From Coprobacillus sp. CAG:605 (GTDB lineage Bacteria > Bacillota_I > Bacilli_A > RF39 > UBA660): DNA of 64,000 bases. The notes beneath the pieces are model-generated. The model had not been told where the DNA came from and ran no database searches. It saw only the letters and a list, made by a program, of their open reading frames with translations. The stretch lies in contig HF998226.1 of the NCBI GenBank assembly GCA_000433255.1, positions 25,383-89,382 on the forward strand, written 5' to 3'. This document shows positions 1 through 64,000 of this stretch, piece by piece. Every line of letters starts with the position of its first letter. The stretch's first letter is position 1. A program made the translations under genes and the position numbers.

Positions 1-131
1 AGAAATTTCTAATTATATTCTAGATGAAAAAAGTGCTAAACGAAAATTAAATTAAAAAAGTGGTTGTCAAACTAAATAAAGTATGATATATTTATATTGC
101 TTCGAAAGAAAATTAGAAGCATTATAAACAT

Positions 132-208
132 GGCGATGTAGCTCAGCTGGCTAGAGCATCCGGTTCATACCCGGCAGGTCGAGAGTTCGAATCTCCCCGT
201 CGCTACCA
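132..208 (+). tRNA. tRNA-Met (CAT anticodon), with 3' CCA encoded. It could also be initiator or tRNA-Ile(LAU); these cannot be distinguished by eye.
   Basis: Hand-folded cloverleaf. Acceptor GGCGATG pairs with CGTCGCT (two G-T wobbles). D-arm is AGCTCAGCTGGCTAGAGC. Anticodon stem is TCCGG/CCGGC with loop TTCATAC, giving anticodon CAT. T-arm is GAGAG-TTCGAAT-CTCCC, followed by ACCA. Confidence 0.8.
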
Positions 209-219
209 ATTAGAATGCT

Positions 220-248
220 AAGAGAGTCTTAATTGATTCTCTTTTTTC
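220..248 (+). terminator. Rho-independent terminator downstream of the tRNA
   Basis: Stem AAGAGAGTC / GATTCTCTT with loop TTAATT, followed by TTTTTT. Confidence 0.6.
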
Positions 249-389
249 GTATGTTATAAAATTGTACTAAAAATTAAAGAGAAGAGCACTTAAAAACACG
301 TCAAATAAAAAACGCATTTTTACATTGAGACATTTTCACAAGTCATTACTTAAGACATTATCACAAATTAATCATAAAACTCCAAAATC

Positions 390-1067
390 ATGAAAAAAAC
401 TCTTGCATTTACGAAAACTTTATATTATAATTTAGATATATTTGCCTTAAAGAAAGACACGGGTGATTTTTTGGAACACTATTTTACTAATAATGAAAAT
501 TTAAGAAGCGAGTTACGCACTATTAAATACAAAGTAAAAGGTGTTCCTTTTTCATTTCTCAGTGATAATGGTGTTTTTTCGAAAGACGAAATTGATTATG
601 GAAGTATCGTACTAGTAAATTCCATATTAAAAAATACTAACAATGATAATTTAAATATATTAGATGTCGGATGTGGTTATGGCTTTATTGGCATATCACT
701 ATCCAAACTATTACACAGCCACGTTGATATGGTTGATGTAAATAATCGTTGCTTACATCTAGCAACCCAAAATATTAAAAACAATAAGGTGGATGCATTT
801 GCCTTTTATAGTGACGCTTTAGATAGCGTTAATAAAAAATATGATTTAATAATAACAAATCCTCCCATAAGGGCTGGGAAAAAAGTAGTAAATAAAATAC
901 TATTTGATGCGATGAGACATCTCTTACCAGGGTGCTCATTGTGGTTTGTTATTAGAAAAAATCAAGGAGCCAAAAGTGCAATCAAGGATTTAGAATCCCA
1001 AGGCTACGTAGTAGAGATACTAGAAAAAGATAAAGGATTCTATATCATGAAGGCTACCTGTAAGTAG
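390..1067 (+). CDS. ybxB: Class I SAM-dependent methyltransferase of the rRNA m2G/RsmC small-domain type, comparable to Bacillus YbxB
   Basis: SAM-binding motif LDVGCGYGFIG and the catalytic-site motif ITNPP. Its position immediately upstream of rpoB matches B. subtilis ybxB. Confidence 0.7.
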   Translation: MKKTLAFTKTLYYNLDIFALKKDTGDFLEHYFTNNENLRSELRTIKYKVKGVPFSFLSDNGVFSKDEIDYGSIVLVNSILKNTNNDNLNILDVGCGYGFIGISLSKLLHSHVDMVDVNNRCLHLATQNIKNNKVDAFAFYSDALDSVNKKYDLIITNPPIRAGKKVVNKILFDAMRHLLPGCSLWFVIRKNQGAKSAIKDLESQGYVVEILEKDKGFYIMKATCK

Positions 1068-1120
1068 ACTTACAAAAATAAAGCATTAAAAAATATTTTA
1101 AAGGTTGGGGTGAATAGAAA

Positions 1121-4100
1121 ATGGCATACAAAACAAAAAAATTTGGTGACCATGCAGAACGAAGAACGTTCTCAAAAATTAAGAACACCTTAGAGTTGAC
1201 AGATTTATTAGAAATACAAAAAAAATCCTACCAATGGTTCTTAGATGAAGGAATTAAAGAAACTTTTGAAGAACTATTCCCAGTAGAGAGCTTTACTGGT
1301 AATATTTCTTTGGAATTTGGTGATTATTATTTTGATGAGCCAAGATATTCTATTAAAGAATCTAAAGAACGTATGGTAAACTATGCAGCACCACTAAAAG
1401 TAGGAGCAAGAGTTTTTATCCATGAAACGGGAGAAGTTAAGGAACAAGAAATATTCTTAGGCGACATTCCAATGATGACAGATGCTGGAACATTTATCAT
1501 TAACGGTGCTGAAAGAGTTATCGTTTCACAATTAGTACGTAGTCCATCTATCTATTATAAAAAAGAAATAGATAAAAATGGTCGCCGTATTATCTCATCA
1601 GAAGTAATTCCAAACCGTGGTACTTGGTTAGAATACGAATTAGATGCAAGAGATATTCTATATGTTAGAATTGATCGTACAAGAAAAGTTCCAATTACAA
1701 CATTCCTAAGAGCATTAGGACTTTCTAACGATGAAGATATTTTAGAATTATTTGGTGATAACCAATACATCAAAAATACTTTAGAAAAAGATAGTACTAA
1801 GAATACGGATGAAGCTTTAATTGAAATTTATGAAAAATTAAGACCAGGTGAACCAGCAACCCTAGATAGTGCTAAGAACCAACTTATCACAAGATTCTTC
1901 GATAAATTTAGATACGATTTAGCTAAAGTTGGACGTTATAAATTTAATCGTAAGTTAAATGTCTTAGATAGATTACTAGGATGCACAATTGCTGAAGATA
2001 TTAAAGATGAAAATGGTAATGTTATTGTAAGCGATGGTACTTTAATTACTAAAGAAATTTTAGAACAATTAAGACCAATCTTTGCTGCTGGTTACAACGT
2101 TAAAGAAGTAACTATCAATGAAGAATTAGATGAATATAACAAAGTTCAAACAGTTAAAGTTTATGATAAGAAAGATGATTCTAAAGTTATTGAAATCATT
2201 GGTAATGATCAATCAATCGATATTAGAAGATTAACAATTTCTGATATTTATGCATCAATTTCTTATTACTTAAACTTACATGATAATATTGGTTCCGATG
2301 ATGAAATCGATCACTTAGCTAATCGTCGTGTTAGACAAGTAGGAGAATTAGTTCAAAAACAATTCAACGTTGGTATGTCACGTATGGAACGTGTAATTAG
2401 AGAAAGAATGACTACTCAAGAACTTGAGACAGTTACACCAAAAACTTTAATTAACATTCGTCCTGTAACAGCAGCCTTAAAAGAATTCTTTGGCTCATCA
2501 CAACTTTCTAAATTCATGGACCAAGTTAACCCAATTGCCGAACTAACAGATAAGAGACGTTTATCATCTTTAGGGCCAGGTGGACTTGCTAGAGACCGTG
2601 CTGGTATGGATGTTCGTGACGTTAACTCAAGTCATTATGGTAGAATTTGTCCAATCGAATCACCAGAAGGCCAAAATATCGGTCTTATTACATCAATTGC
2701 ATCTTATGCTAAGATAAATGATTATGGATTTATTATGACTCCATATCGTAAAGTTGTTGATTGCAAAGTAACTGATGAAGTTGAATACATGACCGCTGAT
2801 GAAGAAGCTGATTACTATATTGGTTCTGCAACAGTTACTTTGTCTGATGATAATGTTATTTTAGATGACCAAGTATTAGCACGTCTAAACGGTGAAACCG
2901 TTATGGTTAAGAAAGAACTAGTTAACTATGTTGATGTTGCTCCAAGTCAAATTGTAGCAATTACAACAAGCTGTATTCCATTCCTAGAACACGATGATGC
3001 CCACAGAGCATTAATGGGTGCTAACATGCAACGTCAAGCTGTACCATTAATTACTTGTGAATCTCCAATCGTTGGTACTGGTGTTGAATATATTGCTGCT
3101 CGTGACTCAGGATCTACAATTGTTGCTAAAGCTGATGGGGTAGTTGAATACGCTGATTCACGTAAAATTATCGTTAAAAATGCTAAAGGCAAAGATACTT
3201 ATTACTTAGCCGACTTTGAAAGAAGTAATGCATCTACTACTATTAATCAAAGACCAATTGTTAAAGAAGGTGAGAAGGTACATCGTGGTGAAGTAATTGC
3301 TGATGGACCATCAACTCAAAACGGAGAATTAGCCCTTGGTAAAAATATGACAGTAGCGTTTATGACATGTAATGGTTATAACTATGAAGATGCTGTTGTC
3401 TTAAACGAAAGATTAGTTAAAGATGATGTTTATACATCACTACATATCGAACATTATGATATTGAATGTCGTGATACTAAACTTGGACCAGAAGAAATTA
3501 CTAGAGATATTCCAAATGTTGGTGAAGATGCTCGTAAGAACTTAGATTCTAATGGTATCGTTAGAATCGGTACCGAAGTTAAAGATGGCGATATCTTAGT
3601 TGGAAAAGTTACACCAAAAGGTGTTCAAGAACTTACTGCGGAAGAAAAACTATTACATGCTATCTTTGGTGAAAAAACTCGTGAAGTTAGAGATACTTCC
3701 CTAAGAGTAGAGCATGGTGCTGGTGGAATTGTTCATGACGTTAAAGTTTATACTAAAGAAAACTCTGATGAACTACCTGCTGGTGTTTCAAAAATCGTTC
3801 GTGTTTATATTATTCAAAAACGTAAGATTCAAGTCGGAGATAAAATGTCTGGACGACATGGTAACAAAGGTGTTATTTCCCTAATATTACCAGAAGAAGA
3901 TATGCCTTATACAGCTGATGGTAAACCAGTTGATATCATACTTAATCCACAAGGTGTTCCATCACGTATGAATATCGGTCAAATTCTAGAATTACACTTA
4001 GGTATGGCTGGTAAAAAACTAGGCGTTAAATATGCTACTCCAGTATTCGATGGTGCTTCTCAACAAGAAATTTATGAACAAATGGAAGAAGCCGGTATGG

Positions 4101-4741
4101 ATCATGATGGTAAAGTAGTTCTATACAATGGCCGTACTGGAGAACCTTTCGAAAATAGAGTTTCTGTTGGTGTTATGTACATGGTTAAACTACACCACAT
4201 GGTAGATGATAAACTACATGCTAGAAGTACTGGACCTTACTCAATGGTTACACAACAACCATTAGGTGGTAAAGCTCAATTTGGTGGTCAAAGATTCGGA
4301 GAAATGGAAGTTTGGGCTCTATATGCTTATGGTGCTGCTCATGTTCTTCAAGAAATCATGACTGTTAAATCGGATGACATCGTTGGTCGTGTTAAAGTTT
4401 ATGAAGCCTTAGTAAAAGGTAAACCAATTGATCAAGCAGGAATCCCGGAATCATTTAGAGTATTAATTAAAGAATTCCAAGCTTTAGGTCTAGATGTTCA
4501 AATCGAAAATGAAAAGAATGAATTAGTAAGCTTAAAAGATATGGAACAAGATGAAGAAGATGCTGATTCACTAAAAATAGAAGAATTAACTAATAATGAA
4601 CCAGAAAAGAAAGAGGAAGAATCTTTAGAACCTCAAGAAGATGATACTTATGAGGATGAAGAAGAGGATGAAGATTATGATGATCTTGACGACTTAGAAT
4701 TTCCTGGCGACGTTAATGAAGAGGAGGAAGATCTTATATGA
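1121..4741 (+). CDS. rpoB: DNA-directed RNA polymerase beta subunit, with a long acidic C-terminal tail
   Basis: Unmistakable RpoB motifs ([20 protein letters not shown], rifampicin-cluster region). Its ATGA stop/start overlaps rpoC. Confidence 0.98.
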
Positions 4742-7700
4742 TGGATGTAAATAATTTTAGAGGTATCAAAATATCTATTGCTTCCCCTGAAAAGATTAGG
4801 GAATGGTCTTATGGTGAGGTTAAAAAGCCTGAGACCATTAACTATCGTACTCAAAAACCCGAAAGAGACGGCTTATTTTGTGAAAAAATATTCGGACCAA
4901 CTAAGGATTTTGAATGTTCTTGCGGTAAATACAAGAGATTAAGATATAAAAATGTTATTTGTGATCGTTGTGGTGTAGAAGTAACTTCATCTAAAGTACG
5001 TCGTGAACGTATGGGACACATTGAACTTGCAGCACCATGTTCTCACATTTGGTTCTTTAAAGGTGTACCATCTAAGATGAGCTTAGTACTTGATATGTCT
5101 CCAAGAGACTTAGAAGAAGTATTATACTTTGTATCTTATGTTGTAATTGACCCAGGTCAAGTACCTTTAGAGAAAAAACAAACTTTATCTGATAAAGAAT
5201 ATCGTGCTTACTATGAAAAATATGGTAATGCCTTCAAAGTAGGAATGGGTGCTGAAGCTATCCAAGAACTACTTAAAGAAGTAGACTTAGATAAAGAAAT
5301 AGAAGATTTAAGAAAAGAATTAGATGGCGCTACTGGTCAAAAACGTGTTCGTTTAGTAAAACGTTTAGACTGCTTAGTTGCTTTCAAAGAATCAGGCAAT
5401 CGCCCTGAATGGATGGTACTTACAGCATTACCTGTAATTCCTCCAGATTTACGACCAATGATTCAATTAGATGGTGGTAGATTTGCTACTTCTGACTTAA
5501 ATGATTTATATAGAAGAATTATTAATCGCAATAATCGTCTAAAGAAATTATTAGAATTAGGAGCGCCTACAATCATCGTTCAAAACGAAAAACGTATGTT
5601 ACAAGAAGCTGTTGACTCATTATTTGATAATGGCCGTCATGGTAGAAGTGTAACAGCTGCTGGTAACCGTCCACTAAAATCTTTATCTAGTATGTTAAAA
5701 GGTAAACAAGGACGTTTCCGTCAAAACTTACTAGGTAAACGTGTTGACTATTCAGGTCGTTCTGTTATCGTTGTTGGTCCATCATTAAAAATGTACCAAT
5801 GCGGTCTTCCAAAAGAAATGGCTTTAGAACTATTCAAACCCCATGTTATTCATGGCCTAGTAGAAAGAGGCTTAGCTCATAATATTAAAGGTGCTAAAAA
5901 GCTAATTGATAATAAAGATGAATGTGTATGGGATGTAGTAGAAGATGTAATTACTGAACATCCAGTAATGTTAAACCGTGCTCCTACATTACATAGACTA
6001 GGTATCCAAGCCTTCGAACCAGTTTTAGTAGGTGGTAAAGCTATGCGTTTGCATCCACTTGTATGTGCCGCTTTCAATGCTGACTTCGATGGTGACCAAA
6101 TGGCTATCCATATTCCATTAAGTGAAGAAGCTAAAGCTGAAGCTCGTATCTTAATGCTTGGTGCTAACAACATCTTAAAACCATCTGATGGTAAACCAAT
6201 CGTTACACCATCACAAGATATGATTTTAGGTAACTACTATCTATCTATTGAAGAAGCAGGCTTAGAAAACGAAGGTAAAGTATTTAAAAATTCTAACGAA
6301 GCCCTAATGGCTTACGAAAGAAAAGAAATAAGCCTTCATACTAGAATTGCTATTCCTGTATCATCATTTAAATATAAATTATTTACTGATGAACAAAAAG
6401 ATAAATACTTAGTAACAACAGTTGGTAAATTAAAATTCAATGAAATTTTACCAGACTCCTTCCCATATATTAACGAACCATCAAAAGAAAATATTGAAGG
6501 AATTACTCCTAATAAATTCTTCTTACCAATGGGTGTTAATATTCCTGAAGAAATTGCTAAAATGCCATTAACTGATCCATTCGTTAAGAAAACATTTAGT
6601 AGTCTAATTGCTCAAGTATTTAAAAGATATAAAACTACTGAAACATCAGTTATGTTAGATAAATTAAAAGACTTAGGTTTTAAATATTCAACTATTGCTG
6701 GTATTTCAATCTCTATGAGTGATGTAATTGAATCTAAACAAAAAGGTCAAATTATTGCTGATACTCAAAGTAAAGTAGATAAAGTAAATAAACAATTCCA
6801 AAGAGGTTTAATTACTGAAGATGAACGTTATAAGACTGTATGTTCATTGTGGGCTAAAGCAACATCTGATATTTCACAAGAACTACAAACCATCGCTAAA
6901 GAAAATATGATGAACCCAATCTTCATGATGATGAATTCTGGAGCCCGTGGTTCTGCTAACCAGTTTAACCAACTTGCTGGTATGCGTGGTTTAATTGCTA
7001 AACCAACTGGTGAAACTATCGAAATCCCAGTTAAGTCAAACTTAATTGAAGGATGTAACGTAACTGAGTTCTTTATCGGTACCCGTGGTGGTCGTAAAGG
7101 TATCGTTGATACAGCCTTAAGAACTGCCGATTCAGGATACTTAACTCGTCGTTTAGTAGATGTTGCTCAAGATATCATTGTTAAAGAAGAAGATTGTGGC
7201 ACAATAAATGGTGTTGAAGTCACTGATTTCATTGATACAAGATCTAATACTATGATCGAACCATTAATTGAAAGAATTATTGGTAGATATACTGCAACTA
7301 AAGTAATTAACCCAGAAACTAAAGAAGTTATTATTGATAAAAATCAATATATTACTGAAAATATCGCTAATAAGATTATCAAAGCTGGTATTAAGAAAGT
7401 TGAAATTAGAAGTGTTCTAACATGTAATACCGTAAATGGTGTATGTCAACATTGTTATGGACGTAACCTTGCAACTGGAAACTTAGTTGAAACCGGAGAA
7501 GCTGTTGGTATTATGGCTGCTCAATCAATTGGTGAACCAGGTACACAGCTTACCATGCGTACATTCCACGAAGGTGGAGTTGCCGGTGGCGATATTACTC
7601 AAGGTCTTCCAAGAGTTGAAGAACTATTTGAAGCTCGTAACCCTAAAGGTAAAGCAACTATTGCTGAAATTGCTGGTAAAATTGCTTCCATTGAAGAGAC

Positions 7701-8439
7701 TAATGGTAAATACAAAATTATCATTGAAAATGACGTTGAAGCAAGAGAACATATCACTAACTACAATACTAAACTATGCGTAGAATTAGGCGATATGGTA
7801 AATGCAGGTGATCCATTAACTGTTGGTTCAATCGCACCAAAAGAATTACTTGCGGTAACTGACCCAATAACTGCTCAACAATACATTGTTAAAGAAGTTC
7901 AAAAAGTTTATAAATCTCAAGGTGTAGACGTTTCTGATAAACATATCGAAGTTATTGTTCGTAGAATGATTTCTAAGATGAAGATTTTAGATGGTGGAGA
8001 TACTGACTTAGTAGCTGGACTATCTGTAACATTAAATGAATTTGCTAATGCTAATAAACCAGTATTATTAACTGGTGGCGTACCTGCAACTGGACTTCCA
8101 GTAATGTTAGGTATTACTAAAGCATCATTAGAAACAGATTCCTTCCTATCAGCAGCATCCTTCCAAGAAACTACAAGAGTATTAACTGATGCTGCCATTC
8201 GTGGTAAAGTTGATCATCTAAGAGGGCTTAAAGAAAATGTTATCATAGGTAAACTTATCCCAGCTGGAACAGGAGCAAAACAATATTCTGATATTCAAAC
8301 AGTTTTAGAAAAAGAATTCATGGATGATGATGCTCAAGAAATGTTAGAAGAACAACTTATGGATGATACTGGCGAAGACAAAGTAGACGCTATGGTAGAA
8401 TCTGAAGAAGAATCTAACGAAGAAACTAGTGAAAATTAG
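4738..8439 (+). CDS. rpoC: DNA-directed RNA polymerase beta' subunit
   Basis: N-terminal zinc finger CX2C...CX2C, the NADFDGDQM catalytic motif, and the trigger loop and bridge helix regions. Confidence 0.98.
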
Positions 8440-8450
8440 TTTCTTTTTTC
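8422..8450 (+). terminator. Rho-independent terminator overlapping the rpoC stop codon
   Basis: Stem GAAACTA / TAGTTTC with an 8-nt loop, followed by TTTTTTCTTTT. Confidence 0.6.
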
Positions 8451-8472
8451 TTTTGTATAATTTTTAAAAAAA

Positions 8473-8500
8473 TTAGCACTCTAGTATTGACAAGTGCTAA
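8473..8500 (+). promoter_or_regulatory. CIRCE operator copy 1 (HrcA binding site) overlapping the -35 of the hrcA promoter
   Basis: TTAGCACTC-N9-AAGTGCTAA compared with the consensus TTAGCACTC-N9-GAGTGCTAA. TTGACA sits at 8487-8492, then 17 nt, then TATTAT at 8510-8515. Confidence 0.8.
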
Positions 8501-8519
8501 AAATAAGAGTATTATATAC

Positions 8520-8546
8520 TTAGCATTTGAAAGAAAAGAGTGCTAA
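8520..8546 (+). promoter_or_regulatory. CIRCE operator copy 2, located between the -10 element and the hrcA start
   Basis: TTAGCATTT-N9-GAGTGCTAA, with the right half matching the consensus perfectly. Confidence 0.75.
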
Positions 8547-8552
8547 AAAGAG

Positions 8553-9569
8553 GTGGTTATCTTGGATGAAAGACAACAAAGAATCCTAAAGGAAATTGTT
8601 GAAAACTACATTAAATCAGCCAAGCCAATAGGTTCAAAATCTTTATGCCAAAAATTCAAATGTTCATCAGCAACGATAAGAAACGAAATGGCTATCTTAG
8701 AAAGCCTTGGATACATTGAAAAAAACCATATTTCTAGTGGGCGAGTGCCATCGGAACTAGGGTATAAATACTACGTTACATATTTGATGAAACCAAAAGA
8801 ATTAAATGGTGAAGAAATGTTGAAGTTACAAACCATATTTTCCAATCAAAACTTAGAAATATCGGATGCGATTACTAAGTGCGTGGATATAATTAGTGAA
8901 ATAACTAACTATACCTCAGTAATCTTAGGCAGTAGTTCCAAAGATAATGCTCTGCAACAAGTAAGTATTATTCCTCTTGCTAATAACAAGATAGTAGCCT
9001 TAGTATGTACTGATAAAGGCATCGTTGAAAATAAACAATTTACCTTACCAGAAAATACTAATATTGAGGAAGTAGTTAAAACATCGGAAATTATTAATAA
9101 AATGTTAGTTGGAACACCAATTAATGAAGTATCTGAAAGACTAGAATTTGACATTAAACCAATTATTGCTAAAAAAATAAAACAATATGAACAAGTTTAT
9201 AACATCTTCTATGATGCTTTCCATAACTTCACTAAAAACAGCTCAAATGTTCACTTTGGTGGTAAAGCCAACCTTTTAAAACAACCTGAATATGACAATG
9301 TCAGTGATGTAAAAAGAATTATTACCAAATTTGAAGATGAAAACTTACTAAGAAAAATTGATACTAATGTGGATGGCATAAACGTCTATATTGGCGACGA
9401 AAATGAATTTGATAAAGATGTTACCATCGTTAAAACAAAATATCATATCAATGGGGAAGAAGGAACCATTGCTGTAGTAGGACCAAAAAGAATGGAATAT
9501 GCTAAAGTAGTAGGGCTTCTAAAATACATTAATGATAATTTAAATGATGAAGAACATCATATAGACTAA
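8553..9569 (+). CDS. hrcA: Heat-inducible transcription repressor HrcA
   Basis: Family-level match of the N-terminal winged-helix region (QRILKEIVENYIKSAKPIGSKSL). The track start is GTG at 8553. TTG at 8562 is better spaced from the AAGAGGTGG Shine-Dalgarno sequence. Confidence 0.9.
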   Translation: MVILDERQQRILKEIVENYIKSAKPIGSKSLCQKFKCSSATIRNEMAILESLGYIEKNHISSGRVPSELGYKYYVTYLMKPKELNGEEMLKLQTIFSNQNLEISDAITKCVDIISEITNYTSVILGSSSKDNALQQVSIIPLANNKIVALVCTDKGIVENKQFTLPENTNIEEVVKTSEIINKMLVGTPINEVSERLEFDIKPIIAKKIKQYEQVYNIFYDAFHNFTKNSSNVHFGGKANLLKQPEYDNVSDVKRIITKFEDENLLRKIDTNVDGINVYIGDENEFDKDVTIVKTKYHINGEEGTIAVVGPKRMEYAKVVGLLKYINDNLNDEEHHID

Positions 9570-9579
9570 GAGGGATTTT

Positions 9580-10134
9580 ATGGAAGAAAAAAAGAAAAAA
9601 ATGATGGAAGAAGAACTTCCAAAAGAACATCAAGCAAAATGTGAAAAGCATTGTTGCAAAGATCACAATAAAAAGCATGATCATCATGAATGCGAATGCC
9701 AAAAAGAAACCGAAAATAAAACTAAGGAACTTAATGAAAAAGTCTTAAGACTATCTGCCGAGATGCAAAATATGCGTCGCAGATATGAAGAAGAAAAAAG
9801 TTCTATGGCTAAATATGAAGGCAGTGAATTAATAAAAAATTTACTTCCGATTCTTGATAACTTTGAACGTGCTATAGCTATGGATGCAACTGAGAATGAA
9901 AAGTACTTAGAAGGATTTAAAATGATATATGCCAATATGATTACAACTTTAAAAAATATTGGCGTAGAAGAAATTGATTGCTTACATAAGCCTTTTGATC
10001 CAAAATATATGGAAGCAGTATTAACTGAAGAAATAATTGAAGAAGAACAAGGCGTTGTCTTAGATGTCTTACAAAAAGGTTATATGTATAAAGATAAACT
10101 ACTTAGACCAGCAATGGTAAAAGTAAATGAATAA
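9580..10134 (+). CDS. grpE: Nucleotide exchange factor GrpE with an unusual Cys/His-rich N-terminal extension
   Basis: GrpE core ([17 protein letters not shown]... and the C-terminal beta domain). Its position between hrcA and dnaK also fits. Confidence 0.9.
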
Positions 10135-10154
10135 ATATTAAAGGAGAGATTATT

Positions 10155-11975
10155 ATGAGTAAAATTATAGGTATTGATTTAGGTACAACTAACTCATGTG
10201 TAGCTGTATTAGAGGGTGGAGTTCCTCATGTTATTACAAATCCAGAAGGTAACAGAACAACTCCTTCAGTAGTAGCGTTTAAAGGTGACGAAGAATTAGT
10301 CGGTGAAACTGCTAAACGTCAAGCTGTAACTAACGTAAAAAATACAATTTCAAGTATCAAGAGAAAAATGGGTACTGATGAAAAAGTTGAAGCCAATGGC
10401 AAGTCATATACTCCAGAAGAAATTTCTGCTAAAATCTTAATGAAACTTAAGAGTGATGCTGAAAGCTATTTAGGAGAAAAAGTTACTAAAGCTGTTATCA
10501 CAGTTCCCGCATACTTTAACGATGCTCAAAGACAAGCAACTAAAAATGCTGGTAAAATTGCTGGCTTAGATGTTGAAAGAATTATCAACGAACCAACAGC
10601 TGCTGCCTTAGCATATGGTATTGATAAACAAGAAAAAACACATACTGTCTTAGTATACGACTTAGGTGGTGGTACATTTGATGTATCTATCCTAGAACTA
10701 GGTGATGGTGTTTTCGAAGTTAAATCAACTGCTGGTAATAACCATTTAGGTGGCGATGACTTCGATCAAAGAGTTATGGATTACTTAGTAAGTGAATTTA
10801 AAAAAGAAAATGGTATAGATTTATCTAACGATAAAATGGCAATGCAAAGAATTAAAGATGCTGCTGAAAAAGCTAAAAAAGATTTGTCTGGTATGATGAG
10901 TGCTGAAATTTCTATTCCATTCATTGCTCAAAGTGCTGAAGGACCATTACATTTAAATATGACTTTAAACAGAGCTAAATTTGAAGACTTAAATAAAGAC
11001 TTATTTGATTCTACGTTAGATGCTGTTCATAAAGCCTTAAGTGATGCTAAATTAACTAACAATGATATCGATAAAGTATTATTAGTTGGTGGTTCAACAA
11101 GAATTCCTTATATTCAAGATTTAGTTAAGAAAGAATTAGGCAAAGAACCTTCTAAAGAAGTTAACCCCGATGAAGTTGTTGCTATGGGTGCTGCTATCCA
11201 AGGTGGCGTTCTAACTGGTGAAGTTGACGACTTAGTATTATTAGACGTTACACCATTATCACTTGGTATTGAAACAATGGGAAATGTTATGACTGTTCTA
11301 ATTCCAAGAAATACAACTATTCCAACATCTAAATCTCAAGTATTCTCAACGGCTGCTGATAATCAACCTGCTGTAGATATCCATGTTCTACAAGGTGAAA
11401 GACCAATGGCTTCTGATAACAAGACTTTAGGTAACTTCCGTCTAGACAGTATTCCTGCCGCACCACGTGGAGTTCCACAAATTGAAGTTAAATTTGATAT
11501 TGATGCAAATGGTATTGTTAATGTTACTGCTAAAGATTTAGGAACTAACAAAGAACAATCTATTACAATTACTTCTTCAACTAACCTTAGTGATGAAGAA
11601 ATCGAAAAGATGAGAAAAGAAGCTGAGGCTAATAAAGAAGCCGACGATAAGAAGAAAGCCTTAGCGGAAGCTAAAAATGAAGCTGATGCTACAATCTTCC
11701 AAACTGAAAAATCATTAAAAGATTTAGAAGGCAAAGTAAGCGACAGCGATAAAAAGTCAGCTGAAGATAAAATTGCTGAATTAAAGAAAACTTTAGAAAG
11801 TGATAATGTTGATGACATTAAAGCTAAAACTAAAGAACTAAGCGATATAGCTATGAAATATGCCCAAAAAGTATATGAAGAAGCTGCTAAACAAAACCAA
11901 GCAAATAATGCCAATGAAACTTCGAATACTGACTCTAAAGACGATGTCAAAGAAGCTAAATACGAAGAAAAATAA
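10155..11975 (+). CDS. dnaK: Molecular chaperone DnaK (Hsp70)
   Basis: The [14 protein letters not shown] and [12 protein letters not shown] signatures, plus a preceding AAAGGAG ribosome-binding site. Confidence 0.98.
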
Positions 11976-11988
11976 TTTGATAGATAAA

Positions 11989-12016
11989 GAAAAGTTCTAG
12001 GTGACTAGAACTTTTC
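11989..12016 (+). other. Perfect 12-bp hairpin (loop GTGA) with no U-tract. It may be an attenuator or RNA-processing stem between dnaK and pepF.
   Basis: GAAAAGTTCTAG pairs with CTAGAACTTTTC. Confidence 0.4.
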
Positions 12017-12040
12017 GACCATAATAGAAAAGGATAATTT

Positions 12041-13846
12041 ATGAAAAGATGCGAAGTTAAAGAAAATGCTAAATGGAATTTAGAGTATTTCTTTAAAAAC
12101 ACTGAAGAATATAAAAATAGTATTTTAAAAACAAAAGAACTATTAAAAGAATTAGTTAGTATGAAAGGATCTCTTACTAAGGATAAAGAAAACTTTTATA
12201 AGTTTTTAACATTAGATGATGAAATAGAAAAAAAATTAGAAAACATATATGTATATTCTTACCTTAATCATTATAGTGATACCAACGACGAGTTTGGTAA
12301 GAAACTAAAAAATCAAGCTGATAAACTAGAAGAAAAAGTTGCTAATGAAACTTCATTTATTAGAAGTGAATTACTAAGTAATGATTATGACTACATCTTA
12401 AACTTAATGGCAAATGATAAAAGATTTGATGAATATCGCTTCAGCATTGAAAAAATGTTTCGCTATAAAAATCATACCTTAAGTGAAGCCGAAGAAAGGA
12501 TAATTTCTTTAGCGTCCAATGCCTTAGGAACAGCTGATAATGCTTTTTCGGCTTTAGATAATGCCGATGTTAACTTTGGTAAAATCATGATTGATGGGGA
12601 AGAGGTCGAACTAACTCATAGCAACTATATTAAGCTAATTGGTCATAAGAATCAAAATACTCGTAAAAGAGTATTTGAACAATACTATAAATACTATGTC
12701 GACCATAAAGAAACCATTGCTGAACTATATAAAGGTCAAGTAAAACAAGATATCTTCTATAGTACTATTAGAAAATATCATAGTCCTTTAGAGGCCTCCT
12801 TATATGGCGATAACATAAATGTTGAAGTTTATAAAAACTTAATTAATACCATTCATGAAAACCTTGAACCTATATACGAATACATGAAAGTTCGTAAAGA
12901 CTACATGGGTGTAAAAGAACTTCATATGTATGATATCTATACCGATTTAATTAAAGAGGATCCTAAGACATTTACTTATGAAGAAGCTAAAGCTAAAGTT
13001 TTAGAAGCTTTAAAACCCCTAGGAGATACCTACATTAAAGATTTAAAAAATATTTTTGATAGTTCTAGAGTAGATGTTTATCCTAACGATGGTAAAAGAA
13101 GTGGTGCTTATCAGTGGGGTAGTTATTATGCCGGACCATTTGTTTCCACAAACTTTGACGGCACCGAAGATAGTGTTAGTACCATAGCCCATGAACTAGG
13201 CCATGCCATGCATTCTTTCTATTCTAAGAAAAATCAATGCCATACTAACGCTAACTACCCAATATTCCTAGCTGAAATTGCTTCAACGGTAAATGAAGTA
13301 TTATTAAGTGAATATAATATTAAAAATGCTCAAAATGATACCGAAAAGCTTCTATATCTAACGGATTTCCTGGATAAATTTAGAGCGACAGTTTATCGTC
13401 AAACAATGTTTGCCGAATTTGAAATGTTAATCCATGATATGGAACAAAAAGGCAATGCCCTAACAAGTGAAACTTTGTATCAAACATATTACAACTTAAA
13501 TAAATTATATTATGGTGATAATGTTATAAGTGATAAATTAATTGGTTATGAATGGTCAAGAATCCCTCATTTTTATACACCATTTTATGTGTATAAATAT
13601 GCAACAGGATTTATGGCAGCTGTATCAATAGCAACTGATATTTTAAATAACAAACCACAATCTTTAGAAAACTATCTAAACTTCTTAGCTAGTGGTTGTA
13701 GTAAATATCCATTAGATACTTTAAAAGCCTGCGGTGTTGACATGACTACCAAAGAGCCAATTGAAAAATCTATCGAATTATTTAAAAATAGATTAAAAAT
13801 GGTTGAAGAAATAATTAAGAAGGAGGAAGAATATGGCAAAGAATAA
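12041..13846 (+). CDS. pepF: Oligoendopeptidase F (M3B family zinc metallopeptidase)
   Basis: Zinc-binding HELGHAMH (HEXXH) motif and the overall length and architecture of PepF. It sits inside the dnaK operon. Confidence 0.85.
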
Positions 13847-14969
13847 AGATTATTATGAAACATTAGGAGTTTCTAAGACTGCTACTCAAGACGAAATAAA
13901 ATCAGCCTTTAGAAAATTAGCTAAAAAATATCACCCTGATATTAATAAAGAACCGGGAGCTGAAGAAAAATTCAAAGAAATAGGGGAAGCTTATTCTATA
14001 TTAGGCGACCCCGAAAAACGTAAGACTTATGACCAATTTGGCTCAGCTGCTTTTGAACAAGGAGGCGCGGGAGCTGGTGGGTTCCAAGGTCAAGGATTTG
14101 GTGGTTTCTCATTCGACGATGATATCTTTAAAGATTTATTTGGTAGTGCCTTTGGACAATCATTTAATTTTGGCGGTGGAAGAAGTAGCCGAAGTACTAA
14201 TAGACCTACTAAAGGTGAAGATAGCCTAGTTAGAATTAACTTAACTTTTGATGAAGCCGTATTCGGTTGTCATAAAACTATATCTATCGACTTAAACGAA
14301 AAATGTAGTGAATGTAATGGTGCTGGTGGTTTTGATGCCAAAACTTGCCCTACATGTGGTGGCCAAGGCCGTGTAGTTGAATCTCGTCAAACTTTATTTG
14401 GCATGTTCCAACAAGAAACTATCTGCCCTGATTGTAATGGTAGTGGCAAAACTTATGCTAGAGTATGTTCAAATTGTCGTGGTAAAGGTTTTTATACTAA
14501 GAAAAAAGATATCGAAATTGAAATTCCTGCTGGAGTTGATACCGGAACCCAATTAAGAATAAGTGGCAAAGGTTCAGCTGGTAAAAATGGTGGCCCAAAC
14601 GGCGACATTTATATCGAATTTAAAGTTAAAGAACACCCATTATTCGAACGTAAAGATGACGATATTTACTTACAACTTCCAATAACTATTACTGATGCTA
14701 TCTTAGGATGCAAAAAAGAAATACCTACTATCTATGGTAATGTAGTTATGGCCATAGATGCTGGTACCCAAAATGATACTAAACTTCGTATCAAAGGAAA
14801 AGGTGTTGAAAACCCTAACAGTGGCCGTAAAGGTGATATGTACATAATAGTTAACGTAGTCGTTCCAACTAAACTAGATCGTAATCAAAAAGAATTAATC
14901 AAACAATTAAGTGAAACGGATTTAGAAAATAGTAGTGAATTTAAAACTATCAAGAAATACATGGATTAG
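13833..14969 (+). CDS. dnaJ: Molecular chaperone DnaJ
   Basis: J-domain (DYYETLGV...KKYHPD), a Gly/Phe-rich linker and four CxxCxGxG zinc-finger repeats. It overlaps the pepF stop by 14 nt. Confidence 0.95.
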
Positions 14970-14990
14970 TAACATAATCCTTTTTCTTTT
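14963..14990 (+). terminator. Terminator of the dnaK operon
   Basis: Stem GGATTA / TAATCC overlapping the dnaJ stop, followed by TTTTTCTTTT. Confidence 0.5.
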
Positions 14991-15089
14991 GTCAAAATTT
15001 GTTAAATAAAGTAAAATTTTTAAAAATTAGCTTTAGCAAGTTGTAAAATAATAATTATCTTGATATACTTTACTTAGAGGTAATAGCAT

Positions 15090-16388
15090 ATGAGGAAAAA
15101 ATACAAGACAACTTTACTTTTATTAGCAATTCTTTTACTAATTAGTATCGGTGTCTCTATCTCTTATGCCCATTACGAAAAAACTTTACAAAATAATCCC
15201 AATGACACTTTAGTAACCTCCGATGAATATCTAAGTATCAACTATTTAGACGGTAATTATTATGATATTAAATCCTTTAAAGAAGGGGATACCATTGTTA
15301 AAAAAATATCTATTACTAATGTAACTACTAAAGAACTATATGTTACCATTGCCCTAATGGATATTAACAAAGAAACTCATGATTTAAATGTTCGCTTAGT
15401 AGATAAAGATAATAAAGAAGTATATAATGAATCTTTAGGTAATATCGATACCGAACTTATTAAAACTAAAGAACTAGCAGCGGGTCAAACCATGTCTTAT
15501 ACTGTTTATCTAACCTATAATGGAAAAGAAGACAACTATGGCTTAACTGCCAATCTAATCGCTTATAAAGAATTAATAAAAAAGGATCGTAAAACTTTAA
15601 AAGAACTAATTTTAGCTAATAATAACTTAAGTCAATTACAAACTAACATTGGGGAAGTTGCTACTAACCCTGAAGGTTTAATAGAAGTCCAAAATGATAC
15701 GGCTTCAACTTACTACTTTAGAGGTTCTGTAACTAATAACTACGTTAAATTTGCTAATGTAATGTTTAGAATCGTTAGAATAAATGAAGATGGCTCAGTA
15801 AGATTAATAACTGATAATCTTCTAGATAATAAAGTTCCATATAAAAAGACTGTCTCCGATATCGAAGATGCCGGAAATGTTCTTCTAAGTACCTCAACAA
15901 TTAAAGAAACCTTAGACGACTTTTATAACAATACCCTAAGTGATTATCAAAAATACGTTGTTGATTCTAACTTTTGTAGTGAAAATACATACTACATCGA
16001 AGAAGAAAATAAAAAACTATTTACTTCTTATAACCGAATTATTAATGAAACAACAGCTTCACTATCTTGTAGTGGTACCCTAGAACAATCTAAAGTGGGC
16101 TTACTAAGTATTGATGAAGCCATATATGCTGGCGCTAGTAAAAATGGCACTAATACTTCATATTATCTATATAATCCTAATATTACATCTACTTGGTGGA
16201 CATTAACCGGTAGCCAAGTCTTACTAAATAATAATGCTGTTGATAATTTTGCTATTGGCATAACTGGAGAAATTCTAAGTGAAACAAAAATAACATCAAA
16301 CCAAGGTATTAGGCCAGTAATTTCTTTAGATAAAACAGTAAGCGCTAGTGGTTCTGGTACTTATGAAGATCCATATGTAATTGAGTAG
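15090..16388 (+). CDS. Secreted or membrane-anchored hypothetical protein (432 aa)
   Basis: N-terminal signal/anchor (KKYKTTLLLLAILLLISIGVSISYA) and an AGAGGT ribosome-binding site. No recognisable catalytic motif. Confidence 0.6.
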   Translation: MRKKYKTTLLLLAILLLISIGVSISYAHYEKTLQNNPNDTLVTSDEYLSINYLDGNYYDIKSFKEGDTIVKKISITNVTTKELYVTIALMDINKETHDLNVRLVDKDNKEVYNESLGNIDTELIKTKELAAGQTMSYTVYLTYNGKEDNYGLTANLIAYKELIKKDRKTLKELILANNNLSQLQTNIGEVATNPEGLIEVQNDTASTYYFRGSVTNNYVKFANVMFRIVRINEDGSVRLITDNLLDNKVPYKKTVSDIEDAGNVLLSTSTIKETLDDFYNNTLSDYQKYVVDSNFCSENTYYIEEENKKLFTSYNRIINETTASLSCSGTLEQSKVGLLSIDEAIYAGASKNGTNTSYYLYNPNITSTWWTLTGSQVLLNNNAVDNFAIGITGEILSETKITSNQGIRPVISLDKTVSASGSGTYEDPYVIE

Positions 16389-16417
16389 TAGATTATCTAC
16401 TATTTTTTCTTTAAATT

Positions 16418-16451
16418 AATTTGACAAACTGAGTACTTTATGCTAAAGTAT
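16418..16451 (+). promoter_or_regulatory. Sigma-A-type promoter whose spacer is shared, almost nucleotide for nucleotide, with the promoter at 41160-41193
   Basis: TTGACA at 16421-16426, a 17-nt spacer AACTGAGTACTTTATGC, then TAAAGT. 29 of 31 nt are identical to the second site. Confidence 0.55.
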
Positions 16452-16473
16452 AAAGTCCTTGGAGGGGATTATA

Positions 16474-16875
16474 ATGAATAAAATTAATGATTTAGAAAGA
16501 GCCAAAATTCTTGAGACTAAGTATTACTGTGGAATGGTGCCTTACGTTCTTGGAGCTCACGGTCTAGTAGGATTCGATGGTAATGAAAGAAATTTAGATA
16601 ATCTTTTAGATAATATCGTCTCACCAGTAGAATACCCAAAAACCCCATATAATACTGATGAAATTTCGCTAATAGTTTACCCAGAAAATGAAAACACCTT
16701 ACGTTTAGAATTCAATATTGTCTCACGTTTAAATATGAATTCCAAAGTAAAAACTATTAATATAACATATAAAAGAGGACAAAGGTTATTTTTAACTGCT
16801 AATCCTGATTTCACTCAAACTAATAATTATTGTGAACAAATACCATCTCAAGCAAGAACACTTAAAATAAGATAG
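16474..16875 (+). CDS. Hypothetical protein (133 aa)
   Basis: ORF with a GGAGGGGA ribosome-binding site 6 nt upstream of the ATG at 16474. The track's TTG at 16459 is less likely. Confidence 0.55.
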   Translation: MNKINDLERAKILETKYYCGMVPYVLGAHGLVGFDGNERNLDNLLDNIVSPVEYPKTPYNTDEISLIVYPENENTLRLEFNIVSRLNMNSKVKTINITYKRGQRLFLTANPDFTQTNNYCEQIPSQARTLKIR

Positions 16876-16896
16876 GAAAAACTTGCAAAATTCATA

Positions 16897-16927
16897 AAAA
16901 TCCCCTTGTTATTGGGGATTTTTTTTG
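16897..16927 (+). terminator. Rho-independent terminator
   Basis: Stem AAATCCCC / GGGGATTT with loop TTGTTATT, followed by TTTTTT. Confidence 0.7.
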
Positions 16928-17050
16928 ATACAATAACCTTGGCTTTAAAAACCAAATATTCATATTTACTTAGAGATATCCTCGAGTGCCGAAGAGGTGA
17001 GGGTAACTTGTTTGAAAGTAAATAGAAGCATAACGAAGGAGGGATTTTTA

Positions 17051-17947
17051 ATGGCTGTAGTTTCTATTAGTAATTTATTAGAAGCTGGGGTTCATTTTGG
17101 TCATCAAACCAAAAGATGGAATCCAAAAATGAAGGAATATATCTTCACAACAAGAGATGATATTTATATCATTGATTTACAAAAAACTTTAGCGTGCATG
17201 GAAGAAGCATACGCTGCAATTAGTGAAATTGCTAAAAATGGTGGTACTTTCTTATTTGTAGGTACTAAAAAACAAGCTCAAGAAGCAGCTTTAGAAAATG
17301 CTACACGTTCTAACTCATACTATGTAACTCAAAGATGGTTAGGTGGAACATTAACAAACTTCAGAACTATTAGAAGAAGAGTTAAGAGATTAGAAGAAAT
17401 CGAAAAAATGGAAGAAAATGGTACATTCGATGTATTACCTAAAAAAGAAGTTATTCAAATTAAGAAAGAATATGAAAAATTAAATAACTTACTAGGTGGT
17501 ATTAGAGAAATGACTAAATTACCACAAGCTTTAATTATCGTTGATCCTAAAAAAGAATACAACGCTATAAGAGAAGCTAGAAAACTAAACATTCCTATTT
17601 TTGGTATCGTTGATACTAACTGTGATCCAGATGACGTTGATTACGTAATTCCAGGTAATGACGATGCTGTAAGAGCTGTAAAAGTTGTTATTGGTGCTTT
17701 AACTAATGCTATTTGTGAAGCTAATGGACTTGAAGTAATTGATTATGTAACAGAAGTAAAAGATGTTGCTAAAGACGATAAAAAAGAAGAAAAAAAAGCT
17801 CTAAAAAAAGAACTTGAAGAAATCAAAAAAGAAGATGAATTAGAAGCTAAATCTTTAACTGAACTTAAAGCTATGGCTAAAGAAGCTAAGATTAAAGGTT
17901 ATTCTACAATGAAAAAAGAAGAATTAATTGCATCTTTAAATAAATAA
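17051..17947 (+). CDS. rpsB: 30S ribosomal protein S2 with a lysine/glutamate-rich C-terminal extension ending in a Rho_N-like helix
   Basis: The conserved S2 N-terminus ([19 protein letters not shown]) and a GAAGGAGGG ribosome-binding site. The track start at 16997 lies upstream in the leader. Confidence 0.95.
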
Positions 17948-17967
17948 TAAAAATAGGAGGAATAATT

Positions 17968-18846
17968 ATGATAAGTGCAAAAGAAGTTAATGAATTAAGA
18001 AAAACTACTGGTGCCGGCATGATGGATTGTAAAAAAGCTTTAGAAGCCACAAATGGCGACATGAATGCTGCTATGGGCTGGCTAAGAGAAAAAGGTATTG
18101 CTAAAGCTAATAAAAAAGAAGCTAGAATTGCTGCTGAAGGACTTGCTAATATCTATGTAGATGGTAACAAAGCCGTAATCCTTGAAGTTAATTCAGAAAC
18201 AGATTTTGTTTCTAAAAATGATGAATTTAAGAGTATGATTGAAAACATTGGTAAGACATTACTTACTAGTGATGCTAAAACTTTAGAAGAAGCTAATGCT
18301 CTAAAATTCGAAGAAGGAACTATCGCTGATTATATTGTTAATAAAACAGCTAAAATTGGTGAAAAACTTTCTTTAAGAAGATTTGAAATTATTACTAAGA
18401 GTGATAATGAAGAATTTGGTTCATACCTACATATGGGTGGAAAAATTGCTGTTCTTACAGTAGTTGAAGGCGCTAATAGCGAAGTTGCTAAAGATGTAGC
18501 AATGCAAGCTGCTGCTATGAAACCACAATATACATTTGAAACTGATGTTCCAGAAGAAGTTGTTGCCAAAGAAAAAGAAACTTTAAAAGTTGAAGCAATG
18601 AACGAAGGAAAACCAGCTGAAATTGCTGAAAAAATGGTTATTGGTAGATTAAAGAAATTCTTCAAAGAAATTTGTTTAGAAGACCAAGAATTTATTAAAG
18701 ATGGTTCTGTAGATGTTAAAACTTACATCAAAAATAACGGTGGTAAGTTAGTTAAAATGGTTCGTTATGAAGTAGGAGAAGGAATTGAAAAAAGACAAGA
18801 AAACTTTGCTGAAGAAGTTATGAACCAAGTTAATGGCACTAAATAA
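17968..18846 (+). CDS. tsf: Elongation factor Ts
   Basis: N-terminal UBA-like region (ELRKTTGAGMMDCKKAL). Gene order is rpsB followed by tsf. Confidence 0.95.
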   Translation: MISAKEVNELRKTTGAGMMDCKKALEATNGDMNAAMGWLREKGIAKANKKEARIAAEGLANIYVDGNKAVILEVNSETDFVSKNDEFKSMIENIGKTLLTSDAKTLEEANALKFEEGTIADYIVNKTAKIGEKLSLRRFEIITKSDNEEFGSYLHMGGKIAVLTVVEGANSEVAKDVAMQAAAMKPQYTFETDVPEEVVAKEKETLKVEAMNEGKPAEIAEKMVIGRLKKFFKEICLEDQEFIKDGSVDVKTYIKNNGGKLVKMVRYEVGEGIEKRQENFAEEVMNQVNGTK

Positions 18847-18864
18847 TTGTCAATAATTGCGTAA

Positions 18865-18890
18865 AGTCAGAGGTAGCTCTGGCTTTTTAA
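18865..18890 (+). terminator. Terminator of rpsB-tsf
   Basis: Stem AGTCAGAG / CTCTGGCT with loop GTAG, followed by TTTTT. Confidence 0.7.
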
Positions 18891-18963
18891 ATACAATAAT
18901 GTTTACAAAAAATAGAAATTAGAGTACTATTATATTAGATAAGTCTATAAAGAAGGTGAATTA

Positions 18964-19878
18964 ATGAAACACTATAGTGTAATGTTAAATGAATGTATTA
19001 ATAATTTAAATATTAAAAGTGATGGTATTTATGTTGATGGAACTCTTGGGTTAGGAGGACATTCTAGTGAAATACTAAAAAAATTAACTACTGGACATCT
19101 ATATGCTTTTGATGAAGATGAAATGGCTATTGATTACGCTAAAGAGCGCCTTTCTAAAATAAATAATAATTTTACTTTAATCAAATCTAACTTTGCTAAT
19201 ATGACAGAAGAACTAAAAAAATATGGTATTGAAAAAGTTGATGGTATTTTATTTGACTTTGGTGTTTCATCACCGCAAATTGATAATCCTGATAGAGGAT
19301 TTAGCTTTATGCATGATGGCTCTCTAGATATGCGAATGGATAGAAGTACTAAATTAACGGCTGCTGATATCGTTAATACCTATAGTGAGGCCAAACTAAC
19401 CGAAATATTTTATAAATACGGGGAAGAAAAAAAATCTAAATTCATCGCCCAGTATATTGTTAAAAATAGACCAATTACCACAACTTTAGAACTAGTTGAT
19501 GTCATAAATGACGCGGTAGGTAATAAATACTTTAATCTAAATCACCCTGAAAGAAGAATTTTCCAAGCCTTAAGAATTGAAGTCAATCAAGAACTAAAAG
19601 TAATTGAAACTGTATTACCTCAAGTAATTGACCTTTTAAAACCCGAAGGCCGCTGTGCCATAATAACATTTCATTCCCTAGAAGACCGTATCGTAAAACA
19701 ATACTTTAAAACCCAAAGTGAAGTAAATGAACTAGTTAAAGGCTTACCAGAAATACCTTTAGAGTATAAACCTAAAATAAAATTAATTACTAAAAAGCCA
19801 TTAACGGCAACAAAAGAAGAATTACAAGAAAATTCTCGTAGTAAAAGTGCTAAACTAAGAGTAATAGAAAGGATTTAA
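18964..19878 (+). CDS. rsmH: 16S rRNA (cytosine1402-N4)-methyltransferase RsmH/MraW
   Basis: Family match, including the GTLGLGGHS motif and the conserved C-terminus. It is followed by ftsL and a PBP, as in the dcw cluster. Confidence 0.9.
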   Translation: MKHYSVMLNECINNLNIKSDGIYVDGTLGLGGHSSEILKKLTTGHLYAFDEDEMAIDYAKERLSKINNNFTLIKSNFANMTEELKKYGIEKVDGILFDFGVSSPQIDNPDRGFSFMHDGSLDMRMDRSTKLTAADIVNTYSEAKLTEIFYKYGEEKKSKFIAQYIVKNRPITTTLELVDVINDAVGNKYFNLNHPERRIFQALRIEVNQELKVIETVLPQVIDLLKPEGRCAIITFHSLEDRIVKQYFKTQSEVNELVKGLPEIPLEYKPKIKLITKKPLTATKEELQENSRSKSAKLRVIERI

Positions 19879-19879
19879 A

Positions 19880-20167
19880 ATGAAGAAAAATAAGAAAGCA
19901 AAAGCCATCCGCGGTGAAAAAATAATTTGGTTACTTATTTTCTTAGTTTTATTTATGACCCCTTTAATTCATGTTGTAACCAAATCCAAATTATCCCAAA
20001 CTAATATCGAAGTTGAAAGACTAAAAAAAGATATATCTAAACAAGAAAATGTTAATGAATCATTAAATATGAAAATTAACGAACTAGCATCACTAGATAA
20101 AATAAGAGAAGTAGCTGAATCTAACGGCTTATCATATAAAAATAATAATATCAAAGTAGTAGAATAG
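19880..20167 (+). CDS. ftsL: FtsL-like cell-division protein
   Basis: 95 aa with a single transmembrane segment followed by a coiled coil. It lies between rsmH and the PBP gene. Confidence 0.6.
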   Translation: MKKNKKAKAIRGEKIIWLLIFLVLFMTPLIHVVTKSKLSQTNIEVERLKKDISKQENVNESLNMKINELASLDKIREVAESNGLSYKNNNIKVVE

Positions 20168-20175
20168 GAGATTTT

Positions 20176-22302
20176 ATGAAAAAGAATAATACTGTTAAAA
20201 TTAATATGGGACTAATAATAGTTATTATTCTTTTTTTCGTTGCCATCATAATTAAGCTTAGCTACGTTAATATCGCTAAAGATGTAGATGGCATTGATAT
20301 TGAAGCGTTTGCTAATAACCGTAATACTACCAAAAAAACATTATACGCCACCCGCGGTGCCATATATGATACTAATGGTGATTATCTTGCTCAAACCGTT
20401 AACTCTTATACCATAATTGCTTATCTTTCATCATCCCGTACTACTAATCCAGATAATCCACAACATGTTGTTGATAAAGAAAATACCGCTAGAAAATTAA
20501 GTGAAATACTTACTCTAAATGGCAAAACATCTATGACTTATGAATATATTTTAAGTCGTCTTAACCTAGAGGGACGTTACCAAGTAGAATTTGGTTCAGG
20601 CGGTAGTGGCATTACCGAACTTTTAAAATCTGAGATTGAAAATTTAAATCTTCCCGGTATAGATTTTGTTGCTTCCTCTAAAAGATACTACCAAATGGAT
20701 AAATTTGCATCTTACTTAGTTGGATATGCTAGAAAAAATGATGATGGTAAAATAGTCGGTGAAATGGGTATCGAGAAATACTTCAATAACGAGTTATCAG
20801 GTAAAGATGGTCAAACCGAATATCAAACCGATTCTTATGGTTACAAATTACCTAACTCCAATGAAAATACTACGCCTGCAACTGCTGGAGCCAACATCTA
20901 TCTAACTATCGATAATAACATTCAACTATTCTTAGAACAAGAAATAAATAACTTAACTAAAGAAAATAGTATGGCGTGGATGACTTTCACGATTGCCGAT
21001 GCCAAAACTGGCGCTATCTTAGCTAGTGCATCTAATCCTTCATTTAACCCCAATAAATTAGATATCACTAACTACTTAAACCCCTTAGTGTCTTATGCAT
21101 ATGAACCCGGTTCAACTATGAAAATATTTTCATTCATGGCCGCCATGGAAAATGGTATTTATGATGGTTCTAAAGAATATATGTCCGGAAAACTTCAAAT
21201 TGGTTCGGATACCGTTAATGACTTTAACAAAGTCGGGTGGGGTAAAATTAATTTCGATACTGGGTTTAGTTATTCTTCTAACACCGCTGCATCCCTTCTA
21301 GCCTTAGACCTTGGTAATGAAAAACTAAGAGCGTTCTATGACTTACTGGGATTTGGCCAAAAAACAGGTATAACTCTTCCTGATGAAGTAACCGGTAAAA
21401 TTGATTTCCAATATCCAATTGAACTAGCAACGGCTTCATTCGGTCAAGGTATTACCACAACCCCAATTCAAAATATTCAAGCTCTAACTAGTATTGCTAA
21501 TGATGGTATGATGTTAAAACCATATATCGTAGATAAAATAGTTGATCCTAACACTAATAAAGTCTTGTATCAAGGCGGTAGGGAAGAAGTACGTAAAGTT
21601 GCTTCTACTGAAACTATTAAAAAAATTCAAGATATGATGCATAATGTTGTTTATTCTAACCTTACAGATGCTAAGAATTATAAACCAGCTATGGTTGAAA
21701 TGATAGGTAAAACTGGTACTGCCCAAATTGCTAACCCCAATGGGCGTGGGTATCTAACAGGAAGTAACGATTATATTCGAAGTTTCTCTGGTTTATTCCC
21801 TTATAATGACCCTCAATATATTGTCTACATCTCTGTAAAGCAATTCTCTGGTAACTTCAAAAAAGTATCACAGGCAGTTGTTAATGTCGTTGACGAAATT
21901 GTTAAATATAAAAATATTGTTTCTACTGTTGAAGAAAATAAAGAACAAAGTATCATTGTCTTAGAAAGTTATTTAAATACTGATGTTCTAAGTACCGAAG
22001 AAAAACTAAAAGCCCTAGGACTTAACCCGGTAGTTATTGGTGATGGTAAATACGTAGTTAACCAATATCCTAATAAAAAGTCTCGTGTTTTAAAAGGTTC
22101 TAAAGTATTTCTAAAAACTGAAAGTCAAAACATTACCATGCCGGATGTTACTAACTGGAGTGAAAATGAAATTACTACGTTCTGTAATTTTATTGGTCTT
22201 AAGTATACCCTAAATGGCTCTGGCCATGTTACTAGTATCTCTATTCCCGCTGGTAGTGTGATTGATTTAAGTACGATAGTTGAAATAAATTTGACTAAAT
22301 AA
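20176..22302 (+). CDS. Penicillin-binding protein 2B / FtsI-type transpeptidase with two C-terminal PASTA domains
   Basis: N-terminal membrane anchor, a transpeptidase domain carrying an SxxK-type motif and KTGTA, and two PASTA repeats at the C-terminus. Confidence 0.85.
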   Translation: MKKNNTVKINMGLIIVIILFFVAIIIKLSYVNIAKDVDGIDIEAFANNRNTTKKTLYATRGAIYDTNGDYLAQTVNSYTIIAYLSSSRTTNPDNPQHVVDKENTARKLSEILTLNGKTSMTYEYILSRLNLEGRYQVEFGSGGSGITELLKSEIENLNLPGIDFVASSKRYYQMDKFASYLVGYARKNDDGKIVGEMGIEKYFNNELSGKDGQTEYQTDSYGYKLPNSNENTTPATAGANIYLTIDNNIQLFLEQEINNLTKENSMAWMTFTIADAKTGAILASASNPSFNPNKLDITNYLNPLVSYAYEPGSTMKIFSFMAAMENGIYDGSKEYMSGKLQIGSDTVNDFNKVGWGKINFDTGFSYSSNTAASLLALDLGNEKLRAFYDLLGFGQKTGITLPDEVTGKIDFQYPIELATASFGQGITTTPIQNIQALTSIANDGMMLKPYIVDKIVDPNTNKVLYQGGREEVRKVASTETIKKIQDMMHNVVYSNLTDAKNYKPAMVEMIGKTGTAQIANPNGRGYLTGSNDYIRSFSGLFPYNDPQYIVYISVKQFSGNFKKVSQAVVNVVDEIVKYKNIVSTVEENKEQSIIVLESYLNTDVLSTEEKLKALGLNPVVIGDGKYVVNQYPNKKSRVLKGSKVFLKTESQNITMPDVTNWSENEITTFCNFIGLKYTLNGSGHVTSISIPAGSVIDLSTIVEINLTK

Positions 22303-22422
22303 ACAAAATTTTTACTTACACAAAAGAAAAAAATGTGCTATATTTAATAATGCCAATCAAAAGTAGAATATCTTCTTCGATGAGCTCTACTTTTTTTCTT
22401 GGTTTAGAAGGAGTTTATATAT

Positions 22423-24408
22423 ATGAAAAAAAGTGATTTAGGTCATGATAATATCAATAAACTTTTATTAGCATTCGCTATCCCTTGTGTAATCAGTATG
22501 TTAATTAACTCAGTTTATAATATTGTTGACCAAATATTTATTGGTAAAGGAGTAGGAACATTAGGTAATGCTGCCACTAATGTCATATTTCCTTTAGTTA
22601 TTATTTTTAACGCAGTTGCTGGTCTTATCGGTAATGGTGCGGCAGCAAATTTTTCTCTAAAATTAGGAGAAGGTAAGAATAAAGAAGGCGCTAGTATCAT
22701 AGGTGGTGCTACCACAATGTCATTCATAGTAGCAATCATCTTAAGTATCCTATCCTATATTTTCTTACCAAAACTAGTATACTTCTTTGGATGTACCGAT
22801 AGTGTCTATAACTACGCTATTGATTATGGTCGTATTATAATACTAGGTGCTCCCTTCATGATAATCTATTCTAGTTTATCGCAATTAATTAGAGCCGACG
22901 GAAATCCAGGTTATTCCATGGTTTTACTAGTCGTTGGTGCAATTATCAATATCGTTCTTGACCCAATATTCATCTTTACTTTTAATATGGGTGTTAAAGG
23001 TGGCGCTATCGCAACAGTTATCGGGCAAATCGTTTCATTCATTATGGCTATTTTATATCTAAAAAGAACTAAAAGTGTTAAACTAAATATCAAGGACTTT
23101 AAAATTGATAAAAATATTTTCCGTAGTTTAAGCCTTGGTCTTTCAAGTTTCATTACTCAAGCCACTGTCCTAGCGTTATTTGTTTTCATGAACAATATGA
23201 TGACTAAATTTGGCGCTGTTAGTAAATATGGTGCTGATATTCCATTATCTGTATATGGTGTTATCTCTAAAATCAACAGTCTTTATATTTCGACAATCTT
23301 AGGAATTTCTATTGGTTCCCAACCTATAATTGGTTTTAACTATGGTGCTGGAAACTACGAAAGAGTTAAAGAAACCTTAAGAAAAGTATTAATGATTAAC
23401 TTTATTGTTGGTTTAGTATTTAACTTAGTATTCTATTTCTTTCCAGAAAATATTGTTAGTATCTTTATTTCTAATACTGATGCTAATTATGAATTATTCA
23501 TGGAATTTGCGGTCGTAGTATGTCATACATTCTTACTTGTTATGGGTCTAAACTTTCTTGAAATGACTACTTCAATCGTAGTTCAATCTCTTGGTAATGT
23601 TAAAAAAGCTACTATGGTTTCTTTTATAAGACAAATTATTCTTTTCATCCCACTAGCGTGCATTCTAAGTATGACTTTTCATAAAGGTCTAACTGGTGTT
23701 TTAGAAGCTGGTCCAATTGCGGATACTATAACATTCGTTATTGCAATATTTGTCTTTGGCAGTGAATATAAGAAATTATCTAAAGCTACAGTCAAAGAAA
23801 GTACTAGCGAACAACCTAAACTTAAATCTAACTACCAAGGTCCAAAAGTAATTATTACTATTGCTCGTGAATATGGTAGTGGTGGTCGTTATGTAGGGGA
23901 AATCCTTGCTAAAAACTTAGGCTTAAACTTCTACGATAAAGAACTAATTACTCTTGCTAGTAAGAAATCGGGTTTATCTAAAGACTATATCTCTCAAAGC
24001 GACGAACAACTAAAAAGTGCTAAGTACCAAGATAACAACGACGATAGATTATTCATTGCGGAAGCTAAAGTAATCAAAGACTTAGCTAAAAACTCATGCG
24101 TTATTGTTGGCCGTTGTGCTGATTATATCTTAAAAGATAATAAAGATACTATCAAAGTATTCCTCTATAGTGATGAAGAATCTAAAATTAAAAGAGCCGT
24201 TAAATACTATGAATTAAATGAATCAGATGCTAAAAAAACTATTGATAAAATAAATAAAGAACGTGCTAAACATTATAAATATTATACTAATCGTAATTGG
24301 CAAGATTATACTAACTATGATTTAGTTTTAAATACTGATATCCTAGGTGTCAAAGGCTCTGCTAAATTAATTGAAGACTTTGTTAAAAATAAAAATAATA
24401 ATATCTAG
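22423..24408 (+). CDS. MATE-family efflux transporter fused to a C-terminal cytidylate-kinase-like (PF13189-type) domain
   Basis: About 450 aa of transmembrane region with MATE features. The remaining roughly 200 aa contain VIITIAREYGSGGRYVGEILAKNLGLNFYDKELI, which is typical of the cytidylate-kinase-like family. Confidence 0.75.
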   Translation: MKKSDLGHDNINKLLLAFAIPCVISMLINSVYNIVDQIFIGKGVGTLGNAATNVIFPLVIIFNAVAGLIGNGAAANFSLKLGEGKNKEGASIIGGATTMSFIVAIILSILSYIFLPKLVYFFGCTDSVYNYAIDYGRIIILGAPFMIIYSSLSQLIRADGNPGYSMVLLVVGAIINIVLDPIFIFTFNMGVKGGAIATVIGQIVSFIMAILYLKRTKSVKLNIKDFKIDKNIFRSLSLGLSSFITQATVLALFVFMNNMMTKFGAVSKYGADIPLSVYGVISKINSLYISTILGISIGSQPIIGFNYGAGNYERVKETLRKVLMINFIVGLVFNLVFYFFPENIVSIFISNTDANYELFMEFAVVVCHTFLLVMGLNFLEMTTSIVVQSLGNVKKATMVSFIRQIILFIPLACILSMTFHKGLTGVLEAGPIADTITFVIAIFVFGSEYKKLSKATVKESTSEQPKLKSNYQGPKVIITIAREYGSGGRYVGEILAKNLGLNFYDKELITLASKKSGLSKDYISQSDEQLKSAKYQDNNDDRLFIAEAKVIKDLAKNSCVIVGRCADYILKDNKDTIKVFLYSDEESKIKRAVKYYELNESDAKKTIDKINKERAKHYKYYTNRNWQDYTNYDLVLNTDILGVKGSAKLIEDFVKNKNNNI

Positions 24409-24658
24409 ATTTTCTAGGTATTTTTTTGAATTTCTACTTAAAGTCAGATAATAATACAAGAGGTTAAGAAAATATAACTAAAGAAAATAAAAAAAGTTTT
24501 TAGGTACTATTTAATGAAGAGAATACTGATAAAAAATTAACCAAAAAAGTAAGATTTACCAGAGATAGAAACGTTTCAAATTTTAATCCTGACGAGCATT
24601 AATTAAGGTGCTTTTTTCCTATGCTTGTGTTATAGTATAGTTAGAAAAGAGTGAGATT

Positions 24659-25063
24659 ATGAATGTAGTAGGAACAATGTTTTTTTCTAATGAAAAATTA
24701 TTAATTGATAAACCTAGAAAAAGACCAACATACCAAATGATAGGTGGTAAAGTAGAAAAAGGTGAAACTCCATTAGAGGCTGCTATTAGAGAATGTCATG
24801 AAGAACTAGGAAGCAAAGCTATTTTTAATGAGAAACTTTTAGAACTAGTTATGGAATTTGACGAAATTGCTACCAGCGACGGCGTAACACCAATTCATTT
24901 CTACGTATTTAGATACAACGGAACTTTACAAGGTAACTTAACAACCTCTCAAGAAATAGAAAAGTTCTTATGGTATAATACTTCAATATCAAAAGATATT
25001 TTATCAAACACTTTAAAGAATGAAGTTGTACCATATTGTTTAAAAAGAAATTTAATTAAATAG
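24659..25063 (+). CDS. NUDIX hydrolase
   Basis: Nudix box GGKVEKGETPLEAAIRECHEELG. Confidence 0.8.
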   Translation: MNVVGTMFFSNEKLLIDKPRKRPTYQMIGGKVEKGETPLEAAIRECHEELGSKAIFNEKLLELVMEFDEIATSDGVTPIHFYVFRYNGTLQGNLTTSQEIEKFLWYNTSISKDILSNTLKNEVVPYCLKRNLIK

Positions 25064-25076
25064 GAATATATATATT

Positions 25077-25862
25077 ATGAACCAAGAAAATATAGGAAAA
25101 CTTATAGCTAAACAACGTAAAAAGCTAAACATGACCCAAAGTGAGTTAGGTAAAAAGCTGGGAGTAACTGATAAATCGGTTTCTAAGTGGGAACGAGGAA
25201 TTAATGTACCTGATATTTCAATTATAGTACCTCTTTGTAATATTCTAAATATTAGTACTGACGAATTATTATCCGGAGTATGTGAAAATACCACAACACA
25301 AAACATAAATTCACTTAGTGACTTAATTAAATTTTATAGCAAAAAATCAAATCTAAAGCTTATAAAAATCTTTTGTGTTTTAATATTCATATTATTATTT
25401 TCTGGGCTTTTACTATTTTGGTATAGTAACTTTAATAAAATTAGAATTTACAAAATTCATACAGAAAATAATGATATTGAAGCTAAAGGATATCTAATTT
25501 ATAGTCCTGTTAAAAAAACAATTCTTTTAAATAACATTACATACAATGATATCTATACCGGCTCCGTAAAAGAAGTTCAATCAAACACTTATAGTTTAAA
25601 AATCATGTCTGGTGATAAAACAATTCTAGAGTTAGGTATGTATGATAGTGAAGAGACCATCACTATAAATGATTTTCTAAAACAAATATATATGGAAAAT
25701 ACTGAAATAATTGATAAAAAAGATGAAATGATAAAATTTGACGAGTTAAAAGATTTGAGATTAGAAATCAGATATAAAAATAAACAAGAAGAATTTAAGA
25801 CATTAGAAGCTCCATTGAAACTAGAAAATGACTTTGCTAGCAACAGATTATTTTATAACTAG
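25077..25862 (+). CDS. XRE-family helix-turn-helix regulator with one transmembrane helix and an extracytoplasmic domain
   Basis: N-terminal HTH_XRE (TQSELGKKLGVTDKSVSKWERG), a hydrophobic segment (LIKIFCVLIFILLFSGLLLFWY) and a C-terminal domain of about 150 aa. Confidence 0.75.
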   Translation: MNQENIGKLIAKQRKKLNMTQSELGKKLGVTDKSVSKWERGINVPDISIIVPLCNILNISTDELLSGVCENTTTQNINSLSDLIKFYSKKSNLKLIKIFCVLIFILLFSGLLLFWYSNFNKIRIYKIHTENNDIEAKGYLIYSPVKKTILLNNITYNDIYTGSVKEVQSNTYSLKIMSGDKTILELGMYDSEETITINDFLKQIYMENTEIIDKKDEMIKFDELKDLRLEIRYKNKQEEFKTLEAPLKLENDFASNRLFYN

Positions 25863-26003
25863 CGTAAAAAGCTACCTCTGTAAACTATGAGGTGGTATTT
25901 TTATTTTAAAAAATTTGTTAATCTTTAGTTAGAAAGGAGATTGATTTTAACTTTACAATAAGAAACAATAATTATACAATTATATTAGAAAGAAGGATAA
26001 CGT

Positions 26004-26798
26004 ATGAAAAAGAAAATAATATTAATTATAGGAATAATAATTCTAGCTATTTTATTACTAGGAGGTTATAAGTTCCTAACCAAAAAAGAAACTATAAAAA
26101 ACGAAGAACAAAGTATAAACATCAATGACAAATTAGTAACCAACTCCCTAAAAAAATTTGAAAGTATTGAAAGTCTAAATGATAAGGCCAAAGCTTTAGC
26201 TAACAAAATGTTTTATGAAGATAAAATTGTAACCAGTGCTACTTTTACTAATGAAGAAAAACTATTCTTAAGCTTACTTGCGTATTCTAACCAAGAAAAG
26301 AAACCCCTATATTATATTGAAGAGCCACTAGAGATACCTATTGATACTTTAAAGAACACTTTCTTCTATGAAGATAATTTTCTTGATAACTTCAAAGATC
26401 CTAATAAAAAATATACTATCTTAAATACACTTAACTATGAATATCAAGATAACAAAGTTAAAGTAATCGGAGATAACAAACTAAATGACATGGATAACCG
26501 CTTATTTGCGTATAACATTTTGAATGCTAAGAAAACAAACGATACTTTAGAAATTACTTTTAGACTAGCATACTTAGATTATCAATATAGTAATGACAAC
26601 ACTAAAGTCTTAATGTATAATTCTCTTAATGGTACTAACGAGATTAAAACTATTACTTTAAATCAAACTATAGAAAATGGTACAACTAAAGACGAATCAT
26701 TTGATGTTAAAAACATAGACGACCAATTTAATACTTATAAATATACTCTTAAACTTGTAAATGGTAATACTTACTTTGTTTCGTTAGAACGAATTTAG
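26004..26798 (+). CDS. Membrane-anchored hypothetical protein
   Basis: N-terminal transmembrane segment (KKIILIIGIIILAILLLGGY), a ribosome-binding site, and a terminator hairpin at 26812-26852. Confidence 0.55.
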   Translation: MKKKIILIIGIIILAILLLGGYKFLTKKETIKNEEQSININDKLVTNSLKKFESIESLNDKAKALANKMFYEDKIVTSATFTNEEKLFLSLLAYSNQEKKPLYYIEEPLEIPIDTLKNTFFYEDNFLDNFKDPNKKYTILNTLNYEYQDNKVKVIGDNKLNDMDNRLFAYNILNAKKTNDTLEITFRLAYLDYQYSNDNTKVLMYNSLNGTNEIKTITLNQTIENGTTKDESFDVKNIDDQFNTYKYTLKLVNGNTYFVSLERI

Positions 26799-26859
26799 AA
26801 AACTTTGAATAAAAACTAAAAATCTTTTCCATAAATAAAAGGAAAGGATTTTTTAATAC

Positions 26860-27636
26860 ATGGGAAAATACAAAGTAGAAATAACTGGCATCAATACCAG
26901 TGAATTAAAAGTACTAACACAAGAAGAAATGACTGAACTATTTAAAAAATATAAAGAAGGTGATAAACTAGCTAAAGACGAACTAGTAAACGGTAACCTC
27001 AAACTAGTTTTAAGCATCTTAAAAAGATTTAATAAAGAAAAATATAACTTAGATGACTTGTTTCAAATTGGTTGTGTCGGTCTAATCAAAGCCATTGATA
27101 ACTTTGATCTTGCATATAACTGCCTATTTTCAACCTATGCCGTTCCTTTAATTCTTGGTGAGATTAGACGTTATGTAAGAGATAACACATCCATAAGAGT
27201 AAGTCGTAGTATCAAAGATAATGCTTATCATGTTCTTAAATTTAAAGAAGAATATATTAATAAATATGGTATTGAACCAAGTAATGAAATAATTAGTAAA
27301 AGTCTAAATATGAGTGAATTAGAAATAGCCTCCTGTCTTGATGCCTTATGCGAACCTGTAAGTATTTTCGAACCAATCTATAATGATGGCGGTGATACTA
27401 TCTACTTATGCGACCAACTAGCAGACAAAAAAGAACTAAAACAAGATAAAGATGCCTTAATATCCCTAAGAAAAGGTCTTCAAGCTATAAAGAACCGAGA
27501 AAGAATAGTCCTAGAACAACGCTATATAATAGGTAAAACCCAAATGGAAATTGCCTCATCCCTAAATATCAGCCAAGCCCAAGTATCTAGAATAGAAAAA
27601 AATGCTATTCGTACTTTAAAAAGAATAATAAAATAG
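26860..27636 (+). CDS. sigG: Sporulation sigma factor SigG-like (sigma-70 family, group 3)
   Basis: Near-colinear identity to B. subtilis SigG in the blocks KVEI.G..TS.L.VL, LVNGNLKLVLS..RFN, DDLFQIGC.GL.K.IDNFDL, FSTYAVP.I.GEIRRY.RDN..IRVSRS, PVSIFEPIYNDGGD.IY, GKTQMEIA and ISQAQVSR.EK. Confidence 0.8.
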   Translation: MGKYKVEITGINTSELKVLTQEEMTELFKKYKEGDKLAKDELVNGNLKLVLSILKRFNKEKYNLDDLFQIGCVGLIKAIDNFDLAYNCLFSTYAVPLILGEIRRYVRDNTSIRVSRSIKDNAYHVLKFKEEYINKYGIEPSNEIISKSLNMSELEIASCLDALCEPVSIFEPIYNDGGDTIYLCDQLADKKELKQDKDALISLRKGLQAIKNRERIVLEQRYIIGKTQMEIASSLNISQAQVSRIEKNAIRTLKRIIK

Positions 27637-27658
27637 TTAGCGCCTGTCTAACTATTTT
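27634..27658. terminator. Bidirectional terminator between convergent genes
   Basis: Stem TAGTTAG / CTAACTA with loop CGCCTGT, flanked by an A-run and a T-run. Confidence 0.65.
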
Positions 27659-28053
27659 AACTTACTATTTATTTCTTTAGTATTTAGATAAATATTATAT
27701 AGAAGGAAAGCTGCTTCATACAAAATTCTAATAATAATATTACCTAATATTAATACCATAAAGAATAAAGCAATATCAACCTTTATAAGACTAAATGAAG
27801 TAATTGTTACATAAAGAGTAGTAGTAATATATGCAATCTTTAAGAACGCTTCAATAAAATTAATCTTAAAATGAAGAAAATCATATAGATTCTTAACAAA
27901 ACCAGTATACTTGCTTTCTTCTTTCTTATCCATAAATACGAAATAAATAACGATACTTGCTGCAATAGCAACAATAAATGCTATTAAACTACCTGAAGTA
28001 CTTGAACTACTAGAAGCACTTATTGCGTTAATACCATAATCATAATTACGCAT
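27652..28053 (-). CDS. Small integral membrane protein (hypothetical)
   Basis: Three or four hydrophobic helices. On the minus strand a GAAAGGA ribosome-binding site lies 9 nt upstream of the ATG. Confidence 0.55.
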   Translation of the reverse strand: MRNYDYGINAISASSSSSTSGSLIAFIVAIAASIVIYFVFMDKKEESKYTGFVKNLYDFLHFKINFIEAFLKIAYITTTLYVTITSFSLIKVDIALFFMVLILGNIIIRILYEAAFLLYNIYLNTKEINSKLK

Positions 28054-28136
28054 ATTATTAAATCCTTTCTAAATCTATTCTAACAAAATTTATTAGTAAA
28101 TACAATGTATTCATGCTATAATTTTGTTATAAATAG

Positions 28137-28346
28137 TTGGAGGTTATTATGAAAAAAATTTTAATGTATATTTTATCTTGCTTACTATCTTTTGTCATTA
28201 TGATTATATCTTTTGATATGTTAAGTTGGTATAATTCTTTTGATATTCCTACCAAAGTAGTTTTAGTTAGAATGATTATTTGTTTTACTATTCTAGAACT
28301 TATCTTTATCTTTCTTATCTCTTTATATAATAAGAAGAATAAATAG
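28137..28346 (+). CDS. Small membrane protein (69 aa)
   Basis: Two hydrophobic helices and a GGAGGT ribosome-binding site. Confidence 0.45.
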   Translation: MEVIMKKILMYILSCLLSFVIMIISFDMLSWYNSFDIPTKVVLVRMIICFTILELIFIFLISLYNKKNK

Positions 28347-28371
28347 AACTTTGTTAGTTGGAGGATTAATT

Positions 28372-28773
28372 ATGAAAAAGATTATTATCGGTATTTTGTG
28401 TATTCTTTGTTTATGTTCTTGTACTAATACGAAGGATAATAGTGATACCCCTTTAAATACGGAATACTTAGAGCAAGAAATAACCTTAAATCTAGATAAA
28501 ATTATGGAAGTTACCAATCCAACTTCTTCTAACCCCTATGATTATACACAAAATGAATATTATGATAATATTGTTAAACTAGGTGAAAGTGCTGTTCCGG
28601 TACTAGAAAGTATGTATAAAAATGATAAATTATCTGGCGTCAACGCCTATCTTTCTGCCTTGATAGTTCAAGATATAACTGGGTGTAACCTAAATGAAAG
28701 ATACAACCTAGATTGGTCTACCGCCGAAGAATTCTATAACTTATGGCAAGATAACAATTGTCAATTTAAATAA
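28372..28773 (+). CDS. Putative lipoprotein
   Basis: Signal peptide with a Cys-rich lipobox-like region (ILCLCSCTN) and a GGAGGA ribosome-binding site. The track start at 28351 is an upstream TTG. Confidence 0.5.
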   Translation: MKKIIIGILCILCLCSCTNTKDNSDTPLNTEYLEQEITLNLDKIMEVTNPTSSNPYDYTQNEYYDNIVKLGESAVPVLESMYKNDKLSGVNAYLSALIVQDITGCNLNERYNLDWSTAEEFYNLWQDNNCQFK

Positions 28774-28793
28774 AAAGTAGGGAAGTGTTATTA

Positions 28794-29378
28794 ATGATTA
28801 AAAATATTATTTTTGATGTTGGTGGTATTCTTTTTGATGATAGTAAAGAAAGTATTACCAAACTATTAGGTAAGGATAGTACAAATATCTATAAAGCCGC
28901 CTATGGCCAAGACTTTAAAAAATGCTTATTAGGACAAATCACAGTTCAAGAACACTTAAGTAATCTAAAAAACAACCCTGATTTTAATGATATTAAATTT
29001 ATTCTAACTAAAGAATATTTACCAAAATCATACCCTTTATTAGAAGAAAATTTTAACTATATCAAAGCCTTAAAAGATAAAGGATACAAACTATTTCTTC
29101 TAACTAATATCACTGAAGATAGTTATAATTACATCAACGAAACAATTAATATCAATTCTATCTTTACCGGTGGTATATATTCTTATCAAGAACATTTAAT
29201 TAAACCCAACCCTGAGATTTATGAATTAATAATTAAACGTTTTAACTTAAATAAAAATGAAACAATCTTCTTTGACGATAAAGAAAAGAACGTTAAAGCT
29301 GCTAAAGAGACTGGCCTAAAATCTATCGTCTTTACATCCCTTCAAGATATAAAAGACAATATAAATTCCAAGAATTAA
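28794..29378 (+). CDS. HAD-superfamily hydrolase (subfamily IA-like)
   Basis: HAD motif I (FDVGGILFDD) and the later FFDD motif (IFFDDKEKNVKAA) near the C-terminus. Confidence 0.7.
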   Translation: MIKNIIFDVGGILFDDSKESITKLLGKDSTNIYKAAYGQDFKKCLLGQITVQEHLSNLKNNPDFNDIKFILTKEYLPKSYPLLEENFNYIKALKDKGYKLFLLTNITEDSYNYINETININSIFTGGIYSYQEHLIKPNPEIYELIIKRFNLNKNETIFFDDKEKNVKAAKETGLKSIVFTSLQDIKDNINSKN

Positions 29379-29476
29379 TTTACTTAAAACCTTGATAGAT
29401 AATTCATAGTCAATTTTCTTATACAGATTTATTCAAAAAATACTTAATTTAACAATATACTTAAATAGGTGATTAT

Positions 29477-29701
29477 ATGCGGATTTCCGATTTACAACTT
29501 AAAGACATCGTTAATATTAACGATGGTAAAAAAATTGGCCGTATTATTGATGTTGAAATCAATACTGAAGGCTTAATCACTTATTTTGTCGTTGAAGAAA
29601 AACGTGGTCTATCTAACTTTTTAGGTAAAGAAACCGAAACTACCATAACTTTTAGTCAAATCAAAAAAATTGGTAGTGATGTTATCTTAGTAGATGTTTA
29701 A
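29477..29701 (+). CDS. ylmC: YlmC/YmxH-family PRC-barrel protein (sporulation-associated)
   Basis: Close match to the YlmC pattern (ISDLQ.KDIVNINDGKK.GRI.D..IN...G.I......E). Confidence 0.7.
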   Translation: MRISDLQLKDIVNINDGKKIGRIIDVEINTEGLITYFVVEEKRGLSNFLGKETETTITFSQIKKIGSDVILVDV

Positions 29702-29756
29702 AACTCATTTACTAAAATACATCCTAATGATATAATCTAGTTAGAATGAGGTTAAT

Positions 29757-31349
29757 ATGGAAGAATATAATAATGAAATTGTTAAGGAAAATCTAAATCA
29801 AAATAAGAAGAAATCTAATAAACTTACAATTATCTTAAGTTTTTTAATCGTCTTAGTTCTAACTGGAGCTAGTATTTATTTCTTTATCCTAAAAAAAGAT
29901 ACTACTCCAAGTACACCAGGTACAAGCGAGGTCAAAAAAGAAAACAAATATAGTCAATATCAACTAAAAGGTAACACTTTAGAAGACTTTGACTTATACT
30001 TCATGCAGTTAGAAAATAACAATAAAAATATGATATATAGTCCATTATCTATTAAATATGCTCTGGAACTTCTTAACGAAGGTGCAGAAGGGGATACCAA
30101 AGAACAAATTACTAATATTCTTGGTAGCTATACCAATAAAAAATATCAAAATAATCAAAACATGTCTTTTGCTAATGCCCTATTTGTTCGTAATGACTTT
30201 AAAGATAACATCAATCAAACTTACATCGATACATTAAATAATACTTATAATGCCCAAGTAGTTTATGACGACTTCAAAACACCTAAGAAAATTAATAACT
30301 GGGTTAGTAATAAAACTTATAATCTAATCAATAACTTATATGATAATATAAGTGACCAAGACTTTATCTTAGCTAATGCTCTAGGTATCGATATGGAGTG
30401 GGTCAAGAAAATTCAAGCTGATAATTATGAAGATAGGTATGCGGTATCTTTTGACCATGAAGATTTCAACATGTTTGTTGGCTCCCTAGACGATATGGAT
30501 TACACTGAACTTAAATTTGAGAATTTAGATTATAAAGCTAAAGCCACTAAGTTTGGCGCTGTCATTAATAAATATGATATCGTAAGTGAACTAGGGGAGG
30601 ATAATATCCGTAAAACCGTTAATCAGGCTTACCAAAAATGGCTTACAAGTGACGAATATTGTGGCGACGACTTTGATAATACCTTTGATATGGAAAAATA
30701 TATTGCTGAACTAAAAGATAACTATGAACATATCAGTAGTTCAACTGACTTTGAATTCTATACTGACGAGGACACCAAAGTATTTGCTAAAGACCTTAAA
30801 ACTTATAATGATACGACCTTACAATATATTGGTATTATGCCTACAACCAAGACTCTAAGTGACTACATTAAAAATACTAACGCTGAAAAACTTAATACCT
30901 TAATAGGTAACCTTAAATCAATTAAACTAGCTAACTTCAAAGATGGGGTTATTACAAGAATTACAGGCTATGTTCCTATGTTTAAATTCGATTACAAGTT
31001 AAACCTCGTTAAAGATCTAAATACTCTAGGTATTACTGATGTTTTTGATAAAGAAAAAGCTAATCTTTCTAAATTATCTTCTGCTGATGCTTACATTAAT
31101 GACGCCAGACATCAAGCTAACATTGAATTCTCTAACGAAGGTATTAAAGCTGCTGCTGCTACATCCATGGGTGGTGCCGGTTCCGTTGGCTGCTGGTTCG
31201 ATTACCGCTTTGATGTTCCCGTTGAAGAAATTGACTTAACCTTCGATAAACCTTATATGTTTATTATCCGTGATAAAAATAGTGGGGAAGTTTGGTTTAT
31301 GGGTAGTGTCTATGAACCAACTAAGTTTACTCCTAACCTAGGCGAATAG
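29757..31349 (+). CDS. Serpin (serine protease inhibitor) with an N-terminal membrane anchor
   Basis: Reactive-centre-loop hinge (EGIKAAAATSMGG) and the C-terminal serpin signature (FDKPYMFIIRD...GEVWFMGSVYEPT). The N-terminus carries the transmembrane segment LTIILSFLIVLVLTGASIYFFIL. Confidence 0.8.
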   Translation: MEEYNNEIVKENLNQNKKKSNKLTIILSFLIVLVLTGASIYFFILKKDTTPSTPGTSEVKKENKYSQYQLKGNTLEDFDLYFMQLENNNKNMIYSPLSIKYALELLNEGAEGDTKEQITNILGSYTNKKYQNNQNMSFANALFVRNDFKDNINQTYIDTLNNTYNAQVVYDDFKTPKKINNWVSNKTYNLINNLYDNISDQDFILANALGIDMEWVKKIQADNYEDRYAVSFDHEDFNMFVGSLDDMDYTELKFENLDYKAKATKFGAVINKYDIVSELGEDNIRKTVNQAYQKWLTSDEYCGDDFDNTFDMEKYIAELKDNYEHISSSTDFEFYTDEDTKVFAKDLKTYNDTTLQYIGIMPTTKTLSDYIKNTNAEKLNTLIGNLKSIKLANFKDGVITRITGYVPMFKFDYKLNLVKDLNTLGITDVFDKEKANLSKLSSADAYINDARHQANIEFSNEGIKAAAATSMGGAGSVGCWFDYRFDVPVEEIDLTFDKPYMFIIRDKNSGEVWFMGSVYEPTKFTPNLGE

Positions 31350-31433
31350 ACTCTTCGTTTGACAAAAAACACTATAGTATGATAGAATACTTTTGCAAAA
31401 TTGAAGTGTTTTTCTATTAGAAAGAAGAAATTT

Positions 31434-31907
31434 ATGAATTATTATATTTTAGTAATAAGTATCTTTAGTGTCTTAATTGACCAAGTAAGCAAAGGCTTAA
31501 TAAATAGTTATCTAGGACATCCTGGTTTTCTTAGATTAACTAAATATCTAAGTCTAGAAACAACTTACAATGATGGTGCCGCTTGGAACATCCTAAGTGG
31601 TAATCAAATATTCCTTATTACTATAAGTCTAATCATTTTAGTCATTGTCTATAGCATGATGTACCAGCTTAAAAAAACAAAAGTTACTAACTTTGCTTTT
31701 GGTATCTTAATTGGGGGAATATTTGGTAACCTAATTGATCGCATCTTCCAAGGAACTGTTACTGACTTCATAAGAATAGACTTACCATTTTATAATTTTC
31801 CTATCTTTAATATCGCTGATATCTGTATTGTCATTGGCGTATTTATCTTAATAATAGAAAGCATTAGAAAGGATATCAAAAATGATAGTCGAAGTAGAAA
31901 ACATTAG
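31434..31907 (+). CDS. lspA: Lipoprotein signal peptidase II
   Basis: The NDGAAWN and FNIADICI motifs. The track start at 31401 is TTG; the ATG at 31434 gives the typical protein length. Confidence 0.85.
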   Translation: MNYYILVISIFSVLIDQVSKGLINSYLGHPGFLRLTKYLSLETTYNDGAAWNILSGNQIFLITISLIILVIVYSMMYQLKKTKVTNFAFGILIGGIFGNLIDRIFQGTVTDFIRIDLPFYNFPIFNIADICIVIGVFILIIESIRKDIKNDSRSRKH

Positions 31908-32772
31908 AATTGATAAATACTTAAGCGATAATACCAAGTACTCAAGAACTACCATAAACCATATGTTAGATGAAGATTATATCTTAGTTAATAATAAACA
32001 TGTTAAACCAAGTTATCTTCTAAAATATGGTGATGTAATATCAATAAAAGAAGGATATATCAAAGAATTGTCTGTTGAACCTGAAAAAATGCCCTTAGAT
32101 ATTGTCTATGAAGATAACGATATCATGGTTATAAATAAACCAAGTGGTCTAGTGGTTCACCCAGGTTCTGGAAATTATTCTCATACATTAGTTAACGCTC
32201 TTATGTATTATACTAATAATTTGTCCCATAATAATGGTGAGATTAGACCTGGTATTGTTCACCGTATTGATAAAGATACATCTGGCCTTATCTTAATTGC
32301 CAAAACTAATGAGTCCCATGAAATACTAGCTGAAGAATTTAAAAAACATACCATTAAAAGAGAGTATTTAGCCTTGCTTACCGGCGTATTTCCCCATAAC
32401 TCTGCTACTATAGACGCTCCCATAGGTAGAGACACTACCGATAGAAAGAAAATGTGCGTTACGGCAACTAACTCTAAAAAAGCAATTACTAATCTAACTG
32501 TCTTAAAAAGATATCACGACTATACTTTAGTAAAACTAAAACTTGAAACTGGCCGTACCCATCAAATTAGAGTTCACATGAAATACATTGGTTACCCAAT
32601 CTATAACGATCCTGTATATACCAATAAGAAAGCCACTAAGTTTGGCCAATTCTTACATTCTTATACCATGAGCTTTAAACATCCAATAACTAAAAAAGAT
32701 ATGTACTTTGAAGCTCCTCTACCTGAAGAATTTCAAAAGTTTTTAGATAAACTAGACCAAGAAAATCTTTAA
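31882..32772 (+). CDS. rluD: RluA-family 23S rRNA pseudouridine synthase (RluD-like)
   Basis: N-terminal S4 domain and the catalytic HRIDKDTSGLILIAKT motif. lspA-rluD linkage matches Bacillus. Confidence 0.85.
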   Translation: MIVEVENIRIDKYLSDNTKYSRTTINHMLDEDYILVNNKHVKPSYLLKYGDVISIKEGYIKELSVEPEKMPLDIVYEDNDIMVINKPSGLVVHPGSGNYSHTLVNALMYYTNNLSHNNGEIRPGIVHRIDKDTSGLILIAKTNESHEILAEEFKKHTIKREYLALLTGVFPHNSATIDAPIGRDTTDRKKMCVTATNSKKAITNLTVLKRYHDYTLVKLKLETGRTHQIRVHMKYIGYPIYNDPVYTNKKATKFGQFLHSYTMSFKHPITKKDMYFEAPLPEEFQKFLDKLDQENL

Positions 32773-33141
32773 AACCATAATTACAAAGTAATAACTAAAT
32801 ATTAAATAGGGTATATTATAGATAATTAAACGTCTATCTAGATTATAAATCTCTCTAAATAATAAAGTATTATTAATACTTAGAAAAATAGAGAAGAGTA
32901 GAGCTAAAACTTCATCATGAAAATACCCATAAAATATCAAAGTACTAAGAAGTAATAACATATTAGTAATAACAAAGAAAACTAAATCATAATTCATCTT
33001 AGATTCTTTCAAAATAAATAATAACGAAATATTATATAGTCCAAATGATATAATTAAAAAAAGTAATGTCAACATATTCCACGCACCTTTACTAATTATA
33101 TGAACTATATTAAAATAAAATGAGTGAGGTAAAAATGACAC
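32752..33141 (-). CDS. Possible small membrane protein in an otherwise empty 350-nt gap. Low confidence.
   Basis: Hydrophobic ORF, and no + strand ORF across 32773-33119. The region is AT-rich, so it could be spurious. Confidence 0.3.
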   Translation of the reverse strand: MSFLPHSFYFNIVHIISKGAWNMLTLLFLIISFGLYNISLLFILKESKMNYDLVFFVITNMLLLLSTLIFYGYFHDEVLALLFSIFLSINNTLLFREIYNLDRRLIIYNIPYLIFSYYFVIMVLKIFLV

Positions 33142-34259
33142 AAGTAGTAATGGATAAAAAAGAAGAAATTGTAATGAAATTAACCCATTTTCTTATTACC
33201 AAAGAAAACTATACTCCAATTGTAGTTAATGGTACGAAAAATGAAGTTTGGTTAGAAAACCAAGAAGGTCCTTATAAAATAATTAGAATAAACTCTAACT
33301 ATATTCATAATAACGAACAATATAAATTTGACTTATTTAAAATAAGAAATATTACATCCCAAGTAAAGAAAAAAACTCTTTCTTTCAAAATGAATGTTTT
33401 AAACATTTTCTTAGATATAAATGACGATATTAAATTAGATGATGTTAAAAATATTCATAGTATCTCTATTAAAAATAGTAAAGATTTACTAAAAAATGAA
33501 ACTTTAAAAGAAACATTTCCTAAAATAGATAGTGAACTATTACAAGAAAAGAACAATATCGACTTATTAATTAATGTAACTAATGATATAAATATGAAGT
33601 CAGCTCATGATAATAAAGTTTATGAAGAAACCTTTAAACCAAAGAAAATCATTATAACTCCTATATTAATAGCGTTATGTTGTGTATGCTTTGTACTAGA
33701 ATTAATATTTCCCGGACTTCTAAGCCTAGGCGCTAATAACCATGATTTAGTAGCAAGCGGTCAATATTATAGATTATTTACCAGCGCCTTCTTGCATGTT
33801 AATATCATTCACTTACTATGTAACATGTACTCTTTATACATAATCGGTCGCGGGTTAGAGAATTTTTTAGGAAAATTTAAATATACTATAGTATACCTAG
33901 TAAGTTTAATAGCATCATCCCTAATGTCCATAGTATTTTCTAACTCTTACTCCGTTGGCGCTAGTGGGGCTATCTTTGGCCTTTTAGGGGCCTTACTATA
34001 CTTTGGTTATAATTATCGTCTTTACTTAGGGTCTGTTATGAAATCTCAAATAATTCCTGTAATTATAATGAACTTACTACTAGGATTTACCTTAAGTGGT
34101 ATCGATAATGCTGCTCATATCGGGGGCTTAATCGGTGGCTTCTTATGTTTAATGGCACTAGGAATAACTGGCAAAGAAAACAAAAGCGAAATGATAAACG
34201 GTGCCATAGTACTAACACTATATCTAGTGTTTCTCGGATACATGGGCTTGTTCGCTTAA
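33135..34259 (+). CDS. Rhomboid-family intramembrane serine protease with an N-terminal cytoplasmic domain
   Basis: Catalytic GASGAIFGLLGA (Ser) and AHIGGLIGG (His) motifs within six transmembrane helices. A TGAGGT ribosome-binding site precedes the ATG at 33135. Confidence 0.8.
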   Translation: MTQVVMDKKEEIVMKLTHFLITKENYTPIVVNGTKNEVWLENQEGPYKIIRINSNYIHNNEQYKFDLFKIRNITSQVKKKTLSFKMNVLNIFLDINDDIKLDDVKNIHSISIKNSKDLLKNETLKETFPKIDSELLQEKNNIDLLINVTNDINMKSAHDNKVYEETFKPKKIIITPILIALCCVCFVLELIFPGLLSLGANNHDLVASGQYYRLFTSAFLHVNIIHLLCNMYSLYIIGRGLENFLGKFKYTIVYLVSLIASSLMSIVFSNSYSVGASGAIFGLLGALLYFGYNYRLYLGSVMKSQIIPVIIMNLLLGFTLSGIDNAAHIGGLIGGFLCLMALGITGKENKSEMINGAIVLTLYLVFLGYMGLFA

Positions 34260-34371
34260 CTCAGTATCAACAAAATAAGCATTTTCAATGTTTGACTTAT
34301 CCAAAGGGGTAAGTCATTTTTGTTATCCTTAAAGTGAGTGTTATGTGCTATAATGGGTTTGGTGATGTCTC

Positions 34372-36564
34372 TTGAACTATATCAAAGGAAAAATAAAACA
34401 TTTAATATTTGAATCTACTAGTGGTTATAAAGTTGGTTTAATAAGAGTTAAAGAAACCAATGATCCCGAAATGGAAGACTTTATTAATAAAACAGTTACT
34501 TTTACTGGTTATTTTGCTGATCTTACTATGGACTATGTCTATGTTCTAGAAGGTTCTTTAGTATACACAGAAAAATATGGATATCAATATAAAACCGAAA
34601 ACTATCACTACCAAGAAGTAGAAGGCAAGGATGCTGTAATTGAATTCTTAGCAAGCCCCCTAGTTAAAGGTTGTGGTGAAAAAACGGCTTGTGATATTGT
34701 TGATACCCTAGGGGAAGATGCCCTTAAAAAAATTAAGGAAAATTATACTAACCTTTTACTTGTACCTAAAATGACTGAGAAAAAAGCGTTAAAAATTTAT
34801 GATTCCATTATGAAATATCGTCAAACTGATGAAATGATTGTTGAGCTAAAAAATTTAGGTTTTACTATAAACGAAGCTTTAAGTATTATTAATAAATATG
34901 GTGATGAAACTATATCTATAGTTAAATCTAACCCTTATTGTCTAAACGAATTAATTGATTTTAATAAACTAGATAAAGTCTATTTAAATATTGGGGGCTT
35001 TGATGATGAAACCCGTATTAAAGCATGTCTTGTTGAAACCATTAAACGCCTAGAAATGGCCGATGGGGATACCTATTTCTCTTTAGAAGAAATCTTAGAC
35101 GGCCTTAAAAGATTTTTTTTGCTCTTACCAGATACTTCTATTACCGAAAAAGTAGTAGATGAGCTATCGGTTAATAACGATATCATTGTCGATAAAGACA
35201 AATACTATCTTAAAACAACCTATGAAATGGAATGTGCCATTGCTAAAAACCTTTCCTTAATTAATAATATTCCCCCTGTAGAAATTAAAGAATTTGATAC
35301 CGAGATTATTAAACTCCAAGAAAGTATTGATGTAACTTATAATAAAGAACAATTACTAGCTATTAGAAAGGCCTTAGAAAACCGTATTTCCATTATTACT
35401 GGTGGCCCAGGTACAGGAAAAACTACCATCATAAAAGCCATAACCAAGTTATATATTAAAATTCATAATCTAAGACCTGACGAAATTTCAAGCCAAATAG
35501 CCTTACTAGCCCCAACCGGTAGAGCTGCCAAAAAACTTGCTGAATCAACTGGGCTTCCCGCATCAACCATCCATCGTTATCTAAAATGGAATAAAGAAGC
35601 TAATGACTTTCAAATTAACGAACTTAATAAAAATTTCCACCGTCTTGTTATAGTAGATGAAACCTCGATGATTGATACCCATCTATTTGATGCTTTATTA
35701 AAAGGTATATGTACAAATATTCAATTAATCTTAGTAGGAGATGCTAACCAACTACCATCTGTGGGGCCAGGTCTTATCTTATCTGACTTAATAAATAGTG
35801 CCATATTTACTTTTACCCCCTTAGAAACAATCTATCGTCAAAGTAACAATAGTTATATTCCATACCTAGCTCAAGAAATAAAAAATAAAGATTTAAGTAA
35901 CGACTATCTAACTAAGAAAGACGATTATAACTTCTTAAACGCCACAGGTTCTAACATAAGAGAACTAATTAAAATGATATGTGAACGTTCTATTAAAAAA
36001 GGACTTACTGACAAAGATATTCAAATTCTAGCCCCTATGTACAAAGGAGAAAATGGTATTGATCATCTAAATGAAATCCTAAGAGACTTATTTAATCCTC
36101 CTGATACTAAGAAAAAAGAAATCAAAGTAGGTGAAGTAACCTACCGAGTAGGGGATAAAGTCTTACAACTAACTAATGATCCTAATAACGGAGTGTTCAA
36201 TGGTGATATTGGTTATATTAAAGATATTGTAACTATAACAGTTCCTAAAAAACAAGAGACAATCGTTATCGACTTCGACGGCAATAAAGTAGATTATAAA
36301 AAAGAAGATATGAACATGGTAAAACATGCTTATGCTATATCTATCCATAAATCTCAAGGTAGTGAGTTTCCCCATGTTATCATGCCGATAACTAAAAGTT
36401 ACTATAAAATGTTATATAATAAACTTATTTATACGGGAGTATCACGAGCTAAAAAATCTCTAGTACTAATAGGGGAACCCTATGCTTTAATAATGGCTGT
36501 TAATAATGATTATTCTAATCAACGAAAAACTACCTTAAAAGAAAGACTTTTGAATAATATTTAA
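34372..36564 (+). CDS. recD2: ATP-dependent RecD2-like DNA helicase (SF1)
   Basis: Walker A GGPGTGKTT, Walker B VIVDETSMID, the SIHKSQGSEF motif and an N-terminal HhH/OB region. The start codon is TTG. Confidence 0.85.
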   Translation: MNYIKGKIKHLIFESTSGYKVGLIRVKETNDPEMEDFINKTVTFTGYFADLTMDYVYVLEGSLVYTEKYGYQYKTENYHYQEVEGKDAVIEFLASPLVKGCGEKTACDIVDTLGEDALKKIKENYTNLLLVPKMTEKKALKIYDSIMKYRQTDEMIVELKNLGFTINEALSIINKYGDETISIVKSNPYCLNELIDFNKLDKVYLNIGGFDDETRIKACLVETIKRLEMADGDTYFSLEEILDGLKRFFLLLPDTSITEKVVDELSVNNDIIVDKDKYYLKTTYEMECAIAKNLSLINNIPPVEIKEFDTEIIKLQESIDVTYNKEQLLAIRKALENRISIITGGPGTGKTTIIKAITKLYIKIHNLRPDEISSQIALLAPTGRAAKKLAESTGLPASTIHRYLKWNKEANDFQINELNKNFHRLVIVDETSMIDTHLFDALLKGICTNIQLILVGDANQLPSVGPGLILSDLINSAIFTFTPLETIYRQSNNSYIPYLAQEIKNKDLSNDYLTKKDDYNFLNATGSNIRELIKMICERSIKKGLTDKDIQILAPMYKGENGIDHLNEILRDLFNPPDTKKKEIKVGEVTYRVGDKVLQLTNDPNNGVFNGDIGYIKDIVTITVPKKQETIVIDFDGNKVDYKKEDMNMVKHAYAISIHKSQGSEFPHVIMPITKSYYKMLYNKLIYTGVSRAKKSLVLIGEPYALIMAVNNDYSNQRKTTLKERLLNNI

Positions 36565-36602
36565 AAATTAACTCATACTAATTTTAAAGGATGTGAGGTA
36601 AT

Positions 36603-36752
36603 TTGAAAAAGATGTTAATGTTGGCTTGTCTTTCCCTTGGAGCTTACACTACTTACTTAATGGTAAATGATAATGCTCAAAAAAAAGCTCAAAAAGTAAT
36701 AGATGATATGCTTGATGAAGCCACTGATTTCTTAAATATGGACGCATACTAA
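36603..36752 (+). CDS. Unannotated small ORF (49 aa) with a hydrophobic N-terminus. Tentative.
   Basis: ORF MKKMLMLACLSLGAYTTYLMVNDNAQKKAQKVIDDMLDEATDFLNMDAY, with a GGATGTGAGG ribosome-binding site-like stretch upstream and a hairpin plus T-run downstream. Confidence 0.3.
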   Translation: MKKMLMLACLSLGAYTTYLMVNDNAQKKAQKVIDDMLDEATDFLNMDAY

Positions 36753-36807
36753 TGGTATGTGTTTTTTGATAAAATTTTTTAAAATTATCTTGTGACGCAC
36801 AAATCTT

Positions 36808-36856
36808 GGAAAAATGTGTAAATTGGGCTTGAAAAGGCTGGAAAATGTGTAAAATT
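36808..36856 (+). promoter_or_regulatory. Two 17-nt direct repeats upstream of the AI-2E transporter gene
   Basis: GGAAAAATGTGTAAATT at 36808-36824 and GGAAAATGTGTAAAATT at 36840-36856, separated by 15 nt. Confidence 0.45.
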
Positions 36857-36982
36857 TTGTTTGAACGCTAAAAACACTCGTTTAAAATAATAAAAAATAA
36901 CTTGATTTCTTGAATAAATAACAAAAAAAGTTATCATAATGAATAAAATATGGTAATATAAATATAGTTACGGAGTGATAAT

Positions 36983-38113
36983 ATGAAAGATAAAATTAAT
37001 TATAAAAAAGTTAATGAAGTAGTAAGCTTAACAAGCAAAATTCTAAACCTTGTTTATATTGCCATGATAATAGGTATAATATTCATTGCTACTTTGTTAG
37101 TAAAAGAATGGGGTATTCTAAAATTTGTCATGACCATCCTTAAAGTTGCCACACCATTTTTTATTGGATTTGTTATCGCCTGGTTATTTAACCCACTAGT
37201 AGTTAAACTAGAAAATAGAGGGTGGAATAGAGCCGTTGCCTCTATGGTCATATTCTTAGTATTTATCCTAATTATCTTCGCCTTCTTTAGCATGCTAATA
37301 CCAACAATCTATACGCAGTTAAATGATCTAATTGCCTCCCTGCCAGGAATATTTAATAGTCTTAAAAACTGGATAACTAATTTTTTGAATAACTTTAATA
37401 GTAGTGATATGGTTGATGTTGCTAGTATTGAAGCTAATATCTTTAAATCAATGGAAGATTTAGGTACTAATATAACTACTAATTTACCTAGTATGATAAT
37501 GAATATCGTAGGTGTAGTATTTAGTGGTCTAGGTACTATGGCTATATCCTTAGTAGTTGGACTATACTTACTATTTGATTTTAATAATGCTACTGATCAT
37601 CTACTAAAATATATCCCTAAAACTCATAAATATGAAATTGAAACTTTAATTAATCAAATTGGGGAAGAACTAAGAAAATGTGTTCGTGGTACCTTAACTA
37701 TTGCGTGTATGGTTTTTGTTTGTGATTCCCTAGGATTCGCCATTGCAGGCTTAAAAGCTCCGATCCTTTTTGGCCTTCTATGTGGGATTACTGACCTTAT
37801 TCCATACATTGGACCATATATTGGTGGTGCCGCTGCCGTAATTGTTGGGTTCTCTCAAAATCCTATGACGGGTATAATAGTATTAAGTGTTGCTGTTGTT
37901 GTTCAATTAATTGAAAACTATGTTTTACAACCAGTAGTTATGAGCAAAACTGTCGAACTACATCCCGTTACCATTATCATTGGTTTATTAATATTCGGTC
38001 ATTTCTTTGGTATCATCGGTATGATTCTTGCTATGCCGATAATGTCTTTAATCAAAGTCGTATATCGCTTCTTTGCCACAAAATATGATTGGTTTAATAG
38101 TGATATCTTCTAA
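36983..38113 (+). CDS. AI-2E family transporter (UPF0118 / PerM-like permease)
   Basis: Eight transmembrane segments in the typical AI-2E arrangement, the conserved stretch GLKAPILFGLLCGITDLIPYIGPYIGG, and a GGAGTGA ribosome-binding site. Confidence 0.8.
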   Translation: MKDKINYKKVNEVVSLTSKILNLVYIAMIIGIIFIATLLVKEWGILKFVMTILKVATPFFIGFVIAWLFNPLVVKLENRGWNRAVASMVIFLVFILIIFAFFSMLIPTIYTQLNDLIASLPGIFNSLKNWITNFLNNFNSSDMVDVASIEANIFKSMEDLGTNITTNLPSMIMNIVGVVFSGLGTMAISLVVGLYLLFDFNNATDHLLKYIPKTHKYEIETLINQIGEELRKCVRGTLTIACMVFVCDSLGFAIAGLKAPILFGLLCGITDLIPYIGPYIGGAAAVIVGFSQNPMTGIIVLSVAVVVQLIENYVLQPVVMSKTVELHPVTIIIGLLIFGHFFGIIGMILAMPIMSLIKVVYRFFATKYDWFNSDIF

Positions 38114-38631
38114 TGAGAATATTTATAATTGCCGGTAAATCCGGAAGTGGTAAAAATACTACCGCTAAATTAATAAAAAAATACTATGATACCAAAGGTC
38201 AAAAGACCATGATTACCGAGTTTTCTAAGTACTTAAAAATGTATGCTTATGAATTCCTAGGCAGTTATGATGAGTCTAATAAACCAAGAAAGTTTTTACA
38301 AGAACTAGGTGATGAAGTTAGAAAAATAAATAATGATTTTCTAATCAATCGTCTAAAAGAAGATATCGAAGTTTATAAAATGTTTTATGATAACGTTGTA
38401 ATATGTGATGCTAGATTAATAAATGAAATAGAAGCTATGAAAGAATATTACTTAAATTGTACAAGTATCCACCTAGCGTCGAATAAAGAAAATAATCTAA
38501 CTGAAGAACAAAAAAACCATAAAACCGAATTAGAACTTGATGCTTATCCTTATTTTGATTATAATATAGAATATGTGTTTGACGAGCAACTAGAATGTGA
38601 TGTCAAAAAAATGTTGGAGGAAGTAAAATGA
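38113..38631 (+). CDS. P-loop NTPase / nucleoside-kinase-like protein (172 aa)
   Basis: Walker A IIAGKSGSGKNT. Start and stop both overlap their neighbours (TAATG upstream, ATGA downstream). Confidence 0.55.
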   Translation: MRIFIIAGKSGSGKNTTAKLIKKYYDTKGQKTMITEFSKYLKMYAYEFLGSYDESNKPRKFLQELGDEVRKINNDFLINRLKEDIEVYKMFYDNVVICDARLINEIEAMKEYYLNCTSIHLASNKENNLTEEQKNHKTELELDAYPYFDYNIEYVFDEQLECDVKKMLEEVK

Positions 38632-40370
38632 ATTTAAAAGATCTATATATTAATTTTTTTATAAGCAAAGGACATAAACAAATACCAAGTGCTCCTGTTG
38701 TACCAGAAAATGACCCTAGTGTTTTATTTAATACCGCAGGTATGCAACCTTTAATCCCTTACTTAATGGGTGCTAAACATCCTTATGGTACAAGATTATG
38801 TGATTATCAAAAATGTATTAGAACTAACGACTTAGAAGAAGTAGGGGATGTAACCCATCATACTTTCTTCGAAATGTTAGGTAACTGGTCTTTAGGAGAT
38901 TATTTTAAAGACGAAGCTATATCTTGGAGTTTTGAATTCTTAACTAAAGTTTTAAATATCCCTGTTGAACGTTTAGCAGTTACTGTCTTTAATGGTAATG
39001 ATATTATTCCCTTTGATGAGGTGAGTTATAATAAATGGTTAAGTCTAGGTATAAAAAAGGAAAGAATTGCTAGAACTACTGAAGATAACTTCTGGATTGC
39101 AGGTGAGTCTGGTCCATGTGGCCCAGATACTGAGATTTTCTACTTTAGAAGTGATGATGAAATACCGGAAGTTTTTGACCCTGAAGACTCAAGATGGGTT
39201 GAAATCTGGAACAATGTTTTCATGCAATACTTAAAAGACGAAAGTGGTAAAGTAGCTGAATTACCTAAAAAGAACGTTGATACAGGAATGGGTGTAGAAA
39301 GAACTACGGCCATATTAGAAGGCGTAAACGATAATTACCTATCTAGTATCTGGAAAGATGTTATTGACTTAATTTGTAAGATTTCAAATAAACCTTATGA
39401 AGGTAATGAAAAATCAATGCGTATCATAGCAGATCATATCCGTACTTCTGTATTTATAAGTGCTGATCCAGCTGGTATTAAACCAAGTAATACAGACCAA
39501 GGTTATATCTTAAGAAGATTAATAAGAAGAGCTATTCGCCATGCTAAAAAATTAGATATCGATATCAATAGTAATTGGGAAGAACAAATTGCCTCCTTAA
39601 TCTTAGATAAATACTCTAAATACTATCAGGAACTAGTTACTAATAAAGATGTAGTATACGAAGTCTTAAAAAATGAAAAAATCAAATTTAATAAGACTTT
39701 AGCAAGTGGCTTAAGAGAGTTTGAAAAAGTAGTTAAGAAAACTGATAAGATTGATGGTACTACAGCATTTCATTTGTATGATACCTATGGATTTCCTATT
39801 GAACTTACTTGTGAACTAGCTAGTGAACAAAATATCAGTGTTGATGTTGACGGCTTTAATGAAAAATTCAAAGCTCACCAAGAGTTATCAAGAACAGCAT
39901 CTAAGGGTAAGTTCAAAGGTGGTCTTGCCGGTAATAGTGAAATTGAAACTAAATACCATACCGCAACTCACTTACTAAATGCTGCCCTAAAAGTTGTTAT
40001 CGGTCCAACAGTTCACCAAAAAGGTTCTAACATCACGGATGAGCGTATGCGCTTTGACTTCAGTTGTGATCATAAATTAACCGACGAAGAGAAAAAAGCT
40101 ACTGAAGACTTAGTAAATAAATGGATTAGTGAAGGCCTAGACGTAAGTGTTGAAACCATGAGCAAAGAAGATGCCCTTAAAAGTGGTGCTGAATGCATGT
40201 TTATTGAAAAATATCCAGATTTAGTAACTGTCTATAAAATAGGGGATGTCTCTAAAGAACTATGCGGTGGCCCACACGTTAAAAATACCAAAGAAATTGG
40301 TCACTTTAAAATAAAGAAAGAAGAAGCTTCTTCGGCTGGTGTCCGTCGAATTAAAGCTATTATTGAATAA
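38628..40370 (+). CDS. Short alanyl-tRNA synthetase-like protein with an aminoacylation/tRNA-recognition domain fused to an editing core. It lacks the beta-barrel linker and the C-Ala domain.
   Basis: The N-terminus aligns with bacterial AlaRS (FNTAGMQP, CIRTNDLEEVG, HHTFFEMLGNWSLGDYF, WNNVFMQY, DTGMGVERT, YILRRLIRRAIRH, AFHLYDTYGFPIELT). The editing motifs HTATHLL and LCGGPHV are present. At 580 aa it is far shorter than the roughly 880 aa of canonical AlaRS. Confidence 0.75.
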   Translation: MNLKDLYINFFISKGHKQIPSAPVVPENDPSVLFNTAGMQPLIPYLMGAKHPYGTRLCDYQKCIRTNDLEEVGDVTHHTFFEMLGNWSLGDYFKDEAISWSFEFLTKVLNIPVERLAVTVFNGNDIIPFDEVSYNKWLSLGIKKERIARTTEDNFWIAGESGPCGPDTEIFYFRSDDEIPEVFDPEDSRWVEIWNNVFMQYLKDESGKVAELPKKNVDTGMGVERTTAILEGVNDNYLSSIWKDVIDLICKISNKPYEGNEKSMRIIADHIRTSVFISADPAGIKPSNTDQGYILRRLIRRAIRHAKKLDIDINSNWEEQIASLILDKYSKYYQELVTNKDVVYEVLKNEKIKFNKTLASGLREFEKVVKKTDKIDGTTAFHLYDTYGFPIELTCELASEQNISVDVDGFNEKFKAHQELSRTASKGKFKGGLAGNSEIETKYHTATHLLNAALKVVIGPTVHQKGSNITDERMRFDFSCDHKLTDEEKKATEDLVNKWISEGLDVSVETMSKEDALKSGAECMFIEKYPDLVTVYKIGDVSKELCGGPHVKNTKEIGHFKIKKEEASSAGVRRIKAIIE

Positions 40371-40411
40371 CTTGGTGCCTTATGGCATCTTTTATTCTTT
40401 TAAGGAGAAAT

Positions 40412-41161
40412 ATGAATAATAAAGAATTATATAAAAGATTTATTGCGTACTTAATTGACTACTTAATAGTAATGATATTAGTAAGTGGATTAATAAATAT
40501 AAAACAATTTAATCCCCTCTATGATTATATGTTAGAAAGTAATAATAACTATGTTAAATTAGCTAATTCCTATTATCAAATGACTAATATGTTACCATAC
40601 TATTATGAAGATGAAAGATTAGATGAAGATGAATATAATAAATTACTAGAAAATAATGATACTTATAAATACCTAATTGAAGATGCATATCAAGATAAAG
40701 AATTATCTAAAGAAGAATATGATAATATTAAGAATGTAGTTACTGATGATTATAATAAGAACTATCCAGGATTGTATTATAAATATGAAAAAAGTATGAT
40801 TTATTACTATGCTATCTATCTAGTAGTATTCTTACTATACTATGTTGGATTTAATATAATTACTAAAGGAAGAACTCTTGGTAAGAAGATATTTAAATTA
40901 AAGATTGTAAGTGAAGATAATACTGAACCTAAATGGTATCAATACTTAGTAAGAACTATCTTACTATATAATTTAGAATTCTATATTCTAAGAATAATCT
41001 TTGATCTAACTATTCCAAGTACATATCTATATAACACTTTAAGAGTAGTTTATTTCTTAGAAATTATTGTTTCATACGTTATTTTACTATCTATTCCATT
41101 TAGTAAAAATAAACGTGGTATACATGAATATCTATCTAAAACTAGGGTAGAAAAAGAATAA
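40412..41161 (+). CDS. RDD-family membrane protein
   Basis: N-terminal RDD-like region (YKRFIAYLIDYLIVMIL) and a TAAGGAG ribosome-binding site before the ATG at 40412. Confidence 0.6.
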   Translation: MNNKELYKRFIAYLIDYLIVMILVSGLINIKQFNPLYDYMLESNNNYVKLANSYYQMTNMLPYYYEDERLDEDEYNKLLENNDTYKYLIEDAYQDKELSKEEYDNIKNVVTDDYNKNYPGLYYKYEKSMIYYYAIYLVVFLLYYVGFNIITKGRTLGKKIFKLKIVSEDNTEPKWYQYLVRTILLYNLEFYILRIIFDLTIPSTYLYNTLRVVYFLEIIVSYVILLSIPFSKNKRGIHEYLSKTRVEKE

Positions 41162-41193
41162 TTTGACAAACAGAGTACTTTATGCTAGAATAC
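41160..41193 (+). promoter_or_regulatory. Sigma-A-type promoter carrying the same spacer as the 16418-16451 promoter
   Basis: TTGACA at 41163-41168, a 17-nt spacer AACAGAGTACTTTATGC, then TAGAAT at 41186-41191. Confidence 0.6.
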
Positions 41194-41219
41194 ATCTCAA
41201 ATAAGGGGTGTGGTTCGTA

Positions 41220-42482
41220 ATGAGAAAAGATTCATTAGGAATTTATATGGATGATATTGCAACAGCAATATACCTTCACGAAGTTTTAAAAAAACTAGGT
41301 ATTAAAAGAGATTGCTTAGTATCAGACTATAACTTTGATTACTTTAGTGAGTCCGAGTTAGATAAAATAAAGACTTTATTTATTACGGGACTTGATAGTA
41401 TTCAATTCTTAAGATACTTATCTAACTTAGAAAAATTACAAATAATAAGTGATGATTATACTAATGTATTAGAATATGGTTCTTATAAAGATAATCCTAG
41501 GTTTAATGATATATCAAGTTTTAATGTTTTAAAAAAATTAACTAAACTTAAATACTTAGAAATAACTAATGATGTTAATATTGAATCAATTGATTTAAGT
41601 AATATGAGTGAATTAAAAACTCTAATCCTAAGAAATAATCCTCAACTAAAGACCATAATTGGTGCCGATAAACTTCATAAATTAGAAACCATTATTATTG
41701 TTGGCAATCCAATAAGAAACTTTGAAGGATTTGAATATTTCTTAGCTAATACTTTAGACGCCAAAGAAAATGTTGTAGATGTTGATGTCTACTTATCCAG
41801 TGTTAAAACATCTAAACAAGCTAAAGATATCTATGACTATTCCTTAATGGGCTTATATTCATCTAATATTACCTTTGCTGAAAAATGTGATATTGGCGAC
41901 TATACGACTATGAATATTAAAGAAATGACTGATCTTTATCGTAATTTATTAAGAAGAATAAGTAAAGTAAAGTTAAAAGATCAAGTTCCAGCCACTAAAA
42001 TAGAATATTTATATAAATATGCTGTAGGGATTTCTTTTGATATTCAAGGTATTAAAAGACGAAATGATGAATATATAAAGTTATATCAACAATATAATGG
42101 TATGATACCAGAGTTTTATCAAAAGAGTCTTAATTATTTACATAGTAGTTATGCCACATACCAACTTCACAAAGGAAACTGTGAAGGCATAGTTAATTTA
42201 ATGCATTATATGGCCTCACTATTAGATATCGATAGCCAAACAGTACATTGTCATGATAGGAGAAGCAATATTTATGGCTCTAATCACGCCTTAATTAGAT
42301 TTAAAACTATTGAGGGCTGGAAATATTACGATCCGACATATGATAGAGAAAACCATGATTATTATAAAGACATGAATTTAAAAGAGGTTGAAGAATATGC
42401 TGATTTACCAAAAATCGAGCATATAATAAATAGAAGGGAAAGATACAACAATGATGATTACACTAGAACACTTCATAAATAA
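41220..42482 (+). CDS. Leucine-rich-repeat protein with a C-terminal transglutaminase-like (Cys-His-Asp) domain
   Basis: LRR segments (LKYLEITNDVNIESIDLSNMSELKTLILRNNPQLKTI...). The C-terminus has GNCEG (Cys), NHALIRF (His) and YYDPTYD (Asp) in the order expected for a transglutaminase-like core. Confidence 0.6.
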   Translation: MRKDSLGIYMDDIATAIYLHEVLKKLGIKRDCLVSDYNFDYFSESELDKIKTLFITGLDSIQFLRYLSNLEKLQIISDDYTNVLEYGSYKDNPRFNDISSFNVLKKLTKLKYLEITNDVNIESIDLSNMSELKTLILRNNPQLKTIIGADKLHKLETIIIVGNPIRNFEGFEYFLANTLDAKENVVDVDVYLSSVKTSKQAKDIYDYSLMGLYSSNITFAEKCDIGDYTTMNIKEMTDLYRNLLRRISKVKLKDQVPATKIEYLYKYAVGISFDIQGIKRRNDEYIKLYQQYNGMIPEFYQKSLNYLHSSYATYQLHKGNCEGIVNLMHYMASLLDIDSQTVHCHDRRSNIYGSNHALIRFKTIEGWKYYDPTYDRENHDYYKDMNLKEVEEYADLPKIEHIINRRERYNNDDYTRTLHK

Positions 42483-43989
42483 TAGTATCGACTATCCCAT
42501 TATTAATGAAGAATTACAAACATTAACTGATAGTCAAAAAAACTTTCTTTTAAATAAGCTCCATATTTTACATAAAAATAAAGAATTACTATATAAAACT
42601 CACTTTCATGGTTTATATCATAGTGAAAAAGTAATGCTTTTTGCTTATCTAATTGGTGTAAAGCAAGGCTTATCTGATATAGAATTAGAAATCTTAGCCG
42701 ATGCTGGAGCCTACCATGATATTGGAAGACAAGATGATAGAGAAGATAACTTTCATGGCTTAACTAGTGCTAGAATGTATGAAGAAAAACATGTATTCCA
42801 AGATAATCCATTATACCAAAATGAAATATATTTTAATATTCTTAAAGCCATAACTGATTTCCATGCTCAAAATGATATTAACAATCCAAATAAAATAAAT
42901 ACTAATGCCGGCAATTATGAAATACCTAAGGAATACACGGATATGTATAAAAAACTAGCTAAAATTTTAAAAGATGCCGATGCTCTAGATCGAAAGAGAT
43001 TTGGTAATTATGATACTGCTGCTTTAAATGAAAAATATTTAAGATTTACGGAATCTAAGGAATTAGTTGATTTCTCTGAAGAATTAAATAAATTATATAA
43101 AGAAAAAAACAGAGTAGTGCCAAACCATAAAAGTTTAGAAAGTCCTACTTTAGAAATATGCCTTCATAGTATTGGCTATGATTTCTATAAAATACCCTCT
43201 ATAATTACTTATGGTATATTATCTCAAAGTAAGAAAGATGAATACAACCTTAAATATGTTAGAAACTTCCATGGTGGTAATGATTATTACTGGATTTCTG
43301 TTGTACCAGCATCTCTATATAATGAAGCTAAAAACCCTGAAGCTGCATCTAACGAATTTATAAATAATGGTATTTTTATTGTATCAAAACAAACCCCTAT
43401 GTATAAGCCATTACCAAGTAATAAGAAACTTACCGCTATAGAACAATCTCTTCCATATCTTAAAGGAGAATATCCTGATGAAAAATCAGTTTATGAAATA
43501 ATTGAACCAGAAAACATAGTCGCTTTAGGATTAACTAAAGAAAGTGGCGATAAAAAGTTGTCTCAAGCAACATTCTTATATAATAGTCTTGATTATAAAG
43601 ATATCGAACATAAAATAGAAATGATTTGCCAAGTTATTGAGTATGATTATCAAAATAACTTAGCTAAAGTCTTAGAACCGTTTTATAAAAAACATAATGA
43701 GATATCATTAAGCTATATTCATCGTGAAGACCCAGATGCTACCTATGGTGAAACAGTTAAAAAATTAATGGCTGTGTTAAACAAAATAAATGAAATAGTA
43801 GCAAGCCTAGTAAGTATAGAATATAAACATCGCTTAGGAATAGAACCAACTATTAAAGATATGGTTTTAATGGAATTACAAAAATGTGATGTTTTAGAAG
43901 ATTTTCTAAGTACTCCTGATGAATATATTTATCGTGTAAAACCTTTAAATTTAAATGACAATTCAGTTTTAATGTTAGATCGTAAATAA
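42451..43989 (+). CDS. HD-domain phosphohydrolase with a C-terminal extension of about 300 aa and unknown function
   Basis: HD motifs HFHGLYHSEKV...AGAYHDIGRQDD. Its start overlaps the upstream gene. Confidence 0.6.
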   Translation: MMITLEHFINNSIDYPIINEELQTLTDSQKNFLLNKLHILHKNKELLYKTHFHGLYHSEKVMLFAYLIGVKQGLSDIELEILADAGAYHDIGRQDDREDNFHGLTSARMYEEKHVFQDNPLYQNEIYFNILKAITDFHAQNDINNPNKINTNAGNYEIPKEYTDMYKKLAKILKDADALDRKRFGNYDTAALNEKYLRFTESKELVDFSEELNKLYKEKNRVVPNHKSLESPTLEICLHSIGYDFYKIPSIITYGILSQSKKDEYNLKYVRNFHGGNDYYWISVVPASLYNEAKNPEAASNEFINNGIFIVSKQTPMYKPLPSNKKLTAIEQSLPYLKGEYPDEKSVYEIIEPENIVALGLTKESGDKKLSQATFLYNSLDYKDIEHKIEMICQVIEYDYQNNLAKVLEPFYKKHNEISLSYIHREDPDATYGETVKKLMAVLNKINEIVASLVSIEYKHRLGIEPTIKDMVLMELQKCDVLEDFLSTPDEYIYRVKPLNLNDNSVLMLDRK

Positions 43990-44042
43990 TGAGTGTAGCA
44001 ATACACTTATTTTTATGGTATTATTTTACTGGAGGTTATATT

Positions 44043-44681
44043 ATGCGAGTAGCGTTAATAAATGATAATTCTCAAGCTAATAAGAATCATATAATATATG
44101 AAGCCTTAAATAAAGCTTGTAAGAAATATAATCATGAACTAATTAATATGGGAATGCAAGATGAATATGATAATTCCTTAACTTATGTTGAAGAAGGACT
44201 AATGGGAGCAATATTACTAAATAGTAAAGCTGTTGATTTTGTAGTAACAGGTTGTGGTACGGGAGAAGGAGCAATGTTAGCATTAAATAGTTTTCCTAAT
44301 GTCTTTTGTGGTTTAATAACTGATCCTACCAGTGCTTATCTATTTAGTCAAATAAATAATGGTAATGCCATAAGTATCCCTTATGCCTATAACTTTGGGT
44401 GGGGAGCAGAATTAAACCTAGAACTAATATTTAATGAACTATTTAAAAGTACTCCTGGTATGGGTTACCCTAAAGAAAGAAAAGAATCTGAACAAAAAAA
44501 TAAACTTATTTTAGATAAGCTAAAGATGGTTACTACAAAACCTTTATTAGAAAGTCTTAAAGATATTGATAAAGAGTTACTTAATCATTGTCTAGTTAAT
44601 AAGACTTTTATGGATACTATAAGTAAGTATGGTACTACTGAATATGTTAAAGTATTGGAGGATTTAAATGAAAGAATATAA
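44043..44681 (+). CDS. RpiB/LacA/LacB-family sugar-phosphate isomerase-like protein
   Basis: RVALINDNSQ... plus VVTGCGTGEGAMLALNSFPNVFCG, which resembles the RpiB ICGTGIGMSIAANKVPGI region. A GGAGGT ribosome-binding site precedes the ATG at 44043. Confidence 0.5.
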   Translation: MRVALINDNSQANKNHIIYEALNKACKKYNHELINMGMQDEYDNSLTYVEEGLMGAILLNSKAVDFVVTGCGTGEGAMLALNSFPNVFCGLITDPTSAYLFSQINNGNAISIPYAYNFGWGAELNLELIFNELFKSTPGMGYPKERKESEQKNKLILDKLKMVTTKPLLESLKDIDKELLNHCLVNKTFMDTISKYGTTEYVKVLEDLNERI

Positions 44682-45108
44682 AGCTGTAATAATTGATAAT
44701 GAAGGTAAGATAATACCTCTAGGTAATATAACTGATACCCTACATGCTATTCCTTTACTTGATTATGCTAAAGCAAAATATCCTAATAGTGTGTTTTCTA
44801 AACTTGATTATATGTATGGTGTTCATGCTATTAATTACTATTTACAAGATTTAGGAAATATTATATTTTTAAATACTAGTAAGAAGATTGGGCGTAATGG
44901 TATCTTAATATTACCTAAAGAATATGAAAATAGAATTGGCTATATTAATGATATGTTAAGTAGCTTTGAAGGCTTCCATCTATACATTCAAAGTAATTTA
45001 AGATTAGAAGATGGTATTCCTATAGGAGATGAGACTTATCCTTTAGAAGGAGAAAGTCCTGTAACTACTTTTAATAGATTTTTAGATAGTAAAAGAGTTA
45101 AGAGATAA
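44668..45108 (+). CDS. Hypothetical protein (146 aa)
   Basis: ORF with a GGAGGA ribosome-binding site, followed by a terminator. Confidence 0.5.
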   Translation: MKEYKAVIIDNEGKIIPLGNITDTLHAIPLLDYAKAKYPNSVFSKLDYMYGVHAINYYLQDLGNIIFLNTSKKIGRNGILILPKEYENRIGYINDMLSSFEGFHLYIQSNLRLEDGIPIGDETYPLEGESPVTTFNRFLDSKRVKR

Positions 45109-45131
45109 ATCAGGTAGATGCCTGATTTTTT
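45107..45131 (+). terminator. Rho-independent terminator
   Basis: Stem ATCAGG / CCTGAT followed by TTTTTT. Confidence 0.6.
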
Positions 45132-45400
45132 AAATTCTACAAATTACCGAACAAAAAAGCCACAAATAACCGAATAAGATTAAAATGCAATTAATAATAT
45201 AGGAAGATAACTAAATGCTGCTTATGCAATGCAAAAATCATTAGAGAGTTTAGGAATTAATAGATATGCTCTCGACAATATGCAAGAAACATCAGTAAAA
45301 ATATTTGAAAACGAGGAAAAATATTGTAAAGAAAATGTTGTTTACAGATTACTATCGTTACTATCTATAATGTTTATTAACTTAGGAATAATATATAAAA

Positions 45401-45424
45401 GTCAGTGAAAGATCACTGACTTTT
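45401..45424 (-). terminator. Terminator for the minus-strand YHYH gene (perfect 8-bp palindrome)
   Basis: Stem GTCAGTGA / TCACTGAC with loop AAGA. On the minus strand it is followed by TTTTATATAT. Confidence 0.65.
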
Positions 45425-46249
45425 AGCATGCTTTTTCTTTTTAAATTTTCTATAAATAATCACACTTATTATAATAAGAAATATAGTTGTAATAGCATCA
45501 TCACTATTACTAGTATTTTCTTTATTATCGCTATTAGAACTACTAATACTATCTTTAATAATGCTTAATGTATATGTTTTATAAACATTATCATTAATAT
45601 CTAATAATTTTAACTCTACATTATTAATACCATCATTTAGCTTAATATTATTATCATATTCTACCTTAGAATTACTAAGCGTATTAATATTAACACTATC
45701 TAAAGTAGTATGATATTCCATATAATCATTAATATCTATATTATCATTATTAATACTAATACTAGAGATATTTGGCTCTTCTAAGTATTTAATATCAAGA
45801 TTATATTCTTTACTAGTGTTATCTTCACTAGTAACAGTAATCTTAATATTATTATCTCCTATACTAATATTAGAGTAGTTAGATACCTCATATTTAGATT
45901 TAGTACTTTCTAATATAATATCAATATTATTTACTTTACTATACGTATTATATTCCATAGTATCGTTAACTTCTATGTTAGTATTATCAATACTAATAGA
46001 TTTAATATTCTTATTAGAATCTAATACCTTAGTTGTCGTTGTTTTATTAGTATTACTACTACTAGTATTAGTACTACTATTCGTTTTACCATGGCAATGA
46101 TATTGCCCATAACTTAAACCCCATTTAGCACAATTAGTTCTACAAGTATGACAACCATTACTATCTGTTCTTCCTGGATGTGCTTCTACATAAAGAGGAG
46201 ATAATATAACTATCATAATCATTATTAATCTTTTTATTTTCTTTTTCAT
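45413..46249 (-). CDS. Secreted YHYH-motif protein with two cadherin-like beta-sandwich repeats and a C-terminal transmembrane anchor
   Basis: Signal peptide followed by HPGRTDSNGCH...YHCHG (YHYH-like). Two repeats of about 70 aa are rich in N/D/I/S. The C-terminus is a hydrophobic helix plus a KKKKH tail. Confidence 0.6.
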   Translation of the reverse strand: MKKKIKRLIMIMIVILSPLYVEAHPGRTDSNGCHTCRTNCAKWGLSYGQYHCHGKTNSSTNTSSSNTNKTTTTKVLDSNKNIKSISIDNTNIEVNDTMEYNTYSKVNNIDIILESTKSKYEVSNYSNISIGDNNIKITVTSEDNTSKEYNLDIKYLEEPNISSISINNDNIDINDYMEYHTTLDSVNINTLSNSKVEYDNNIKLNDGINNVELKLLDINDNVYKTYTLSIIKDSISSSNSDNKENTSNSDDAITTIFLIIISVIIYRKFKKKKHAKSQ

Positions 46250-46403
46250 ACTTCACTACTCCTATACATATAAACTCTTATATTTAAATTATATCTTATT
46301 AATTAGTATTAATAAATGTTTCTATTGACTTTTATATCATTTAAGTATAAATTATGGTTAAAGGCAGTAAATTTAAACAATAATCTTTTAGAGGCAGTAG
46401 TTT

Positions 46404-48740
46404 ATGAAAATATCCATAAACAATTTTAAAAATGTAAATGGAATAAAAGATTTAAAAGACAAAAATAATACAACAAACGAAGAAAAACACGACGCAAAAA
46501 TTGTAATTGAAGGGGACGCACTTATATATGCACCCAATGGAGGTACCAAGACCTCATTAGCCAAAGGCCTAGAATCAATTGCCAACGGCGAAATACCAAA
46601 AGATAGGATTTTTGATAAAAGTGGAGAGTATAACATCGAAATAGATGACAGACGCTATACTGAAATGACTCCCCAAAAGATTGATAATATTCTTGTTTAT
46701 AATTATGAATCTTATTATCAAAAGTTATTAATGAATAATGAATTAAGTACTTTAGCAATGTCTTCAGAGCTATATGATAAGTTTCATCCTACTATTGAAA
46801 AATACGAAGAGGTTATTAATAATTGCTTTAATGCTATTTGCAACGACTTATCTAAAAAGAAAAGTGATAGTGATAAAGCAAAAGAAGTAAATGATTTTTT
46901 CTCCACTGTATTTAATATAGTAAAGAAAAAAGATATTATCGTTTTTCTAAATACTTTAAAATGGGATGATAAAATAGAAATTTCAGATGAAATTAACATA
47001 TTTGATGTCATTAACGCTAAAACAAAAGTTATTTTAGAACAAGAGAATATTAAAACAAATATAGAAAAGTTGAATGAACTTTTATCAAAACAGGATACTA
47101 TATTTTTTGGAAAATTTTCACCTGCAAGCTTAGAAAGCTTGATGAAAGAGATAGAAGTATCTGGCTATTTTGAGGCCGGGCATTCTTTGAAGTTTAGAAA
47201 CTATGAAGAATTAGTACCAACTGAATCAAGGCTTAAAGATATATACAAAGAAGAAAAAGAGAAGTTTTTTAACTCTGAAGAAGGCAAAAATACTTTAGAA
47301 AGTTTATTAACATCTTTAAAGAAAAACAAAGAGACAAAGCAATTAGAAAGTATAATTAGAAAACAACCAGAATTATTTGAAGGTTTAGAAAATATAGAAG
47401 CTTTTAAAGCCAATATATTGGCTGCAAAATTATTTCCTTTAAAGGATACTATCTCTAATACTTGTAAAATCATTGATAAATTGAATGTGAAAATAAAAGA
47501 ATTTTTGGAAGCTTCTAAAAGAGAAGAAAGCCAATGGCAAAAAATTTGTGATGAATTTGAGAATAGATTTGATGTTCCGTACAGAATTGCTGTTGAAGAT
47601 GAAGAAAATGCATTGCTTGGTGAAAAAGCTCTACAATTTATAATAACCTACTATGATGGAAATAAAGATGTCCTAACAACTAATAGTGCAAAACTAAGTG
47701 ATGAAAAAGCAAAAGAAGTATTAAGTACAGGGGAATTAAGAGCATTAACAGTTTTAAGGTTTTTGTTTGATTTAGAAGACAAAGTTAATAATAATGATAA
47801 TGTTTTCGTGGTACTTGATGATGTAGTAGATTCGTTTGATTATAAAAATAAATATGCAATGTTAGAATATTTAGATGATATTAGCTATTCTGATAAGAAA
47901 AATATAACTTGCTGGATTTTAACTCATAATTTTGACTTTTTTAGTAATTGTTCAACAAGGATTGGCTATAAGAATAAATATTTTATTCAAAAGTCAAAAG
48001 ATTGTGAAATATTGCATAAATTGTCTAGTAATGATTCTAAAGTTTCAACTGGCGGCTTGGACTTTTTTAAAGACTTTAAAGGAAAACTAGATAGTTGTAA
48101 TACTAATACGTTTGAAAAGGCATTTTATAGCCTATTACCAGTATGTAGAAATATAATTGAATTAAGTTCTAATGGTAATGTTAACGAAAACGAAGATTAC
48201 AAGTTACTTTGCTCAGCATTGCATTATAAAGATAATACAGAAAGTTTAGAATTTAACGAGTTTCAAAGTATTTACAAAGATATTCTTGGGATCGAGTCGA
48301 AAAATTTAATAAATAATAATAAAAAAATTTATGAAGTACTCTTAAGTATAGCAAATTCTATTCAAAAAACTTATCGAGATAATAATTCTAAATATAATGA
48401 GTTATCACTTCCAGAAAAGATAGTTTTATCTATTGCAATAAGAATTGAACTAGAGAAATATTTAAATGATTACTATGGTATTGTTAGTAGTAGTGATAAT
48501 ACTGATGATAATAAAAATACTTTGGCAAGTAAGTTCACTAAAGTCAAAAACTACATGCGACCTAAAGAATGTAAGATATTTACTAAAGCAATTGTTTCAA
48601 CTCCAGATTTTATTCATTTAAATTCATTTATGTATGAGCCAATTGTAGATGTAGGTTTTGGAACACTAGTTTCACTATATAGTGATGTACAAAGTATTAT
48701 GGAAAATAAAAATAACAGAAAGGAAGTTACGAATGTATAG
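46404..48740 (+). CDS. ABC/SMC-like ATPase (778 aa) with non-canonical Walker A/B motifs, a helical insert of about 400 aa and a C-terminal extension of about 270 aa and unknown function
   Basis: The N-terminus MKISINNFKN...ALIYAPNGGTKTSL follows an SMC/AAA_15-style head. The signature motif is LSTGELRAL, Walker B is VFVVLDDVVD and the H-loop is ILTHNF. A promoter-like TTGACT...TATAAA lies upstream at 46325-46365. Confidence 0.7.
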   Translation: MKISINNFKNVNGIKDLKDKNNTTNEEKHDAKIVIEGDALIYAPNGGTKTSLAKGLESIANGEIPKDRIFDKSGEYNIEIDDRRYTEMTPQKIDNILVYNYESYYQKLLMNNELSTLAMSSELYDKFHPTIEKYEEVINNCFNAICNDLSKKKSDSDKAKEVNDFFSTVFNIVKKKDIIVFLNTLKWDDKIEISDEINIFDVINAKTKVILEQENIKTNIEKLNELLSKQDTIFFGKFSPASLESLMKEIEVSGYFEAGHSLKFRNYEELVPTESRLKDIYKEEKEKFFNSEEGKNTLESLLTSLKKNKETKQLESIIRKQPELFEGLENIEAFKANILAAKLFPLKDTISNTCKIIDKLNVKIKEFLEASKREESQWQKICDEFENRFDVPYRIAVEDEENALLGEKALQFIITYYDGNKDVLTTNSAKLSDEKAKEVLSTGELRALTVLRFLFDLEDKVNNNDNVFVVLDDVVDSFDYKNKYAMLEYLDDISYSDKKNITCWILTHNFDFFSNCSTRIGYKNKYFIQKSKDCEILHKLSSNDSKVSTGGLDFFKDFKGKLDSCNTNTFEKAFYSLLPVCRNIIELSSNGNVNENEDYKLLCSALHYKDNTESLEFNEFQSIYKDILGIESKNLINNNKKIYEVLLSIANSIQKTYRDNNSKYNELSLPEKIVLSIAIRIELEKYLNDYYGIVSSSDNTDDNKNTLASKFTKVKNYMRPKECKIFTKAIVSTPDFIHLNSFMYEPIVDVGFGTLVSLYSDVQSIMENKNNRKEVTNV

Positions 48741-49041
48741 TGCTCAACAAATAATAGATAAAAAGAAATATGCAGAAGAGCTTGAAGAATTAGATAAAAT
48801 TGCCAAATATAAAAAATACTTAGCTGATAACAATTATGTGTTTAACGATGAGATTCAACAATTCATTGTTCAAACAATTAATAAGTATAGAATCAAAATG
48901 GAAGTCAAAAATTTTTATATGTCTAAAGATGGCAATGACCATTTAAACAATCAAATTGATACATTAAATAAATTAGAAGAAATGATTAGCCAATATATAT
49001 TCATAAAAGTACTAAAAAACAAGGTAATTACTAATGAATGA
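48733..49041 (+). CDS. Small, predominantly alpha-helical protein (102 aa), translationally coupled to the upstream ATPase
   Basis: The ATG at 48733 lies 6 nt after AGGAAG and overlaps the upstream stop codon. The sequence is charged and helical with no known motif. Confidence 0.55.
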   Translation: MYSAQQIIDKKKYAEELEELDKIAKYKKYLADNNYVFNDEIQQFIVQTINKYRIKMEVKNFYMSKDGNDHLNNQIDTLNKLEEMISQYIFIKVLKNKVITNE

Positions 49042-49164
49042 TTTAATAGATAAAACATGTAATGAATTATATCCAATTGAAGATGTTGTTATTGAAAAAT
49101 ATGCTGATTGGGATTATTGCTAAAGATATTAAATGAATAATGTAAAAAATAGGAGTCAAATAGT

Positions 49165-50544
49165 ATGAAAGAAAATGAAACAGAAAACATGTTAAATGTT
49201 TTAATAAACGACAATATTCAAAGAAATGACTTATTATTATCATTTACTAATTTTATATTAGCAACGACTAATGGGGTTATTGCTATAGATGGTAAATGGG
49301 GTAGTGGCAAAACATTCTTTGTTAGACAGTTACATTTCTTAATAAATTATTTAAACAATTATGATGAAAATGGGAAGATTAAAAATGAAGAAATGTATAC
49401 CAACAATCTTTTAAATTTAGAAAATGTTAGCCATGATATAATGAATAATTTAATTGAATTTATGAAGACTATTAGAAATGACCATCGGTTAAGTAATCTA
49501 GAAAGCGTTAATTGTATTTATTTTAATGCCTGGGAATATGAAAATAATACTGAACCAATTTTATCGCTAGTATATAAAATTATTAATGATTTTCCATATT
49601 TAACAGCTAAAATGGAGCAGGCTAAAATAGATTTGGTTACTGGAACATTGGATGCCATTTCAAATTTTCTTTTTAAAGGAAACATTAATTTATCAAATTG
49701 TACAAACAAAAAAAATCTATTAGAAAATATAATTACTTCTGAAGAAGCAAGATTTAAAATAAATAAATTATTTGAAGATTTATTACATGAAAATTGCAAT
49801 AAAATGGTTATAGTTATAGATGAGCTTGATAGATGTAATCCTACATATGCCATAAAGCTTTTAGAAGAAATAAAGCATTATATTAATTCAGAAAATATTA
49901 CGATAATAATCTCGACTAACTTATATCAAGTCTCAAATAGTATTAAAAATCTTTATGGCTATAATTTTGATGTTGAAAGTTATCTAGATAAAACAATTGA
50001 TATTACATTTGAATTACCTCCAATAAATAAAGAATACTACCTTCAAAGCTTATTACCAGGTTATGATTCTAGTGGTTTTTTTGAAAGGGTAATTATCAAT
50101 TATATAAATTGTTATGGGCTTGAAATGCGTAGTATAAATAAGTATGTTAATTTGATGAAATTATATCAAAAGCATATGAATAATGATAAATTTAGAAAAA
50201 TAAATTATGTGCTTGACTTTATGTTTTTACCATATATTTTAGGGCAGAGACTTTTTAGAATCGAAGATTATTCAGAGTTTGTTGGGGGTACTGGCTTTGA
50301 AGAATTTAAAAAATTCATTTTATATTCTAAAAATACCCATTTTTTAATAAGAAGTTATATTCATCCAAATGAAAATATATCCACCGATACCATGTTAATT
50401 GACTTGAAAAAAATATATAATTTTCTTTATAATCCCGATAAAGATGTTAGCAAAATAATTGTTGGGCATGCAGCTTTTGACAGTTATCAACGAGATGCAT
50501 TTTTAATGATTTGTACAGTATTTAAAAGTTTAAACATTAAATAA
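49165..50544 (+). CDS. KAP-family P-loop NTPase (459 aa), with no obvious transmembrane insertion
   Basis: KAP-type Walker A IAIDGKWGSGKTFF and Walker B MVIVIDELDRCNP. A strong terminator (stem AACATTAG / CTAATGTT followed by TTTTT) lies at 50544-50575. Confidence 0.75.
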   Translation: MKENETENMLNVLINDNIQRNDLLLSFTNFILATTNGVIAIDGKWGSGKTFFVRQLHFLINYLNNYDENGKIKNEEMYTNNLLNLENVSHDIMNNLIEFMKTIRNDHRLSNLESVNCIYFNAWEYENNTEPILSLVYKIINDFPYLTAKMEQAKIDLVTGTLDAISNFLFKGNINLSNCTNKKNLLENIITSEEARFKINKLFEDLLHENCNKMVIVIDELDRCNPTYAIKLLEEIKHYINSENITIIISTNLYQVSNSIKNLYGYNFDVESYLDKTIDITFELPPINKEYYLQSLLPGYDSSGFFERVIINYINCYGLEMRSINKYVNLMKLYQKHMNNDKFRKINYVLDFMFLPYILGQRLFRIEDYSEFVGGTGFEEFKKFILYSKNTHFLIRSYIHPNENISTDTMLIDLKKIYNFLYNPDKDVSKIIVGHAAFDSYQRDAFLMICTVFKSLNIK

Positions 50545-50671
50545 ACATTAGTTTAATATGACTAATGTTTTTTAAAATTACCAAAAATTGTAATGCACAA
50601 ATACAAAAATAGTGATATAATACAATAGATTTTAAGTAAATGAAATGTTTATATATAGGAGTTGTGTTTGT

Positions 50672-51334
50672 ATGGATAGCAGTACAGAATATTTAACTCA
50701 TGATATTTTTATAAAGAAATATCTATATTTTGGAGTTAAAAGATTATTTGATATTTTAATAGCATTAATAGGGTGTCTATTTCTATTACCAGTAATATTA
50801 ATAGTTAAAATATCTTATTTACTACATAAAGACTTTGATTCAATCTTCTTTAGACAAAAAAGAATAGGTAAGAATGGTAAAGAATTTAACCTTTATAAAT
50901 TTAGAAGTATGGTTCCTAATGCTGATGAAGTATTAAAAGAATTATTGAAAGATCCTAAATATAAAGAAGAGTGGGATTTAAATCAAAAGTTTGAACATGA
51001 TCCAAGAATAACATCTATGGGTAATATATTAAGAAAGACTTCTTTAGATGAATTACCCCAATTTATAAATATATTAATAGGAGATATGTCTTTAATAGGA
51101 CCTAGACCATTAGTACCAGGTGAGTTAGATAGTCATAATGGTAATCATGAACTATATGAAAGTGTTCGCCCAGGAATTTCGGGCTGGTGGGCAGCGAACG
51201 GAAGGTCTGCTACTACTTATGAAAGAAGATTAGAACTAGAATATTACTATGTTCAACATTGTAGTTTAATCTTAGATATAAGATGTGTATTTAGAACTAT
51301 TAAGGCTGTAATATTTAAGACAGGAGCAAAATAG
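50672..51334 (+). CDS. Small polyprenyl-phosphate sugar phosphotransferase (WbaP/CpsE C-terminal-domain type), the initiating transferase
   Basis: One N-terminal transmembrane segment, then KFRSM...PRITSMGNILRKTSLDELPQ and PGISGWW. A TAGGAG ribosome-binding site precedes the ATG at 50672. An extended -10 element TGaTATAAT lies at 50613-50621. Confidence 0.8.
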   Translation: MDSSTEYLTHDIFIKKYLYFGVKRLFDILIALIGCLFLLPVILIVKISYLLHKDFDSIFFRQKRIGKNGKEFNLYKFRSMVPNADEVLKELLKDPKYKEEWDLNQKFEHDPRITSMGNILRKTSLDELPQFINILIGDMSLIGPRPLVPGELDSHNGNHELYESVRPGISGWWAANGRSATTYERRLELEYYYVQHCSLILDIRCVFRTIKAVIFKTGAK

Positions 51335-51335
51335 A

Positions 51336-52163
51336 ATGGAAAAATTAGAAAACTATTCTGTCATAATGAGCGTTTATCAAAAAGTTGATCCAAAATATTT
51401 AAAAGAAAGCATCGATAGCATTTTAAATCAGACTTATAAAACAAATGAGTTTATAATTGTTAAAGATGGTCCGCTATTAGATGCTCAGAATGACTTATTA
51501 GCAGAATATTTAAAAAAATATAGCAACACAATTAAAGTGTTAGAATTAGAAAAAAATTCTGGCGCCGGAGTAGCATATAATCTTGGAATAAGTAATTGTA
51601 CAAATAAGTGGGCAGCAATAATGGATTCTGACGACATGGCTTTGCCAACAAAATTTGAAAAACAAATGAATTATTTAAAAAAGCATCATGATATCGATGC
51701 TATTGGTAGCAATGCAGTTGAATTTTTAAATGATACTTCGAATATTGTTTCTACTAGAATTATGCCAGAAACAAATGATGAAATATTGAAATTTGCTCAC
51801 AAAAGATGTCCAATGATTCAGCCGACAGTTATTTTTAGAGTTTCTTCGGTACTTTCTGCAGGAAGCTATCAAGAAAGCAAACTTACTGAAGACTATGATT
51901 TATATATAAGAATGATAATGAGTAATTGTAAATTTTATACTTATCAAGAAGTCCTTTATTTTATAAGAACAAGCGAAGACTTCTTTAGGCGTCGTGGTGG
52001 AATAAAATATTTAAAACCAATACTGGGCTTTAAATATAAATACTATAAAAAAGGATTTTATAGTTTCAAAGAATTTATAATAACAGCAGGTTCTTCACTA
52101 GTTGTATCAATTATACCAAATTCTTTAAGAATACTGTTATATAAAAAATTTTTAAGAAGTTAG
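51336..52163 (+). CDS. GT2-family glycosyltransferase
   Basis: Family match: SVIMSVYQKVDP...ILNQTY followed by a DSDD motif. Confidence 0.75.
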   Translation: MEKLENYSVIMSVYQKVDPKYLKESIDSILNQTYKTNEFIIVKDGPLLDAQNDLLAEYLKKYSNTIKVLELEKNSGAGVAYNLGISNCTNKWAAIMDSDDMALPTKFEKQMNYLKKHHDIDAIGSNAVEFLNDTSNIVSTRIMPETNDEILKFAHKRCPMIQPTVIFRVSSVLSAGSYQESKLTEDYDLYIRMIMSNCKFYTYQEVLYFIRTSEDFFRRRGGIKYLKPILGFKYKYYKKGFYSFKEFIITAGSSLVVSIIPNSLRILLYKKFLRS

Positions 52164-52175
52164 ATTGGAGTATGT

Positions 52176-53252
52176 ATGATAATATACTTATGTTTGCTAT
52201 TATATATTTTGGTTTTATCAATGTTGTTTACCAAATACAAGGAAGATAATAAAAAGAAAAAATTATTTTTATTTATGAGTTTTTTGCCAATAATTTTAAT
52301 ATCCTGTATGCGAGCAAATACAGTAGGTGTCGATACATACCAATTTACAAATGCATTTTTAAGAATTAGATATTTACAACCATATCAATTTGAAACGCTA
52401 AGATATGAATACGGATTTACGTATTTTTGCTGGATATTAGGAAAAGTTTTTTCAAACTATCAAGCATTATTAATTGTTACTTCTATTTTTATTAATTTTT
52501 CAATTTTATGTTTTATATATAAAAATTCTAAAAATGTGTATCTAAGTACTATTTTATATATTATTTGTAATTTTTATTTTTCATATATGAATATTATGAG
52601 GCAGGCAATGGCTATTGCAATAATATTATTTGCTTTTGAAGAACTAAAGAAAAACAAAAAGATTTTATTTGTTATATGGGTAATTGTAGCATCTTTTTTT
52701 CACTCTTCAGCAATATTAGCAATCCTATTCATTCCATTTTACGGCAAGAAAGTATCTAAGAAAGCTGTTACTTTAATATTATTTTTAGCAATATTGGCTT
52801 TTGTATTTGGGAAAAATTTCTTTAGCTTTATTTCGTCATTTTCGCAAAGACTATCTGATTATTCAGGATCGGTATTTGCCTCAGAAAATTATTTTGGCTC
52901 TCTTTTAGATTCGGCTGTTTATTTGATTTCATTAGTTTTTGGTGTTACCTTAATAAAAAATAAAAAGATAATAGCAGAAAATAATAATATCGGATTTTTA
53001 GTCTATATGATGGGCTTAGCCGTTATAATGAATGTATTGGTTATGCGTGTTAGTATATTTAATAGATTTGCACACTATTTTACTATTTTTATAATAATAT
53101 GGCTTCCAAATGTTGTATCGAGTTTAGAAAATAAAAAAACACAATTTTTATTAAAAACTATTATAGTAGTATTTTTTATAATATATTGGCTAGTAATAAT
53201 GATTTATAGGCCAAATTGGTATGGTGTAGTTCCATATCGTTTAGCATTTTAA
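52176..53252 (+). CDS. EpsG/Wzy-like polysaccharide polymerase (multi-pass membrane protein)
   Basis: About 10 transmembrane helices and no other motifs. It is located within a Wzx/Wzy-type locus. Confidence 0.6.
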   Translation: MIIYLCLLLYILVLSMLFTKYKEDNKKKKLFLFMSFLPIILISCMRANTVGVDTYQFTNAFLRIRYLQPYQFETLRYEYGFTYFCWILGKVFSNYQALLIVTSIFINFSILCFIYKNSKNVYLSTILYIICNFYFSYMNIMRQAMAIAIILFAFEELKKNKKILFVIWVIVASFFHSSAILAILFIPFYGKKVSKKAVTLILFLAILAFVFGKNFFSFISSFSQRLSDYSGSVFASENYFGSLLDSAVYLISLVFGVTLIKNKKIIAENNNIGFLVYMMGLAVIMNVLVMRVSIFNRFAHYFTIFIIIWLPNVVSSLENKKTQFLLKTIIVVFFIIYWLVIMIYRPNWYGVVPYRLAF

Positions 53253-53268
53253 GAAAGGAAGAAAATTT

Positions 53269-54384
53269 ATGATAATTTTATATATAGCCGGCATAAATGA
53301 TAACAAGTCTGCCGGTCCAAACACTAACATTCCCAAAAATATTTTTTATGGCTCAAAATATGAGACAATAGGGATTTATAATATTTATGAAACTAAGACG
53401 AATGATATATTAAAATATAAAAACTATTTTTCAAAGGAAACAATGAAAAATAATGATATAACCACACTGCCATTTCCATTTAACAACCCAGACCTTGTTG
53501 TATTTGAAGAGGTATACAGAGTAAAGTATGCAAAAATAGCAAAATCATTAAAGAAAAAAGGCATACCTTATGTAATTACACCAAGAGGTTCACTAACATA
53601 TCATTCGCAAAAAAGAAAGGCGTTCAAAAAATTGATTGGAAATATTTTGTTTTTTAATCATTTTGTTAAAAATGCGGCTTCAATTCATTATCTAACTGAT
53701 AAAGAATATGAAACAAGTAAATCTTTTAAAATTAACGATTACTTTGTAGTTGGAAATGGCGTTGAAATAAAGAAAAAAATAAAAACGTTTGAAAATATTA
53801 AAGATAAGAAAAAATATAATGTGACATTTATCGGAAGAATAGCAATGTACCATAAAGGACTTGACTATTTGGTTGAAGCCATAAATAATAATAAAAGCGA
53901 GTTTAGAAAATATAAATTTGAGTTCAATTTATATGGACCAGATGATCTTGACAGTAAAAAAATATTAAATTCTAAAATCGAACAATATAAAATATCGGAT
54001 TTAATAAAAATAAACGACCCAGTATTTGATAGTGAAAAGGAAAAAATATTGCTTGACACTGATTTATTTGTTCATACCTCAAGACTTGAGGGGCAACCTA
54101 CTGCTGTAATAGAAGCAATGAGTTATGGAGTTCCCGTTCTAGTTACACCTGGAACCAATATTGATGAGCTAGTAAGAAAAGAAAAATTGGGCTTTGTTGC
54201 TGAATTCGACATAATAAGCATTTCAAAAAAATTACTGGATTCTTATAAAAAACGTAATGAATTCAGCAAGATATCAGCTAATGAAATAGCAATAATAGCT
54301 AATAGTTTTGATTGGAATGCCATAATGAAAAAAACAATAGATGAATATAAAAAAATAATTAAAAATGGAGGCAGTAAATGTTAA
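53269..54384 (+). CDS. GT4 (GT-B fold) glycosyltransferase
   Basis: Family match, including the C-terminal EGQPTAVIEAMSYGVPVLVT E-X7-E motif. Confidence 0.8.
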   Translation: MIILYIAGINDNKSAGPNTNIPKNIFYGSKYETIGIYNIYETKTNDILKYKNYFSKETMKNNDITTLPFPFNNPDLVVFEEVYRVKYAKIAKSLKKKGIPYVITPRGSLTYHSQKRKAFKKLIGNILFFNHFVKNAASIHYLTDKEYETSKSFKINDYFVVGNGVEIKKKIKTFENIKDKKKYNVTFIGRIAMYHKGLDYLVEAINNNKSEFRKYKFEFNLYGPDDLDSKKILNSKIEQYKISDLIKINDPVFDSEKEKILLDTDLFVHTSRLEGQPTAVIEAMSYGVPVLVTPGTNIDELVRKEKLGFVAEFDIISISKKLLDSYKKRNEFSKISANEIAIIANSFDWNAIMKKTIDEYKKIIKNGGSKC

Positions 54385-55283
54385 CTAAACTTGTTAAATT
54401 TTTAAAACATCCATCAAGTATTATTATATTCTTGAATAATAGAAATATTCCAATTTTATCAGATGAAGCATATTTGCAACTTAGGTACAAATTAACATTT
54501 GGAAAAAAGTTAAATATTAATAATCCAAAAACATTTAGTGAAAAGTTACAATGGCTGAAGCTTTATGATAGAAATCCTAAATATAGTATAATGGTAGATA
54601 AATATGAAGTGAAGAATTACGTCGAAAATATAATAGGTAAAGAGTATATAATTCCTACAATTGCAGTATATAATAATTATGATGAGATTGATTTTGAATC
54701 GCTTCCAAATCAATTTGTGATGAAATGCACACATGATTCTGGAGGATTAGTTGTTTGTCAAAATAAAGCAACATTAGATAAAACAGCAGCATTAAAGAAG
54801 ATAAAAAAAAGCTTCAATAAAAATTATTTTTATGGTGGACGTGAATGGCCTTATAAAAACTTGAAACCAAAAATTATCGTTGAAAAATACATGACTGATA
54901 AGTTAAATAAAGATTTAATTGACTATAAGTTCTTTTGCTTTAATGGAATTCCAAAATATATTTTAGTTTGCACAGATCGTTCAACAGATTTAAAAGAAAC
55001 TTTTTATGATACAAATTGGAATTTAGCTCCATTTAAAAGGCCAAATCATGATATTGATGAAACAATCAATAAACCTAAAAATTTTAAGAAAATGTTAGAG
55101 TTGGCATCTAAGTTAGCTTCGAATATACCCTTTGTAAGGGTAGATTTCTATGAGATAAATGGTCAAATATATTTTGGGGAACTGACTTTTTTTCCAGCCT
55201 CTGGAATGAGCAAATTTTCACCGGAAATTTGGGATGAAAAGCTAGGAAATTTGTTAGATATTTCCATGGTGGATAAAATATGA
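54378..55283 (+). CDS. ATP-grasp-fold amidoligase-family protein (TupA-like)
   Basis: FSEKLQWLKLYDRNP...FVMKCTHDSGG, characteristic of TupA-like ATP-grasp enzymes found in polysaccharide loci. Confidence 0.7.
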   Translation: MLTKLVKFLKHPSSIIIFLNNRNIPILSDEAYLQLRYKLTFGKKLNINNPKTFSEKLQWLKLYDRNPKYSIMVDKYEVKNYVENIIGKEYIIPTIAVYNNYDEIDFESLPNQFVMKCTHDSGGLVVCQNKATLDKTAALKKIKKSFNKNYFYGGREWPYKNLKPKIIVEKYMTDKLNKDLIDYKFFCFNGIPKYILVCTDRSTDLKETFYDTNWNLAPFKRPNHDIDETINKPKNFKKMLELASKLASNIPFVRVDFYEINGQIYFGELTFFPASGMSKFSPEIWDEKLGNLLDISMVDKI

Positions 55284-56788
55284 GAAAGAAAAAAGCCATT
55301 TATAATGTTCTAACAAATTTATTGCTTCAAATAATTTATATTCTCTATGGTTTTATAGTACCTAAAATAATTATTAGTAAATTTGGTTCTAACATTAATG
55401 GACTTGTAACTTCAATAACTCAGTTTCTTGCTTATATTTCTTTATTAGAGTCTGGTTTCGGCCCGGTAGTAAAAGCAGCTTTATATAAACCACTAGCAAA
55501 AAAAGACAACAAAACAGTTAACGGCATATTAAAAACTGCAGATAAATTTTTTAAAACAATATCTATGATATTTATTGCATACATAATGGTTTTATGTATA
55601 TTTTATCCGATAATAGTTAATAAGAATTTTGATTACTTCTTTACAATATCATTAATTATAATAATATCTATAAGTACTTTTGCTGAATATTTTTTCGGAA
55701 TGACTATAAAATTATTACTTCAAGCCGATCAAAAAACATATATAATATCATTAATTCAAATATTTACTTATATTTTGAGTATAATAGCTATTGTTATCAT
55801 GGCATATTTAAATTTAGATATTTTAATGATAAAATTAGTCAGTGGTATAATATTTGTTTTAAGACCAATAATTCAAAATATATATGTTAAGAAGCATTAC
55901 AATCTGGCACCATTTGACTCAGTTAAAGAATATCCAATAAAAAATAAATGGGATGGACTAGCTCAACACATAGCCGCGGTAATACATAACAATACTGATG
56001 TTACAGTTTTAACTTTTTTTTGCACGCTTGAAGAAATTTCTGTATATTCAATATACTATTTGGTTGTAAAAGGATTAAAATCACTTATTCAGGCTTTCAA
56101 CAATGGAATAGATGCTATATTTGGAGACATGATAGCTAAAAATGAAAAGGAAAATTTAAATAATAAATTTAACTTATACGAAATAATATACTTTAGTATC
56201 GTGACAGTAGTTTTCAGTTCAGCTATGGTATTAATTGTTCCATTTGTCGAGGTTTACACAAATGGCGTGACAGATGCAAATTATATAAGACCACTATTTG
56301 GATACCTAATAGTGATAAGTGAATTTATTTGGGCAATTAGGTTGCCATATAGCTCAATAACATTAGCAGCTGGTCATTTTAAAGAAACCAGGATAGGTGC
56401 TTGGGTTGAATGTATTTCTAATATATTAATATCAATACTATTAGTTAAATCATTTGGAATAGTTGGAGTTGCAATAGGAACAATAGTTGCAATGGCTATT
56501 AGAACAATTGAATTTATTTATCATACATCAAAATATATTTTAAATAGAAATTTGTTTTTGAGTATAAAAAAAATACTAGCAATTGTGTTAGATGTAATAC
56601 TCATTAATTTATCCGCTATTTATATTCCAATGCTAAATAATAATAGTTATTTTAATTGGCTTATAAATGCCATAATTATTGCTTTAGCTGCTACAATAAT
56701 AACAATATTAATTGACTGCATGTTTTATAATAAAGAAATGAAACAAATTTTAGAGAAAATAAAAATAGGAGGAAACAGAAAAAAATGA
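55280..56788 (+). CDS. Wzx-type flippase (MOP superfamily polysaccharide biosynthesis protein)
   Basis: Twelve or more transmembrane helices of the MOP type. Its start overlaps the upstream gene. Confidence 0.75.
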   Translation: MRKKKAIYNVLTNLLLQIIYILYGFIVPKIIISKFGSNINGLVTSITQFLAYISLLESGFGPVVKAALYKPLAKKDNKTVNGILKTADKFFKTISMIFIAYIMVLCIFYPIIVNKNFDYFFTISLIIIISISTFAEYFFGMTIKLLLQADQKTYIISLIQIFTYILSIIAIVIMAYLNLDILMIKLVSGIIFVLRPIIQNIYVKKHYNLAPFDSVKEYPIKNKWDGLAQHIAAVIHNNTDVTVLTFFCTLEEISVYSIYYLVVKGLKSLIQAFNNGIDAIFGDMIAKNEKENLNNKFNLYEIIYFSIVTVVFSSAMVLIVPFVEVYTNGVTDANYIRPLFGYLIVISEFIWAIRLPYSSITLAAGHFKETRIGAWVECISNILISILLVKSFGIVGVAIGTIVAMAIRTIEFIYHTSKYILNRNLFLSIKKILAIVLDVILINLSAIYIPMLNNNSYFNWLINAIIIALAATIITILIDCMFYNKEMKQILEKIKIGGNRKK

Positions 56789-57807
56789 AAACATATTTAA
56801 TAACAGGAGTTGCAGGATTTATTGGTTCAAATCTTGCCAAAAGAATTTTAAATGATGAACCAGATGTTAAAGTAATTGGTTTAGATAACGTAAACGATTA
56901 TTATGACGTTAATATAAAAGAATACCGTTTAAATCAATTGAAAAATGATAATTTTACTTTTATAAAAGGAGATTTATCAGATAAAAATCTGATAAATAAT
57001 ATTTTTAAAGAGTATAAACCAAATATAGTAGTTAATTTAGCAGCACAGGCTGGAGTAAGGTATTCTATTACAAATCCAGATTCATACATTAAATCAAATA
57101 TAATTGGTTTTTATAATATTTTAGAGGCTTGTAGAAATTATCCTGTTGAGCATCTAGTATATGCCTCATCTTCATCTGTATATGGTTCAAACAAGAAGGT
57201 ACCATATTCAACAGAAGATAAAGTTGATAATCCTGTAAGTTTATATGCGGCAACAAAAAAATCAAATGAATTATTTGCACATGCCTACAGCAAATTATAT
57301 AATATTCCATCAACAGGATTAAGATTTTTCACTGTATATGGTCCAGCTGGAAGACCAGATATGGCATATTTTGGCTTTACAAATAAGCTTATAAAAGGTG
57401 AAAAAATAAAAATATTCAATTACGGTAATTGTCAAAGAGATTTTACATACGTTGACGACATAGTTGAAGGAATAGTAAGAGTAATGCATAAAGCTCCAGA
57501 AAAGAAAATTGGTGAAGATGGTTTACCAATTCCACCTTATAAAGTTTATAATATAGGAAATAGTAATCCGGTTAACTTATTAGACTTTGTAACAATTCTC
57601 CAAGAAGAATTGGTTAGAGCAGGAGTTTTACCAAATGATTATGACTTTGAAAGCCATAAAGAATTAGTAGCAATGCAACCAGGAGATGTTCCTATTACAT
57701 ATGCTGATACAACACCATTAGAAACCGATTTCGGATATAAGCCAAGTACTGATTTAAGAACTGGTTTAAGAAACTTTGCTGAATGGTATAAAAAATTTTA
57801 CAAGTAG
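56785..57807 (+). CDS. NAD-dependent epimerase, probably a UDP-glucuronate 4-epimerase (Cap1J/WbnF-like)
   Basis: Rossmann motif GVAGFIGSNL and the YAATKK catalytic YxxxK. The length and blocks match UDP-GlcA epimerases. It lies adjacent to ugd. Confidence 0.7.
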   Translation: MKTYLITGVAGFIGSNLAKRILNDEPDVKVIGLDNVNDYYDVNIKEYRLNQLKNDNFTFIKGDLSDKNLINNIFKEYKPNIVVNLAAQAGVRYSITNPDSYIKSNIIGFYNILEACRNYPVEHLVYASSSSVYGSNKKVPYSTEDKVDNPVSLYAATKKSNELFAHAYSKLYNIPSTGLRFFTVYGPAGRPDMAYFGFTNKLIKGEKIKIFNYGNCQRDFTYVDDIVEGIVRVMHKAPEKKIGEDGLPIPPYKVYNIGNSNPVNLLDFVTILQEELVRAGVLPNDYDFESHKELVAMQPGDVPITYADTTPLETDFGYKPSTDLRTGLRNFAEWYKKFYK

Positions 57808-57823
57808 ATAGGGAGTTTTGCAA

Positions 57824-58990
57824 ATGAAAATAGCGGTAGCAGGAACTGGGTATGTAGGTTTATCTCTAGCCACATTACTTAGTCAAAAAAATGAGGTAAT
57901 TGCTTTAGATGTAATACCAGAAAAAGTAGAGAAAATAAATAATAGAATATCTCCTATTCAAGATCAATATATAGAAGAATATTTTAAAACTAAAGAATTA
58001 AACTTAAAAGCAACTTTAGATTATAAAGAAGCTTTTAATGGAGCAAAATATATAATTATATCTACTCCAACTAATTACGATGAAAAAACACACTTTTTTG
58101 ATACATCTTCAGTAGAAGATATAATTAAAAAAGTTATATCAATGAATATAGATACAACTATGGTAGTAAAATCAACTATTCCAGTTGGATTCATCGAAAA
58201 TATGAAGAAAAAATATAACATTGATAATATTATGTTTAGTCCAGAATTCTTAAGAGAAGGAAAAGCTTTATATGATAACTTATATCCATCAAGAATAATA
58301 GTAGGAGAAAAAAGCAAAAGAGCAGAAGAGTTTGCTAATTTATTAAAAGAATGTTGCTTAAAAGAAGATGTAACTGTTAAATTTATGAATTCAACAGAAG
58401 CTGAAGCTGTTAAACTATTTGCTAATACTTATTTAGCATTAAGAGTAGCATACTTTAATGAATTAGATACATATGCAGAATTAAAAGGATTAAATACTAA
58501 AGATATTATAGATGGAGTATGTCTAGATCCAAGAATAGGTAATTTCTATAATAATCCTTCATTTGGATATGGTGGATACTGCCTACCTAAGGATACTAAA
58601 CAATTATTAGCTAACTACGATAATGTTCCAGAAAACTTAATTGAAGCTATCGTTAAGTCTAATGATACTAGAAAAAGACATATTACAGATATGATTCTAG
58701 AACATAACCCTAGTGTAGTAGGTATCTATAGACTTACTATGAAGAGTAATTCAGATAACTTTAGAGCAAGTGCAATTCAAAGTGTTATTAAGAATTTAAA
58801 AGATAAAAATGTTAGAGTAGTAATCTATGAACCAACATTAACTACTGATACATTTGATGATTTAGAAGTTATTAAAGATTTAAATGAATTTAAAAATATC
58901 AGCGATATTATTGTAGTTAATAGGGTAGATGATAATCTTTTAGATGTTAAAAACAAATTATATACAAGAGACTTATATAGCAGAGACTAA
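57824..58990 (+). CDS. ugd: UDP-glucose 6-dehydrogenase
   Basis: [16 protein letters not shown] and the catalytic GGYCLPKD motif. A TAGGGAG ribosome-binding site precedes the ATG at 57824. Confidence 0.9.
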
Positions 58991-59101
58991 ATAAGTCTTT
59001 TTATATGCTACTTTATAGTAGGATTCATTCCATGAAATTAAAATTTATGTTAAAATACTAATTGTTATTAAATTATCTATTAATGAAGGCGGGTAGTATT
59101 T

Positions 59102-59899
59102 ATGGATGAAGCGTTACAATATATTGATGCTAAAATAGCAGATATAAATGAAATGATAAACAAAATTATATTGGATAATATTGATAATAGAGATTATATG
59201 GCCAAAAATATATTAAGTAATCTTAGATATTTAGTAGAATATTGCTTTTTTAGAGTATATATTACAGATAAAGAAAAGAAATATGTTAAATATAGTCATG
59301 AAAATAATCAACAATCAATTAAGTATGTGAAAAGTTGTGCTAATATGAGAGAATTAAGAGCGTTACATGGTTTCTTACAAATATCAACTTCTCATTCATT
59401 GCCCAATGGCGATGGCTCATCTAGAGTATTAATTAAATATTTAAGTTATTTAATTGAATTAAAAGAATTTATGTATAAAAAATATAAAATTACTATTTTA
59501 GATAATTTATATTCTTTTCCTCTTAACGTTGAAAAAAACATGGAAAATTATTATAGACAAATCTCAAATCAGATAAAAATTACTAATTTTAATAATTCGA
59601 AAAAAGTTTTAGGAAACATGTATTATGTTAGAAAAATAAAGCCAATTATTATTGATAACAATCTTTTTTATGAAGTAACATTAAGTGAGGCTACAGACTA
59701 TATTAATAAGTTTAATCGTATTGTCGTATATTCTAAAGAAAAGATATTAGACAATTATGCCATCAAAATTTCCAGTATTGATAGAACAATACAACTATTT
59801 GAAAAAAATGTTAATATAAAAATTATAGATAGCTATAAAATAGCTATAAGGCCTTGTGAATTAAATAATTTATTCAAAAATATTTGGCTTACAATATAA
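59102..59899 (+). CDS. Hypothetical protein (265 aa), the first gene of a helicase-containing module
   Basis: ORF with a ribosome-binding site. No motif was recognised. It lies 28 nt upstream of the helicase gene. Confidence 0.5.
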   Translation: MDEALQYIDAKIADINEMINKIILDNIDNRDYMAKNILSNLRYLVEYCFFRVYITDKEKKYVKYSHENNQQSIKYVKSCANMRELRALHGFLQISTSHSLPNGDGSSRVLIKYLSYLIELKEFMYKKYKITILDNLYSFPLNVEKNMENYYRQISNQIKITNFNNSKKVLGNMYYVRKIKPIIIDNNLFYEVTLSEATDYINKFNRIVVYSKEKILDNYAIKISSIDRTIQLFEKNVNIKIIDSYKIAIRPCELNNLFKNIWLTI

Positions 59900-59927
59900 A
59901 ATTTCTTCAAAATATGGTGAATATGAC

Positions 59928-61817
59928 TTGATAATGAAATATTTAAAGGTCAACAGATACAGTTTACTAGATATTGTTGAACTAGACAATAATCGTTATT
60001 TAGATTTTAAAAAAATATTAACAAATGGCGCCAATACACATTTCATTTTGAATTTAATTGAAGAATCAAGAAAAGTTGTTATAAATAATAAACCAGGAAG
60101 CAACATTTTAAAGTACCTTTTATTTCGCCTAAATAATCAAGTTATAAAATCACAATTAAGTCTCAATGACAATAAAAAACTGTCAAATTTATATTTAAGT
60201 TATGGATCAATCCCATTCGATGAAATGCCATATGCATCATCCCTACAAAATCATAAGGTTGATATCAATGATTTACTTCAATGTATAGACAATAACGGGC
60301 GTGATGATGAGTTGTTATCTAGAAGACTTCACTATAATTCAGATAGCTTAGGAATTATATATAATAAAATAAATGAAATTGATTTACCAAGCAATGTTGA
60401 TGAATTAATTGCAAGATTTAATTCGAAAATTTATTTGCCAAAACATGAAGAAAGAAAAATAGAAAAAAACACTAAATATATATATGTAAATGGATATGAA
60501 TCAGAAACTATCTCTATTATGCAAAAATTAAGAGAATTATCATGTGATGGTTATGCAGAATATAGTAATATTTTTACAATATGGAAAGATTCTTCGGATT
60601 ATAAATTTACGGATTCCCAAAAATATGAAATATGTCAAAAGATGTTTATTAGCTCGAAAGTAGCCTTACTATATGGCTCGGCAGGGTGTGGCAAAACCGA
60701 AACAATCAAAATTATTTCTGACATATTAAAAGACAAAAATATTATCTTTTTAGCCAAAACAAACCCTGCAGTTGAAAACTTAAAAAGACGAATTGGAGAA
60801 GATAATTTTAACTTCACTTTTATGACAATTGACAAATATAAAACAAATTCGGTTGTTTGTGATTTGCTAGTTATAGACGAGTGCAGTACTGTTGATAATT
60901 ATGACATGAATAACATATTATCCCGAAATGAAATGTACAATTTATTATTATTGGTTGGTGACATATATCAAATTGAATCAATAAAGTTTGGAAATTGGTT
61001 TAGATTCGCCAAAGAATTATTACCGCCACAATGTATAAATAAATTGGATGGTACTTTTCGAACCAAGAGTCAAGTCCTATTGGACTTGTGGTCAAAAGTA
61101 CGAAATCTTGATACAGATATCGTGGAGTACTTATCAGATTATGATATGTCTGAAACATTAAATAAAAATATTTTTAATAAAGGCAGTGAAGATGAAATAA
61201 TATTATGCTTGAATTATGATGGCCCATATGGAATTAATAACATAAATAAATACTTGCAGGCTAATAATCAGAACCAAGCATATGAATGGGGTATAAACTC
61301 ATATAAAGTAGGCGATCCTGTTTTATTTAATGATTTAAATAGATTTTATCCAATTCTATATAACAATTTAAAAGGTAAAATAGTAAATATTAATAAAAGC
61401 AACGAAAAAATAACTTTTGATATTTTAATAGATATCCTAATTACAGATATTCAAGCTATGTCTATAGGACTAGAAGTAGTAGATAGATTAAATAAAAAAA
61501 CAGTTATTAGATTTAGTGTTAACGCAAATAATGATGACGACATAGAGGATAGAAAAGACTGTGTAGTTCCATTTGTTGTCGCATATGCTACTTCAATTCA
61601 CAAAGCACAAGGTTTAGAATATGAATCAGTTAAAATTGTTTTAAACGATGAAATAGGGGACGCCATTACGCAAAATATTTTTTATACAGCTATAACTAGA
61701 TCAAAAGAAAAGTTGAAAATTTATTGGACTCCTGAATGTATGAATAAAGTTATAAAAAATTTTTCAATAAAAAATAACGATGATATTAATATACTAAGAA
61801 GTAAAATTGATTTTTAA
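59928..61817 (+). CDS. SF1 helicase (AAA_30 / UvrD_C_2-type, RecD/Pif1-like) with an N-terminal domain of about 230 aa and unknown function
   Basis: Walker A LLYGSAGCGKTET, Walker B LLVIDECSTV and the C-terminal YATSIHKAQGLEYESV motif. The start is either TTG at 59928 or ATG at 59934. Confidence 0.75.
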   Translation: MIMKYLKVNRYSLLDIVELDNNRYLDFKKILTNGANTHFILNLIEESRKVVINNKPGSNILKYLLFRLNNQVIKSQLSLNDNKKLSNLYLSYGSIPFDEMPYASSLQNHKVDINDLLQCIDNNGRDDELLSRRLHYNSDSLGIIYNKINEIDLPSNVDELIARFNSKIYLPKHEERKIEKNTKYIYVNGYESETISIMQKLRELSCDGYAEYSNIFTIWKDSSDYKFTDSQKYEICQKMFISSKVALLYGSAGCGKTETIKIISDILKDKNIIFLAKTNPAVENLKRRIGEDNFNFTFMTIDKYKTNSVVCDLLVIDECSTVDNYDMNNILSRNEMYNLLLLVGDIYQIESIKFGNWFRFAKELLPPQCINKLDGTFRTKSQVLLDLWSKVRNLDTDIVEYLSDYDMSETLNKNIFNKGSEDEIILCLNYDGPYGINNINKYLQANNQNQAYEWGINSYKVGDPVLFNDLNRFYPILYNNLKGKIVNINKSNEKITFDILIDILITDIQAMSIGLEVVDRLNKKTVIRFSVNANNDDDIEDRKDCVVPFVVAYATSIHKAQGLEYESVKIVLNDEIGDAITQNIFYTAITRSKEKLKIYWTPECMNKVIKNFSIKNNDDINILRSKIDF

Positions 61818-61937
61818 TTATTATCAAATTCAGCATTTACGATACCCTAAAATTAGGTATTTACAAATATTAATTCTGCGATTATGATGGAATTGGCCAT
61901 TAAAAATCAAGAATTAAAGATAAGGAGTGATGTAAAA

Positions 61938-63296
61938 ATGTCCAAAAAAGAAAATATTAAATTCTTCATTTCGTGCAAAGTAGCTAATCTGTTTCTTTTA
62001 AGTGAAACTAGCAAGGACTATCCAGAAATCGTAAATGCAATGTCATATCATAATGGATTGCCAAGAATGTTGAATAGCGATTTTAAAAAAATGTCAAAAG
62101 ATCGCCAAATATCTTTGCAAAATGAATGGAATGATATATTTAATCATGCCCAAGGTGAATGGTCTGCTACAAAATACGAAGAGAAAAGTCAAGGAAAAAT
62201 AATTAACTGTGAATTGTGCGGCCATAAAAAAATAAGTTCAATTTTTAAAATAAAAAATTTAGAAAATCAAAAGGAATTAATAGTAGGTAGTGAATGTATT
62301 AAGTATTTTTGTGGAATCAAAAATAATTCTAAAGAAGATCGCAAGCTTTATTTGAAAGACGAAAGAGAAAAAAGAAAAGTTGCCAAAAATATTTGGTATG
62401 CAGAAAGTGTGGTTCCAGGTCTTAACAACCAAGTCAAAAGTTTTAGGAGAATACCCGATAATCATTCATTTATAATGCCAAATAAGTTAAAGAAAGAGTA
62501 TTATAGGATTGAAAATTTAATTAAAGAAGATTATGATGCAGAATTAAAAAAGCCAAAATCAAAAATAGATTGTAGGAAATTTGTTAGTACAAATTCACAA
62601 ATAACAGTCTTTAAAGAAAAATTAGAGGAGTCTAAGCAAAAGTATAAAAATGATAAATGGCAAATCACGGAAAATATAGCGAGATGGTGTTATAATAGCA
62701 AAAAGGATTCCCTAATTGAACGATTAAGTGTAACAGAAAAAGTAGATTTTACAACAGCTGATCAAATTTATGAAACCAATTATTTGCATTTTATAGTTGA
62801 AGAATTTAAGAGCTTTTTGTATTTTAACAATTTTAAGGTATTAAAAAATAATTCTATAAACTTTGAAGTTTCAAGTAAATTTAATGAAGGAATTAAGATA
62901 TTAGTTGATACAGTTGATTTTTTAAAAAAATATAAAGCAAATTTATTTAAAAACGAATATGAAAACATAAGCATAAAAGATTTATTAAGGGTTAGTAAAA
63001 TAAGCAAAGATAGCTATGACAATGCGGCATATTTGATTTGCAGAAAGTGCAGATATGATTATAAGTATCAATTTCAAAGTGCTGAAATAAATGAAATTGC
63101 CTTTAAATCTGAAAATAATATTTTAGTTTTAAAATACGCTGAATTTATCAACAAATTTAAAAACTATATTTTTAAGAAAAAAATTGATTCTAAAATGAAC
63201 AAAGAGATTGTTAATTATATTGAAGCAAATTCAGAAAAATATACTGCTGAAAATTACTCTGTGCATTTAAAAACATTTGGTATTTTTCAAAAATAG
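61938..63296 (+). CDS. Hypothetical protein with a Cys cluster (CELCGH...GSECIKYFCG)
   Basis: ORF with a TAAGGAG ribosome-binding site before the ATG at 61938. The track start at 61884 lies further upstream. Confidence 0.5.
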   Translation: MSKKENIKFFISCKVANLFLLSETSKDYPEIVNAMSYHNGLPRMLNSDFKKMSKDRQISLQNEWNDIFNHAQGEWSATKYEEKSQGKIINCELCGHKKISSIFKIKNLENQKELIVGSECIKYFCGIKNNSKEDRKLYLKDEREKRKVAKNIWYAESVVPGLNNQVKSFRRIPDNHSFIMPNKLKKEYYRIENLIKEDYDAELKKPKSKIDCRKFVSTNSQITVFKEKLEESKQKYKNDKWQITENIARWCYNSKKDSLIERLSVTEKVDFTTADQIYETNYLHFIVEEFKSFLYFNNFKVLKNNSINFEVSSKFNEGIKILVDTVDFLKKYKANLFKNEYENISIKDLLRVSKISKDSYDNAAYLICRKCRYDYKYQFQSAEINEIAFKSENNILVLKYAEFINKFKNYIFKKKIDSKMNKEIVNYIEANSEKYTAENYSVHLKTFGIFQK

Positions 63297-63472
63297 CTAT
63301 TTAGAAAAAATATGCAAGCAACACAATGTTAACTAGTGTTGTAGTAAATCCCAACTAAAAACCAATTTCCAATAAAAATGATACAAATTGTATCAAAAGC
63401 AGTAAAAAATAGTATACTTTTTTGAAAATTATGCTATACTATATATTGAAAAAAGGAAAAAGGTGAATATAA

Positions 63473-64000
63473 TGATCAGATATATTAAACTAAATAACTA
63501 TAAGTCACTTGTTGACTTTAAAGTGGATTTTATGAAAACAAAAGACACTTCAAAAAAACTAGTGCTTATTTATGGCGAAAATGGAGTTGGTAAATCTAAT
63601 TTAGCTAATTCATTTTATACATTAAATGAAACAATGAGAACTATGGCTGCCAATGAATTTGCTAAGAATTTACTTGATCAATTTAGTAAAAATGAGAATT
63701 TTAATAAAGAATCAAGCAAAGTTGCAATTAATTTTGCCAATTCAATTATTAAAGCAAATTATAAAGATACTAAAATGATAATTGATGAATATAAAACTAT
63801 TGATTCAGCAGATAATATGATTTTAGAATATGGCTTTGATATGAATGGACAAGATGGAGTTTATCGTATCGAATTTGATAATGAAAAAATAGTTTCTGAA
63901 AGACTAGACTTTACCCTTAACAAAAATATGACTAACTATTTTAATATTAATACTGATAATATGAAGATTAATGCCAACGTTTTCAAAGATAAAAAATATT
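63473..64000 (+). CDS. AAA_15/AAA_21 (OLD/ABC-like) ATPase. Only the N-terminal 176 aa are present because the window ends.
   Basis: The typical N-terminus MIRYIKLNNYKSL...LIYGENGVGKSNL (Walker A). A promoter-like TATACT lies upstream. Confidence 0.65.

Follow-up and report, generated by a model that had tools for sequence, protein, structure and literature searches.

The window, a stretch of 64,000 nucleotides from Coprobacillus sp. CAG:605, contains a polysaccharide locus whose last gene encodes UDP-glucose dehydrogenase, and three co-directional open reading frames are located directly downstream of it. ORF1 (59102-59899) encodes 265 aa, ORF2 (59928-61817) encodes 629 aa when read from TTG or 627 aa when read from ATG 59934, and ORF3 (61884/61938-63296) encodes 470 or 452 aa depending on the start. 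The intergenic gaps amount to 28 nt between ORF1 and ORF2 and 66/120 nt between ORF2 and ORF3, and the order ORF1-ORF2-ORF3 is kept in all contigs of this locus from the species. The region is AT-rich, as the initial annotation had noted; its GC content is about 25%, versus 32% in the first 24 kb of the window, and the polysaccharide locus (26%) is as AT-rich. The frames, their strand and their place after the polysaccharide locus agree with the initial description of three genes, but ORF1 and ORF2 are two halves of one gene for a protein of about 904 aa, parted by one extra T at 59869-59871. The features of the locus are as follows.

59102..59869, + strand: 5' part of the PDC-S53 helicase gene, codons 1-256 of 904, identical to residues 1-256 of the intact protein P0001
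59102..59581, + strand: N-terminal helical bundle, aa 1-160, with family-invariant R42, E46, H98 and R108
59618..59842, + strand: beta-strand domain, aa 173-247, strands predicted by AF2, with invariant Y175, E191, K203 and Y219
59852..60602, + strand: second helical region, aa 251-500, connecting with the motor (alignment and AF2 model)
59869..59871, + strand: frameshift site, TTT here and TT in the intact allele
59871..61817, + strand: 3' part of the PDC-S53 helicase gene, codons 257-904 plus stop
59897-59899, + strand: premature stop of the 5' frame, giving the 265-aa product deposited as CCZ89076
59934, + strand: ATG, internal start of the 3' part and its sole translation route here, giving 627 aa deposited as CCZ89077
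60615..61772, + strand: SF1B helicase core, aa 505-890 (Pfam AAA_30, AAA_19, UvrD_C_2)
60675-60698, + strand: Walker A, GSAGCGKT, of the core
60876-60887, + strand: motif II, DECS, of the core
60957-60971, + strand: motif III, GDIYQ, of the core
61593-61619, + strand: motif V, SIHKAQGLE, of the core
61683-61700, + strand: motif VI, YTAITR, of the core
61938..63296, + strand: ORF3, 452 aa, uncharacterised family, deposited as CCZ89078
62208..62312, + strand: ORF3 Cys cluster (alignment A5 of 42 diverse members)
63472..64000, + strand: AbiLi-like ABC ATPase gene, 5' part, running off the window

The unity of ORF1 and ORF2 is clearly visible against the PADLOC model of the PDC-S53 family (HMM PDLC05035, 900 positions), in which ORF1 matches positions 3-252 (E 1.7e-66) and ORF2 positions 270-894 (E 1.1e-238). 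Joining 59102-59869 to 59871-61817 yields, with 0 mismatches, P0001, an intact 904-aa protein that at least 12 further contigs of the species carry with the same flanks. The single T is the only indel relative to the intact ORF of six contigs (L001-L006), and apart from it the gene differs from intact copies by at most one base. ORF1, formerly taken for a hypothetical protein of its own, represents the N-terminal half of the helicase, severed by the frameshift. Since both frames form one gene, the uncharacterised N-terminal region of the helicase measures about 500 aa, not the 230 aa or so first ascribed to it.

The same T insertion was found in independent samples (L107 and L108), each with SNPs of its own. 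Therefore, an assembly artefact is unlikely and the split allele is a real polymorphism; both alleles circulate in Coprobacillus sp. CAG:605. In frequency, the frameshifted allele equals or exceeds the intact one: the N-fragment was found on 18 contigs and forms of 627 aa on about 19, versus at least 12 contigs for P0001 and one each for the intact proteins P0002, P0003 and P0004. Such a frequency could mean that the species tolerates the split or that some function survives it. In the window copy, the insertion cuts the N-terminal part short at residue 256 (+9) and severs its link to the motor; the open reading frame of this copy is not intact, although an intact allele exists in the species, and the window copy is most likely an inactivated allele. 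It is improbable that the frameshifted form is instead a functional two-polypeptide version, or a recoded one. The frequency of the split allele would fit such a form, and so would its near-identity to intact copies, but the latter may only reflect recent mutation. The break also coincides with the predicted domain boundary that follows the beta domain, and the in-frame ATG 59934, with GGTG 14 nt upstream, could restart translation. A restart at this site, however, drops residues 257-277, including the nearly invariant E273. Moreover, none of 37 diverse family sequences is naturally split, and neither a slippery heptamer nor a long homopolymer is present at the site (TT to TTT).

The rejoined protein consists of the conserved N-terminal region of about 500 aa and a helicase core of the SF1B RecD/Dda/Pif1 type. 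The AAA_30/UvrD_C_2 assignment made initially is borne out, as ORF2 matches Pfam AAA_30, AAA_19, Viral_helicase1 and UvrD_C_2, beginning at about ORF2 residue 234. SF1B motifs I, Ia, II, III, V and VI and the arginine finger are all present, with invariant residues G525-T532, T553/A556/N559, D592-E593, G619-D620-Q623, H833-K834-Q836-G837 and T865-R866. The best PDB sequence matches are RecD2 (3e1s), RecD (1w36_D) and Pif1, in each case in the helicase core only. The N-terminal region, for which the AF2 model reached a pLDDT of 85.6 and a pTM of 0.78, has no Pfam match and no significant PDB or viral fold match in Foldseek, and neither a nuclease fold nor a nuclease motif could be detected in it, in line with the initial remark that no nuclease could be recognised there. 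Its second helical region, at the start of which the frameshift lies, carries the invariant residues E253, R323, N345, Q351, F372, P376, H384 and N440. The predicted beta domain may weakly resemble OB-fold/SSB-like proteins, for which the Foldseek probability was up to 1.0, but with E-values of 0.01-1 and target TM-scores of 0.4-0.57.

PDC-S53 is a single-gene family and one of the 145 'phage defence candidates' of PADLOC. Judging by its profile match (E 1e-238), the reconstructed helicase is a full-length member of this family. By definition, PDC families are defence candidates that occur within BREX, DISARM or type I RM systems (Payne et al., bioRxiv 10.1101/2024.01.29.577857); the name PDC-S53 does not appear in the searchable part of the published full texts or in the accessible part of the supplementary files of the preprint that defines the PDC families. 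An alignment of 37 diverse members showed that all are about 900 aa long and share the invariant N-terminal residues and all SF1B motifs. At least 567 loci are present in species-representative genomes of many phyla. Some database records name PDC-S53 homologues 'ATP-dependent RecD-like DNA helicase', and the shorter entries are fragments or the same split allele.

The genomic surroundings were compared in 80 PDC-S53 loci from many phyla, where the 285 neighbours within two genes fell into 244 clusters, the largest of n=7. The conserved synteny considered at the outset was not found in these loci; no neighbour is fixed, and the gene stands without an obligatory partner. Directly adjacent genes at other loci include type I RM S subunits, LmuB, SoFic, AriA, PDC-S15 and PDC-S04. 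Adjacency to known defence systems, on which the PDC definition is based, is also seen here, with the AbiLi-like gene downstream. A full-length copy of that gene in contig L001 encodes 446 aa (PADLOC AbiLi E 6.5e-40, Pfam AAA_21). The gene at 63472 lies outside the finding on the helicase and ORF3 and shows the defence-island context; the PDC-S53 helicase, ORF3 and the AbiL-like system together make up a small defence island of this gut bacterium.

As a full-length member of PDC-S53, the helicase is best read as having an accessory role of the defence type, and we consider it fairly probable that it represents a single-gene candidate anti-phage system of this family. The initial annotation had suggested a defence or mobile-element function. 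The defence part is favoured by the PDC-S53 membership and the AbiLi-like neighbour, and hallmarks of a mobile element were not found. Neither the window end nor the equivalent 22.7-kb loci revealed phage or ICE hallmarks, integrase genes, tRNA genes, att-like repeats or flanking transfer and replication genes; relaxase and rep genes are missing around the island of the window, and transfer genes are absent from the window and from contigs L001-L004. SF1B helicases commonly act in phage replication, and residues 77-884 of the protein match PHROG 325 ('Dda-like helicase', E 1.5e-49). Full-length homologues are carried by 2 of 50,697 phage records and 5 of 72,556 plasmid records, and in one of the plasmids, a 10.6-kb MOBQ, the gene is placed directly after the rep genes. 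Therefore, a role in mobile-element DNA metabolism is conceivable. That the protein is instead a helicase by which a plasmid, prophage or integrative element replicates or maintains itself is nevertheless rather unlikely, given how few such records carry it and the lack of hallmarks around the island. In both phages, which are temperate, the gene lies outside the replication module, in a repressor/RM/integrase block divergent from the replication genes, and its chromosomal neighbours are variable and often defence genes. The TraA/relaxase models, moreover, remain far below their cutoffs. A conjugative TraA/relaxase-associated helicase was rejected, since TraA_Ti (TIGR02768) scored 41 bits against a cutoff of 590 and transfer genes are absent.

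Another explanation is that the helicase is a housekeeping RecD2-like repair paralogue without a role in conflict. The best curated match is indeed RecD2 (TIGR01448, E 4e-38), and RecD-like names are attached to some homologues, but this match reaches 131 bits against the equivalog cutoff of 500 and aligns only the core, and RecD2 was rejected as an identity; the NCBIfam RecD model is likewise far below its equivalog cutoff. The distribution of the gene is patchy, the homologue in the closest species-representative genome being only 72% identical, and its neighbourhood is not a conserved housekeeping one. The gene also appears dispensable in nature, as the frameshift allele is common, and related taxa lack the helicase in the same slot. 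A repair paralogue is thus very improbable, and the match to TraA or a RecD paralogue that would have spoken against a defence function did not appear.

ORF3 was initially counted as part of the same module. Translation probably does not begin at its upstream ATG, 61884, because homologues align from the methionine at 61938 and AGGAG lies 9 nt upstream of the latter. The family comprises at least 325 representative clusters at 50% identity, with proteins of about 450 aa; no annotation was found for it, and pipelines call its members hypothetical. In its layout, an N-terminal Cys module seems to be followed by a long helical stretch and an alpha/beta C-terminal part. ORF3 carries C91-x2-C94 and C120-x4-C125, which had been proposed as a zinc ribbon. 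In 42 diverse members C91 and C120 are invariant and C94 is kept in at least 90%, but C125 varies even among close homologues. H96 is conserved in close relatives only, and E74 and W75, just upstream of the cluster, are invariant. The Cys-containing module is probably metal-binding. The AF2 model is poor (pLDDT 64 overall, about 55-66 in the Cys region), and nothing firm can therefore be concluded about the activity of ORF3.

The co-directional arrangement, the short gaps and the order kept in all contigs of the species could point to a three-gene operon in which the hypothetical protein, the helicase and the Cys-cluster protein form a new multi-component defence system. This is hardly credible. 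The intact allele and 37 of 37 diverse homologues have a single ORF in place of ORF1 and ORF2, and no ORF3 relative was found within 8 kb of 80 diverse PDC-S53 loci. In related taxa, ORF3 homologues (61-64% identical) are found at the same chromosomal slot with no helicase, and elsewhere members of the family are solitary, in varied contexts and variable regions. A promoter-like site (TTTACA-17-TATGAT) precedes ORF3, which is weak evidence in the same direction. By these comparisons, ORF3 is an independent gene and not a partner of the helicase. The three-gene appearance results from a frameshift and an unrelated neighbouring gene, and the locus probably holds two unrelated accessory genes, the PDC-S53 helicase and ORF3, in a variable slot of the Coprobacillus sp. 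CAG:605 chromosome. The ORF3 family could represent one more accessory or defence gene that has escaped recognition.

If the helicase does act in defence, its N-terminal region would recognise a phage-specific nucleic-acid or protein cue, which might be ssDNA bound through the predicted OB-like module, for which the Foldseek E-values are non-significant. Recognition of the cue would license the ATP-driven SF1B motor, and the motor would then move 5'->3' along intermediates of phage replication or recombination and take them apart; this polarity is assumed by analogy with the SF1B relatives RecD2 (3e1s), RecD (1w36_D) and Pif1. No classical nuclease or other effector domain was detectable in the protein, and therefore the motor itself would be the effector. 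Alternatively, a catalytic site that escapes recognition may be located in the N-terminal region. Tentatively, and with a good deal less confidence than the assignment to a candidate system, PDC-S53 may be a genuine single-protein antiviral system in which the N-terminal region is a new sensor or cryptic effector gating an SF1B motor against phage replication intermediates, with the ORF3 family possibly a further accessory or defence gene.

Summarizing, the helicase needs no new name, as it belongs to a catalogued candidate family. The present analysis adds to PDC-S53 a uniform architecture of about 900 aa over many phyla without a partner gene, a well-predicted N-terminal region without known relatives, and occasional carriage on plasmids and in lysogeny/accessory regions of temperate phages. 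The intact/disrupted polymorphism in a human-gut species offers ready-made isogenic-like alleles. Should PDC-S53 defend against phage, it would be another helicase serving as a stand-alone immune effector. ORF3, in turn, marks a protein family that annotation pipelines still call hypothetical.

In comparison with known systems, the initial view that the helicase is not Hachiman, Gabija or Nhi-like holds. The PADLOC models matching at E<=1 were only PDC-S53, PDC-S68, type IV RecD, PDC-M16A, GajB and IetA, and none of the Nhi models reached this threshold. Gabija was rejected because the GajB models cover only about 55 residues (E 3e-7 and 2e-4), GajA is absent, and the downstream ATPase is AbiLi-like and set apart by ORF3. 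As in the AbiL/PARIS-type pairs of ABC ATPase and TOPRIM proteins, the gene at 63472 is followed by a small second gene, but its 195-aa partner matches no AbiLii/AriB model. Nhi of Staphylococcus is a single-protein defence that combines a nuclease with an SF1 helicase. AbiO of Lactococcus has been described as PD-(D/E)XK plus SF1B (PMC13064643). The helicase follows the same one-polypeptide logic as these two, with an accessory region at the N-terminus and an SF1-type helicase at the C-terminus, and the resemblance is architectural only, because no PADLOC model beyond the six named matches it and its N-terminal region shows no nuclease fold or motif. The type IV-D CRISPR-associated RecD and PDC-S68 are the next-best PADLOC matches (E 1e-19 and 5e-22, respectively, in the helicase core); the motor alone aligns, the PDC-S68 profiles are about 1200 aa long with different N-termini, and neither a CRISPR array nor cas genes are present near the helicase gene. 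With RecD2, RecD, Dda and Pif1 the helicase shares Walker A, Ia, II (DECS), III (GDxxQ), V (SIHKAQGLE) and VI (YTAITR) as well as the SH3-like insertion, but its N-terminal region is unrelated to the RecD2 N-terminus, and it has neither RecBC partners nor a housekeeping context. From other PDC-S53 genes the window copy differs by the one-base insertion that interrupts it, while it has in common with them the length of about 900 aa, the stand-alone gene and the frequent defence neighbours.

The last 5 kb of the window, directly after the UDP-glucose dehydrogenase gene closing the polysaccharide locus, contain three co-directional ORFs, as the initial annotation had described, and the beginning of a fourth:

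59102-59899, + strand: ORF1, 265 aa, deposited as CCZ89076
59928-61817, + strand: ORF2, 629 aa from TTG or 627 aa from the ATG at 59934, deposited as CCZ89077
61884/61938-63296, + strand: ORF3, 470/452 aa, deposited as CCZ89078
63472-64000, running off the window end: start of an AbiLi-like ABC ATPase gene

These ORFs had been proposed to form a three-gene module of a hypothetical protein, an SF1 helicase and a Cys-cluster protein. That grouping was not retained, because ORF1 and ORF2 are the two halves of one gene and ORF3 is independent of it; a frameshifted PDC-S53 gene beside an unrelated neighbour is very probably the correct description. On the 900 positions of the PADLOC profile of PDC-S53, a family of candidate single-gene phage defence, ORF1 covers 3-252 (E 1.7e-66) and ORF2 covers 270-894 (E 1.1e-238). 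In a protein search, the fused ORF1 and ORF2 query retrieved P0001, an intact 904-aa PDC-S53 protein, at 100% identity, together with more than 100 full-length relatives of about 900 aa. On six contigs bearing P0001, the gene is flanked as in the window; within it, the window differs from them by one extra T (TTT versus TT, 59869-59871) and at most one SNP. The joining of 59102-59869 to 59871-61817 gives P0001 with 0 mismatches. The AT-rich context, taken earlier as a sign of a defence or mobile-element function, was confirmed for the ORF1-ORF3 region (25% GC versus 32% in the rpoB/rpoC part), though AT richness is equal in the polysaccharide locus. RpoB and RpoC match CCZ89024 and CCZ89025 exactly, which identifies the organism as Coprobacillus sp. 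CAG:605.

The extra T was also found in two contigs from different sequencing runs, each with private SNPs. Of the recorded contigs, 18 carry the exact 265-aa fragment, about 19 the 627-aa forms and at least 12 the intact P0001. The T insertion is a real allele, both alleles circulate in Coprobacillus sp. CAG:605 in independent metagenomes, and with them a candidate defence gene shows a natural on/off polymorphism. The insertion site is neither a long homopolymer nor a slippery sequence; therefore, the insertion is taken to be an ordinary indel that abolishes function and segregates in the population. The split form could still be functional, though this is improbable; it would lack residues 257-277, a nearly invariant glutamate among them.

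The helicase belongs to an already catalogued candidate family, PDC-S53, whose architecture is uniform across 37 aligned diverse members (36-79% identity to P0001). The helicase domains AAA_30, AAA_19, Viral_helicase1 and UvrD_C_2 (Pfam) begin near residue 234 of ORF2, in agreement with the earlier assignment, and the C-terminal part of about 400 aa contains all SF1B motifs (GSAGCGKT, DECS, GDIYQ, SIHKAQGLE and YTAITR). The PDB sequences matched by this part are RecD2, RecD and Pif1. The NCBIfam scores were far under the cutoffs (RecD2, 131 bits versus 500; TraA, 41 versus 590; RecD also far under), which indicates that PDC-S53 belongs neither with the housekeeping RecD2 proteins nor with the relaxase helicases, the two identities that would have told against the initial view. 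PHROG 325 ('Dda-like helicase') spans PDC-S53 residues 77-884, a match reflecting the copies of PDC-S53 on phages. The N-terminal region of about 500 aa is kept throughout the family, and its invariant residues include R42, E46, H98, R108, Y175, E191, K203, Y219, E253, R323, N345 and Q351. A census of this region in 22 members revealed no recurrent Pfam family (E<=1), and its structural model had no Foldseek match at E<=1e-3 in PDB or BFVD. A HEPN-like Rx4H motif (R42...H47) was considered as a conserved catalytic site and rejected, as many members, the copy in the window included, have Y, A or G instead of His at position 47.

With one genome scanned per species, at least 567 PDC-S53 loci were found, in Bacillota, Bacteroidota, Patescibacteria, Proteobacteria, Actinomycetota, Melainabacteria, Elusimicrobia and other groups. 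The closest relative among the matches listed shares 72% identity, which indicates a patchy, accessory distribution. The two genes on each side of 80 fetched loci encode 285 proteins that fall into 244 clusters, the largest with seven members; therefore, PDC-S53 has no partner gene. Among the 136 immediate neighbours are matches to type I RM specificity subunits, LmuB, SoFic, AriA, PDC-S15 and PDC-S04. Full-length homologues are rare in phage (2 of 50,697) and plasmid (5 of 72,556) records. Both phage copies belong to a block oriented divergently from the replication genes and have a repressor, restriction-modification genes and integrases as neighbours, which is a place typical of prophage-borne accessory genes. 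These mutually unrelated temperate phages, Terrisporobacter TPDSL_ph1 and Erysipelothrix phi1605, share a cassette (L094:5149-8796 and L095:5149-8760) in which a gene for a 278-aa protein is followed, with identical spacing, by the PDC-S53 homologue; the cassette could represent the system in a two-gene form. The first 133 residues of the phi1605 278-aa protein weakly match LmuA (E 2.8e-12). On a 10.7-kb MOBQ plasmid of L. plantarum (NZ_CP137848, L096), the homologue takes up 2.8 kb immediately behind the rep genes and ahead of a 502-aa 'ATP-binding protein' and a YafQ/Phd toxin-antitoxin pair.

ORF3 had only six close clusters among 5.8 billion proteins, and 325 relatives (E<=1e-3) came out of a profile search covering 1.84 billion representatives; most have about 450 aa and align end to end. 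Around the 80 diverse PDC-S53 genes, no ORF3 relative is present up to a distance of 8 kb. Homologues of 61-64% identity occupy the same chromosomal slot in related taxa, from the end of the polysaccharide locus to the sortase/VanZ/Wzz genes, where the helicase and the AbiL-like pair are absent and a UDG-family gene follows. This difference in content marks the slot as a variable hot spot. In two such taxa (L007:10001-13068 and L011:10001-14024), the slot holds only the ORF3 homologue and the small UDG-superfamily gene, with B12-binding and radical-SAM gene fragments in addition in L011. More distant members are solitary, and their surroundings are unrelated to one another: a type IIS RM/Vsr cluster with an integrase, an ECF transporter on one side and pentose-phosphate genes on the other, prophage-like small ORFs, and, on Bacillus cereus-group megaplasmids, recombinases nearby. 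Next to the member P0277, a stretch of about 1.35 kb without a called gene follows (L101:5457-6807, also L102-L104), flanked by the ECF transporter gene and pentose-phosphate genes.

The ORF3 start is likely ATG 61938, judging from an AGGAG 9 nt upstream and the alignment with the homologues' start. Pfam, NCBIfam, PADLOC and PHROG scans gave nothing at the thresholds used, and the ORF3 profile had no significant match among PDB sequences. Among 42 family members, only scattered single matches were seen, and 10 weakly match one unnamed PHROG of unassigned function. The conserved positions are E74, W75, C91, C94, N107, G117, C120, W250 and E279. Both the CxxC and the Cx4C noted initially are present, but C125 of the latter is not conserved in the family, so that a metal site is plausible and its fourth ligand is not evident. 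The AF2 model built from five sequences was poor (pLDDT 64, pTM 0.38), and the Foldseek search with it was uninformative.

Downstream of ORF3, equivalent contigs carry the AbiLi-like ABC ATPase, a 195-aa partner, a 536-aa unknown protein, a variable methyltransferase/radical-SAM pair, a sortase, VanZ and a second capsule locus. The full-length ATPase matches PADLOC AbiLi (E 6.5e-40; gene pair at 14370-16306 of L001, a contig with the intact allele). As the 195-aa gene has no family match, the two genes may form a system of AbiL/PARIS type whose second component is divergent. The 536-aa protein (L001:16442-18052) has no PADLOC or Pfam match and only a weak precomputed DUF7986 flag. The pair that varies between strains (L001:18326-20484) consists of an RlmA-like methyltransferase weakly matching mad2 and a radical-SAM protein weakly matching pVip (E 2e-15); it is partly present in L003 and absent from L002 and L004. 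Mobile-element hallmarks, which the initial annotation had suggested looking for, did not appear: the search around the island detected neither integrases nor tRNAs, att-like repeats or Rfam elements. A promoter/terminator scan was barely informative in this AT-rich DNA. This gene content and the lack of mobile-element marks point to a chromosomal variable region with mainly defence-type genes.

The suspected defence context was thus borne out in general by PDC-S53 membership, the AbiLi-like gene downstream and the defence genes beside PDC-S53 elsewhere. The PDC set comprises 145 candidates, untested according to its authors, selected for the occurrence of members inside BREX, DISARM or type I RM loci (bioRxiv 10.1101/2024.01.29.577857). 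Literature searches found no text naming or testing PDC-S53 and no functional study of RecD-like/SF1B single-gene defences. The analysis establishes that the protein belongs to the family, that its motifs are intact, how its domains are arranged, that the gene stands alone and that its neighbourhoods are defence-associated. A role of the family in anti-phage defence is slightly favoured. The N-terminal region would sense a phage-derived cue, possibly ssDNA via an OB-like module, and control the SF1B motor. By analogy with RecD2, Dda and Pif1, this motor would move 5'->3' on ssDNA and strip or unwind phage replication or recombination intermediates. As no effector domain is recognisable, the motor itself would be the effector, a specific mechanism that is tentative and rather doubtful. 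Alternatively, the conserved charged N-terminal residues may constitute an unrecognised catalytic site. The account combining identity, defence role and motor mechanism is the best overall explanation, and a reasonably probable one.

Summarizing, a frameshift together with a family already in the catalogue accounts for the find. The points that remain are a candidate family in which a 500-aa region is structurally unmatched, the natural on/off polymorphism, and the ORF3 family, which carries no annotation. Nhi is a defence that combines an accessory domain and an SF1 helicase in a single polypeptide. The same build characterizes AbiO (PMC13064643). A tie by sequence or fold with PDC-S53 was not found for either, and it is as single-polypeptide defences of this kind that the two are its closest mechanistic analogues.
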